Made by a program: the position numbers and the translations under genes
Notes under the pieces: model-generated
Databases searched by the model: none
Seen by the model: the letters and a program-made list of their open reading frames with translations, nothing else
Told to the model about the DNA's origin: nothing
Origin: Octopus sinensis
Taxonomy: Eukaryota
Assembly: GCF_006345805.1 (NCBI RefSeq)
Contig: NC_043006.1
Location: 40,982,001 to 41,046,000 of the forward strand
Length of the DNA: 64,000 bases
Direction: 5' to 3'
Shown: positions 1 to 64,000 of the stretch, piece by piece
How positions within the stretch are numbered: the first letter of the stretch is position 1
Layout: every line of letters begins with the position of its first letter

Positions 1-103
1 TGAAAGCCAAAGTGGACCTCAGTGGAAATTGAACCCAGAACGTGAAAACAGACCTATAAGTATTTCGTCCGACGTGGTAACGACTCTGCTAGCTCGCCAC
101 CTT
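1..103 (-). mobile_element. SINE family A (tRNA-derived; ggcggcgagctggcagaatcgttagc..), runs off the window edge
   Basis: Matches the other family A copies. Confidence 0.8.
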
Positions 104-138
104 AAATAATAATAATAATAATAATAATAATAATCATA

Positions 139-570
139 ATCCACTGTGATTCTGTGATTGATGCTCTGATACCTGACATTGTTGTAGTTGGCAAAATGAA
201 GGAAACCAAGATCATAGACATTACCATACCTGGGGATATACGAATAGATGCTGAGAGGACTGGATAAAGAGTGAAAAATATAAACCATTAAAAGATGGCA
301 CTACACGAATGTGGGCAATGAAGACAGCAACTGTCATCTTAGTAGTAGTTGGGGCAGCGAGAGCATTAAGAGCCAGGTTTGAGAAATTTGCTTGAGAAAT
401 TGTGATTTACACGAGGGTAGACCATGATCAGAAGACTGCTTTATTGAGGAAAGCGAGGATTTTTGAGGTTGGTGCTTGAGTGCTAAGTATTGTGGAAGAA
501 AACCCTGTGAGATCTTTGGCAACATCTTGTTGTCCGCTCTTACAGAATTAACCAAAGCAAGTTAAATGGA
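139..570 (+). mobile_element. 5'-truncated R4/Dong-clade non-LTR retrotransposon (RLE endonuclease C-terminus and 3' UTR), family 1
   Basis: Frameshifted translation IHCDSVIDALIPDIVVVGK..ETKIIDITIPGD / EKYKPLK..RMWAMKTATVILVVVGA..QKTALL (PD-D/ExK RLE motifs). (AAT)n on both sides. Confidence 0.85.
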
Positions 571-632
<62 letters not shown>

Positions 633-642
633 TAATAAATAA

Positions 643-883
643 GTGCTCATGGGAACTGCTCATATCCTAAGCAAAATACTTTCTATGTAATCTCAAGTTT
701 TAAAACAAACATAATTTTCGTATGGTTTTTTAGGCATTCATTAGTATAACACTAAGTACGAAACCAAATATATGGCACCCTAGGCATAACACCAACATGA
801 ACTTCCAACTTGTTGTCTCTTGAGGTCTCTGGGTGAGACTTGGAGCCAGCTTGTACAAATGTAAAGCAAAAGTCAAACATAAA
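643..883 (+). mobile_element. R4/Dong-clade 3' end, family 2
   Basis: VLMGTAHILSKILSM* followed by a 3' UTR containing gaggtctctgggtgagacttgg; (AAT)n on both sides. Confidence 0.75.
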
Positions 884-910
884 ATAATAATAATAATGAT
901 AATAATAATA

Positions 911-952
<42 letters not shown>

Positions 953-972
953 GGATGATGATGATGATGATG

Positions 973-1017
<45 letters not shown>

Positions 1018-1019
1018 TC

Positions 1020-1225
1020 TACTATAGGCACAAGGCCTGAAATTTTTGGGGAGGGGTCCAGTCAGTTAGATCAACCCCAGTACTCAACTGGTACTTATTG
1101 TATTGACTTCGAAAATATGAAAGGCAAAATCTAGCTCTGCGGAATTTGAACTCAGAACGGAAGGACGTATGAAATGTTGCAAAGCATTTTGCTCGACGTG
1201 CTAACGATTCTGCCAGCCTACCGAC
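1020..1225 (-). mobile_element. SINE family A
   Basis: Family A head and body. Confidence 0.8.
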
Positions 1226-1228
1226 TGA

Positions 1229-1269
<41 letters not shown>

Positions 1270-1270
1270 C

Positions 1271-1314
<44 letters not shown>

Positions 1315-1315
<1 letters not shown>

Positions 1316-1588
1316 GTATGAGATAAGGAAGAAAGAAAAGTCGATAGATATGACAGGTTAAGCAGTTGTGGCCGATAAAAAAGGTGGTAGTAGTACCAAT
1401 AATTGTCGGAGCCCTGGGAAAAAATAGGGGCTGCAATAAGGGTGGAGCACTTGCAGAAAACAGCACTGCTTGGAACCGCTCGAATACTCCGGAAGGCGCT
1501 CGAAAAATAAGAGGTGTTACCTTAGTTCACTGGTAGTGAACAGCTGACACCGTAGTACATCTCCAGCGTTAGAAGCTGTGCAAATGCA
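1315..1588 (+). mobile_element. R4/Dong-clade 3' end, family 3
   Basis: KQLWPIKKVVVVPIIVGALG..RVEHLQKTALLGTARILRKALEK*; (AAT)n on both sides. Confidence 0.85.
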
Positions 1589-1612
1589 ATAATAATAATG
1601 ATGATGATGATG

Positions 1613-1654
<42 letters not shown>

Positions 1655-1674
1655 TAATAATAATATTTGTAAAT

Positions 1675-1882
1675 TTTGGTAAAAGGACCAATAATTTCGG
1701 GGAAGGAGTCAAGTCGATCACATCATCCTCAGTACTTGACTGGCACTTATTTTAATCGACCCCGATAGGATGAAAGTCAGAGTTACACCCGATGGAATTT
1801 GAACCTACAATGTAAAGAGCTGGAAAAAATGCCGCTTTGCATTTTGTCCTGTATGCTAACGAATGTTCTAGGTCGCCACCTA
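1675..1882 (-). mobile_element. SINE family A (diverged)
   Basis: Family A head and body. Confidence 0.75.
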
Positions 1883-2225
1883 ATATGGCGTAACAAATAT
1901 TTTGACTATTTGCCCACCAAACTCATTTTGCTCTTTTATTTTCTTTTGCATCACCGGTCCAACTTTGCTATAAATTAGGTGTTTTTTAAAAAAAAATTGT
2001 TTTAGCATATCTATGCTCTAGTTCACTATATAAACCACCACATTGATCTAAAGCATGGCCATCACTGAAAACTCCCACGTATAGAACGAATATTATATTT
2101 ATTTTGTACCACGAGAGTCACCGGTGATACACATATTAAAACGTGTTAAAATGGCCATTATGCCTCCACTTACACATTTGTTTAATTTATTTATGATTTT
2201 TTCTATAGATTAAATTTCAGATAGT

Positions 2226-2470
2226 GGAGGCGCGTGGCTTAGTGGTTAGGGTGTTGAACTCATGATCGTAAGGTTGTGGTTTCGATTTCTGGACCGGGTG
2301 ATGTGTTGTGTTCTTGAGCAAAATACTTCATTTCACGTTGCTCCAGTCCACTCAGCGGACAAAAATGAGTAATCCTGCGACGGACCGGCGTCCCGTCCAG
2401 GTGGGGAATTTCTACGCCACTGAAATCGAGAAACCGGCCCTTATGAGCTTGGCATGGCTCAGGAAGGAAC
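2226..2470 (+). mobile_element. SINE family C, tail type 1
   Basis: ggcgcgtggcttagtggttaggg (A box), gttcttgagcaaaatacttcatttcacgttgctccagtccactcag central block, cctgcgacggac..gtccagg tail. Confidence 0.85.
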
Positions 2471-2761
2471 ATTTTTTTTTTATATTTCAGATAATATTAT
2501 ATAAGCGTTATTAACTTCTTTTCTACATTAGTTTTTTGGAGAGCAGCGTTCCAGTGATGGAGATGATAGTGACCGCATTCTTCTTACCAGGTCCTGTCTT
2601 GTCCCCTATTGATTCAAATTGTAAAAAGCATCCGAGAAATACAAACAAACATGTGGACTGTAAATTTCTGAAAAATCGAATAATGCAGTTTGAACTGTAG
2701 TAATGTGAAGCGCCCTCAAAATAAATCAACATGAAAGTCATCGATGATTCCCATGGTGTAT

Positions 2762-3003
2762 TAACCGGCACTCCGTCGGTCACGACGACGAGTGTTCCTG
2801 TTGATCCGATCAACAGAACAGTCTGCTCGTGAAATTAACGCGCATGTAGCTGGGCACATGTAGTTCTCAGGGAGATTTTTGCCAGCTGAGTGAACTGGAG
2901 CAACGTGAAATAAAGTGTCTTGCTCAAGGACAGAACGTGCTGTTGGGAATCGAACTCACGACCGTGAGCCCAATATCCTAACCATTAAGCTACACGCCTT
3001 CAC
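2762..3003 (-). mobile_element. SINE family C, tail type 2 (internally deleted)
   Basis: Family C head and centre; tail shared with 37591-37910. Confidence 0.8.
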
Positions 3004-3599
3004 TATGTTATATTATGAATATAGCGTAGGGAGTCTCTGTTGTCTCACATCGTAGGCAAAGTGCTATATAAAATTTCCAGTGAATATTTTCTTGTTATCT
3101 TTGAACTCTATCGATCCGTTAAGTATGGACATGCTAAAAACTGAGCCTTACCTGTACTAAATCAAAACCTCTCTAAGTTAGTTACGAGAACTGTTGTCTT
3201 GTCTAGATGAGTTATTGAGGGTAAATAGCTTAATTATTGTGGAAGTATATACATGAAATGATGAATCAGTATAAAATGTCTAGAAAGGTAGAGTGGAATA
3301 AATTGAACTCTACTACTTCATTGGTACTCATTTTAATAGTCCTTGGAAAATGTAATGTAAAGTGTACCTCGGTTAAGAAATTAAACTAGCGTAGATGGTT
3401 AAGAACCTTACTTCCCAGCCATATGCTTTTGGGTTCGGTTCCTCTGTGTGGCACCTTGGACCAGAAAAGGTAATTAGAAACGGTATCATGAACTACATGC
3501 CAGAAGCGAGAATGGTGCTCGATTCTTTTCTTTAATGAGAAACATGAAAGTTATAATTTGTTATAGCCAGGGTTCTTGCGCTAAAACAAACAAAATGAA

Positions 3600-4590
3600 A
3601 ACCGTTTGATTGGTCCAGGTTGCGGAGGTGCATAGTGGTATCAAAATCACAATTCGTCCTTTCACGGACCGGGACAGGCACGTGCTACTCGGTTCCAAGC
3701 AGACGTATGCAACTTTCCAGTTGTACCTTGCATGACTGTTGGGAGTGATCAAGGGGTCAGAAATGATGGCGGACTTTACGACCAACCTGAACAGCCTTCC
3801 ACAACACCCAACGGGAGAGGAGAGGTACTGCAAAAAGCTGATAACATCATTGAAAAACAGGAGGCAGTGAGCGGCTAAACCAGAGACAAATCGCCTTGTT
3901 CGAATAGTGTGCTTTATAAGCTTTATTGGTATACTCCAGCTTGTTCGGCGACTTCTTGGCTGGCTTAACTACAACTGGTAACAAAACAGGGGAATTCCGA
4001 GTTCTGTGATCCGAGGAATTCCGAGTTCTGAGATCCGGGGTATGGTAGCGCTACTGAGAAAGAATGCCAACGAGAGAGATATCATAGATAATTTCCGGTC
4101 CATAATGCCATTCGTTTCAGCAAAGAGGTCGACACTTTCCATCAGTGATGTAAAGTTCCAGCTTTTGGTCTGGTCGGAAAAGTGCAAACGTGCGAAATAT
4201 TCAATATATCTATTTACTACAACCGCCATTTTATATGCTAGATTCACGGGGTGGTGGGAAAAAAACCTGGCTTCGGTTTTGCTCTGAGCAAATTTTGTCT
4301 TTCGAAAGCTTTCGACAGAGTCGACCATTACTGCTACCCAAACAGATCCACGGGTTGCAGGGTTGTCGCATGAGTGGTACTACAAAGGTGTTGCCCACCA
4401 GGATTAGTAGAGAGCCACCAGCAAATGGTGGATGCTGCAGCGCGCTGTTAGAGCGCATGCCTCATGACGACGACGTAAAATGTCACATAGCTTTTCTTTC
4501 TCATCATCTTTTGCATAAACCCCACCCCAATTGTTGATTGTCTTTGTGACCGCCCACTCGTCTATGCCCCTGTAATTAATAAAAGAAATC
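3600..4590 (+). mobile_element. Decayed Tx1/L1-clade LINE (RT fragment, internal deletion, 3' end)
   Basis: LLGWLNYNW*QNRGIPSSVIRG..MVALLRKNANERDIIDNFRSI and VVGKKPGFGFAL..LSKAFDRVDH. Ends in aataaaagaaat near 4578-4590. Contains a 24-nt tandem duplication at 3991-4038. Confidence 0.8.
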
Positions 4591-4654
4591 CTCCTCCTCC
4601 TCCACCTCATTATTATTATTGTTGTTGCTGTTGTTTTTGTTGTTGCTATTACTA

Positions 4655-4686
<32 letters not shown>

Positions 4687-5180
4687 GAGTGAGCGAGCAG
4701 AGCATGCCATCAAAGTGACACTGGGGTAAAATATACGAAGCCCAATATACCCATCATGACTACCCGTCTGATAAAGGTACACCGGGCACATGCATCACAA
4801 CCATATGTGCGCGACATGGTGATCTCATATCAAGATAAACAGCACATGACCTTGCAGGTGGGGCCCAGTTAGAATTTTCTTCAGGTTGAGTAGCCCATCC
4901 CGCTCAAACGGTCCCTGAATAAGGGTTGTTTAGGGATGTTGAAAGAACCACCCATGTTTCCAGAGGTGAACTATTCAAACTCCAAAGAATCCCTCTCAAC
5001 ACATGGCTATGATGCTCCCCCACTACTTCTGCTCGTGATCAGAGATGCACATATCGTCAGCCACTGAGAGACATGCTCAACTGGTTAAAGTCAAACAACT
5101 GACAAGCAAATCTGTGGTATTGAGCAGAATATTTGCTGTAGCCCATCTTTTATACCAAGACAAAACAATGTACATGATAA
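4687..5180 (-). mobile_element. 494-bp non-coding repeat at (TAA)n tracts (family D), full copy 1
   Basis: Aligns end to end with 13554-14047; (ATT)n on both sides. Strand inferred from truncated copies retaining the gagtgagagagc end. Confidence 0.85.
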
Positions 5181-5231
<51 letters not shown>

Positions 5232-5237
5232 GTTATT

Positions 5238-5327
<90 letters not shown>

Positions 5328-5360
5328 TATTATTATTATAGCCGGTGAAGTGGTTAAAAC

Positions 5361-5815
5361 AGTGTTGAACACCAGATCGAATACTTTGCACTATTTAGTT
5401 GCATCTTATTACGTTCTGATTTCAAAACGTCCACTCAGACTCATGGCTTTAATTCTTGTCCAAACAGTATGTTTTACATATGTACAGGAGTCGACTGAAT
5501 AAAAAAATATGGCATCATTATATAAAAACAGAAATTGAGGTAGATTACTCGTCAAGTACTAGAGGGATATAATTAGCTAACCCCACTCCGTCTAAAATTC
5601 TTGACGTTTTGCTGGCAGAATCGTTAGCACGCCGAGCAAAATGCTTATTGGCATTTCGTCCGTCTTTACGTTCTAAGTTCAAATGCCACAGAGGTCGCAT
5701 TTGCCTTTCATCTTTTTGGGGTCGATAAAATAAGTACCAGTTGAGTACTGGGGTAAATATAATAGACTTAACTATTCCCGTAAATCTCCTGGCCTAGTAC
5801 CAAAATTTGAAACTA
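5361..5815 (+). mobile_element. Two tandem family A SINEs (first very diverged)
   Basis: Paralogous to 23738-24172. Confidence 0.7.
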
Positions 5816-5824
5816 TTATTATTA

Positions 5825-5913
<89 letters not shown>

Positions 5914-5981
5914 TTATTATTATTATTATTGTTGTTGTTGTTGTTGTTACTACTATTATTATTCTAATTATTATCATTATT

Positions 5982-6067
5982 GAGTGGGAGAACAGTGTAT
6001 GCCAAAAAAAGTGACAGCGGTGTAAAATAAACGAAGCCCAGTATACCCATTACGATTAACCGTCTGA
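5982..6067 (-). mobile_element. Family D, truncated terminal fragment
   Basis: gagtgggagaacagtgtatgcc..gaagcccagtatacccat..cgtctga, embedded in (ATT)n. Confidence 0.75.
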
Positions 6068-6087
6068 TTATTATTATTATTATTATT

Positions 6088-6179
<92 letters not shown>

Positions 6180-7261
6180 GCTGAAATTCTTTAGCCTGAA
6201 CCGAGGCCACTGTATAAGTGTTGGATTGTTTTGCCTTTGCCAGCCTCTGTTGAATATGCCTTGTTATCATTTAACCTTTTCCCTAGATATAATATATACG
6301 AGAGAACACGTCCTTTCTTTTCAGAATATTTCATTACGTGCGTTTGAAAAAAAAAATGGTTGCTATTTCTAGGTGACCGAGCAACCACACAAAAACAACC
6401 CAATTAATTATTATAGATCCAAGTTAAGAAAACAAATGTGGTTTTGATTATTTCTAAAATTTCAGCATCAGAAATAAGCACAATCTTGTTACTGTAACTA
6501 GTAAAAACTATTAAGAATTAGTTAAGGTTATTTCCAGGCTAAGCAATCAAGGGAGATAAGGCCGAACGTTTGTTTGGAACTTAACATCGTCAACGGTTGT
6601 AGAGTTTTTCGCTCTTGCTTAGAGGCCTGCCGTAGCTCATATTTCCATACGATGAGGACGCTTCAACCTCGAAGACGTATCCCAATTTTTACTCGAAAAC
6701 ATTTTTTTAAGACGGAAAAGAAAACGGACAAGATATATGTAGATAAAAAAATCTCGGCTGCACTTATATATACTTTACAAAAATGCTTTGTTAGTCGTTT
6801 AGCGGCTTAGAGAGGCATAAATTCTGTTCATAAATTTTTTTTTTATCATACAGAGACACGGTAAGTTTAGAAAAGATACCCCACCCCTCCGGAAGTAAGA
6901 TTTGCTAATAGAAAAATATAGAACACACAGTAGATGTTTGATGCTCGTATTAGGTAAAAAAAAAAGAAAAAAGAAAAAGAAAAAGAAACATTCCCGGCGC
7001 CTCGAAGGACAATAGTTTCATACGGAAATGGTTGGAATCGGAGATTCACGCCAGAAAGAAAAAAGCCGCCGTGTAACACCGGAAGATGATAATAATTGAT
7101 AATCTAAATATGAAATACACATTTATGTAATAAAGAGTTGGATTTGATTCAGATATTTTCAAGAAAAATATCTCAGTAGATTAGACTTGTGGTCATAATG
7201 TTTTTTGTATTGCATATAGCCTCATTTATCACTGATTCATTCATCACTGATTCAAGATAAT

Positions 7262-7730
7262 GCAGTACGCTCAATTGTGAACCATGTTACGCTTATCACG
7301 GATTGGTCTGTGATAACGCGGATCGGCGATCGATCGAATATTCTTCTTGTATCACAAGGTCGCTCACCAGCGACTACCCACGGTACTCAACTTTCCAGAA
7401 TGCACTGACAAGTTCTTGTGCTTGCATTACCGAACTACGAGGCTGCGTACTTTATTTACAGTTTTACTTTTTCGTAGCTATCAAAATGCGACCAGGGAAA
7501 AGAAAAAAATACGAAAGCGCCTGATCCTAACAAATGAGAAAGATGAGTGTATTCTCTCGAGGAAAAGGTTGATAAGATCAAGAAAATACACGACAGTAGA
7601 TGTTTCACTGTTGTGGGCCGCAAGTCTGGTGTCAATGAACCATTCGTCCCATTCACAATGTGCTTGGAAATTCATTTATCACTGTGTTATTCTTTTTGAA
7701 CCAAACCTCTGTGATAAACGAGGATAAATG
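7262..7730 (+). mobile_element. Tigger/pogo-type DNA transposon relic (5' part)
   Basis: Frameshifted MRPGKRK..RKMSVFS / EEKVDKIKKIHDSRCFTVVGRKSGVNE (7559-7639) resembles the N-terminal HTH of Tigger/CENP-B-like transposases. Confidence 0.65.
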
Positions 7731-8559
7731 TTTGAAATTTTGTCAAATAATATGGAAACGTTCAAGGTAAGCTATATTCTAAATACTTTCACATGTGGAA
7801 AGTATTTCTGACAGTTCTTGTTCGAGAGATCTTTAAACAATGTCCTTTATTTGTTTGCAGGGCAAAAAGTATCGTTTTTATTTTTTGAACCAACGACAGA
7901 GTCTCTATTCGGTAATTTGATCCGCTTCAAGTAGTTGCCAAACCACCTTCAAATTATATCCTTACCGCTTTGAAAATTGGAGGTTCCTCGAGAGGACGTA
8001 ATGGTCGTGACTGAAGCAACAGAAGCAACCACAACAATAACAACAACAATAGTAATAATAACAACATATGTCTAATATAAAGATTTGGTGATCTTTGTCC
8101 TTACCTCCTTATCTGTAAGCATTTTCTTATCTCAGCATCACGACATCTTCAACATCTTCAAAAAGTTCAAGGTTTGCGTGTAACATTTGCATGAAACTGG
8201 CGCTTGCCATGTCTTCCAGAAGTAGTTTGTTATGGTAACCACACAGTACAGCGTTGATTCTCTCGTCAAACCGACCTTATGAAAAGCATTAAATTTTGTT
8301 GTTCTTTTTCATTTTTGCTGCAGTTATTTTTATCATTCTGAATTTAAATTCCTCTGAAATCGTCTTTGCCTTTTATTGGTTTTGTACCAGAGAAGTAAAA
8401 GGGTCAATTTTATCAATCTTCTTATTTTCCATCACTTTGTGGTTTTGAGGTGAATATAGTCAAAGACGCAACAATCTTCATCTTATTCGATTTATTATAG
8501 AGCATGTTGACATCATATCTCGCTCTGATCAATTTAAATCAGTATAAAAGATAGGTAGG

Positions 8560-10270
8560 GTCAATCATCTCTACCAGGAGTATCCCTTAGGTACAGTTGA
8601 TTTCAGTTCTGCTTTCAGAGGTATGATTGTCTCAACCTACAGCAGCATCTTCTTAGTTACCAAACTCTGTAATCACCCATCAGAACCAAATGCATTCGGT
8701 CCAGCAAGGATACCCCTTCCCGTCTCTTCTATATGTTTTGACTTTCGAAGCCTTGTTGTAGAGACTGGAGACATCAAAATGCATCCTGCTCGAACTGGGA
8801 CACTAAAGTGCCGTGTCTGCATACGCGGACTACGTTACCATCATGCCGTCGATTACATTAGGAACCGATATGGTCGGCTCATACTAGAAGAGCATCAAGA
8901 GGCAAAGGAAAAAGCACGCATTAATGTGCTGGTTTGTAACTTGAATTCTGGTTGATGCGACTCCATTGGGGATGGTGACTGCTGCCGTTTCAGTGAACGT
9001 TCTGAGAGGATCTCTAATCAGGTAGAGAAAAACTGGAAAGAGGTGGTTGTGATCAGGGTGGATAAACTCACTCATAAATGGACTGTGAGCAGGGTGGATA
9101 AACTCACTCATAAACTGTCTCTGAAAGGTAAGATACAAATGGTTTCTGTCGATATCGCTTCGTGATGTATTTTGCTTGTTTTGCTTTAGTCCAGGAAACA
9201 CTGAACAAGATTGGATTTATGATCTTTCCTTTCCTGAAGAACAGATTCCTCTGACCACACGACCCAATTGTTGCTAATAACCACTCCAGAGGGATTCTTA
9301 GAGTGTTGTGGCTGATGATGCGCAGATGCGAACTACGGCTGCTCCATCTTCAGAGATTCCTGGACGACGACGATGGCGAACGAATGTGAGTACCGTTTGG
9401 CAATATGTCTTTCTGCAGCTCGTCTCTTTGATCGAGTGCAATATCAGACATGGTTAGATATTTGGACCCTGCCATGTTGCCAGGCAATCACTGTACTCTA
9501 CATACTAGACACTGCGGTCCGGTCAATAGAAAGTACAGAGAGTGAATCGAAGGCATGAACGAGATCCTTGGAGCGATTCTGATCGTCAACGAGGAGAACG
9601 TGAGTTGTCTTTTCCCGAGAAGCTTCATATGGGAATTATGAACAATTAGTGTATGATAAACAGTTATATCTTGTGAAGTTGAAACTTTTGTTTTTCTTGC
9701 ATTATCTGAGAGGACGTAGGTTGGTAAGACAACTCCAATTATCCGAAATTCGCGGATGATTCTGCCTGGCACGTACTCATCCATTGCTTTACATGGCTGA
9801 TCCGTGGGATTATGTCAAACAATTGCCATAATTGTGCAGAATGGATCTGTTTATCAATTAACTTTATCCCGAAGATAAACTCACTGCATCTTCCTTTGAC
9901 AAAGAAGAAGGGTTAGTCTTCTTCTATGTAGTGGCTATGATAGAGGAAATTGTGTGGTCGAAGAGTCTGAAATATTTAGCAGGCCAAACCTTCTCCGATG
10001 TTTTTCGAGTACTACTTGAAAAATAAGGACAGGTGTGGAGAGGGAGACGCAGCTGTTTTATGAAGGTTGGGTGAGAGTGACGAAATTGGTGCTTCCCAAA
10101 GATCCTTCACTAACTACACGGCTGTACGTTAGTGGTAGGATTTGGAAGGAGACACTTATCCTTGGCGTATTAAGGTAATCAGGAAAAGCACTCGTTAGCG
10201 GGAGCTAATCAACTGGTTTGCAACTCATCACCTGAAGTGGTATGTCCATGCTGGTAAGTGTTGTGGATCG
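8560..10270 (-). mobile_element. Heavily decayed non-LTR retrotransposon RT region
   Basis: RT-like motifs in the expected order across frames: NLRPL, STSQDI, KDLVHAFDSL, RKGKIINPILFSV, ILPFRDSL (FADD-like). GC-richer than flanks; 36-nt tandem duplication near 9056-9115. Confidence 0.55.
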
Positions 10271-10306
10271 CAGACCGTCGGTCTAGTTAAGATGTTTGTG
10301 GGTTGA

Positions 10307-10352
<46 letters not shown>

Positions 10353-10357
<5 letters not shown>

Positions 10358-10405
10358 TCCGCTTAGCGAAGGCAGTGGTATTATTTTCAGTCGTGTTTGT
10401 TTGTT
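10353..10405 (+). mobile_element. Truncated 5' end of the same element
   Basis: ttacctccgcttagcgaaggcagtggtattattttcagtcgtgtttgtttgtt. Confidence 0.6.
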
Positions 10406-10489
10406 ATAACTTATGTCTTCATCAACATTTTAAGTTTCCTTTATTGTTGTAGTTTTATTGTTCTCATGCTATTATTGAAATTATTGATT

Positions 10490-10700
10490 TCAAATTTTGG
10501 CACAAGGCCAGTGATTTCGAGGGAGCGAGTAAATCGATTACGTCGACCCTAGTGCTCAACTGTTATCGATTTTATCGACTCTGAAAAGATGAAACGCAAA
10601 GTCGACCTCGGCGAAATTTGAACTCAGAACGTGAAGACGGACAAACTGCAGCTAAGCATTTTGTCCGGTGCGGTAACGATTTTGCCAGCTCACTGCGCTT
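10490..10700 (-). mobile_element. SINE family A
   Basis: Family A head and body. Confidence 0.8.
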
Positions 10701-11070
10701 GTTATTCTAATTATTGTTATCTATTTATTAATGTGGCTTTATTGTTATTGTTAATTTCACACTTTTACTCCATGTAAGTTTGCCATTTTGTTTTAGTTTT
10801 TTTTTCATGCATATTCTTTTGCATTTTGAACTAGCCTCAACGCTTTGGGTCCTATGGCGAGAAAAAAAAAAACTTCGATAGTGTGATGTTTGGTGTACAA
10901 ACATGTGCAATTCCCGGCAGATCTATCAACAACAATCTCCACCCCTTGCGATAGACTAATAGAAAGGGTGGGTTATTTATCTAGTATCAATTTATAATAC
11001 CTGATATCAATAAAAAATTATAGTATCTAATATCCAAATAATTACCTGATATCAATATACTTGAATTAAT

Positions 11071-11310
11071 AAAGGCAGCGAGCTGGCAGAACTGTTAGCA
11101 CGCCGAGCAAAATACTTAACAGCATTTCGTCCATCTTTACATTCTGAGTTCGATTTCTGCCGAGGTCGACTTTGCTTCACATCTTTTCGGGGTCTATAAA
11201 GTAATTAGCAGTTGATAAATGGAGGGTGGTGGTGGGAAGGAAGGGTGTCGATGTAATCGTCTTACACCTCCGCCGAATTTGTTGGTCTTGTGCCAAAGTT
11301 TGAAACCAAC
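11071..11310 (+). mobile_element. SINE family A
   Basis: aaggcagcgagctggcagaactgttagc.. Confidence 0.8.
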
Positions 11311-11405
11311 AGACTTGGATTAATCCAAAGCCTTAGAAGGGGTCGGCCTTCGTTACTTGCTGGTTGTGTTTAATGCCGCAAATTTTAAGAGGCTATATAT
11401 TTTAA

Positions 11406-11700
11406 GATAGTGGCACATGGCCTAGTGGTTAGAGCAGCGGATTCGCGGTCGAGGGATCGCGGGTTCGAATCTCAGACCGGACGATGTGTGTGCTTATGAG
11501 AGAAAACACCTAAGCTCCACGCGGCCCCGGCAGAAGGTAATGGCGAACTTCTGCTGCCTCTTTCGCCACAACATTCTCTCACTCTTTCCTCCTGCATCTT
11601 GCAGCTCACCTGCGACGGACAAGCGTCCCGTCCAGGTAGGGAACCTATACACCAAGGAAACCGGCTTAATGAGCCATACATGGCTTGAGAAGGAACAAAC
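11406..11700 (+). mobile_element. SINE with a different tRNA-like head and family C tail type 1
   Basis: tggcctagtggttagagc..gggttcgaatctc head; tail cctgcgacggac..gagaaggaaca. Confidence 0.8.
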
Positions 11701-11851
11701 AGACATTTTAAGAGGCTGGATCGCTTCAGTATACAGTAGTGTCTACTTCATGATCAAATTAAATAATCTCTTTGAACTTAAACTCTTAATTCATCAAAAG
11801 TGTACGGTCCCGTCGGTCTAGTTAAGATGTTTGTGGATTGAATTATTATTA

Positions 11852-11900
<49 letters not shown>

Positions 11901-11904
<4 letters not shown>

Positions 11905-12253
11905 GTCCGCCTTAGCGAGGGCAGAAGTATTGTTTTCAGTCGCGTTTGTTTGTTTGTTTGTCCGTGGACAAGATATCTCAAGAACCGCTAGATGGATTCA
12001 GATGAAAATATCAAAGATGTTCGGCCTCGTGACTGGCACGGACTGATTAGAATTTGGGATCGATCCCGTACCGGACAAGGTTTCTGGATTATTTTTCCTG
12101 TCTTTTGAGACCGGTCAGGTTCATTTTTAGTATTCTCGTTTTTGAGAGCAGTCGAGTTTATTTCAGATATTCTCATTTTAAAAATCATCTCTGGCTAATC
12201 GTTGAGAGAACGTTGGTGTTGCCTTGATGGAGGCTTGCGTTCCATGAGTGCTC

Positions 12254-12257
<4 letters not shown>
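11901..12257 (+). mobile_element. Non-autonomous element in (TTA)n resembling Crypton-V-like microsatellite-associated elements
   Basis: Starts ttacgtccgccttagcgagggc..gtttgtttgtttg, ends gccttgatggaggcttgcgttccatgagtgctcttgtt; (TTA)n on both sides. The family name rests on recalled architecture only. Confidence 0.5.
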
Positions 12258-12309
<52 letters not shown>

Positions 12310-12319
12310 ATTATTATTA

Positions 12320-12616
12320 CTGGTATTATCCTCCCGTAACACAGTGTAGTTAAAAATGCTCTGGAGTCTTTAGTCATCTGTCAAGTCACAACAAGGACCT
12401 CAGACAGATAATACTTTCCTTAAGATGTGCGTTGTGCCCAATAAGGCTGCTTTTTGCAAGACATCGACCTTGCATGGGATTTCCAGTTGCCTTAAGAAGT
12501 CTTGAAGTTTGAATGGGATTGAGTCCAACGCTCCGATCACCACTGGTATCACTTTCATATTACCCTGTTGCATTCCATAGAGTCTTGCCATTTCCACTTT
12601 CGGAGTACTTGGTGAA
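12320..12616 (-). mobile_element. R4/Dong-clade 3' end, family 4
   Basis: KYSE../EMARLYGMQQGNMKVIPVVIGALDSIP..VDVLQKAALLGTTHILRKVLSV* (track ORF 12400-12597); (ATT)n on + on both sides, which is (AAT)n on the element strand. Confidence 0.85.
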
Positions 12617-12694
<78 letters not shown>

Positions 12695-12700
12695 TGCCTT

Positions 12701-13038
12701 TGCACCTCGGGCAAGTGTCTTCTACTATAACCTCGGGCCGACCAAAGCCATGTGAGTGGATTTGGTAGATGGAAACTGAAAGAAGCCCGTCGTATATATG
12801 TATATATATGTATTTGTGTGTGTATATGTTTGTGTGACTGAATTTGTCCCCACCACCATCGCTTGACAACCGATGCTGGTGTGTTTACGTCCCCGTAATT
12901 TAGCGGTTCAGCAAAAGAGTCCGATAGAATAAGTACTAGGCTTACAAGGAATAAGTCATGGGGTCGATTTGCTCTACTAAAGGCGGTGCTCCAGCATGGC
13001 CACAGTCAAATGACTGAAGCAAGTAAAAGAGTAAAAGA
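12701..13038 (+). mobile_element. SINE family B, 5'-truncated
   Basis: Internal (TA)/(TG) tract; ends gactgaagcaagtaaaagag. Confidence 0.85.
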
Positions 13039-13073
13039 GATTATTATTATTATTATTATTGTTATTATTATTA

Positions 13074-13140
<67 letters not shown>

Positions 13141-13477
13141 GAGTTTTACTTCCTTCAGTTTTGTTTCTGTTTATTGCCGAGTGTCTTCGCGACACCCAAG
13201 GTAAAGAAATTCACTGTATACATTAATAAGTCACTAAAATAAACACACCAGATTATTTATTTACAAAATCAAATAAACTTATGAATAATAATAATAATAA
13301 TAAAAACATTGAAGATTATCGTTCTTACAACCACAATGATGCACTCAATACGTGTGACGTAAAGTTTTTGTATTTCTGGCAGGGATGGCAAGCCAAGGAT
13401 CATGCTCAGATAATTTTCAGTTTGATCATTCCTAGTGCGCTTACAAACACTGTTATTGTAAGCGCATTGAGATGCCA

Positions 13478-13519
<42 letters not shown>

Positions 13520-13553
13520 AACTAATATTATTATTATTATTATTATTATTATT

Positions 13554-14047
13554 GAATGAGAGAGCAATGCATGCCATCAAAGTGACACTGGGGTAAAACA
13601 TACGAAGCCCAGTATACTCATCATGACTACCCGTCTGATAAGGGTACACCAGGCACATGCATCACAACCATATGTGCGCGATATGGTGATCCCATATCAA
13701 GATAAACAGCACATAACATTGCAGGTGGGGTCCAGATAGAATTTTCTTCTGGTCGAGTGGCCCATCCCGCTCAAAAGGTCCCTGAATAAGGATTGTTTAA
13801 GGATGTTGAACGAACCACCCATGTTTCCAAAGGTGAAGTAGCCAAACCTCTAAGAATTCCTTTCAACACATGGCTATGATGCTCCCCCACTACTTCTGCT
13901 TGTGATCAGAGATGCACATATCATCAGCCACCAAGGGACATGGTCAACTGGTTAAGGTCAAACAACAGACAAGGGAATCTGTGGTACTGAGCAGAATATT
14001 TGCTGTAGCACATCTTTTATACCAAGACAAAACAATGTACATGATAA
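13554..14047 (-). mobile_element. Family D, full copy 2
   Basis: Same termini (gaatgagagagcaatgcatgcc ... aatgtacatgataa) and same length as 4687-5180. Confidence 0.85.
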
Positions 14048-14098
14048 TATCTCCAACCAGTTAAGATCAGAAGCCATGAGTTATTATTATTATTATTA

Positions 14099-14143
<45 letters not shown>

Positions 14144-14144
<1 letters not shown>

Positions 14145-14830
14145 AAGGGGCGGCGAGCTGGGAGAATCGTTAGCATGCTGGACGTAATGCTTAGCGGTAT
14201 TTCGCCCGTCGTTACTTTCTGGGTTCAAATTCCACCGAAGTCGATTTTGACTTTCATCCTTTCGGGGTCTGTAAAATAAGTACCAGTTGAAGAGTGGGGG
14301 ACGATGTAATCGACTCAGAATCCCCACCCCGCCAAATTGCTGCCCTTGTGACAAAATTTGAACCATTATTATTATTATTATTAAGGCGGTGATCTGGCAG
14401 AATATTTAGCATGCCGGGCGAAATGTTTAGTAGCATTTCGTCCATTTTTCCGTTCTCGGTTCAAGTTCTTCCGCGGTCGACTTAACCTTTCATCCTTTCG
14501 AGGTCGATAAAGTAAGTACCAGTTGAACACTGGGGCCGATGTAATCGGCTCATTCCCACTTCCCCCAAGCTGCCCTTATGGCAAAAATTGAAATCATAAT
14601 TATTTTTATCATTACTAGAGCATGAGCTGGCAGAATTGTTAGCACACCGGGCGAAATGCTTAGCGGTATTTTGCCCGTCACTACGATCTGAGTTCAAATT
14701 CCGCCGAGATCGACTTTACCTTTTATCTTTTCGGGGTCGATAAATTATGTACCAGTTGAGTACTGGGGTCGAAGTAATCAACTATCTCCCTCCCCCAAAT
14801 TTCAGGCCTTTTGCCTATAATAGAAAGGAT
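14144..14830 (+). mobile_element. Three head-to-tail family A SINEs separated by short (ATT)n
   Basis: Heads near 14146, 14384 and 14622. Confidence 0.85.
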
Positions 14831-14981
14831 TATAGTTATTATTATCATTATTTGAGAAGTTAGTAACCGGAAGATAATATAGATTTCAGGATAGCCTGAT
14901 ATTTAAGTACATTATTATTCTTTCACGATTTAAAGAGATGATTTCAAATTTCTGCTTGGTATTGAAAATATTTTTCGCATG

Positions 14982-15400
14982 TAGGCGCAGGACTGGCTGT
15001 GTGGTAAGTAGCTAGCTTGCCAACCACATGGTTCCGGGTTCAGTCCCACTGCGTGGCACCTTGGGCAAGTGCCTTCTACTATAGCCTCGGGCCGACCAAA
15101 GCCTTGTGAGTGGATTTGGTAGACGGAAACTGAAAGAAGTCCATCGTATATATGTATATGTATATATATGTATATATGTGTGTGCGCGTGTGTGTTTGTG
15201 TCTGTGTTTGTCTCCCCCTCCAACATCACTTGACAACCGATGCTGGTGTGTTTACGTCCCCGTAACTTAGCGGTTCGGCAAAAGAGTCCGATAGAATAAG
15301 TACTAGGCTTACAAAGAATACGTCCTGGGGTCGATTTGCTCGACTAAAGGCGGTGCTCCAGCATAGCTGCAGTCAAATGACTGAAACAAGTAAAAGAGAA
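14982..15400 (+). mobile_element. SINE family B, full length
   Basis: tggctgtgtggtaag (A box), ggttccgggttcagtccc (B box), tail aaatgactgaaacaagtaaaag. Confidence 0.9.
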
Positions 15401-15469
15401 TAAACCCACAAACAAAACTTACCTTCTAATCTAGAGATATACACGCATACATAAATGCTTGCCTAAGTA

Positions 15470-15496
15470 TGTATCGCTATATATATATGTATATAT

Positions 15497-15543
<47 letters not shown>

Positions 15544-15545
15544 TA

Positions 15546-15588
<43 letters not shown>

Positions 15589-15837
15589 ATATACATATAT
15601 ATATTCATTTTATCCGTTTATTATCCATTTTAGTCTTCCTAATTATTGAAGAAAAAAAAATCAAGACAAAAAGACATCCTTATAGAGGCAGGGGCGACTG
15701 TGTGGTAAGGCGTGTGCCTCCTCATCACATGGTTCCCATTTCTATTCAAATGTGCGGCAATTTGGGCAAGTGTCTTCCACCATGGCTGACCAAAGCCTTG
15801 TGAGTGGGTCTGGGGCAGATATATATATAATATATAT

Positions 15838-15888
<51 letters not shown>

Positions 15889-15897
15889 CATATATAT

Positions 15898-15944
<47 letters not shown>

Positions 15945-16086
15945 AGTATATATACAATAGTACTTCGCATATATGACATCCGTCATATATATATATATAT
16001 ATATACATACATTACATACACATACACATACATACATACATACATACATGCATACATACATACATACATACATACATACATACACT

Positions 16087-16127
<41 letters not shown>

Positions 16128-16463
16128 GTACAGTAGTACTTCGCAGTGCGAGTGAACCATTGTTAACTGGTTTTTAATAAAACCAGTTTACATATTTCTT
16201 TCGCATTCTCTTTTTTATAATTGTCATTTTACTTGTAACTACGCCTTTTCTATTCTAAAACCCCTAAAATTTTTTTATGAGTGGTTTTGGTGGGGCTGGA
16301 ACGGATGAATTATATTTTAGTCAATTTCAATGGGGAAAAATTGATTTGTGAAACGAGTAAATAGTAAGACGAGTTCGGTCATGGAACGAATCAAACTCGT
16401 GCTGCGAGGTATCACTGTGTGTGTGTAAATATATATATATATATATACACACACATATATTTG

Positions 16464-16509
<46 letters not shown>

Positions 16510-16516
16510 TTGTATA

Positions 16517-16575
<59 letters not shown>

Positions 16576-16580
16576 AAAGT
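15470..16580. repeat. Large (TA)n/(TACA)n microsatellite field
   Basis: Direct inspection. Confidence 0.95.
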
Positions 16581-16770
16581 ATGTGTGTGTAGGCGTGTGT
16601 CTTGTGTTATTCCCGTAACTTAGCGGTCCGGCAAGAAAGAGACGATAGTCTAAGTACTATGTTTTAAAAAAAAATATTAAGTCCTGGGGTCGATTCATTC
16701 GAATAAAACCCTTTAAGGCGGTGCCCCAGCATGGCCGCAGTCTAATGACTGAAACAAGTAAAAGATAAAA
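15691..16770 (+). mobile_element. Old family B-type SINE split by about 780 bp of expanded (TA)/(TACA) repeats
   Basis: Head at 15691-15815, tail at 16590-16770. Confidence 0.55.
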
Positions 16771-17469
16771 AAAACAAAAGATGGAAGATCGTTATTCTGG
16801 TCATCAACGTCATCGTGACGATCATAGTCTTTCGTCTTCCTCCTCGTCGTTCAGTCATCGTTGTCGTTTGTTGTCGTCACAGTTGTCGAAGTCGTTGCTG
16901 TTATCATTTTATCTGCTTTACACTAAATACTTGTACTAAGATCAGATAACTTTGTAAGCGGAGTAAATTACAAATAGGCATTAATCAGTAAAGTCCAAGA
17001 AGAGAAAGGTGGAAACTACGAATAAAGTTGTCCTCCAAAGAGTTTCATTAGAAAATTATTGAATCCAAGCCATGTTAAAACTAAAGTTTTTTTCTTACGG
17101 AATGAACCTTATGGCTGTACGGTTTGGTTACCAGAGTTAGAATAGTTTTTATGAATTATTTTAGAATTTGAACAGACGTATCTCAGCATAATACTGCTGC
17201 TAACATTATCATCCACTTTGGTGATTAGAAATCAATAGTCGAATGATCTGGGTGAAATTTTAATTGAGAAATCGTGACAAACTTGCAGATGTATGAGGAT
17301 ACAAACAGGTTTTTTTTATGTCTTACCGTGGTACTTGGGAGCAAGTTACTTTAGATAACATCCCAGCTAGATCATCATCTCACCCGTTCGAACAAACTAT
17401 TCTATATACGTTCAGATCAACACATCGACATTTCAAATTTCGCTCTTGTTGTTATTAACTTTCATGAAG

Positions 17470-17690
17470 GTTGAAAGCTGACAGAATCGTCAGAGCGTCA
17501 TCAAAAAAATTTCCTTGGGATATTTAATTGGCTCATTATGTTCTGTGTTCAAATCTTACCGTGGTCAGCATTTCCTTTTACTCCCTGGGAGTCCATAAAA
17601 TAAAGTACCAGTCTAGTACTGATCAATGTAATCGATTAACTTTCTTCACTTTAACATTTCTGGCTTTGTGTCTAAATTAGAAACGGTTAT
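17470..17690 (+). mobile_element. SINE family A (old)
   Basis: Diverged head and ataaagtaccag block. Confidence 0.65.
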
Positions 17691-17925
17691 TACTCTTCAA
17701 ATTGTTTTATGGTTACTTTTGAAAATAATGAACAAATATAGGAATATAAATTTATATTATTCTTTGATCTTGACAAAAAAAGAATGAAGTGGTATGTCTA
17801 GAATTGGTAAGAACTGAAGTTTATAAATTTAGATAATTTCGATTCGTAATATCATATCCACCCAACCCAGCCTTTTATCTCTGTCTACTATTTGAAGAGA
17901 CGAAATCGTTCGCTGTTGAAAGCAT

Positions 17926-18804
17926 CTATTCCATCTGATAGGCAGAGAATTCTGAAATAAAGAAATATAAAACATGGGTCATTAGTTTTGGAAAAGATTC
18001 AGTTTTTTTATGACATGAATTGTCCCGTTTGCAATATGGTAAACATTTATATTTGGTGAGAATGTCACTTTTGTTGTTCTTGCATTGTCTGGCAGAAGGC
18101 AGGTTGCTAAGACACCGTTTCATGATGTTTAGCACACTGGGGAAGGATATTTTGCTATAGATCTGTTTGTATTTGGACACAGCGTGCTTGTAGAGGTACG
18201 CAGAAGTCAAGAGGTAATCATTGGTAACCAGGAGAAAATGAGTATAAGACGAGTCGTTTTCATAAATATCGTTGTTTAAGCTGACTATACCAAACGTACA
18301 AATCCCTTCTTTCAAGAACGTAATATAATACAGGAGGTGAGATTCAGCCCAATGGGATTTAGTAAATGTTTCACTGTCCTTACGGAACCTTACAGCTTCA
18401 GACATAACCTTATTGATTCTTTTGTGTCCCAAAGTAGTTATATACAAACCAACAATCGTGCGGAGAGACACTGTATGCGTCAGCACAGGAGTTGGAAGGA
18501 TGGTAAACCAGTTGTGCCCGTTCGGTTTCAGCTTTCCCGAAAGAACGTTCGGATAGTTGAATTCTCTGTCGAAGATAAATTTATTTCGATACAAAATACT
18601 TCCCCATAACGATTTAGATATCTTAGCATGTTTCGTCGACCGTTGTTTTCTAATACGTCTGTTGACCTCCAGGTTGTTGCTCGATACGTTCAGGTGCTCT
18701 TCCTTCATAGACGTCTTGTTGGGTTGGTGTTGCAGCAGTTCATTTTCCACCAAGGTGGAGCTTACCAGACCGATCGTAAGTACGGTGATCAATAGTACAT
18801 ACAT
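17926..18804 (-). CDS. Single-coding-exon gene for a 292-aa predicted secreted or GPI-anchored protein of unknown family
   Basis: 879-nt uninterrupted, non-repetitive ORF in AT-rich DNA. Hydrophobic N-terminus MYVLLITVLTIGLVSS (signal peptide), basic RRIRKQR segment, four N-x-S/T sequons, five clustered Cys (231-264) and a hydrophobic C-terminal stretch. ATG in AAAATG context, 14 nt after a polypyrimidine tract and AG acceptor. Confidence 0.85.
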   Translation of the reverse strand: MYVLLITVLTIGLVSSTLVENELLQHQPNKTSMKEEHLNVSSNNLEVNRRIRKQRSTKHAKISKSLWGSILYRNKFIFDREFNYPNVLSGKLKPNGHNWFTILPTPVLTHTVSLRTIVGLYITTLGHKRINKVMSEAVRFRKDSETFTKSHWAESHLLYYITFLKEGICTFGIVSLNNDIYENDSSYTHFLLVTNDYLLTSAYLYKHAVSKYKQIYSKISFPSVLNIMKRCLSNLPSARQCKNNKSDILTKYKCLPYCKRDNSCHKKTESFPKLMTHVLYFFISEFSAYQME

Positions 18805-18850
18805 TTTACGGCGCTCATCTGAAAAATTGCAAAATATCAGAAAACGAAGA
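18805..18850 (-). other. Splice acceptor and 5' UTR part of the coding exon
   Basis: Minus strand tcttcgttttctgatattttgcaatttttcag|atgagcgccgtaaaATG; AG at 18820-18819. Implies an upstream non-coding exon at higher coordinates. Confidence 0.65.
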
Positions 18851-19809
18851 TTAAATTAGTAACTTCATTTACTACGCACCATATTAACAAAAGTAACAAG
18901 AACAAAAACAACGGCTTCAGCCTACGAGTGAGTTTCTACGTGGTTGTTTCATTTTCTAAAAAGGACAACCAAATTCCCCTTAAATCATACGCTACCACCT
19001 TAAAAAACAGAATAAATTTATAGGATAATCTCGTTTGCCACACATCCGCTGTCATCATAGTCAGGCACAGACGTTGCACTGTGGTTAAGAAGCACATTTT
19101 GCAAACATATGGTTTCGGGTTTATTCCGGACCGACCCGTGCCTTGAGAGTAAATTTGGCTGACGGAAACTGCATAGAAGACCGTCGTGTATGTTTATATA
19201 TTTCTCCTCTTTTTCTCATTTTCTATTCTGTCTTTATCTCTCTCTTTGAAAAGTTGTGACAATTAACAAATAACTCCCAAAAACCTAACGGAGCTCTCTG
19301 ACTTGTATAATGGTAAATGTTCTTAATTGTAAACATCAGACTAGCTACAAACCATTAACGTCAAATTCCTGATGAAGCATGCACATAGAATAGAGGCATG
19401 CTCAAGATTCATAGCCATTATAAATAATATTTGATAGTATCCTATGACTGTGAAATTGTCCTCATGCATCTAGGATGCAGAAACGTATGTTGCAATGTAT
19501 TAAAGTCCAAAAATTTCCACACACAAGTCAGTTTCCTTATTATTCTCTTGCTCTCTCTCTCTCTCTCTCTCTCACTCACTTACCCATTCACTCACTTACC
19601 CATTCACTCACTCACTCACTCACTCACTCACTCACTCACTCACTCACTCACTCACTCACTCACGCACTCACTCACTCACTCACTCACGCACTCACTCATT
19701 CACTCACTCTCTCTCTATCTCTATGTATGTATGTATGTATGTATGTATGTATGTATGTATGTATGTATGTATGTATGTATATATATATATAGATATACAC
19801 ATATGTGTA

Positions 19810-19846
<37 letters not shown>

Positions 19847-20271
19847 ATCATGTGATCTATAGTGGCAAACCTGATTGCCGCTGATGGCGTTTCGTTGAAT
19901 CTCTTCTTTAGTTTAGACAGGATAATGTGTCCTTCATGCTTTACCACCAAAAGAACTAGAGGTATAAATGCAGTAAAGGTGCGTCATCTGGAAATCGAAA
20001 TCAAGACTGGGCTCTTTAAAGAAATGGTAGATGTTTCTTTTTCATAGAGATCGGGGTAACGCATATAATAGGGAAAAGAATGTGATGTCATGATATACCC
20101 CCACCTCCGTGCTCCACCATGATATACAAAAAAGATTTGGTTGAAATAATTCGGATTACAACAAAGGAAATATTTATTTTTGATCGGTTTGAGAAGGAAA
20201 GAATACACTGTGTAAGCTTTCTAGGCTCTTCAAGACTGGGCGATAATGATAATTTGCAATTTTTGCACAAG

Positions 20272-20432
20272 GTCAGCAATTTTAGGGATTATTTTGAGTA
20301 CTGTGTCCAATTGGTACTTATTTTATCAACCTCGAAGGACAAAAATCGACCTTGCCGGCATTCAAACTTGGAACGTAAAGAGCCGGAAGAAGTGCCGCCA
20401 AGCATTTTGTCCGGTGTGGTAACGATTCTGTT
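20272..20432 (-). mobile_element. SINE family A (old)
   Basis: Diverged family A sequence. Confidence 0.6.
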
Positions 20433-21399
20433 AGACTAAGCGACAATAATAGTATAGTAACGTATTGATATCACTTTTCCACAGCCAGCATAATTTGGTC
20501 TATGAAGGTGTTTCTTTAGAGCACATCTAGGCTCAACCATCTTCCACTTACGGAATTAAATATAAGGAATTGTATAAAGACTTGTTAAAATATCTTGTGT
20601 ATTGGTGGTGTCCCAGTATTGCCACAGCCTTAGGGCGGAAACATATAAAAGAATTGCAGAATTATAACCAATTTATGGCACATAAATTTTATCAGCAAAA
20701 TCATGGATTCCTAAGGGTTATATGGGCCCCGGTTGGGAACTACTGCTTTAGACTCTTAATCAGAAATTGACTTTTGTCTTTTGATATCTAAATATTCCTT
20801 TCCAATGATATTTAATAAACTCAATCCCAATAGCTTCTGCTCATTAATCTCTCCATAATAGTTTCTATCCAATAAACTCTCTCACATGGATTGTAATTAG
20901 TGAGGCCTGCCCAAATGGTTTGTAGAAATTATTGAATAAGTTCTACCTAATAGCTTTCATCCTCAGATTCTACAAAAATGGAATAAACCTATTAGAATAG
21001 AACGAGCTCTCCCTCCCTCCAATAATCTCAACTTTTGGATTCTATCAAATGGTATCCAAAGATTCATGTTGTCTTTCAATAATTTTTCTTAATATGCTTT
21101 TAGCATTGCTTTAAAACAAATTAAGATTTCTAACGAATGAAGGTGAACACAAAGTTTGACAATTAATTTTGTGCATCATTCGACTTCCATAGAGTCAGGC
21201 AAAGCTGTGTGGTTGAGAAAATTGCTTCGTAATTACGTGGTTTATAATTACAGATTTATAGCTTGTTAGAATAAACTATAATTAGTTCGTAACTATGCGG
21301 TATCAGGTTGATTTATAGCTAGTTTTGATACAAGGCTCTGGAGTCACTGCATGAAGCCATTGTCCGTAATCGATCAAAGCCATATGAATAGAATCTGGG

Positions 21400-21880
21400 A
21401 AACAGAAACCATGTGTAGGCTCTCTGGAGTGACCGTTAGATGGCAGGCTTTATCCATTTCTTGTTTAATGCCCCGCTGCTTGATAGCTGGGCATCTTTAG
21501 CGGAGTTCGCTCTGTTGCAAACATTCAGGTTAGGTCGCGCGTCTGATGATATCTTTCTCTCTTTCTCCCACGAGTTATATATGTCTTTAATAATTCTTTC
21601 ATTAAATGTACTATCGCAAGCCCTTTTGAATCCCTTCCAATGTCAGAAACTCTTTTGTATCATCAACAGGTATCTCAGGGTCACAAGCGTTTTGCTTCTT
21701 TGCGTGTACGCTTTGCATGTGTGTGGAAGAGAGAACCGATGCTTGTGGAAGGCTTTCCCCTGTTGTCACAACCACTTTGAGCTGGTTTCAGCTGCCATTC
21801 CTATCACTTTGGTGGCGTTCTACAGTTGTCTAGACACCTGACTAATTTTCTACACGAACTAGTGGAAAGCTAACTTCAAT
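21400..21880 (-). mobile_element. Possible internal fragment of an R4/Dong-type ORF (region preceding RT)
   Basis: Frameshifted FHTHAKR../DPEIPVDDTKEF../WKGFKRACDSTFNERIIKDI, resembling the P..E...FW..IW....N pattern that precedes RT in this clade. Very decayed. Confidence 0.35.
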
Positions 21881-22129
21881 AAGGAATGAGGGGTGTGCCA
21901 TCCCTTGACAAGGGCCCCATCGATCAAGTCCTGATTTTTTTTTTAGCTGGTGAGAAATGTCGAGTTTATTCTCTAAGATTACTGTAAGTTCAACCACGAT
22001 TCATTTTCTAGGATTTATTAATCAATTTCTATCTTAACATTTTTGTATAATAAATGATAAAAAAAACCCATTTTACTCAAGGGTCTAATCTATAAATTGA
22101 TAGTATCGAGTGATTCTATGCAAGCATAG

Positions 22130-22277
22130 AGGCGTACGAGTGGCTGTGTGGTAAGCAGCTTGCTAGCGAACCACATGGTTCCGGGTTCAGCCCCACTGCT
22201 TGGCACCTTGGGCAAGTGTCTTCTTCTATAGCCTCGAGCCGACCAAAGCCTTGTGACAGAAGCCCGTCGTATATATG

Positions 22278-22342
<65 letters not shown>

Positions 22343-22545
22343 TTGTGTGTCTGTGTTTGTCCCCCCAAGATCGCTTGACAACCGATGCTGGTGAGTTTAC
22401 GTCCCCGTAACTAAGCGGTTCGGTAAAAGAGACCGATAGAAAAAGTACTAGGCTTACAAAGAATAAGCCCTGGAGTCGATTTGGTCGACTAAAGGCGGTG
22501 CTCCAGCATGGCCACAGTCAAATGACTGAAACAAGTAAAAGAGTA
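22130..22545 (+). mobile_element. SINE family B
   Basis: Head and tail present, small internal deletion. Confidence 0.9.
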
Positions 22546-22915
22546 AGCAGCAGGAGCACAGTAAAACTGATAAGAGTTTCACTAGCTTGAGAGTCTGATT
22601 TTTCCACTACTCCATAGAAGTCGATTGTAGAAGGCTGTAAAATTTTCTTAGGTAACATTCCAAGAAGACAGACGTCTGTGGTTCCAAAATTTACAAACAA
22701 ATTATGCCGCTCTGACAATACGATGATCAAGATAAAAAAAAAAAAGCCACCGCCAACGTCACACATGACCTCTGTTTAGTATTGTATGTCTATATTGTTC
22801 CCAATGAGTGCATCGCTTGCACTAGTAACATTTTGTAATGAATATTATTGTATCAATGTTCGCAGTTTGCTGCAGCATTATGTAATGAATACAATAGTAA
22901 CAACAACGACACGCC

Positions 22916-22975
<60 letters not shown>

Positions 22976-23611
22976 AAACTACTACTACTACTGCTACAAA
23001 TTCTGTAGACCATGAGTTTATTCTTCTCAAGTCTACAATTGCTTGTTGCACTATACCGCAGATTCAGTTACTGCAAACAACTAATTTAACAGAACACCAT
23101 GTTGTCCGTGGGTTTCCACTTTCACAACAACACAATGTAATGAATAGCACATCTGTTCAGTTCGAGTACACTGTATGGTAAAATGCATAATTAAGTTCGG
23201 TCCCTATTTTATTTAAGTGCTGTTGCGTCGTACTCCGTGTAAAGTTTTTATAAGTTTAACCAAGCAGGCACGTGTGTTTACTATACTGGCATTGAAATTG
23301 ATTCTAATAACAATTGCCATCGCGTGTTCCGCCAGCTGCTGCTTACAATGTCCTCTACTGACTTGTATTTCAATCTTCCATATGTTCTCCCTCAACAAAC
23401 ACCGAGTAGATTTACGTAAACAACGGGTTATCTGAAATCGTCGTGTAGTGTAAACAGTGTAAACAGTGTAAAATGAAATATGTACTTGTTAATTTCAGAT
23501 GTTAATTGCCTAATCAGACTTAACTTAATGAACTAATGGATTAAGTATCGGTCAACGTTTACACATTGATATTTTGACTCCAGACTCATTAACAGGCCGG
23601 TCAAAAGGCTA

Positions 23612-23737
23612 TAATGCTCCCCACAACTTCTGCTCGTGATCAGAGATGCTCATATCATCAGCCACAAAGTGACATGCTCAACTGGTTAAGGTCAAACAAC
23701 TGACAAGCAAATCTATGGTATTAAGCAGAATATTTGC
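23612..23737 (-). mobile_element. Family D fragment inside the duplicated block
   Basis: Matches about 5011-5136. Confidence 0.75.
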
Positions 23738-24172
23738 AGTATTGAATACCAGATCGAATACTTTGCAATATTTAGTTGCAACTTATTACGATCTGATTTC
23801 AAACCGTCGACTTATGGCTTTGATTCTTGTCCAAATAGTATGTTTTACACATGTATAGGAGGCTGTTGAATAAAAAATATGGCAACATAATATAAAAAGA
23901 ATGAGGTAGATTACCCGTCAAGTACTTGAGTAATATAAACGACCAACTCCACTCCATCAAAAATTCCTGACCTTTCGCTAGTAGAATCGTCAGCATGCCG
24001 GGCAAAATGCTTAACGGCATTTCGTCCGTCTTTACGTTCTAAGTTCAAATAACGTCGAGGTCGCATTTGCCTCTCATCCTTTCGGCGTCGATAAAATAAG
24101 CACCAGTTGCGAATCGACTTAAACTTACCCGTAAATCTCCTGGCCTTATGCCAAAATTTGAACCTATCATTA
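23738..24172 (+). mobile_element. Two tandem family A SINEs (paralog of 5361-5815)
   Basis: Share the diagnostic variants gtcgcatttgcct and cccgtaaatctcctggcct with the 5.4-5.8 kb pair. Confidence 0.7.
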
Positions 24173-24179
24173 TTATTAC

Positions 24180-24238
<59 letters not shown>

Positions 24239-24254
24239 TATTATTATTATTATT

Positions 24255-24310
24255 GAGTAAGAGAGTAGTGCATGCCATCAAAGTGACACTTGGGTAAAAT
24301 ATGCGAAGCC
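24255..24310 (-). mobile_element. Family D terminal fragment inside the duplicated block
   Basis: gagtaagagagtagtgcatgccatcaaagtgacac, directly after (ATT)n. Confidence 0.75.
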
Positions 24311-24646
24311 GTTTTAGCATTAGGGTCAATGTAATCGGCTTATTCTCTCCATCGAAATTGCTAGCCCTGTGCCAAAATATGAAACCTTTATTTTGAGAGC
24401 AGGACGTACGGAAAGGTACATGCTCTACGTTAGAAAAAAATTTTCTTTTGTCCTAGACCCTAACCATTTAATGGTTATTTCCCTTCATTTAATTTTAAAA
24501 TTAAATGCGCGAATAGTTATACGCATCAGTCGTCTGTATCACCTGTAACGAACAAATTATCAGATGTGCTTCCATTTCATTCTTGATTGCATTCCTCTTC
24601 TCCATTCTGGTCCAAATCGTTTAACTAAAACGTCTTATCTAGGATC

Positions 24647-24950
24647 TTATATGCATGTGAGACGAGGGTTACTTCAAAGGGAGATGAAAATCGGTTGGCT
24701 ATGATGCAAAGGGCCATGGAAAGATGTATGGTAGAAATAACATTGCAGGAACACATTCGAAACGAAGTAATTCAAGAACGGAGCAGAGTGAACGATGTGG
24801 TGGAAGTATAAGGAAAGCACAAGTTCCACTGCTTCGGATATATCGCTAGGTTCACAGACAACAGGCAGACCTGTGCAGTTACCGAGTGGTATCTAAGAGA
24901 TCTGAAAAGGCAACTCGGAAGGCCTTCAAACGATGGGAAGACGATTTACT
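24647..24950 (+). mobile_element. RTE-clade LINE C-terminal fragment
   Basis: LYACET..ENRLAMMQRAMERCMVEITLQEHIRNEVIQERSRVNDV..FGYIARFTDNR..VTEWYLRDLKRQLGRP/RWEDD. Confidence 0.85.
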
Positions 24951-26013
24951 TAGATGTATGTATAAATATTACTTTATAATCAAAATTTAAAGTGTTCATG
25001 TATGTACACAATCGTTTACACTCCATCCCACAGGAAAATGTATGTGCGTGTATATGTTATATGTCCTTTACGTATGAACATTTGAGTTCTTAGAAATTAA
25101 GTAGATCGCTAATGAAGTGACGAGGCTCTCTTGTCAGAGTTATGATAATATCAATTAGTTGCGTATGTATGAATGCGAGTCCTTAAGTGTAGAGTAATGT
25201 GTAAGTACATTCAATGAGAGTGTATATGCCGCTGTTCTAGAATGAAGCAAATATTTTGAAATGTTATACTATTTTTCTCTGTCAGAAGCAGACTGAATTT
25301 ACAGTCTGCGGGTATTTTCTTTTGGAAGCTACTTACATTTCCAATGCTTTACTTAAACTCTTTAGCAAATGTCCCACTACGTCTATAAGTATTAAGTATA
25401 AATGTGAGTTTATAAAACCTGATGGTTTCGCAGCAGTTCACTGCAGGTAGTCACCTTCACTGTAACTGGAGACGAGTCATTGACATCGGGCGGACAGTAA
25501 TTTTTACAACAGTTCATAACTTCTATTTCTTGCTTTTGAGAATAACATCAGGCCTGTTGTGTCAACATCGAATGAATGCTTTCATTAGGGAATTCATCCA
25601 GTTTTCGTTACATTCAAAAGTGTAGATGTTTTGATTATTATTTCGTTTCGTCTGTTCGTCAGATAGTATTGTATATAGTTTCTTTTTCTTATGTCATATC
25701 ATAAAACAATACCATGCGATCAGTTTTAAGGTAACAATGTTGGCGATAGCTTATAGATTAGTATTACATCATCAACATAAGATCCTCCGTTTGGGACTCC
25801 GTTTGTGTGTTATATTTGATCTGATATTTGCCATCCTCTTCTTCTATAATAAATGCAAGATTCCTAATGACAATATCGAGATCCAAGAAAGAATATTCCC
25901 TTCGGCAATATGGTTATAATCTTTCAATTTACAGGATATCTATACATTTATTGTCTATTGCTGTTATGATTAGTTCTCTATGCTGCTTCTTGTTCGTGCC
26001 GAAAATCTCAATA

Positions 26014-26116
<103 letters not shown>

Positions 26117-26707
26117 ACAAAGTGAAGTTGTAAGGTACCGCATGAGTGGAAATATATATGAAAGAAAGTTTGAAAATGTAATTTTAAAGATGTTTATTCA
26201 CTTGACCGGTTTCACTTTTTTAGAAAAAGATTGTCAAAAGTAAAATGTAAAGCTTTACGTTTTACTTTAGATACTGTTTTGGAAAAGAATCGTACCATCC
26301 ATTTATGACTTGTTTTCTGATTATTTCGACTCGTATCAGACGCTTCTGTTGTCAAATTGTTGTAGTACCAAGGAACTATAATTTTAAAAAGTTTGACTTA
26401 AGAGTGTTTGTTTTATAGCAGGCTGATTATTCACTCGAAACATTCGTAAATAGTTTGCATCTCTTCTTATGGTAGATTATTATTTAAAAGTGATTTTTAA
26501 AATATTTTATACCTTTCTCCAAAACGGCTTTTAGCTATGTGCGTAATGGCGGCACATGCATCGCTGCGACGCTATTATTTCTGTTGTGCTTCTTGATATT
26601 CGTTTCCTGTTTTTGCTTTTTAAATATTTTAAAATTTAGCAATCAATAGCTAGTAATATTTTCTGAATAATCTCTTGTTTCTTTGATGAGAAGCCCCCAA
26701 CTTTTCA

Positions 26708-26896
26708 AAATTATTTAAAGAATGATTAACATAAACAATTGCTAAAAAGTCTATGGGAACAAATGTAAATATATATGTGTAATTTCAATAAAGAGACTAT
26801 AAATTATTTAAAGAATTATTAACATAAACAATTGCTAAAAAGTCTATGGGAACAAATGTAAATATAAATGTGTAATTTCAATAAAGAGGCTATAAA
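26708..26896. repeat. Tandem duplication, 2 x 93 bp
   Basis: Units start at 26708 and 26801; about 3 mismatches. Confidence 0.9.
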
Positions 26897-26899
26897 TCT

Positions 26900-27620
26900 T
26901 CGAAGCAATTGACCGCAGACAAATGTTCTTTTACGGACTAATCTTCAATGAAATATCTATTCTACTGGACAGTTGACGACTACGGTAGTTCACCATTTTG
27001 TTTTCTTTACCCCCAAACTACAACAGATGTATCATTTGCATTTAGTAGTAGTTTGATGATAATATTTCACCGACATTATTATGTTGGAATCTATGAATAT
27101 ATTTAAAGAACGTCACAAGTATTTTCTAATAGTTATTCCAGAGCAGCCGTATCTACGGTTGGTATTGTACATTGTTTTAGCAACAACATCATGCTGAGCA
27201 AGACAGTAATATCATCATGACATTTTTGGACAGTTGCTAACTTTGCCAGTATTTTAGGTCGCATCTAAGGGTTTTAAAAGCGTCACTCTATCCTTTGTTT
27301 AATAGATATTTTGTAGCTATTTCTTCCTCTTGGATGGCAAAAAGACATCCTTGGAAATAAGAAATGATTTAACGGTCTCGATTTAATATTAGCTATAACT
27401 ACTTTCAATGCTAACTCCATTTAGAATTTAGTGTTAAACATGACCGTCTTTAACATGTTGTAATTATCCTGAGTGTTTCGTGCCAAGAGCTGGATTGAAA
27501 TCAAGCCATTAGCAATTCTGTGATTGCATAGGATATTATTTGGGACAGGATGTTGGTTGAAGAAGAGTTCAGCGGGGTCATTAACAGTGATGGTCGTTTG
27601 TTTTAATTACGAAATATAAA
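26900..27620 (-). mobile_element. hAT transposase relic
   Basis: LKVVIANIKSRPLNHFLF (about 27410-27355), preceded by LCNHRIA; matches the hAT IKxRPLN and CxxH regions. Many stops. Confidence 0.55.
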
Positions 27621-27713
27621 TGTTGTTAAAGCTACTAAGCTGTAGTGTTATCATGTTCAGCAGGGCTAAAGTAGAAGACCTTTCCCAGCGACCTTCTTAA
27701 ACTTACAGATATA

Positions 27714-27749
<36 letters not shown>

Positions 27750-28135
27750 TGTATGTATGTATGTATGTATGTATGTATGTATGTATGTATGTGTGTGTGT
27801 GTGTGTATGTGTATGTACGTGTATGCATAAAAGCATATTTAGAAAACTTGTACACATATATTGTTTTATTTTGTGATGGTCATTTTGCCATTTAAAATAC
27901 ACGCACTGTTTGTAGTTCAGTTTTATTATTACTTCTAATTGATTTCTCCATTTCTCTCGAGATACGGAGAAGTCACTGAAAAGTAACAGTTGTGTGACGA
28001 AAGACAGTGAAATAATATAAAACTGAACGATACACGTCGGCTCTATTTTACAGGTAAAATAGGGTAATACCTGCTTCAGTTTCAAGAATCCCTAAAAACA
28101 AATGCAATAAACGAACACACAAACACACACACACA

Positions 28136-28185
<50 letters not shown>

Positions 28186-28367
28186 ATTGAAATTTATATA
28201 TATATATATAGTCACTTCAATAATATATATATATATATCGTTTTTTTTCTCACGATCCCTTTTGATCGGAACTTTATTTTTCTCCTTTTTTTTTTATTCC
28301 GAAAAGAAAAGCACTACATTGTATTTTGTCCCCTCTGTGTTTGGCCCTGTGTAGCTAATAAAGAAAC

Positions 28368-28662
<295 letters not shown>

Positions 28663-28699
28663 GTCAATTCAATTTATATTCTTTTCTTTTATTTTCTGA

Positions 28700-28921
28700 C
28701 ACGTTTCAGTCATTTGACTGCGGCCATGAAAGAGCACCGCTTTTAGTCGAAGAAGTCCACCCCAGGATCTATTCTTTGTAAGCCTAGTACTTATTCTACA
28801 CACACACACACAGATATATATATATATATATATATATGACAGACTTCTTTCAGTTTCTGTCTACCAAATCCAGTCACAAGTCTTTGGTCGGCCCGAGGCT
28901 ATAGTAGAAGACACTTGCCCA
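28700..28921 (-). mobile_element. SINE family B, deleted
   Basis: Tail and mid-head blocks. Confidence 0.8.
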
Positions 28922-29195
28922 GTCAATATAGTCGATTTAGATAAATGATTAATTCAAATAAAACGAGTAAAATTAAAGGACAACAAAAGAACGTGCACAA
29001 GAGATGCATTAGCTTGACGCTGGGTGAAAAGAGAGAGTTTGACATTTCGAGCATAGTCCTTCTTCAGAAAGGAGAAAGAGAAAAGTCTAAAGAAGGAAAA
29101 GAAATCGCCAAACTTAAAGGATATACACATATATATTGTGTGTGTGCGAGAGCGCATTTGTATGTGTATACATGTGTATTTACATAGCCATATAT

Positions 29196-29253
<58 letters not shown>

Positions 29254-29286
29254 GTTCATACATATATACATACATACATATATATA

Positions 29287-29350
<64 letters not shown>

Positions 29351-29374
29351 TTGTGTGTGTGTCCTTATAAAGAA

Positions 29375-29848
29375 GATAGTGAGTTCGCAGTATTGTTACC
29401 TCGACAGACAAAGTACTGGGCAGTAACTGTTCCAACGGCTTATGTTCTTTGTTCAAATTCTGCCGAAGCCGACTTTGCCTTTCATCCTTTCGGGGTCGAT
29501 TAAATAAATACCAGTTACGCACTGGGGTCAATATGATCGACTTAATCCCTTTGTCTGTCCTTGTTTGTCTCCTCTATGTTTAGTCCCCCGGTGGACAATA
29601 AACAAATAAATGTTTAATTGGTACTTTATTTAGGCGGCGAGCTGGCAGAAACGTTAGCACGTCGGGTGAAATGCTTAGTGGCATTTCGTCTGTCTTTACG
29701 TTCTGAGTTCAAATTCCACCGAGGTAGACTTTGCCTTTCATCCTTTCGGAGTCGATGAATTACGTAACAGTAGCGTACTGGGGTCGATATGATCGACTGC
29801 CCCCACCACAAAAAAAATTGGGGCCTTGTGCCTGAAGTAGAAAAGAAT
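29375..29848 (+). mobile_element. Two family A SINEs in tandem
   Basis: Headless long-tail copy, then a full head at about 29631. Confidence 0.8.
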
Positions 29849-30298
29849 ATTAATTTCTGTTGCGTCATCATGTCGACAATATAGTTTTCAATGAATGGAC
29901 CAATAATATATCGGCAAGTAACGTCTGACAGCCTTGAGATATTTTGTTAAAGTTTATGGTTTAATTAAAGGAGCGCAATCTGTGTCTTCCGGCCTCCTTT
30001 TAGCTCAGATATTCTTCATCATAACATGTCTTGTGACCATGTTCCCAAATCTGTTACGGCCTTGTAGCTACTGTGGGTGCGGGTGGGAGCGGCTGGGAGC
30101 GGCTGGATGCCTTTCAGTAACTATACTCTGCAATCGCTGAGTATGCATATATTTTGTGAGTGTATGTGTGTGTGTGTTGTGTGTGTGTGTGCGTGCGTAT
30201 GCATACGTTATTTATCATAACGTAAGAGTCGGGTATTGTGGAGATACATACATATGCATACATAAATACACACACACACACACATACAAATATACTAC

Positions 30299-30351
<53 letters not shown>

Positions 30352-31348
30352 ATGTATCTACATACAATCATGTTTATATATCAATATATATTATATACAC
30401 ATACACACATATGTATGCATACAAATGTGTGTGCTCATAGTTCAACCACCCTCTCTCTTTCTCTGTCTCAGTACACAAACAAACACACACACACACACAC
30501 ACACATGAGTGTATGTGCCCTATAATGTATTTACAATTTTGATGATAATTTACAATTTACAATTATCTGATGATAATGTGTATGTAGTTGCTTACGTAAT
30601 CATTGAGTTTGAATGTCTCTGTCTTTTGTGTGTGTGTGTGTGTGCGCGTGCGTGTGTGTTTATGTGTGTCCCTAGTTTTGTATGCGGATGTATCTGTGTA
30701 TACACGTGATTTATGAAACTGAATGATGTGTATGAGTTCCTAATTTGTGTGCAATATACATATTTCTGTTTTTTTGGGGGGCACACAAGAATGATGAAAA
30801 ACGAAGCTGATGTAAACAAAATTTGAACTCAATGTAGAGGAACTCAGAACAAATAGCGAGAAGCATCGTATTCGATGCTCTAAAGTTTCTGCTATGTTCT
30901 ACGAAGATTGTTGTTGCGGTGTTATGTCCTCAAAAATGACTTTTCAATTTTTACAGATTGGGAAGGGAAGAAAAATAACAGACAAAAATCAACAAAAAAG
31001 AAAGGCGGAAACAAAAACGCTATAATCCGTCTGTTGGCTGTATGTGTAAAATAGAATTATCTGTCCTGGAACGTATTTCCAAGCAAAAATTAAATTATTC
31101 CACGGTAAAAAAAAAAAAAAAAAAAAAAAATAAATAAAATTACGCTTCTGATCAATATTTAATAAACATAAAAGCGAGGTGATAATTGCATTTTATTTTC
31201 AAAAGTGCGAACACAGCGCAATTAGCACAGCTCAAATATTTTCCTAAAACAGATATATCTATTAACCACGATAAAACCACGTATCGGCGCATCGCAACAA
31301 ACCATAATCTTATTGCTGCTGCTGCTGCTGCTACTGCTACTGCTGCTG

Positions 31349-31406
<58 letters not shown>

Positions 31407-31698
31407 GTTACTGCCATGGAACCAAGATGACAGTAACGATAGCAGCAGCGATGATAGTATGTGCAATAACTACGAGCTAATAGAGTGAAGAGCATAAAAT
31501 GATCATCCTTTTTGTATTCTACTACAAGGCAGACATCTTTTGATTAGCATTAGTAGAGAATTCATTGAGTTGTGTGAGACTGGTTAACCAAATTGTAGTG
31601 AATATTTGCAATAATGTCCTCCTTTATTTGAGTCAACTAACACTTGTTTAAATAATTCAACAGCAAATCATTACCTGGGATATCCTAAAAAAGTGTTA

Positions 31699-32433
31699 CG
31701 GAAATGTTCTTGCATAGCAAGTGACCTGATCTGAAATCGTGCGCTGAAACAAAAACAATTGCAGCGTGGAAGGTGTTTATAAGCCATTTAAAATTTAATT
31801 TGTCAAAATACTTTCGACCGCTTTGAGACTGCGACCTGTTCACTGACAAAATTTCGTACAGCACAGAATTTTGTCAGTGAACAGGTCGCGGTCTCAAAGC
31901 GACGAAAATATTTTGACAAATTAAATTTCAAATGTCGAAGTGAATCTAACGGTTTTTGTGTGTTTTTAAATGGTTTATAAACATCTTCCTAAAAAAGTAA
32001 GCGAATTAAAAAAAAACAACAAAATTGCCGTGGAATCGCATCAGTGACCAGGTCATAGTTGGTGCGACGAAAATTTGGATACCAAATAATATTTAAGGGA
32101 AGTTAAACGCTTTTGTGCGTTTTTGAATGGTTTAATATGTGTTTTGCACTTTGCAATCGTTTTAGTTTTAACATAAATTCTGGTATGAATTAACTTGTCT
32201 GATATGTACACCTCCGAATTAAAAAAAAAAATGTAAATAAGGATTTGGAAAAAGAACACAGAATTTTGTCAGTGATCAGGGCGCGGTCTCAAAGCGACGA
32301 AAATATATTGGTAAATGAAATCTAAATGTTGAAGTGAATCTTAAATGGCTTATAAACACCTTCCACGCTGCAATTGTTTTCGTTCTAGTACACGATCTCA
32401 GGTCAGGTCACTTGCTATGCAAGTACATCTTCG
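31699..32433. mobile_element. TIR element (MITE) with TA flanks and a nested internal hairpin
   Basis: About 95-bp terminal inverted repeats (cggaaatgttcttgcatagcaagtgacctga.. / ..tcaggtcacttgctatgcaagtacatcttcg), internal hairpin 31793-31928, second right arm at 32257-32433. Confidence 0.85.
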
Positions 32434-33789
32434 TAATATGATTATTGATGTATGGAAATCGATTAATTTTGTGACGATACTTATCGTATACAAATAAATA
32501 ATTACACTCCTCATCAACAAAAAGTGAAAATATTAAAAATAAGTAATGTTAGGAAATGGTAAAAATGGAACATCGTGTATGCATTGAATCAAGAATTTAA
32601 GTCCTGTTTTTAATGTGTTTAAATGTTGTATCTTAGGAGGATTATTATGCAAACAGCTAACACACGCACTGGTTCTATTTCACTTCTTTTATTTTTTATA
32701 TTTGTCAATTGATTAACTATTTAAACGATTAGATAATCAATTGCTGGATTAATCGTTCTGTTTGTTAAAGTCCTTTCGCTGCCATTCGTGACTTCATCGA
32801 TGACACCCCCTCTCTATTCCATGTCTGTTTTATGTGCATATGATTCTTAGTCTATTGGTTCTAGAGTGGTCTGTCCAACCGGACGCGTGGCGTCACAGAC
32901 CCCGGTAAGAATACAGCACCGGCTACCTTACTGTCTATGCCTCGCTAGGTATGGCGCTGCTAAAGACAACAGATTGGGACAGTACCCGTTAAGTACAGGC
33001 ACGTGGCTATTGACGAGAACATTGTGAGACTACACACGTTAATTACAGGGAAAGGTACGGACTTGTATCAGGTATGTGACCAAATGCCTCATCATCTAAT
33101 TCATATGAATTATTATTGCATTTAAGTCGGTTTACGGGAAACTCAGGTGCTAGAGAAAAGGAGTTGAAAAAATAATTCAGTCAAAATTAGTGGTTTATAA
33201 AGTTGTAAAGAGATAATAAAAAGAAGCTACTTGTCAGAAAATTATGGAGTCATTATAGGGGAAAATTAGGAGTGAGAAAAAGGAGTTTAAGCAAGATTCA
33301 GTGCGTTAGAAAGAAAAAAATCTTTTGTCCCTGCATTACAGCAATAGCATAGAGTATTCAATATGATATCCTTAAGATTGAGAGAGAAAAAATTAGAGTA
33401 GGAAGACTCCAAAGAAGGTCTAAATAGTGGAATACTGACGTTCAATCTAAGCTGTCTAATCGATCTTTATCAATAAGCCCTCGATGTTTGCTAGTTGAAG
33501 TTCACAAAATAAGACTACGAACTGGCAGAGTCTTTAGAATGACGTTGCAACATCATTATTTCTTCATGCTCTGTGCAAGTCCTGCTTAAAATTATTTGTG
33601 CCTTTCATCATTTCGTTGTTGATAAATAAATACTAGTCCAAAGTGGTGGACGAGATGTTTGTGGTATCTATTCCAATCGTGCGCGTTCTGGGTTAAAAAA
33701 TCTCGCCTAGACCACTATTATAGAGAAGTAAATACTTCTGAGGGGACTCATAACCACCCAACCTCACTCCACTGAAAGTGCCACACTCA

Positions 33790-34430
33790 AAAGAGATTTT
33801 ATTTTTATCGAGTAAGAGACATGGTAATGATACCGAGAGAGACGAAGAAAAAGAACGTGATGATGATGTTGATGATGATGATGATGATAATGATGATGAT
33901 GACGAAGGTGATGATGATGAAGATGACGAAGACGACGACGACTGGAGAGTTGGTTGGCATTAGCAGAAAATCTAATAAAACCCAAGTAATTGGGAAGAAA
34001 GATGTTTGGAGATGTGCCGAACAACTAATTTGCAAAACTGAGACGTCAGAACTGTGAAAAGTTATGCAAATTTCTAATGTTCCAGGTACAATAAATAAGG
34101 TCATAGATAACCTGACAGTTCCATTTCGGGTCACCATCTTGAAGTGAGTCTCAAGAAGTATTGCGTTATCATCAACAGAATAATGTAACGCAGAGGGTCA
34201 TTTAAAAAAGATTGCCTCTCTGTCTCTGGTGATGTTAGCACTTTCAATGCTACCTGTTGAAACCTGAACAATGGATAATTGGTGCTGAAGAGGGTAAAAA
34301 ACACGAACACAACTTCATTGTGTGCAACCTGGAATTATATGCCAAGTCTATGAATGATAGGAAGAAGAACATCGGCCTACTTATGACATTCTCGAAGAAA
34401 ATAAATCTTTACTTAAATATATTCAATGAG
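33790..34430 (+). mobile_element. Possible piggyBac-like transposase relic
   Basis: Acidic (GAT/GAC)n stretch, then VIDNLTVPFRVTILK (34100-34144; cf. VDExMVPFxGRxxLKQY) and HNFIVCNLELYA. Weak. Confidence 0.3.
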
Positions 34431-34519
34431 AATATCATATACTGAATTTACATTGAGTGCTCTATTGTATCAAAGTATCCATACTATTAAAGTATTTATG
34501 TATTTAATACGAGCGATTA

Positions 34520-34870
34520 TATATGTTTTATATAATATATTATTATTAATATCAGGAAATCAATATTGGAAAATTCTTCAGAAAGATATATACGTGTGTA
34601 AAATAATTATTGTATTAAAAATAAAAAAATATATAAAAATATATGTAAATATGTATAAACATAAATATATATATATGACAGTTTAAAAGTCTTGAATTAA
34701 GTTTTAAGCTGTCATATACACTATATATTTATACTTATACATATTAACATATATTTTTATATATATTTATATTTTTAATACAATAATTATTTTACACACG
34801 TATATATCTTTCTGAAGAATTTTCTAATATTGATTTCCTGATATTAATAATAATATATTATAAAATATAT
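34520..34870. repeat. About 350-bp AT-rich fold-back palindrome
   Basis: Arms about 34520-34688 and 34703-34870; outer 100 bp near-perfect reverse complements. Confidence 0.9.
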
Positions 34871-36971
34871 ATTCTCGAAGAATATATAAATGGAGTTTGG
34901 TCAGGATAAATGTCCAACTTAATTATAAAACGAGAGAAAACTACGAGAGATGTCCTAAAGTAATGCAAAAATGAGCATAACTTTCGCATTAACTGACACA
35001 AGTCGTTCCAACTGCTCATGTTAATAGAGTAACTTTTCTTCTTTACAAACTCTTTTTCATGTTCTTCATTGCAGGAAAATAATGGGTTTCAAGCAGAAGC
35101 AAGATTCCGTCACTGAGCTTCAGGTTATCCGACATTTATCGAAGGCTACAGGTTGTTCACGGAGATGACGTCATACTCAACATACCCTATTAGGATTCCT
35201 GGTAGGACATTGGCTCTCCATAGTTCTGTGTTGTACTTTTCTTTTCAGTTGGTTTTACGTTATCTTTTATGTAATCAGTTCCTCGTCCTTCAACATAGGC
35301 AAAAGAGGTCGTAGTTTTTAGATCTGTTATTAGTGTACAAAATGGTGGTCAGTTCAGAAAAGATCAAATCTTTTATTAACAGCCACGACCAGAATGCAGC
35401 AACCAGCATAGTGTTAAATAGACAAAAACTTGAAAAAAACGGATAGATTTTAACACCAGATCAAGTATGAGTAAGGGTAGCAGCACAGTAATAAAAGTAA
35501 GACTTGACCAAATCTCATCTGCCATGAATAGTTTGAAAGTACAGCTTTTGCATTCGGATGGGGACTACAAGTATCAAGTCAGTTATGAAGGTCCCATAAA
35601 CAAGAGCGAGATGACTACCCGCAAAGAAATACATAAACTATGCTTATCAGAACTGTCAGCACCTTAAATCTGTATTAAAATCACATGAGATTTAGTACGT
35701 AGCACTGAAACAGTATCTCCGTTAGAGATAAAAATCTGTAACTACTTAGCTTACGTTCGCGAACTGGAAAATAAAAACATTATTGTGATAATTAATGAAC
35801 TTGAAGACAAATATGAAATGAACATTGGCACTGGTCTGTCTCAAAGGAATTAGGAAATCCCATTTAACACAACAAAATCGAAAAATAGACCATATCAGAG
35901 AGAATGTTGAATATGTGTTCAAGAATTACCGAGAAAGAACTCTAGAAGGAACAAACCCCTTAAAAAAAACTTGACATGGAATACCGACAAATTTGCAACA
36001 CCTCAAACTGAAGTTTTCTCCCCATGAAATCGAAGATAATGAAATCCCCAGCAAGTGCTTATACGCTAAAGAAGTCATCTGCTAGCAAGAAATGTAGACT
36101 CAGTCAAATCCAAATTGAAATCATTAGCCACGTCATTGCGAATCATCCGCGAGAGAATAGCATTAACGATATTACATTCCCATAAGACAGGATATGGTAG
36201 CCAGAGAAGCCTGGAATTAATTATGAAACCAAAATAAATGAATAAAATGAAATATAAATATGAATATAATGGGAGCGATGAATCGAAAGAATATTGGTGG
36301 AATCTAGAAGTAAAGATAGTAAACAAACGAAAATACAGACGACCAGATAATTTTTGTTTGGGACCACCAGACACGACTCTCACCGCAAAGAAAACATATT
36401 CTCTTGTGGTAGTTTGCGCTCTCGTGACGTCAGTACGGTAAAAGATATGAGAGGAAGAAAGCATCTATGGATGAAGAGCTTGTAAATCCAGCAGCTCTTG
36501 CTAAAATATTTGGGATAGGTTTTAGGTCTTTGCAGAAAGTACATAGTTTTTATAATTAAAACGATACAGAGATCAGATAAGCTGTAAGAATAAAAGTTTG
36601 CAAGAAAATAAAACTTAAATAGCCTTTTTGTTTTGGGCAAATGATGACCGCCTCCTATCCCTCATCCCCCAAAAAACAAAAACAACTGCCTCTACCGTTT
36701 ACATTTTTCTTCAGAAAATTGCCATCGTGGAGAAAGTCGGTCAAAATTAGCTTTAAAAATCGGAAAAGAAAAATATAACACACACACACATTCACCTGTG
36801 CTTCCATATATCATACATTCTTTCATACATACACATGCACCAATAGCTATATTCAGACACATACACACATATATATGATATACATATACGTTTATTGATG
36901 CGTACGCATAATATACTCATCCTATCTTCACACTTTCATTTATTCATTCTTCCATCCACATATAAATATAA

Positions 36972-37002
<31 letters not shown>

Positions 37003-37590
37003 TACACACACACACACACACGCATACACACACATTCACACACATGCATACATGCATAGATACGTATAAATTCATACATTTGTATACATAAATCATGACG
37101 ATATATACACATACAGATATACATACCGATATATATACACACACGTATGCGTATAACCATACATGCCTATATGTGCATACAATTACAATAAATAAATGAA
37201 AAATAAATGGTAAAACACGCTTCATAGCTGGCACTGTTTCAAAACACGGAGGCTCTGTTCCGCTGTTTCTCAACCGAGGTTTCTTGTAACCCGAGGGATC
37301 TGCGAGTGTTAGTTATGGGTTACGTAAGAAATAGCGAGAAATCGGTTAATTATTTTCAAATGAACTTTTGGATAATGTTTACGCTTATATCTGTGATATC
37401 ATTATACACGCATGGTATATTCCATAAAGGAAACAAATCTTGGCATCTGTAGGTAGTAAAGAGACCCTACAGAACAAGAAACCCCTTAAAGAGGAATCGT
37501 AGGGGATTTTGGTCTTAAACAATGTTTTAATTAACCCTTTGCTTGTCTTGTGTATCATGTGGTTCGCAGGACATAGTTCCCTGGTGTTTG

Positions 37591-37910
37591 AAGGCGCGTG
37601 GCTTAATGGTTAGGGTATTCGGCTCACGATCGCAAGGTTGTGAGTTCAATTCCCGGCGACGTGTTGTGTTCTTGAGCAAAATACTTTATTTTCACATTGC
37701 TCCAGTCCACTCAGCTGGCAAAAATTAATAGTAGCTGTATTTCAAAGGGCCAGCTTTGTCACACTCTGTGTCATGCTGAATCTCCCCGAGAACTATGTTA
37801 AGGATACACGTGTCTGTAGAGTGCTCAGCGAGCTACATTTCACATTAATTTCACGAGCAGGCTTTTCCGTTGATCGGACCAACTGGAACCCTTGTCATTG
37901 TAACCGACGG
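37591..37910 (+). mobile_element. SINE family C, tail type 2
   Basis: Tail ..aatttcacgagcagg..gttgatcgg..gtaaccgacggagt. Confidence 0.85.
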
Positions 37911-38724
37911 AGTCCTAGTTATCCATGATACATGCAAGACACACATTCTCAATTTTCTTCAACTTGGGACTTATTAAAGGGAAATTTTATATTAATCAGA
38001 ACGTATGAAACAAAGACTAACTAGAAGTCTTAGAACAAGTATGGACGTTTAGGAAAACTTAATGAAGATATTTTGCACAGGTAAATGCCTAAAAATGCAA
38101 TTTCTTAAATCGGCTTTGCGGCTTGATGGATTGAACACTACTAATCCTTTCAAAGACAGTTTCATGATTTATTTAATCTCTTGAAGTATTTTAATCCTTT
38201 ATCTTCAATATGGCTGCTAGATATTAGATGGGCACGCGAATGATTCTTTCCGAATTGAATTTTAAATATTATGTATAAAAAAGTTATTTATTACATATGG
38301 TATTTATATTAATAATTATCGCCAAGCTAACATGGCAGTCCAGAAAAATAGGAGGAATGCTGCCATTGATTAGCTCCAAGAGGCCATCGCCTCTAGCTAG
38401 CTATGTGACACACAAACCTGTATCCATTATAACCTTCGACAGGGGAGGTCAGCAGCTTCCCCTTGCTGGATTGGCTTCCACAGATTAGTTTCGAGGTAGT
38501 TGCCTCTTATCAATGTGGAGTAGCCGAACCCAGCAGGCGTCGCTTCTGACCGATTGATCGAATGATTGTTTACCTAAATTCAGTGGAATACATCCACCAG
38601 TTTTCAAAAAATAGAAATATCATTCTTTCTAATTCTCTATTTATATTGTACATTATGAAACTGCTAAAAAGTTTAATTCAAATTACAAATAAATAAATGA
38701 ACATATAAACTTAAAAATTAAACA

Positions 38725-38975
38725 GGGGTGGCTGTGTGATAAGAAGCATGCATCCCCAAAAAATGGTTCCGGGTTCTGACCCACTGTGTGGCACCATGCG
38801 CAAGTGTCTTGGTAGACGGAAACTGAAAGAAGCTTGTCGTATACACATACACACACACGGATTTTTAAAATTCTTTTACTTGTTTCAGTCATTTGACTGC
38901 GGCCATGCTGGAGCACCGCCTTTAGTTCAACATATCGATCCCACAACTTATTCTTTGTAAGCCTAGTACTTATAT
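38725..38975. mobile_element. Family B head (+) abutting a family B tail (-)
   Basis: 38725-38835 head; 38872-38975 inverted tail. Confidence 0.75.
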
Positions 38976-38982
38976 TCTCTAT

Positions 38983-39047
<65 letters not shown>

Positions 39048-39073
39048 TATATATATTATATATATATATATAT

Positions 39074-39108
<35 letters not shown>

Positions 39109-39193
39109 ATACTTCTAATATAGGATAGAATTTTCCAAAATTTCATCAAGTGGCCGGCATATTAAAATACCTTTAAAAGTGAAAATTATAAAC

Positions 39194-39230
<37 letters not shown>

Positions 39231-39247
<17 letters not shown>

Positions 39248-39700
39248 ATGTCTGTGTGTACGTCTGTGTTTTGTCCCACGACCGTCACTTGACAACCGAT
39301 GCTGGGTGTTTATGTCCCCGTAACTTAGCGGTATATATATATATATATATATATATACCGCTAAGTTACGGGGACATAAACACACCACCATCGGTTGTCA
39401 AGTGACGGTCGTGGGACAAAACACAGACGTACACGCAGACATACACACACACACACACACACACCACACACACACACACACACAAACATATATGCATGCA
39501 TTTGTTGTTCTTATTTGTCCCCACACCATCGTTTGACAGCCGATGCTGGTGTGTTTATGTCCCTGTCACTTAGCGGTTCGGCAATTGAGGCCGATAGAAT
39601 AAGTACTAGGCTTACAAAGAATAAGTCCTGGGGTTGATTTGTTCGACTAAAGGTGGTGCTCCAGCGTGGCCGCAGTCAAATGACTGAATCAAATAAAAAA
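39231..39700. mobile_element. Family B fragments: palindromic pair centred on (TA)n, plus a 3' half
   Basis: Arms 39231-39331 and 39358-39462; + strand tail at 39505-39700. Confidence 0.85.
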
Positions 39701-40162
39701 ATGATGAAATTAGAGAAAGGTTGCCCATTTCTGAATATTTCTAGAAATTTACGCAATTCAATTAACTAATATATATGGAAAGGGAATAGTATCATGTCTG
39801 TTAACGATATGGATATCCAGTTTTCTATTGCTCTGGAGGACTAGAGGCAGCAGCTGAAATTCATTTATTTATATGTTTTATGGATACCTTAAACCTATTC
39901 AGTTAAGCTTTAAACACATCGTACAATTTTGAAAGTTTAATTGACTAATTAGACAGTTGTCATTCATAATTATTTATTAATTAGCGGGAGTGAGAATTTG
40001 AGAGAGTAGGTTATTGGGTACTTTACTTGATGCACCGGATTGCATCTTCTTTGTTTTAATTTATGCGCACAAATTTTTTGAAGAACTGCTGTGAGTGTGT
40101 GAATTTTAATTCATTTTCAAATAATAATGGGGCTGAAATTAAACTTACTGAAATTAAACTTA

Positions 40163-40500
40163 CCCCGGGACTTATTCTTTGTAAATCCAGTACTTATTCT
40201 ATCGGTCTCTTTTGCCGAACCGCTAAGTTACGGGGCCGTAAACACACCAGCATCGGTTGTCAAGCTATGTTGAGTGAGACAAACACAGACACACATACAC
40301 ATATATATAAATACATATATACGATGGGCTTCTTTCAGTTTCCGTCTACCAAATCCACTCACAAGGCTTTGGTCGGCCCGAGGCTACAGTAGAAGACACT
40401 TGCCCAAGGTGCCGCGCAGTGGGACTGAACTCGGAACCATGTGGTTCGTAAGCAAACTACTTACGACACAGTCACTGCTGGGCTTGCTTACCACACAGTC
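40163..40500 (-). mobile_element. SINE family B
   Basis: Head and body, tail truncated. Confidence 0.85.
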
Positions 40501-41304
40501 ACAAAGTAAGGTTCTGGTGTCAGGTGATTGTTTGAACCCTTTGTGTATTGGAGTAAATATTATTTGTCAACATAACATGGCAGTCCTGGTTTAGAACGAA
40601 TGTTGCTTTATTTTAGCCCCAAGAGACATCGTCTCCAGCTGGCTATATGACACGATCTGTGTCCTTATATTTTCGAATAATGGAATCTAGCACCCCCACT
40701 CAGCTGAAAACAATATCTGTGTATCGCGATTTCCGAGTGGGGGTGCTAGTTTCCCTTGTTCGAAAATATAAGGACACAGATCGTATCATGTAGCTAGCAG
40801 GAGACGATGTCTCATGGGGCTAAATTACAGCAACATTCGTCCTAAATCAGGACTATCATGTTATGTTGGCAAATAATATTTACTCCAAAGTACTGTTGCG
40901 AGTCGTGGACAATGTTGAAGGCAGATGAGAAAGGAGTGAGCGCTTTTGAAATGTGGTGTTACCGCAGAATCCTTAGAGTGTCGTGGACGGAGAGAAGGAC
41001 GAACAACTGGGTACTAGAACAGCTCAGTTGCAAGATGACGCTTCGGCGAAATATCATGAAGCGGAAGCTATGGTTCTTTGGCCACGTCATGCGCCGGGAT
41101 GAACTTGAGCGAACGATCATAACTGGCAAGGTGAACGGCAGACGTAAAAGAAGCAGACCACCGCTTCTTGGCTGAAAGACATCGCAGCCACAGGATTGTT
41201 TTTATTCTCAGCTGTCCATGGGGTAGAGGACGGGAGAAGGTGGCAAGACATCGCGATGACCACAGCATCGCATAGTGCGACACCTGACTAGGATGATGAT
41301 GATG
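40501..41304 (+). mobile_element. RTE (BovB-like) LINE 3' end, interrupted by a MITE
   Basis: CESWTMLKADEKGVSAFEMWCYRRILRVSWTERRTNNWVL..RKLWFFGHVMRRDELERTIITGKVNGRRKRSRP; ends in a (GAT)n tail. Confidence 0.9.
40548..40890. mobile_element. Fold-back MITE with about 160-bp inverted arms
   Basis: Arms 40548-40712 and 40733-40888 are reverse complements; TA on both sides (40546-47, 40891-92). A related diverged sequence lies near 38330-38460. Confidence 0.85.
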
Positions 41305-41529
41305 ACTGTTGCTGAATATCTCTCGTTCTGAGATTTACAAATAGTAATTTCCTTTCTGTATTGTTTTCTCTTTTTATCGCCTTCTCTCTTATCCTCTTAA
41401 CTCATACATTAATTCTGCTGTTTGTATTTGCACCAGTTTCATTGGTCTTATTGATATCTTAAAAAATTCTTTTTCTACTTCTTAGGAATTACCTGACCAT
41501 TCTGATCATTCCTTATGGCGTTTTTTTTA

Positions 41530-43125
41530 TGAGGACGCATCAAGAATATTCTGATAGGCATAGTGATGAAGAATAAATTTTCTGATAAACACCTTTACAC
41601 CAATATAAAAATGAAGAGAACAATGGTGTTCGATTCCATTGTGCATTGTCTGTGACAGACAACTTTCAAATGCAACAATGGTTCCCGCAAAATTGGAAAG
41701 GTACCTCACAAAAATGTACAGTCACGTGAAAAATATAAAATGATTATATAAAAAGTCTAAAAGAAATTCAAAATAGGGTAAAGCTTTTGTAATTGAAATC
41801 GGTGTCAGTGAAAAAGCCCAACAAAAAAAGTCATTTGGTTGCAGAAATTATTACAGAGAAAAGCAACACAGTTGGAGTGAGCCTAATATTGCCTGGATAT
41901 AAAATTATGGTGGGTGAAGTACTGAGACTTGATGAAGTAACAAGAAATTTAAAATGTTCCACTTTCAAGCAATACAATATGTTAACTAATGTTGACATAT
42001 CACATAACGCTGAAGAAGTCTTGCGCGTGATAATCTGAAAAATAGAAAATTTTCAATCCACGTGTCAACTGATCTTACCAGTGAAATTTTGGTTGTAGCT
42101 TTCGTAAAATTTGTTAATGAGGGGAAATTCAAAACTGTTGTAAAAAAAAATTGTACGAGATAAACAAAATAGATATATTTTGTATTAGGTTGATATATAT
42201 AGAAACAAGAGGTTTCCTCTGGAAGAATTGGCTCCTACGATTGCATGTTTCTCTTGCAAAACAAGGGCAAAAATGTTATCTTAATATACTCTGATAAGCC
42301 TGATGATGAAGAATCAATTTTCTGATAAACGTCTCAGAGAGGTGTTGATTTAGAACCTCTTGGGGATTTAATTCGTAAACGATTTTGATGTAACTATAAG
42401 ATGGTCAATTTTTTGTAACGAAGCACAGTTCACTCCAGATTATATATTAAAAAAATCTGAGCTTAAACCTGAACAAAGAATATAAATATCTTTCGATAAA
42501 GAGAAATATGATTGATGATTAGAATTTTTCAATATTCCTGGATATTTGAGCTGAAAAGTGAATTACAAGAATACTTTTCAGAAAATAATAAACCAAAGTT
42601 TGTCAAATTCTTTGAAAATGAAAAATAATATCCAGAGGCGAGCCTTCTTCACAAACATTTTTTTATCATATGAATCAGTTGAAGAAGTCTTTCATGGCCC
42701 CGGAGAAAATGTACGGGCTTCAAGTAATAAGATTTAAAGAGAAAACAGAAACTATAGAAAAATTATGATACAGAAGGAAATCTTGGAATGCTTCAGATAC
42801 CGTTGGGGATTATAAGTGATGAAATGTATCGACTTCAAGCCTTTCTAGATGGATTTTTTATTGAAATCCATTCGAAAAGACTGTTGAATAATCGAACATT
42901 ATTTCCTTTCCTCTACAATTGAAAAAAACTATATTCTGCATTCTACTCATTCCAAGAATTCGACTTTAAGAGAACAGAAAGAATTTTGCAAGTTGCAGTC
43001 TGATGAACAACTGAAGATGAACTATATTGACCTATTCTAGGGCAAATTTTGAATATTTGTGAATGAACAGTATTCTGCCAATCACAAGAATAGCAAAACA
43101 CTTTTCTTTCATTATTACATGTATC
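41530..43125 (+). mobile_element. hAT (Buster/Charlie/SPIN-like) transposase relic
   Basis: NATMVPAKLERYLTK (BED finger), SHLVAEII..NTVGVSLILP..KIMVGEVL, LKNRKFSIHVSTDLT..AFVKFVNE. Confidence 0.85.
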
Positions 43126-43363
43126 TACCGCCGAGGTCAACTTCGCTTTTCATCTTTTGAGGTTGATAAAATAAGTACCAGTTCAATTAGTATTTCCTCA
43201 GTTAACTTATTAATTACATAGTAAATCACTCTAATTAACATACCAATGACAAATTCTTAATTAATCATATTATTAAAAATGATTTGTTTTGAATATCGAA
43301 CATTAAGTTAACAAATTGTAAATATAAATAATTGTGATTATAGAAACCAAGCGCAAACTATTA

Positions 43364-43687
43364 CCGTATTTAATGGCCTATTAGACGCAGTTTTTTTAAC
43401 ACCAAAATGGCTTTAAAAATCCTCCAGCGTCCAGTGCAATCAATGTTGGCCCAAAGCTCGCTCAAAACGGTATGTATATTTACAAAATGTGTGTTGCCAT
43501 CTATTGGTGAACAATCGCCTACGGTATGTTTATATCGAATGTGGATGAAATAAATTGCTTATAATTACTGGTAGTAGCATAAAGTTATAGAGGTAAGTAG
43601 GAGGAATTAAAACATTATTTTAGTGATAATTTATTTTACAAAAGCACAGCCTAGGCTTGGGTGCATCTTATAGGCCATCAAATACGG
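43364..43687. mobile_element. Tc1/mariner-type MITE, 324 bp
   Basis: TIRs ccgtatttaatggcctattagacgca / tgcatcttataggccatcaaatacgg, TA on both sides. Confidence 0.85.
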
Positions 43688-44072
43688 TATATACTAAAAA
43701 ATCAGATTATCATAAGTAAGTTTATATTAACAAACTGGAGTCGATGTAATCGTTTTGCCCATTCTTCCAAAATTTCAGCCCTTGGGCCTGCAGAGAATTA
43801 TATATTGCTACGAATCTCCTTTATACATGTGTGAGTAAGATTTTCTTTATTAAACACTAGCTTAAAAGCCGCACTTCGCTCAGACTTTGAAGCTAGCTCC
43901 TGCAGAGGGCTAATTGGGTATGTGGCCCCAGATTTTAGGGAGCGATAATAATAAAGCATTTATTGGTGCCCTACCAATATGGTATTACTTTAAATTCAGT
44001 TTAAATGAAAAATTTGTAACTTCAGAAATTTTTGGAGTTCTTTTAAAATTTGAATAGATATATATATATATA

Positions 44073-44465
44073 CTAGTGGCTGTGTGGTAAGTAGCTTGCT
44101 TACGAACCACATGGTTCTGGGTTCAGTCCCACTGCGTGGCACCTTGGGCAAGTGTCTTCTACTATAGCCTCGGGCTGACCAAAGCCTTGTGAGTGGATTT
44201 GGTAGACGGAAATTGAAAGAAGCCCGTCGTATATATGTATATATATGTATGTGTGTGTATATGTTCATGTGTCTGCGTTTGTCCCCCAAGCATCGCTTGA
44301 CAACCGATGCTGGTGCGTTTATGTCCCCGTAACTTAGCAGTTCGGTAAAAGAGAACGATAGAATAAGTACTAGGTTTACAAAGAATAAGTCCTGGGGTCA
44401 ATTTGCTCGACTAAAGGCGGTGCTCCAGCATGGCCACAGTCACATGACTGAAACAAGTAAAATAA
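44073..44465 (+). mobile_element. SINE family B, full length
   Basis: As 14982-15400. Confidence 0.9.
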
Positions 44466-44667
44466 TAAAGAGTAAAGGATGTATATATATATATCCTTTT
44501 CTATTCATTTATATATATATATTCACACACACACATACATACATACATATATATATATATATATTATGTCATACATGCACACACACATATATATATAACA
44601 ATTGCTAATTCAAAAATTGAAATTTAAAATTTATTAGCATAATATTACATTATATTATTTGCTTATA

Positions 44668-44922
44668 TTGGGTTGGTGCATAATTATTGCGGTTTTTTTT
44701 CAACAAATTTTATTCAACAAAGACAATAACATGTAACAAAAACATCTTTAAATGATTGTTCCGGAGCATATTCACCATATACTTCAATTACTGCTTCCCA
44801 TTTGCATGGAAGACGGTCAGACCGTCATTTAAAGATGTTTTTGTTAAATGTTGCTATTGTTATTCTTGAATAAAGTTTATTGAAAAAAAAAAAAAGGCCG
44901 CAATAATTATGCACCAACCCAA
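44668..44922 (-). mobile_element. Mariner (Hsmar1/cecropia-like TIR) deletion derivative, 255 bp
   Basis: TIRs ttgggttggtgcataattattgcgg / ccgcaataattatgcaccaacccaa, TA TSD. Interior encodes DRLPCKWEAVIEVYGEYAPE*, a mariner C-terminus. Confidence 0.9.
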
Positions 44923-45199
44923 TAATATTATAACATAATATGATGAATAATAAATATAAAATATAAATTACATAGAAATGTTTCGATTCTCGCCCTTAAT
45001 AAAATTATTGTTTGTGGGCAAGAATCTCCTCAGTGTAATTTTTTATATATGCGGATTCACAGATCAAAGAAAAGACTGTAAATATACACGAAAGTTTATA
45101 GGTTGTAAAACTTAACATCGATAGAGCTTCTTTTTATGCAAGTGTCCATACTCTCTGCACAAGCGTACTTTAGATCCCGCAAATCTGTTTTTCGAAAGA

Positions 45200-45860
45200 T
45201 TTGAACTGATCGAATCTATCTTGATTAGAACCATGTCTTAATGTAGGGCTGTCTTGCTTCGTGCTGATTATTGCGTAGATAGGTGTATCATGATTGAAGA
45301 CATGTCATAGTCTGGGTATGAACTACTTAGAAGCGTGTGTTTGGCAAGTTGTGTCCTGGTTAGAGGTGTGTCTATGTGTGAAGTTCTCTTGATTGAAGCA
45401 GGTCTTCTTGTATATCTGCTTTGACTGAGGCGTGTCTTTGCGTAGAACTGGCTTGATTAAATTCATGTCTGAATAAAACTGCTTATATTAGAGGCGTGTC
45501 TTTATCTTGGTCTGCCTTGCTTGAAAGTTGTTCTTGTGCGGAGCTTTAGTGAATTGAGGTGTGTTTTCATGTTGAACAACATCGAGGCGTGTCTTCGTGA
45601 GGAAATGTTTTGATGAAAGACTTGACCATCCCGGTGCGGAAACTCTCTTCTTTGGAGGAGTATCTCTTGATTGGAGATTTGTTTGATTTAATGTAAAAAC
45701 TCTTCTGATCGGATGTATGTCTTAGACAGAAATTTTCTTCAGTGATGGCATACGTTAGGGGTAGAAGTATCTTGACTAAAGTCGTATCTAAGCAAAATCG
45801 CTTTACATTGAAGTTAAGGATGACATCCTTGACAAAAATGTTTCCTCTGTGATCTTAGAA
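45200..45860. repeat. Old degenerate minisatellite (about 32-nt unit, core ttgattgaggcgtgtctt)
   Basis: gaggcgtgtctt-like words recur about 11 times. Confidence 0.65.
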
Positions 45861-46199
45861 TCATTGTCCTCATTCAAGGATTATTACTATAGAATGTGTG
45901 TTTTTGAGTTCATTTTTCACTGAAACCATTCAATCTTACGGATATAATACAGCACATAGGATAAAATTACAAGTCTAACAAATCATTTTCCTAATACTCA
46001 TAAAGTACTGCCGAATGTTTATCAGATATGAATTTATTTATTTTGCATTGTATATATTATTGCGACTGATATGCATCCTATTCCACAAATGTAACAGGTT
46101 GTTTAACATGTACAAACGATTCATTACTGACGTAATTATGTAATATATATCTGTCTTCTACAGCAGTCTGGTGTTCTCTTTAAAAATGGTTCTTGTGCA

Positions 46200-46406
46200 G
46201 GTCATAAAATGTAAACATGTTTATATTTACGCATGTGTCTATGTACATATATGTATGTAAGCATGCAAGTATACATGTACGTATGCATATATCCATAGAC
46301 CATGCAAGCATAAATGAACGAATATATATATATATATATGCATGTATGTATATATGTATATATATATATTTGCATATTCACACACATACATATTTACATA
46401 TGTATG

Positions 46407-46464
<58 letters not shown>

Positions 46465-46532
46465 TATATGTACATACACATACACACGAAGAAACTCAAA
46501 CTCACACATGCATGTATATATATGTGTGTGTA

Positions 46533-46581
<49 letters not shown>

Positions 46582-46660
46582 ATATATATATATGTATATA
46601 TATACACATACATACATACAAACATACATATATATGTATACACACACGCATAGTTGTATG
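46200..46660. repeat. (TA)n/(TG)n/(CA)n microsatellite field
   Basis: Direct inspection; source of several spurious Y/I/C/V ORFs. Confidence 0.95.
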
Positions 46661-47019
46661 TGTTTATGCGTGTGAATGTGTGAGTACATGTGTGTTAGTG
46701 AGTCTGTACGTCAGAAACTGACATAGTTTTTTTTTTACTGAAGAATAATGTTTTCATTTCGACAAGAGTTAATATTAATTTACATCAACAGCTATAACTG
46801 TTGAGAACCAAAGAAGCGTAAGAGTATAGTAGAAACACGCTGAGCTGTCTGCATGTAGCATGTATCTACCAAAACATGAACTTAACCATGTGTGTCCTAT
46901 ATGTGAAGGTTTTGTTTTGCTTGTTTTGACGTAAGCAGTATCATTATAACAATTATCAAGATCGTGGTCGGCCATTTTCTCAGACAAGAGAAAACGTAAT
47001 AGTTTCAAATTTTGACCCA

Positions 47020-47160
47020 AGGCTTGTAATTTTAAGGTGGTAGTGAGGGGTGAGTCGATTACATCGATATTCAGTGTTCAACTGGTGCTTATTTTATCGA
47101 TGTAGAAAGATTTAAAGATAATGTCAACCACAAGAGAATTCGAAACCAGAAGGCAAAGAG
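47020..47160 (-). mobile_element. SINE family A (old)
   Basis: Diverged body. Confidence 0.6.
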
Positions 47161-47291
47161 TCAGAATTCTACCGGGCTCGTCACCTTACACGAGGTAAAA
47201 ACGATAACACGAAGAATAACAAACACATTCGAGCTCTCACACACACACTCGCGCTCACACACGTGCACGCACACACGCATACAAACACACA

Positions 47292-47355
<64 letters not shown>

Positions 47356-47849
47356 GATTCACATACACGCACACAGATTAACGTACAGATACATGCAAAT
47401 GTTCAAATCTAAGGTATAATTACTCAAAATCGCACGTTGCTGATATCCTTCATTCGCGAAAAAGATTCAAAGTTTTGCTTCTAGAAGGATCGCACATAGT
47501 GAGAATACTTTGAGTAGTAGCAGAGTGAAGCGAATCATCTCTACAACATTATTTGAAAATATATTTTCCCATTTTTTAAATAAATATTGTATAAATACGT
47601 GTAAGACCTGGCTGTGTAGTTAAAAAGCTTGCTTGCAGCCGCATGGTTTTGCGTTCAGTCCCACTGTGTGACACCTTTGGGAATATCTTCTACTATATAC
47701 CTGGCAAGTACAGTTGGTTGACGGAAACTGTGAAAACCCGTCGTGTACATACAGGGCCTGTATGTACTACACAACTTTAAAATGTCCTTCCAGGTGACTG
47801 GAGTGGTCTTCATCGAGGTAATGGACATTTCTCCTCAAATATCTGCAAC

Positions 47850-48650
47850 TTCCAAACTGCAGACCATTTCAAGAAAAATTAAAATCTGAGGATTATTTTT
47901 TACACCGTCGAAAATTCTGCTAATGTAAAATCATCAGAAATTCTTTTCGATTTTATATAAATGCCATGTCCAAAAGTTGTTTAAAATTGTACATAAAAAA
48001 GTCATTAAATATCTTCATAAAATTTTTACATTTAAATTTGAAGAAACAGTGCCAGTTGGTTTAATCCGTTTTTCAATACATAGCTAGACAAAGTCGCATA
48101 ACAATTAAGAAATACCCAAGAAACATTTTCTCATCAAACAGCATATTACCAAATTTTTAATAGAAATACTATTAAAATCATATATTCTGCTACCCCTAAT
48201 TTTGATTAAAATATTGCTACCTCAAAACTTTCAAGACTGTGTAAATACAATATTATTTCATTCACAAACTAATGCAACTTTTCTACTGAGTCAATGATAC
48301 CTCAAATTTGAATTACCAAGCTAAGGACGAAATTAATTCGCTGTTCACTTCAGAAAAACTTCAGATCCTTTCAAATTTAAGAACCACTCATCTATCTACT
48401 CTTTCAGTAATTCTAAAGAGACAAATTTATTATCTAGCGACATCAGGGATTTGAAAGCTAAATCTACCACTTATAATAGAAACTGGAATATCTTGTTGAA
48501 AACCAGACCAGAAACCAGAATTGAGAATTCTTGTAGTTATATATTAAAGGGAACTTGGAAATAATTTTCACTGATGTGCAAACGTGAATCACCATTAGGA
48601 AAGTGCCTCACTCTGTATTCATTGAAATTTTAAAACCACTAAACGTTTCC
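47850..48650 (+). mobile_element. Penelope-like element relic (RT to GIY-YIG linker)
   Basis: WFNPFF at 48057 and IFNRNTIKIIYSATPN at 48153-48200, then NYQAK and NRNWNIL. Confidence 0.7.
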
Positions 48651-48814
48651 AAATATTTTATCTTCTTAATCTTCATTACTTTTATCATTATTTCTATCGT
48701 ATTTTCAATATTATTTTCATTAATACGATCTATATAACTTACCTGTAACACATTTCTTGTTATTACTTATCCAAAGACTTCTACTATGTTATCTTATTCA
48801 GATATGTAGGCACA

Positions 48815-49200
48815 GGAGTGGCTGTGTGGTAAGTAGCTTGCTTATCAACCACATGGTTCCGGGTTCAGTCCCACTGCCTGGCACCTTGGGTAAGTGTCTT
48901 CTACTATAGCCTCGGGCCAACCAAAGCCTTGTGAGTGGATTTGGTAGACGGAAACTCAAAGAAGCCCATCGTATATATGTATATATGTGTATGTGTGTGT
49001 GTATGTTTGTGTGTCTGTGTTTGTCCCCCTAGCATTGCTTGACAACCGATACTGGTGTGTTTATATCCCCGTAACTTAGCGGTTCGACAAAAGACCGATG
49101 GAATAAGTACTGGGCTTACAAAGAATAAGTCTTGTGGTCGATTTGTTCGACTAAAGGCGGTGCTCCAGCATGGCCGCAGTCAAATGACTGAGACAAGTAA
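48815..49200 (+). mobile_element. SINE family B, full length
   Basis: As 14982-15400. Confidence 0.9.
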
Positions 49201-49818
49201 GAGAATAAAGGAATAAAAGTTTGTTATTTTCAGAAATTGTTGACTGAAACAAGTAAAAGAGTAAAGAGTAAAAAGAGAGTATATTATTTTACTAAACCTT
49301 CTACGTTTTACTTATTTTTCACAACTTAGTTATTTGTACTTTAGAATTTCTTTCGCATATAAAATTAGATACTCACTGTGCCCCATCGCCTACCCGAATC
49401 TAATCGAACCATTTATATGTAAACTTATAGGGTGGGCATTTAGATATATGGAATTTATTCATTTCTCCAATATCGAAAAATGACAGAAACCCTTAATCGA
49501 TTTTCGACTCTTACTGGTTTATCATCAGAGGGGTCTACATTATTCGACTACTCCCAGAGAAACAAGTTGTCAATCGAACATAAGTTCTTTAACATAAAAT
49601 TCTCATTGTCACTTTATTATCTTAACGCTGTACCTATTGATAAATTTATTTACGTATTTTTCATCAATATTGAACTACCGTATTTATCCTACACTATCCA
49701 TACCAATTCTTGGTATTGTTGTCCACTTTAAAAATTAAGCTCATTCTCCAAGGCTTTAATAATAACATCATAGTTTATCCTGTCTTTTCAATTACACCTT
49801 TGCACCTTAATAAATAAA

Positions 49819-50059
49819 TGTTCCTTCTCGAGCCATGCCAGGCCCTAAGGGCCGGTTTCCCGGTTTCAGTGGCGTAGAAATTCCCCACCTGGATGGGACG
49901 TCGCAGGATTACTAATTTTTGCCAGCTGAGTGGACTGGAGCAACGTGAAATGAAGTGTTTTGCTCAAGAACACAACGCATTGTCCGGTCCAGCAATCGAA
50001 ACCACAACTTTACGATCATGAGTTCAACACCCTAACCACTAAGCCATGCGCCTCCACCC
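49819..50059 (-). mobile_element. SINE family C, tail type 1
   Basis: Reverse complement of 2226-2470. Confidence 0.85.
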
Positions 50060-50929
50060 TTTGCACTTTACAAATTGTATTTTAGTTTTAATTCATAATC
50101 CTCCTTTCCTTTAATCATTTAGTAATTCAATAACATCTTTATCTTTCTTACATTTTTTGCACCATTCTGAATGCAAATGACTTAGCATTCTTTATTAATT
50201 TCCCTTTCTGTCTAATAACATATTTCTTCAAACTATCTATCGACGATCCATTATATTCATTTAGGGTACTAATTTCCTTTTTTATTAATCTCTGTCTGTC
50301 TGGTTCTCTTCTCCAATTTATTCTATATACGGAAAAAAGTATGCTCCCCGCGATGAAGGAGATTTAAATTAATCGAAAATTCTTGAGCACGTCCCTCAGT
50401 TTTTAACCCGTTTATTTATGTTTTATAATTTGCAATATTGTCGAACTAGATTGACGTACACCTTCTGCGAAGCAAACCTAATTCTTTGAGGATATATATG
50501 TTGAATGATGCTTCAACATTTGTAGATTTTAGTCTGGAGAGCTACTTAATCTACCAGAATATGCAGTATAGGGAGAGATCATTGATGATACTGCAAATTA
50601 CAATAGGAAAATCATGTCTTTGTTTTTTAAGCTTCTACATGAAACAGAGTAGGGAAATAGATTTTACTGTGCTTCGTGAACTCGAAGGAGTGCGGGTGTT
50701 GATTGTAGCGTCCTTTAAATTCACTTGTGGATAATCTTGCATATTTTCTATGGAAATGGTCAGTTCTTGCAAAGAATAACAAATATAAACATAATATCAT
50801 GAAAACCTTTCTGGTATTTATATAGGGTTGGAGATTTGTGGCTTACGAGAGACAGAAAAATTTGTTTTACATATGCTTGTATGTACGTCTGTCGTCTGTC
50901 TGTATATATGTAGGTGTGTGTGTGTATGG

Positions 50930-50985
<56 letters not shown>

Positions 50986-51184
50986 TATATATATAGGTAT
51001 AGGGATAAGATGGATAATTTGTTGTAAGGCATCAGGTAATTTATAGCCTACTCATACAGAAGCGAGTAGGAAAACATAAATTTAGGAGAAAAATAGCAGA
51101 ATCCGGAAGGTACATGGTTATAGTTATTCCTCATATACGAAAACTACCTACAGGTTAAATGTTTATAATGGTTATATATATTTA

Positions 51185-51594
51185 TTTATTGCCCACAGGG
51201 GCTAAACTCTGGTGGGATAAACAAGGAGAGACAAAGGGAATTAAGTCGATTACATTTATCCCAGTGCGTAACTGATACTTATTTAATCGACCCCGAAAGG
51301 AAGAAATGCAAAGTCGACCTCGGCAGAATTTGAACTCAGAACGTAACGGCAGACGAAATACCTACTTCTTTACTACCCACAAGGGGCTAAACACAGAGAG
51401 GACAAACAAGGACAGACAAACGGATTAAGTCGATTATATCGACCCCAGTGCGTAGCTGGTACTTATTTAATCGACCCCGAAAAGATGAAAGGCAAAGTCG
51501 ACCTCGGCGGAATTTGAACTCAGATCGTAAGGGAAGACGAAACACCACTAAGCATTTCGCCCGGCTTGCTAACGATTCTACCAGCTCGCCACCC
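51185..51594 (-). mobile_element. Family A SINE with tandemly repeated body (dimer)
   Basis: One head (ends 51594) and two copies of the about 200-bp body. Confidence 0.85.
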
Positions 51595-51986
51595 TATATA
51601 TAATGGTTATACAGCCAGACTGAGTTTCGGTTATGAAACAAGAACCCAAATTACAACATGTGTAATCCATTCTCGGGATTTCCATACTTTATGCCCGTTA
51701 ATAAAAAACCATGGATTATTAATAATGTAATAATGAAGCATGTCCTGTTTAGTCTGTAAAGCAAAAAACTTGTTTATATAGTCTATAGACGGTTAACGTG
51801 TGTATACTGTTTCACAGTCTATTTTGTATTGAGTGCTTTAAATTTAGTTAACACAGATATACATATATACAGAGACATGCATATATTCATATGTGAATAA
51901 ATGTGTATGTATAATATATACGTATAATTTTCTTTCTACCCATCCACCCGTCCGTCCGTGTGTCTGCTAATCTGTCTGCCTGTCTG

Positions 51987-52064
<78 letters not shown>

Positions 52065-52098
52065 AACCTTTCGTAATGTAAGTATTGTAAAATTTATA

Positions 52099-52144
<46 letters not shown>

Positions 52145-52146
<2 letters not shown>

Positions 52147-52300
52147 GACGGGCTTCTTTCAGTTTCCGTCTACCTAATCCGCTCACAAGGCTTTGGTCGA
52201 CCCGAGGCTATAGCAGATGACACTTGTTCAGGGTGCCATGTAGTAGAACGAACCCAAAACCATGTTGTTGGTAAGCAAGCTTCTTACCACACAGCCACTC
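52145..52300 (-). mobile_element. SINE family B, 5' half
   Basis: Head through gaaactgaaagaagcccgtcg. Confidence 0.8.
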
Positions 52301-52320
52301 TATGTATGTATGCATGTATG

Positions 52321-52352
<32 letters not shown>

Positions 52353-52383
52353 TGTATGTATGTATGTATGTATGTATGTATGT

Positions 52384-52419
<36 letters not shown>

Positions 52420-52422
52420 TAT

Positions 52423-52473
<51 letters not shown>

Positions 52474-52664
52474 GTGTGTGTGTGTGTTTACAGAAAAGTA
52501 CACATTGGTTAACAAAAAAGTTTATATTTTTACGAAATTGATGAATTCAATTACTGCGTTCTAGTTTAGCTACAAACTAGAACGATCACGTGCGCCCTAC
52601 AACTAAACTAGAACGAAGCAACTGATTTCAACAATTTCTGAAAATAACAAACTTTTATTCTTTT

Positions 52665-53085
52665 ATTCTCTTACTTGTCTCAGTCATTTGACTGCGGCCA
52701 TGCTGGAGCACTGGTTTTAGTCGAACCAATCGACTCCAGGACTTATTCTTTGTAAGCCTAGTACTTATTCTATAGGTCTCTTTTGCTGAGCCGACAGGCT
52801 ACGGGGGGACGTAAACACACCAACATCGGTTGTCAAGCGATGGTGGGGGACAGATACCGACACACAAACACACACACACACACACTTACACACACATACC
52901 CACAAACGCATATATATATATATACAGCAGGCTTATTTCAGTTTCCGTCTGCCAAATCCACACACAAGAGTTTGATCGGCCCGAGGCTACTGCAGAATAT
53001 ACCTGCTCAAGGTGTCACGCAGTGGGACTGAATCCGGAGCCATGTGGTTGGTAAGCAAGCTACGTACCACACAGCCACGCATGCG
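52665..53085 (-). mobile_element. SINE family B, full length
   Basis: As 14982-15400. Confidence 0.9.
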
Positions 53086-53273
53086 CCTATTCTGTTAACC
53101 AATGTGTACCTTTCTGTAAACATCTAATTACTAAAGTGGAAAAATTATCAGACAAGCTTTTTTTGTTAATTTTTACGAAATATATAATAACGGTACCAAT
53201 GACATTATATTTCTTATTTTACTATATATATATATATTTTACTAATATATAGATATATATATTATATAATATC

Positions 53274-53372
53274 AGCAAATCATCTGTGTTGTTGTTCGGT
53301 AAGAAATTGTCGATTTATCATACGCTGTCTTACGACAGGCGCGACCATATATAATATATATATATATACATA

Positions 53373-53418
<46 letters not shown>

Positions 53419-53624
53419 GTGTATCTTTCTCTCTCTGTATCTCTCTCTGTATCTTCTCTCTCTGTGTCTTTAGTTGAAGAGCGTAGGCTCGAAACGTTAA
53501 AGACTTGTTTTATTTATATTTCCTGAGCGCCATACTAATACAATTGTTCGTTTGTTTTCCACCTGCCTTCGTCTTTTGTTTTATTTCATAAAGCTTCCCG
53601 TTATATATATATATATATATATAT

Positions 53625-53672
<48 letters not shown>

Positions 53673-53965
53673 CAGCAAAATCAAGGAACGGCCATAATAG
53701 CCATTCACCCACTAGAAATAACAGCCAAGGCTTCAAACCGCAAAACAACATTAATTCCGCAAACCAGGAGAAAATTAAAAAAACATTTCCCTGTAGTTCT
53801 TTATACGATGCACCGTTTCATCTATTGTTTAATGGTAAACCAACCTGATTAAATTAAATCAAGCTAGTCTTCCATAGGCCGATAGATTCGTCAGTAAAGA
53901 ACGGCCAGATCGGAGCAGATATTTACACGAGGGCACTTCCATCACTGTCTCGGCAAAATATATGA

Positions 53966-54031
<66 letters not shown>

Positions 54032-54462
54032 TATATAAGGAGATAAATAAAAATATATGCATACATACAAACATATATGTACGTACCTACATCTACATGT
54101 ATATATACATGCATATATAAATAATTATACGTGAGTACAGGACATCACAATAAGACGTAGAAACGGAAAAAAACAAAAAACAAAAAACAAGAAAACGGAA
54201 AACAATTACAGGACGAGCTACACAAGGACAAAATCCCCGTCATCAGCTGTCGCTAGTGGAGTCAGGCATGTTTCGAAGGCATAGACAGTAGTTACAAAAC
54301 GAGAAAAATAAAAAGAATACGATACAGGAAATCAACCACACAAGGGGACGAACGAAAAAGCCTTTATATATGTATATATATATATATATGGTCTCGCCTG
54401 TCGTAAGACAGCGTATGAAGAATCGACAATTTCTTACCGAACAACAACACAGATGATTTGCT
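53274..54462. repeat. 77-bp inverted repeats enclosing about 1 kb of (TA)n and element ends
   Basis: 53274-53350 vs 54386-54462, about 3 mismatches. Confidence 0.9.
53466..53602 (+). mobile_element. (TA)n-embedded element terminus with a degenerate hammerhead-like motif
   Basis: gtcttt-agttga-a-GAGC gtag GCTC-GAAA-CGT-T-aaagac: stems I and II and GAAAC are intact, the CUGANGA core is degenerate. Confidence 0.4.
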
Positions 54463-54499
54463 TATAGAGATCTAATGTTTGTGTAGACATAAGCTCACT

Positions 54500-54688
54500 C
54501 CTTTCATCAGATCGACATTATCTGTACAGGTGCAACGGGTGCCACATGTCAGATGTCGAAAGGATCGTAGCGCAATGTGAAATGAAGTGTTTTGCTCAAG
54601 AACACAACGCCACGCTCGATCTGGGAATCGAACCCACGATCTCGCAATCGTGAGTGCATCACCGTAACCACTAAGCCATGAGCCTTCA
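54500..54688 (-). mobile_element. SINE family C head with a third tail type
   Basis: Family C head and centre, then cgacatctgacatgtggcacccgttgcacctgtac. Confidence 0.7.
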
Positions 54689-54713
54689 CACAAACACACA
54701 CACACACATACAC

Positions 54714-54789
<76 letters not shown>

Positions 54790-54791
<2 letters not shown>

Positions 54792-55182
54792 GAGTAGCTG
54801 TGTGGTAAATAGCTTGCTTACCAACCACATGGTTCCGGGTTCAGTCCTACAACGTGGCACCTTAGGCAAGTGTCTTCTACAATAGCTTCGGGCCGATCAA
54901 AGCCTTGTGAGTGGATTTGATAGACGGAAACTGAAAAGAAGCCCGTCGTACATATGCATATATATGTGTGTGTTTGTGTGTCTGTGTTTGTCCCTCCAAC
55001 ATCGCTTCACAACCGATGCTGGTGTGTATACGTCCCCGTAACTTGGCGGTTCGGCTAAAAGGGACCGATAGAATAAGTACTAAGGCTTACAAAGAATAAG
55101 TCCTGGGGTCGATTTGGTCGACTAAAGGCGGTGCTCCAGCATGGCCACAGTCAAGTGACTGAAACAAGTAAAAGAGTAAAAG
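54790..55182 (+). mobile_element. SINE family B, full length
   Basis: As 14982-15400. Confidence 0.9.
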
Positions 55183-55204
55183 CAGTATATATCTAAGTTG
55201 CGAC

Positions 55205-55256
<52 letters not shown>

Positions 55257-55544
55257 AGATATAATATATATATATAGGTATATATATCTATATATATATA
55301 TATATCCAGGTTCGACATTCAAAGAAGCTATGTCCAACGACTTTGAGTAAATTACTCAAAGACAATTCTAAGAATGAATAAAGCTTGTAATCGATAATCG
55401 TTTGTTCGACAAAATAAATTTTGTTTCGCCTATGGCTCTGCGGACACTATCTGCATGCCTGTATGTGTTTATTTGTCTGTTTGTCTGACAGTTTTTCTGT
55501 GTATCTGTCTGTTTGTATGTCTCTCCCTCTATACATATGTGCAC

Positions 55545-55594
<50 letters not shown>

Positions 55595-56764
55595 AAGAAA
55601 CACGCACACACAGATATATGTATGCATGCATATCTGTATGTTTAGCATTGTAGTAAACATGTGAACTTCACACGAGACTTGGTGAATCACAGATAACTAT
55701 GAAAAATATATAACTCTAGGAAAGCACGTGCAAGTAATTTGTTGCTTAATTATACCTTTTGAAAATACGAACAGAGCCAAGGAGTAAGTATGTGGTCGTT
55801 TCATTTGCTAGAAATAGCAACAACATTTTGTTCACACCCCCTTGCATAATGTTGTCCTAGATACACTGTTTTCGAAAAATAAACAGACACACAAGATGAA
55901 CGCTATAGTCAGGTCAATGTTTGACATAACGAAAGCCTCTGAGCCTATGTTTCTTCAATGAGGGCCAAACTGGGACAAAACACCAAACCAACAAACAAAC
56001 AACGACCACAAGAAGAAGAAGAACAAAAAAGAAACAACAAAAGCAACATCTGCAACAACTTCCATAAGCTACGTATTTTTTTACGATAATTCGACGAATT
56101 TTTAAAGTACAAAATAAGTTGTGCAACTTAACAACATTTCGAAAATATAACTATGTTCTTACTTGAAGAATTAATGAATTCTTGGAGGATCAAAGACCAA
56201 TTTTGATCACGGATTAGCTGTGTTGTTATTTGATGACATAGAACGTTTTCTTAGACGAAACGTCGCGCATTCTTTAGTCTATATACATTTTTGTAAATAT
56301 GTATGTAGTTATGTATGTGTGCATGCGTGTGTGTGTCTGTCAGTGTGTAAGTATGTCAGTGTGTGAGTATGTCAGTGTGAACGTCTGTGCTGTATCAGCG
56401 TCTGCATTTAATTCTCTGCATATCTGTGCGTGTGTATGTGTGTGTTTCTGTGGGCGTGTGCATATGTATGCCTGTGGGTGTGGCCCTGCGTATTCGTTTG
56501 TACCAATAACTGTTTTGTGCGTGTGTAGCTATGTGTGAGTGCATACGTAAGGGGACATTATGTATGTACGGGGCAAGTATTTGGATGTGTGTGTGTGTGT
56601 GTGTGTGTTAGAGTTATCATGTATGAGTATACAGCATTATGTGTCTGTCCCTCAGGTTACGGGAAAATTCCACGATTTTGTGGTTATTTCCTTCCAACAA
56701 TAATGAAGACAAGAAACCGCAAATATGTCTGATGCTATATTTACATATGTACGTATGCATATTC

Positions 56765-57012
56765 TCTCTTTACTTGTTTCAGTCATTTGGCTGCGGCCAT
56801 GCTGGAACACCGCCTTTAGTCGAGCAAATCGACCCTAGGACTTATTCTTTGTAAGCCCAGTACTTATTCTATCGGTCTCTTTTGCCGAACCGCTAAGTTA
56901 CAGGGACGTAAACACACCAGCATCGGTTGTCAAGCGATGTTGGGGCACAAATACAAACATACAAACAAATAAACACATACATATATATATATATATACAT
57001 ATATATACGACG
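56765..57012 (-). mobile_element. SINE family B, 3' half
   Basis: Tail and body. Confidence 0.85.
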
Positions 57013-57244
57013 GTCTTCATACACACATATAACAAACATGCACATATACGCATCTGTACATATATCTATAGATATATATATATATTTTGCTTAAGTATAC
57101 AGGTAATATATGTGATAAAGCTAAATTGAATGTGAAAATATCAATGTAAATATGTATGTATGTATATAATATGTATATATGTACATATATAATATGTATA
57201 TATCTATCTATCTATCTATCATCATATATTATATATATATATAT

Positions 57245-57293
<49 letters not shown>

Positions 57294-57513
57294 TATATAC
57301 ATATATGAAAATACATACATACATACATACATACATAATACATACATACATCATATACATATATATATATTTGTATAATATGTATATATTATATATAATG
57401 TATATATACATACTACATACATCATACATACATACATACATACGTACATACATACGTATACACATCCATATGGAGTTTGTATGAATGTATGAGTTTAGTG
57501 TGTATATATATAT

Positions 57514-57578
<65 letters not shown>

Positions 57579-57610
57579 CTTTTATTTTAAGCAGCAGAAA
57601 TTCAACAAAT

Positions 57611-57646
57611 CTGTTACTCTGAGTTTCTCGTTGCGTTCATCAGACA
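57611..57646 (-). ncRNA. Minimal hammerhead ribozyme motif (opposite strand)
   Basis: Minus strand CTGATGA-acgcaacga-GAAA-ctcaga-GTA-acag. Confidence 0.55.
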
Positions 57647-57683
57647 TGTCTGATGAACGGCAACTAGAAACTCAGAGTAACAG
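57647..57683 (+). ncRNA. Minimal hammerhead ribozyme motif
   Basis: CTGATGA (57650-56), acggcaacta, GAAA (57667-70), ctcagagt, cleavage triplet GUA (after 57679), acag pairing with upstream tgt. Confidence 0.6.
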
Positions 57684-57813
57684 ATTTTGTTGAATTTTCT
57701 GCTGCTTAAAATAAGCATATTACTCTACCACTGGTATTTGAGTACTCCTTTTTCCACATTGTTTCACATTTATGTGTTACTCCGGCATTATATATATCTA
57801 TATATATATAATA

Positions 57814-57879
<66 letters not shown>

Positions 57880-58230
57880 ATGTAGTATGTATGTATGTAT
57901 GTATGTAGAGGTATAATATAGTTTATATGTAATATATACTTTGGCTCTGAAAGTAAATATTTATAACTGCATACATATACATACATACATCATACATACA
58001 TACATACATAATACATACATACATAATATATATATATATATAATATATATATATTAACATAATATACAATATATATACACATATATATAATGTGTGTATG
58101 TACATAAATCATGTGTCTACATCTGTGTGCATGTATTTGTATGTATCTATGAATGTATGAGTATATGTATACTATGTATATATATATATATATAAATATA
58201 CACACACACTACACACACACACACACACAT

Positions 58231-58266
<36 letters not shown>

Positions 58267-58483
58267 TCATCTATGAATATATGTGCGTGTGTGTATGTGT
58301 TTTCTTTTATTTTGGGAATAACATATCTCGAAAGACATATATGCAGCTGTAGGTAGCAGTATTACATAGTGTATGAAAAAATGGTTGACCAGTATTTCCA
58401 TGCTATTTATGTGTTTCGGAATTTACTGTTCCATGAAAAAATTATTTCACGCTCTATCGAAACTTGCTAACATTCTTACTATG

Positions 58484-58523
<40 letters not shown>

Positions 58524-58615
58524 AATATAATATTAGGGAGTATAACTCCAAACTTACAGGGAAAAATTCAATTTAGTATTAAATCAAATTTCACAATATA
58601 AATATATAAAATATA

Positions 58616-58771
58616 AATTAGTGATAAAACCACTATTATTCAACTCAAACAGTGTTAGACATAAACCAAAACATAAATGACAAATAAAACATATTTTTAT
58701 AAAACATATAACTAGATCTCAAAAATGTCTATCACTGTTTGAGTTGCATAATAGTGGTTTTATCTCTAATT
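58616..58771. repeat. Inverted repeat with 46-bp arms and a 64-bp spacer in a (TA)n-associated element
   Basis: aattagtgataaaaccactattattcaactcaaacagtgttagaca / tgtctatcactgtttgagttgcataatagtggttttatctctaatt. Confidence 0.85.
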
Positions 58772-58805
58772 TTTATATATATATATATCCACACATATAC
58801 ACATA

Positions 58806-58865
<60 letters not shown>

Positions 58866-58994
58866 ACACACAGACATTCACATACATAGATTTATATATA
58901 CAAATACATTGCTAGGAAATTTAGTATTTTAGTATTTTTCTAAGCATGCCCTGATACAAAAATGAAATCTAATTATGTACCAGATGATTGACAC

Positions 58995-59118
58995 CAAAAA
59001 AGTTTCTTATACATAGATAATATTGTAATCCCTTACAAAGCCTTTTCTCCAAATTTTAAGCCCCCAAATTAGGGGGTTCCTTACACACGAGAGTTCTTTA
59101 TACACGTTAAAAAATGGT
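58995..59118. mobile_element. Third partial copy of the same MITE
   Basis: gtaatcccttacaaagcc..gagagttctttatacacgttaaaaaatggta. Confidence 0.65.
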
Positions 59119-59201
59119 ATATAAATATATGCATGCATATATGCATTACATAATATCATCTGCTATATGCCATTTTCGATTCTCTAAGGCATATCAATTA
59201 A

Positions 59202-59565
59202 TCTTTATATATAAAGCTGAAGTTGTCTGTGTATGGCAGGTTTGGTAGCCTTCAACTAACACTATCTCCTCTGAGACCCTGCGGTGCAAGTTGATCAAAA
59301 TTGAGAGAAGACGGCTTGCTCTTCATTCCGTAGAAGATAAAATTCAAATCGGACCATGTTAAGACCAAAAATTATTTACATCAAAAAGGTGCTTTTTTTT
59401 TACGATTTTTTGACTGCTGTATCGCCATTTTTTCGGTGTTTTTCAACAAGAAAAATGTTCACTTAAAGAGAATAACATGCTACATAATGCAAAATTTTTA
59501 CTTTTCAAAAATTTCAATTCTATAGGGTCGAAACAAACCCGAGTAACGCCGGGCGATACTGCTAG
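59202..59565 (+). mobile_element. Non-autonomous Helitron, 364 bp
   Basis: 5' A|TCTTTATATATAAAG; 3' hairpin cccg-agtaacgc-cggg (59538-59553) followed by CTAG end. Confidence 0.85.
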
Positions 59566-59939
59566 CATTTCATAAATTTATAGCATAGACAACTCGAAAA
59601 TCTGTGTTTGTTGGGTACATAATATCAGAAAGATGTCAACTCAGTCATAGATAAATGTAGATGCTGTCCCGAAAACTTTGTCTCTATTTTACTCGATTGA
59701 TGGATACACAACAATGAGCAGATATCATGTAATCATTTTCTCGAAGTGATCAAATGATTCATTATTCTTGCATCGGACTGCTAACTATCTAGTAGTACTA
59801 TACAAGTACAGTTGCCAGCAGCAATGAAAGCCGGCATTTACTAGCGTAAAACATTGCAGAAAGATATCAGTTTTGTAGCAAAGCTTTCAGCAACTCCCGA
59901 AAACCACGATAAAAATGAAAGACATCTAAGATTGTCTAA

Positions 59940-60400
59940 CATTTTGCAGAGATAATAAAAAATGGTGGATTGAAAAGGACTGATTGTAAGTAATTTTAAT
60001 GACAAAATATGGATTATACACTTCAGATCAACCGTACTTTTAACGTGTATAAAGAACTCTCTAATTTTAGGGACTTAAAATCTGGGGGAAAAAAAGAAAG
60101 GTTTCGTAAGGGATTATAATACTTCCATATTTTTTAAACCTACTTTTTGACAAAAAAGTGTTCCTTATACATGTTAGAATACGGTAATTCTCCTTTCATT
60201 CATCGCCTATGAAACTCAAAGAGCAGATTACATAATTTGATAGTATTATATGATTGCATAGTCAAGCAACGTTCAACCATTATGATATTTCAGGTGGGAG
60301 ATTTCTGCAAAAAGTGATATTACAATAAGACATCACGGTACAGCCATAAACTATAAAACCTTTTTGAATATTCAAAAGAAGATGCTGCTCATATAATCAT
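59940..60400 (+). mobile_element. Possible Tc1-like transposase relic, copy 1 (MITE-interrupted)
   Basis: Homologous to the reverse complement of 62845-63245 (gcagagataat, taattttaatgac, gacatcacggtacagc blocks). Confidence 0.45.
60032..60184. mobile_element. Short TIR MITE (ccgta..tacgg), full copy
   Basis: TIRs ccgtacttttaacgtgtataaagaac / gttccttatacatgttagaatacgg; 3' TA. Confidence 0.8.
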
Positions 60401-60592
60401 CTGCAATTCTATTATATTTGACAAGATAGCACAGACTACCACTCTGCAATATTAGTGAAAGACTGGATTAAGTTAATGATATTGTTTTATGAGGGTAAAT
60501 GATCAGAACCATGGAACTATGCATATTTTATAGGTTGAAATAATGAAATCACTTGAGCCTATATTAGTGCATACAAACTTTTGAATATATAT

Positions 60593-60722
60593 ACCTATTT
60601 TAACGTGTATAAGGAACCCTTTTCTGTCAAAAATTAGGTTAAAAAAATATTGAAGTTTCTTATACATGGATAGTATTATAATCCCTTACAAAGCAATTTT
60701 TTTCCAAATTTTAAGCCTCAGA
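60593..60722. mobile_element. Second, inverted partial copy of the same MITE
   Basis: cctattttaacgtgtataaggaac..tattataatcccttacaaagc. Confidence 0.7.
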
Positions 60723-60854
60723 AATTGTGTATGTATGTATGTATGTATGTATGTATGTATGTATGTATGTATGTATGTATGTATGTATGCGTGTATGTAT
60801 ATATCTACACACACATACACACACACGCACACACACACACATTACTTTTTACTT

Positions 60855-61235
60855 TTTTACATGTTTCAGTCATTTGACTGTGGCCATGCTGGAGCACCTT
60901 TAATCGAGTAAATCGACCCCAGGACTTATTCTTTGTAAGCCTAGTACTTATTCTATCGGTCTCTTTTGCCGAACCGCTAAGGTACGGGGACGTAAACACA
61001 CCAGCATCGGTTGTCAAGCGATGTTGGGGGGACAAATGCAGACACACAAACACACACGCACACATTTATAGATATACATATATACGACGGTCTTCTTTCA
61101 GTTTCCGCTTACCGAATCCATTCACATGGCTTTGGTCGGCTGTAGTAGAAGACACTTGCCCAAGGTGCTAAACAGTGGGACTGAACCCAGAACCATGTGG
61201 TTGGTAAGCAAGCTACTTACCACACAGCCACTCCA
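60855..61235 (-). mobile_element. SINE family B, full length
   Basis: As 14982-15400. Confidence 0.9.
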
Positions 61236-61367
61236 TAGATCCAGATGAATATAGCGCTTAAGTTGAGGCACCAGAATTTAGTACGGTATTATCCACACAA
61301 TTTGAAAATATGGTGATTAAAATTAAAATAAGCAACAAGGATATCCAGATATGTATATATACATATA

Positions 61368-61411
<44 letters not shown>

Positions 61412-61579
61412 CATACATACATGTACATGTATTATTGTAAACTAGGGCCTCCTGACACCAATACGGCTCCAACAGTCAACTCAACAGCTGGGAAACCGCA
61501 GGCCAGCCCAACAAGCCAATTTGCTTAGAGAAGTAGTCGTACCCAGCTATTTGTCTTGGGTAGTGTGGTTCTTTGTCGC

Positions 61580-61782
61580 TAGGGTTCACTTCGACTTGTC
61601 ACATCGCATCTTTACACCACCGAATGTTTTCATTGCCAAATTCACACTCTCTCTTTTCGTAGCCAACTTCACATTGACTGCCGCCTTTTCTCTGTTTGTT
61701 TACGCTGCCACATTCACACATCGCGTTCTTTACGTCACCAACTTCACACTCCGCGTTCGTTTACGTCACCAACTGGAACTAA
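61580..61782. repeat. Degenerate about 30-nt minisatellite (ccaacttcacactccgcgttcgtttacgtca)
   Basis: Five to six imperfect units. Confidence 0.7.
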
Positions 61783-61795
61783 GCGTTCCTTTACC

Positions 61796-62027
61796 TATTT
61801 CTTTACTACCCACAAGGGGCTAAACACAGAGAGGACAAACAAGGACAGAAAAACGGATTAAGTCGATTACATCGACCCCAGTGCGTAACTAGTACTTATT
61901 TAATCGACCCCGAAGGATGAAAGGCAAAGTCGACCTCAGCAGAATTTGAACTCAGAACGTAGCGGCAGACAAAATACCTCAAAGCATTTCGCCTGGCGTG
62001 CTAACGATTTTGCCAGCTCGCCGCCTT
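61796..62027 (-). mobile_element. Family A SINE with probable 13-bp TSD
   Basis: Flanks gcgttcctttacc (61783-95) and gcgttcgtttacc (62028-40). Confidence 0.85.
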
Positions 62028-62640
62028 GCGTTCGTTTACCAGTTCAGATTGTCCATCTCGCCCAAAACAAAGAAAAACCGTGCAGCATGCTTCAAATTAG
62101 TCACATGATTTACAACGTCATTTCTCTTTCGTAACAGTATGTACGTGTAATCAAAAGTTTGTATGCACTGATAAAAATATGATTTTATATTGATGGTGCA
62201 GATGGAAAAAGAAAGCAAGGATTGTATTTTATAATAAATAAACTCAATAAACAATTTACAAAACGTTGATATCAATGTTATACTGTTCAATACTTATAGA
62301 GGTTGCACTTTACTTCAATAGAAAATCAGAGAGGTCAGGCATGTTTTCGACCAAATTTTGCTGTTAGCTGAGATTATCTTCTGGGTCTAATCCTACAATA
62401 TCTCTTTTAATTCTTTAATTAACAGAGAGTTATGATTTTCGTTTTCTTTTTCTGTGGGCTCAAGTGAATTCCTGACTTCAACGTATTGACTCTAATTCTG
62501 TAGGTTCCTGATTCTGGTCATTTACCATTTAGAACAATGTTATTATCTGAAGTCATTCTTTCACGAATTTTGCATAACAATAAGTGTGTGCCATCTTGTA
62601 AAATATAATGGAATTATACGTGGTTATATGAGCAGGCAAT

Positions 62641-62826
62641 AAGGCAGCGAGTTGGCGGAATCATTAGCAGGAAGAGCAAAATGCTTAGCAGCCGCCGAAG
62701 TCGACTTTGCCTTCCATCAACCTTTCAGAGTTGATAAAATAAGTATCAGTTGCGTACTGGGTCGATCTAATCGACTGGTCTCTCCCACAAAATTTCAGGC
62801 ATTGAATCTATAGTAGAAAGGATTAT
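62641..62826 (+). mobile_element. SINE family A (internally deleted)
   Basis: aaggcagcgagttggcggaatc.. Confidence 0.75.
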
Positions 62827-62844
62827 ATGAGTTGGTACCTCTTC

Positions 62845-63245
62845 AGAATATCCCAAAAAGAATTTTCAAAGTTTATTGCTGTACCGTGATGTCATATCGC
62901 ATCAATAAACAATTATTTATAATCATATTATAACTATATAAGATATTGATCCTGTAAACCAAAATCAAATACTATATTCTTATAACTTTTCTTAAGCTTA
63001 CAAGTGAATCGAACACTCATAAAAAGTTTTCAAAACCCATATTTATCCAATATAATCTAAAAATCAGCTCTCGCAGGAATTCATAATGGCTGAATTTTGC
63101 TGGACTCTTGCAAATGTATATTCGAATGGTTCTTTCCAAGGAGAATTAGATGCAAAGTGCATAATCGATATTTCGTCATTAAAATTATTTAACCAATACT
63201 TTTCAATTAATTTTTCATTATCTCTGCTAAATTTCAGACGATATT
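62845..63245 (-). mobile_element. Possible Tc1-like transposase relic, copy 2
   Basis: RLKFSRDNEKLIEKYWLNNFNDEISIMHF resembles Tc1 RLxFAxxH..W..VxFSDE. Confidence 0.45.
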
Positions 63246-63482
63246 AATTTTGAAAGACTTACAACTAAACGGATGTTTTTCTGCAGTGTTTTATGTGAAT
63301 ATATACATGCACTCGTTGCTAATGTTTTTTTTTGGCACCGAGTTTACAATCCTGTAAATAATAATAACGGTATTTTTATATAAACTAAAAGCATATGGCG
63401 ATCACAATCCAATGACTAAGGAAAATAGTCAAATATAGGGGCATATAAGCCCTCGGCAGAAAAAAAAAGAAGGCTTTCATAT

Positions 63483-63550
63483 CCGCGTGGGAGTCGAACC
63501 CACATCCATTTGTTAAAGCGACTAAGTGTACCATCGAATCAGCCACCCCT
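63483..63550 (-). pseudogene. Degenerate tRNA-like sequence (tRNA pseudogene or SINE head)
   Basis: T-arm GTGGG-TTCGACT-CCCAC (B box) is intact; D and anticodon arms do not fold convincingly. Confidence 0.4.
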
Positions 63551-63571
63551 ACGTATATATATATATATATA

Positions 63572-63791
63572 CCGGAGTAAACACATAAATGTGAAACAAG
63601 GTGGAAAAAAGAGTACTCAAATACCAGTGGTAGAGTAATATGCTTTATTTAAAGCAGCAGAAAATTCAACAAAACTGTTACTCTGAGTTTCCGTTGCCGT
63701 TCGTCGGACAGTTTCAAAAACTGTCCGACGAATGGCATCAGGAAACTCAGAGTAACAGGTTTTGTTGAATTTTCTGCTGCTTTAAATAAAG
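63572..63791 (-). mobile_element. Second copy of the palindromic hammerhead-bearing element
   Basis: Arms 63642-63714 and 63718-63791; each reads ctgt-CCGACGA-stem II-GAAA-ctcagaGTA-acag (core U4-to-C variant). Confidence 0.75.
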
Positions 63792-64000
63792 TATATATAT
63801 ATATATGTGTATATGTATATGCATATGCATATATATATAATATATATATATTTAAATATATACATGTATATATATATATATATGCATAGGTAGATATATA
63901 TATTTATACATATGTGTATATATGTATACATTTGAATATAGATACATATGTATAGATATACATAGATAGGCACACTCATACAGAAAGGCATACGCGCGCG

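Follow-up and report, generated by a model that had tools for sequence, protein, structure and literature searches.

Several described groups of secreted or disulfide-stapled proteins offer points of comparison for the gene analyzed here. Proproteins activated by furin or other proprotein convertases, such as pro-neurotrophins, TGF-beta-family precursors and large prohormones, are laid out as a signal peptide, a propeptide, an R-x-x-R/S cleavage site and a mature, disulfide-bonded part that is under far tighter selection than the propeptide, and furin-type sites usually mark cargo whose activation takes place in the trans-Golgi or later. Long-chain and class II helical cytokines and hormones (interferon-beta, prolactin, placental lactogen) are secreted, helical and have few disulfides, the classical helical cytokines having an up-up-down-down topology with long crossover loops. 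The Unpaired-type ligands of Drosophila are lineage-restricted, basic, helical, secreted ligands of the JAK/STAT pathway. Proteins of the CHCH (twin CX9C) type are small, carry no signal peptide and reside in the mitochondrial intermembrane space, and the CAP fold is an alpha-beta-alpha sandwich.

The window analyzed here, a stretch of 64,000 nucleotides from Octopus sinensis, carries on its minus strand a complete ATG-to-TAG open reading frame ( Table 1 ), at the position and of the length given in a preliminary description of this DNA. An O. sinensis protein in NCBI, from CM016868.1 (∼41.0 Mb), has the same sequence as the encoded one (100% identity). The gene is already annotated publicly as an "uncharacterized protein"; the present contribution lies in defining its family, with the age and architecture of that family, and in correcting the start sites. 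As had been described, this is the only long non-repetitive ORF, the other ORFs of at least 150 aa in the window being translated microsatellite; Pfam searches with ten other ORFs of the window gave no match. The longest ATG-initiated ORF reached 149 aa (mean 110) in 100 mononucleotide shuffles of the window and 167 aa (mean 116) in 100 first-order Markov simulations, which excludes a chance origin of the 292-aa ORF. The surroundings are indeed transposon debris, with 29% of the window, versus 0% of the ORF, matching elsewhere within the window, and with two families of short interspersed repeats present in about 10 copies each. Neither an Rfam nor a tRNA scan of the window gave a match.

Table 1. 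Features of the A-type gene and of its predicted protein product in the O. sinensis window.
Feature	Position in window	Strand	Basis or remark
Complete CDS, O. sinensis A-type gene	17926..18804	minus	292 codons, ATG to TAG; stop 17926-17928
3' splice site	18819..18840	minus	polypyrimidine tract and CAG; AG at 18820-18819
Upstream ORF (MSAVKCMYY, then stop), short, out-of-frame	18789..18818	minus	read from sequence
Predicted signal peptide MYVLLITVLTIGLVSS, residues 1-16	18757..18804	minus	hydropathy heuristic; cleavage position approximate
Putative propeptide, polar, fast-evolving, residues 17-55	18640..18756	minus	dN/dS; disordered in AF2
Furin/proprotein-convertase-type site RRIRKQR, residues 49-55	18640..18660	minus	predicted cleavage R55/S56
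Predicted mature chain, residues 56-292	17929..18639	minus	237 aa, 27.7 kDa, pI 9.6
Most conserved segment EFNYPNVLSGKLKPNGHNWFTILPTPVLTHTVSLRT, residues 81-113	18466..18564	minus	columns invariant in eight aligned sequences
Three long predicted helices, residues 114-142, 146-176, 185-215	18160..18465	minus	AF2; pLDDT ∼60-86; include C169
Cysteine-rich connector, short predicted helices, residues 231-264	18013..18114	minus	C231-x9-C241-x12-C254-x3-C258-x5-C264
Predicted C-terminal helix, residues 265-287, holds the "hydrophobic tail"	17944..18012	minus	AF2; A-clade conservation

The proposal that the protein is encoded in one exon holds for the coding sequence but not for the gene, which has at least one further exon at its 5' end, as judged from a splice acceptor and from the O. 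vulgaris gene model. The acceptor is located 14 nt upstream of the O. sinensis ATG, the coding exon beginning at 18818, and an acceptor 9-16 nt 5' of the ATG is also present in O. bimaculoides, Argonauta, two decapodiforms and the paralogues described below. The O. vulgaris model (CAI9728045) uses the same acceptor and fits the junction from residue 28 onward. Conservation of the acceptor and its use by this model indicate that at least one non-coding 5' exon exists. A tblastn search of the window did not recover the 5' exon of the O. vulgaris model, which probably lies more than 45 kb upstream or beyond the window. The transcript contigs found for the gene family come from cuttlefish only; the collection lacks octopus whole-genome-sequencing contigs too, so that the lack of octopus transcripts in it carries no weight. 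The leaders of two RNA-type contigs, L002 and L023, differ from each other, and both leave the genomic contig L015 exactly at the AG; past the leader L023 and L015 are 99.6% identical, and the cuttlefish paralogue follows the same pattern (L012 versus L006, 99.8% identical). Since divergence from the genomic sequence occurs exactly at the acceptor AG, these contigs represent spliced mRNAs of both paralogues.

The first base of the coding exon is also that of the short upstream ORF, which extends across the main ATG; an upstream ATG is found at the equivalent position in O. bimaculoides and Argonauta. Several public gene models of the family begin too far upstream, within the 5' exon, and the signal peptide is therefore hidden in them. 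A recent retrogene origin was also considered and rejected, there being no poly(A) tract within 600 nt 3' of the stop and the 5'-UTR intron being common to both paralogues.

The preliminary description presented the protein as an orphan. This has to be abandoned, as orthologues occur across octopods and decapodiforms (A type) and an ancient paralogue clade (B type) exists as well. The A-type orthologue of O. vulgaris is 100% identical over 292 aa, that of O. bimaculoides (XP_014768757) is 97% identical to the window protein and that of Argonauta hians 75%, while a cuttlefish cluster, including an entry from Acanthosepion pharaonis, and a second decapodiform (assembly ERZ21867824) are each ∼52% identical to it. 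A check for disruption of the ORF in relatives found it intact in O. bimaculoides, O. vulgaris, Argonauta hians (to 293 aa in the genome), cuttlefish and the second decapodiform. The public model of the Argonauta hians gene is wrongly labelled as partial.

The B-type clade is found in the same four lineages and is 28-34% identical to the window protein. Its O. sinensis member, LOC118765122, is located on the same chromosome, 8.2 Mb from the A-type gene, and like it consists of a 5' exon and a single coding exon. A neighbour-joining tree of nine family members resolved two clades, each matching the species tree, which indicates that the A/B duplication is older than the split between octopods and decapodiforms. 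Each lineage has a single copy per clade, of A and B types alike, and the locus is collinear with that of O. bimaculoides, with one syntenic copy per species. The lineage restriction suggested earlier was upheld, cephalopod proteins alone being matched in protein database searches: a word-indexed search of 5.8 billion proteins (up to E<=10) recovered no relative outside cephalopods, an exhaustive phmmer search of 1.84 billion representatives matched cephalopod proteins only, and no relative was found in 2.9 million viral contigs. A full-text search of the literature found no mention of the family accessions or of its conserved peptide motifs, and searching by topic brought up nothing relevant either. 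The two paralogues form a strongly constrained gene family that is confined to coleoid cephalopods.

The coding sequences of O. sinensis and O. bimaculoides differ at 31 of 876 aligned bases (∼96.5% identity), and their non-coding flanks are 86-93% identical; against Argonauta and a decapodiform, essentially the CDS alone is still alignable. For the estimation of dN/dS the protein was partitioned into a pre-pro part (residues 1-56) and a mature part (residue 57 onward). Between O. sinensis and O. bimaculoides dN/dS was 0.12 overall, 0.036 in the mature part and 0.31 in the pre-pro part; the respective values were ∼0.125, 0.089 and 0.21 between O. sinensis and Argonauta, and 0.065, 0.028 and 0.35 between the two decapodiforms. 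The ranges are thus 0.03-0.09 for the mature versus 0.2-0.36 for the pre-pro part, and eight of the ten nonsynonymous differences from O. bimaculoides fall within residues 1-56. The comparison with orthologues that had been put forward as a check on the preliminary description therefore reveals strongly purifying selection, most clearly in the mature part. Intact orthologues, purifying selection and a length beyond chance establish that this is a genuine protein-coding gene; it is real and conserved, cuttlefish transcribe and splice it, and none of the known families includes a relative of it.

This mode of evolution also bears on the kind of secretion that may be involved. A venom, defensive or antimicrobial protein, for example of the salivary gland, skin or suckers, could act through basic amphipathic helices, and the chain encoded here is basic, predicted to be helical and disulfide-bonded, and fitted with a propeptide, like many secreted effectors; a gland source had been among the earlier proposals. 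However, proteins of this type usually evolve fast and expand into multi-copy families. The dN/dS of 0.03-0.09 in the mature part, the single copy per clade per lineage and the lack of a match to any known toxin or antimicrobial family make such a role distinctly improbable.

The predicted N-terminus is of the secretory type, as originally proposed. The segment MYVLLITVLTIGLVSS lies within the only region in which the Kyte-Doolittle mean over 19 residues exceeds 1.6 (2.17 at the N-terminus, 1.52 or less elsewhere), and a hydrophobic core of 12 residues (2.7-3.6) is retained at this end in 9/9 family members with little sequence identity. By this heuristic all nine resemble classical secretory proteins, having the N-terminal core and no other membrane-length hydrophobic segment. 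The possible convertase site RRIRKQR is likewise present at residues 49-55, and R-x-x-R followed by Ser occupies the same alignment column in all five A-type sequences (RKQR/S, RKER/S, RKER/S, RNRR/S and RKRR/S). A motif that is conserved within an otherwise divergent region, and that is predicted to be exposed (disordered in AF2), is what would be expected of a furin-type site. None of the four B-type paralogues has the R-x-x-R site, suggesting that cleavage is not essential to the fold. The four sequons listed earlier (N29, N39, N183 and N244) are all present in the window protein, and 0/4 are kept in decapodiforms. Release of an internal peptide at GH[KR]R129 was considered as well and is a weak possibility, since this site is found in the A clade only and falls inside a predicted helix.

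A signal peptide, disulfides and strong conservation would equally well suit a protein that stays in the lumen of the secretory or endolysosomal pathway and serves there as a chaperone, cofactor or processing factor. In this case, however, the furin-type site points to cargo of the trans-Golgi or later, a housekeeping factor found only in coleoids would be unusual, and no KDEL/HDEL-type C-terminus occurs in the family, whose members end in ...YQME, ...LEDR or ...LKHE. We consider retention in the lumen improbable.

The predicted mature chain would begin with an extended segment and continue into a helical core. The most conserved motif of the family, SGKLKPNG.NWF.ILPTPV, lies within residues 57-113, a region for which AF2 gives no confident model (pLDDT <50 over residues 81-113 in both runs). 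Twelve positions of this segment (E81, G90, K91, L92, N98, W99, F100, L103, P104, T105, V107 and S113) are invariant in 8/8 sequences. With eight sequences as input, AF2 reached a mean pLDDT of 59.8, and ∼60-86 over residues 113-288; the short turns between the three long predicted helices suggest a simple up-down bundle. The cysteines at 231, 241, 254, 258 and 264 had been placed correctly and are conserved across the family. A sixth conserved cysteine, C169, located 62 residues upstream of C231, had been missed. All six cysteine columns are invariant in 9/9 family members. In the A clade the spacing amounts to two CX9C pairs (C231-x9-C241 and C254-x9-C264) plus C258; in those B-clade sequences that were read (P0014, P0016 and P0015), x8 takes the place of the first x9. 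The CX9C pairs could staple a helical hairpin that C169 would tie to the bundle.

Cysteine pairs of this spacing also define twin CX9C/CHCH proteins, and in the A-type protein they could staple a helix-turn-helix hairpin by two disulfides. The A-type protein differs from these in that its pairs are part of a 237-aa domain predicted to be secreted, in having the additional C258 and in lacking any Pfam match to CHCH or CX9C families.

The hydrophobic tail noted at the C-terminus (LMTHVLYFFISEF) is present at residues 274-286, but its reading as a GPI-type signal is not borne out. A GPI-anchored or otherwise membrane-tethered surface protein, the alternative offered in the preliminary description, would find some support in the short hydrophobic run VLYFFI near the C-terminus. 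This run is only six residues long, as opposed to the terminal hydrophobic stretch of ∼10-20 residues of GPI signals, and is followed by SEFSAYQME, with charged residues; mean hydropathy over the final 19 residues is 0.62. Also, the tail (PKLM..VLYFFISEF) is conserved across the A clade and predicted to form a helix packed in the domain, whereas the B clade has a strongly basic helix in its place (hydropathy −0.4 to −0.9). Tethering by this end is accordingly very hard to credit.

No family was recognized in the preliminary description, and none was recovered here by Pfam, by PDB sequence searches or by Foldseek against PDB and BFVD at a significant level. Pfam returned only noise for the window protein (E<=10) and for seven family members (e.g. 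RXLR, E 0.06, and EF-hand, E 0.004, in one member), and PDB sequence searches gave nothing or noise (e.g. RAD54B, E 1.7), whether the query was the whole protein, a profile of the family, the last 77 aa or the first 85 aa of the mature chain. The structural comparison suggested earlier as a check, made for both AF2 models against PDB and for the better model against BFVD, found nothing significant. Over PDB and BFVD the best Foldseek E values were 0.075-0.34 with TM <0.35, the best PDB match having E 0.34 and TM <0.3; the top PDB matches (interferon-beta, ferritins, SH3BP5 and prolactin, E 0.3-1.1) represent generic helical-bundle noise.

The two families to which a loose resemblance had been pointed out, CAP/CRISP and ShK (PF01549), are similar to the window protein by eye only, in a histidine-containing motif and in the C-x3-C spacing, respectively. 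There is no ShK match in Pfam at E<=10, and the sixth cysteine lies 62 residues upstream of the C-x9-C-x12-C-x3-C-x5-C cluster. For CAP, there is no match to PF00188 at E<=10, FTKSHWAES reads QSRLHLAAT in decapodiforms, and the cephalopod protein is predicted to be all-helical, in contrast to the sandwich of the CAP fold. An AID/APOBEC-like deaminase (H-x-A-E ... P-x-C-x3-C compared with H[AV]E ... PCxxC) was also tried and rejected, as the zinc motif is not conserved: decapodiforms lack the Glu (HLAAT) and the paralogues the His (QWAKQ, EWAKE). The deaminase reading fails on the fold too, which is predicted to be all-helical and not alpha/beta, and on the lack of a Pfam match.

The location of the ORF amid interspersed repeats could be taken to mean that it derives from a transposon or a virus and is either active or domesticated, all the more as a signal peptide, a furin site, long helices and cysteines are superficially reminiscent of class I viral fusion proteins. 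Against this origin, the ORF does not match itself elsewhere in the window, occurs as one syntenic copy per species and shares a 5'-UTR intron with its paralogue; the protein lacks a transmembrane segment at its C-terminus as well as any Pfam domain of transposons or viruses, and neither a relative among the viral contigs nor a structural match in BFVD was found. The chances of a mobile or viral ancestry are accordingly minimal.

Another explanation is that the protein is secreted but is not a ligand, being instead an extracellular carrier or binding protein (for lipid, metal or glycan), a matrix component or an all-helical enzyme. The core is predicted to be a helical bundle of amphipathic helices, the pI of 9.6 of the mature chain and the very basic C-terminal helix of the paralogues would suit binding to polyanions or membranes, and ferritins and the three-helix bundle of a mite group-21 allergen are among the non-significant Foldseek neighbours. 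Yet none of the eight aligned sequences reveals invariant His, Glu or Asp clusters of the metal-binding kind, and Pfam, PDB and Foldseek gave no match to any such family. Also, a single copy per paralogue and near-invariant surface-length motifs are commoner in partner-specific ligands. A role of this kind is unlikely on balance, although it deserves serious consideration.

Among the described systems, the furin-activated proproteins share with the A-type protein both the order of their parts and the far tighter selection on the mature, disulfide-bonded part than on the propeptide. They differ in having a cystine knot where a helical mature domain is predicted here, the propeptide here is only ∼39 residues long, and none of their families matches the cephalopod protein in sequence or fold. 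The helical cytokines and hormones are likewise secreted and helical with few disulfides, and interferon-beta, prolactin and placental lactogen are among the top Foldseek PDB matches of both AF2 models, but at noise level (E 0.3-1.1, TM 0.2-0.35, rmsd 12-18 A) and with no sequence similarity. The moderate-confidence model does not superpose significantly on interferon-beta (E 0.34, TM 0.21-0.29) or prolactin (E 1.1, TM 0.23-0.33), an outcome that a better model might alter, and it places short turns between three long helices, in contrast to the long crossovers of the cytokines. With the Unpaired-type ligands the protein shares a basic, presumably secreted, predicted-helical chain and homologues confined to a narrow clade; no sequence relationship between the two was found, and the parallel is one of analogy only.

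Taken together, the locus is most simply explained as a functional, single-copy coleoid gene of the A type that encodes a secreted proprotein, likely a hormone-, cytokine- or growth-factor-like extracellular ligand (a reading to which we assign a probability of roughly 55%). The N-terminal signal peptide would direct the chain to the ER, where or after which the six invariant cysteines may form three disulfides, and in the A type a furin-type convertase would cleave after R-x-x-R55 and remove the poorly conserved 39-residue propeptide. The product released would be a basic protein of ∼27.7 kDa that acts extracellularly via a specific conserved partner. Its N-terminal segment, highly conserved and extended, would lead into three long helices, followed by a connector stapled by disulfides and by one last helix. 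Action on a specific partner appears most likely given the extreme conservation between octopods and decapodiforms and the presence of one copy per paralogue per lineage. A ligand would also fit better than a venom, immune or structural secretion, because of the extreme conservation, the single copy, a propeptide less constrained than the mature part, and C-terminal helices that differ between the paralogues. We infer secretion, furin-type cleavage and disulfide formation from these features, and above all the ligand role.

A bolder proposal, and a speculative one that we hold to be rather unlikely, is that the two paralogues represent extracellular signalling ligands found only in coleoids, which would form a family not described before, have a fold absent from PDB and, in the A type only, be switched on by furin. 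Helical cytokine- or hormone-like factors for an orphan cephalopod receptor system would be an example of such ligands.

Cephalopod genomes contain many lineage-restricted genes, few of which have a functional hypothesis. Should the product prove to be just a routine secreted protein whose role is unknown, the finding would be an ordinary one. The gene stands out for its retention, as two single-copy paralogues, in each of the four lineages examined, which lie on either side of the split between octopods and decapodiforms. It also evolves under very strong purifying selection and has what appears, from its sequence, to be the architecture of a protease-activated secreted factor. On the strength of this combination of retention, purifying selection and apparent architecture, its product is a candidate signalling molecule specific to coleoids, and a tractable one.

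Long compound microsatellites are a source of false ORF calls in the window: all of its long ORFs other than 17926-18804 stem from these tracts, whose translations include (SLTH)n and (MYVC)n runs. Besides the tracts tabulated below, there are others at many further sites. A plus-strand ORF fragment containing CESWTMLKADEKGVSAFEMWCYRRILRVSWTERRTNNWVLEQL resembles the C-terminal tail of LINE (RTE/CR1-type) ORF2 proteins, yet since it had no Pfam match this likeness is treated only as a lead. Two interspersed repeats also occur in the window. One is SINE-like, measures roughly 400 bp and contains a microsatellite. It occurs on both strands, and its near-full copies are 75-83% identical among themselves; ARAGORN found no tRNA-like head in it, and it had no Rfam match. 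The other is a family of short units (~160-260 bp), partly in tandem, copies of which are also carried by the O. bimaculoides locus (L003).

The O. sinensis B-type paralogue lies on the same chromosome as the window gene, 8.2 Mb apart (locus L005, CM016868.1, ~49.2 Mb), and likewise has a single coding exon, with its 5' exon ~16 kb upstream. Several database models of the family take an ATG in the 5' exon as the start, adding 7-32 residues before the signal peptide, which would therefore escape secretion predictors. For the A-type gene of Argonauta, the 247-aa model carries a partial label, although the genomic ORF is unbroken to 293 aa.

Coordinates of repeats, ORFs and affected gene models (window positions unless a locus is named)
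Feature	Position	Strand	Remark
SINE-like element, listed copies	12698-13005, 14977-15367, 22119-22517, 40162-40476, 44071-44439, 48808-49179, 52692-53088, 54792-55150, 60878-61233	both
Second repeat family	5611-5771, 10534-10691, 11073-11212, 14149-14833, 23977-24111, 29440-29852, 51176-51593, 61796-62026		tandem e.g. at 14149-14833, 29440-29852
Long compound microsatellites	19430-19950, 46208-46718, 51928-52560
ORF fragment	40846-41172	plus
Upstream ORF	18789-18818	minus	MSAVKCMYY-stop
O. vulgaris CAI9728045 (P0006)			start in 5' exon
O. sinensis LOC118765122 isoform X1 (P0014)	L005 10001-10084 + 26227-27069		start in 5' exon
Argonauta P0016, P0002	P0002: L004 10001-10882		listed as affected
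Cuttlefish P0004	L002 191-1078		listed as affected

In the octopod gene, the very start of the coding exon is itself an out-of-frame ATG, at a position common to O. bimaculoides and Argonauta but not shared by decapodiforms. The nine-codon upstream ORF that it opens overlaps the main start codon, and may be a translational control element.
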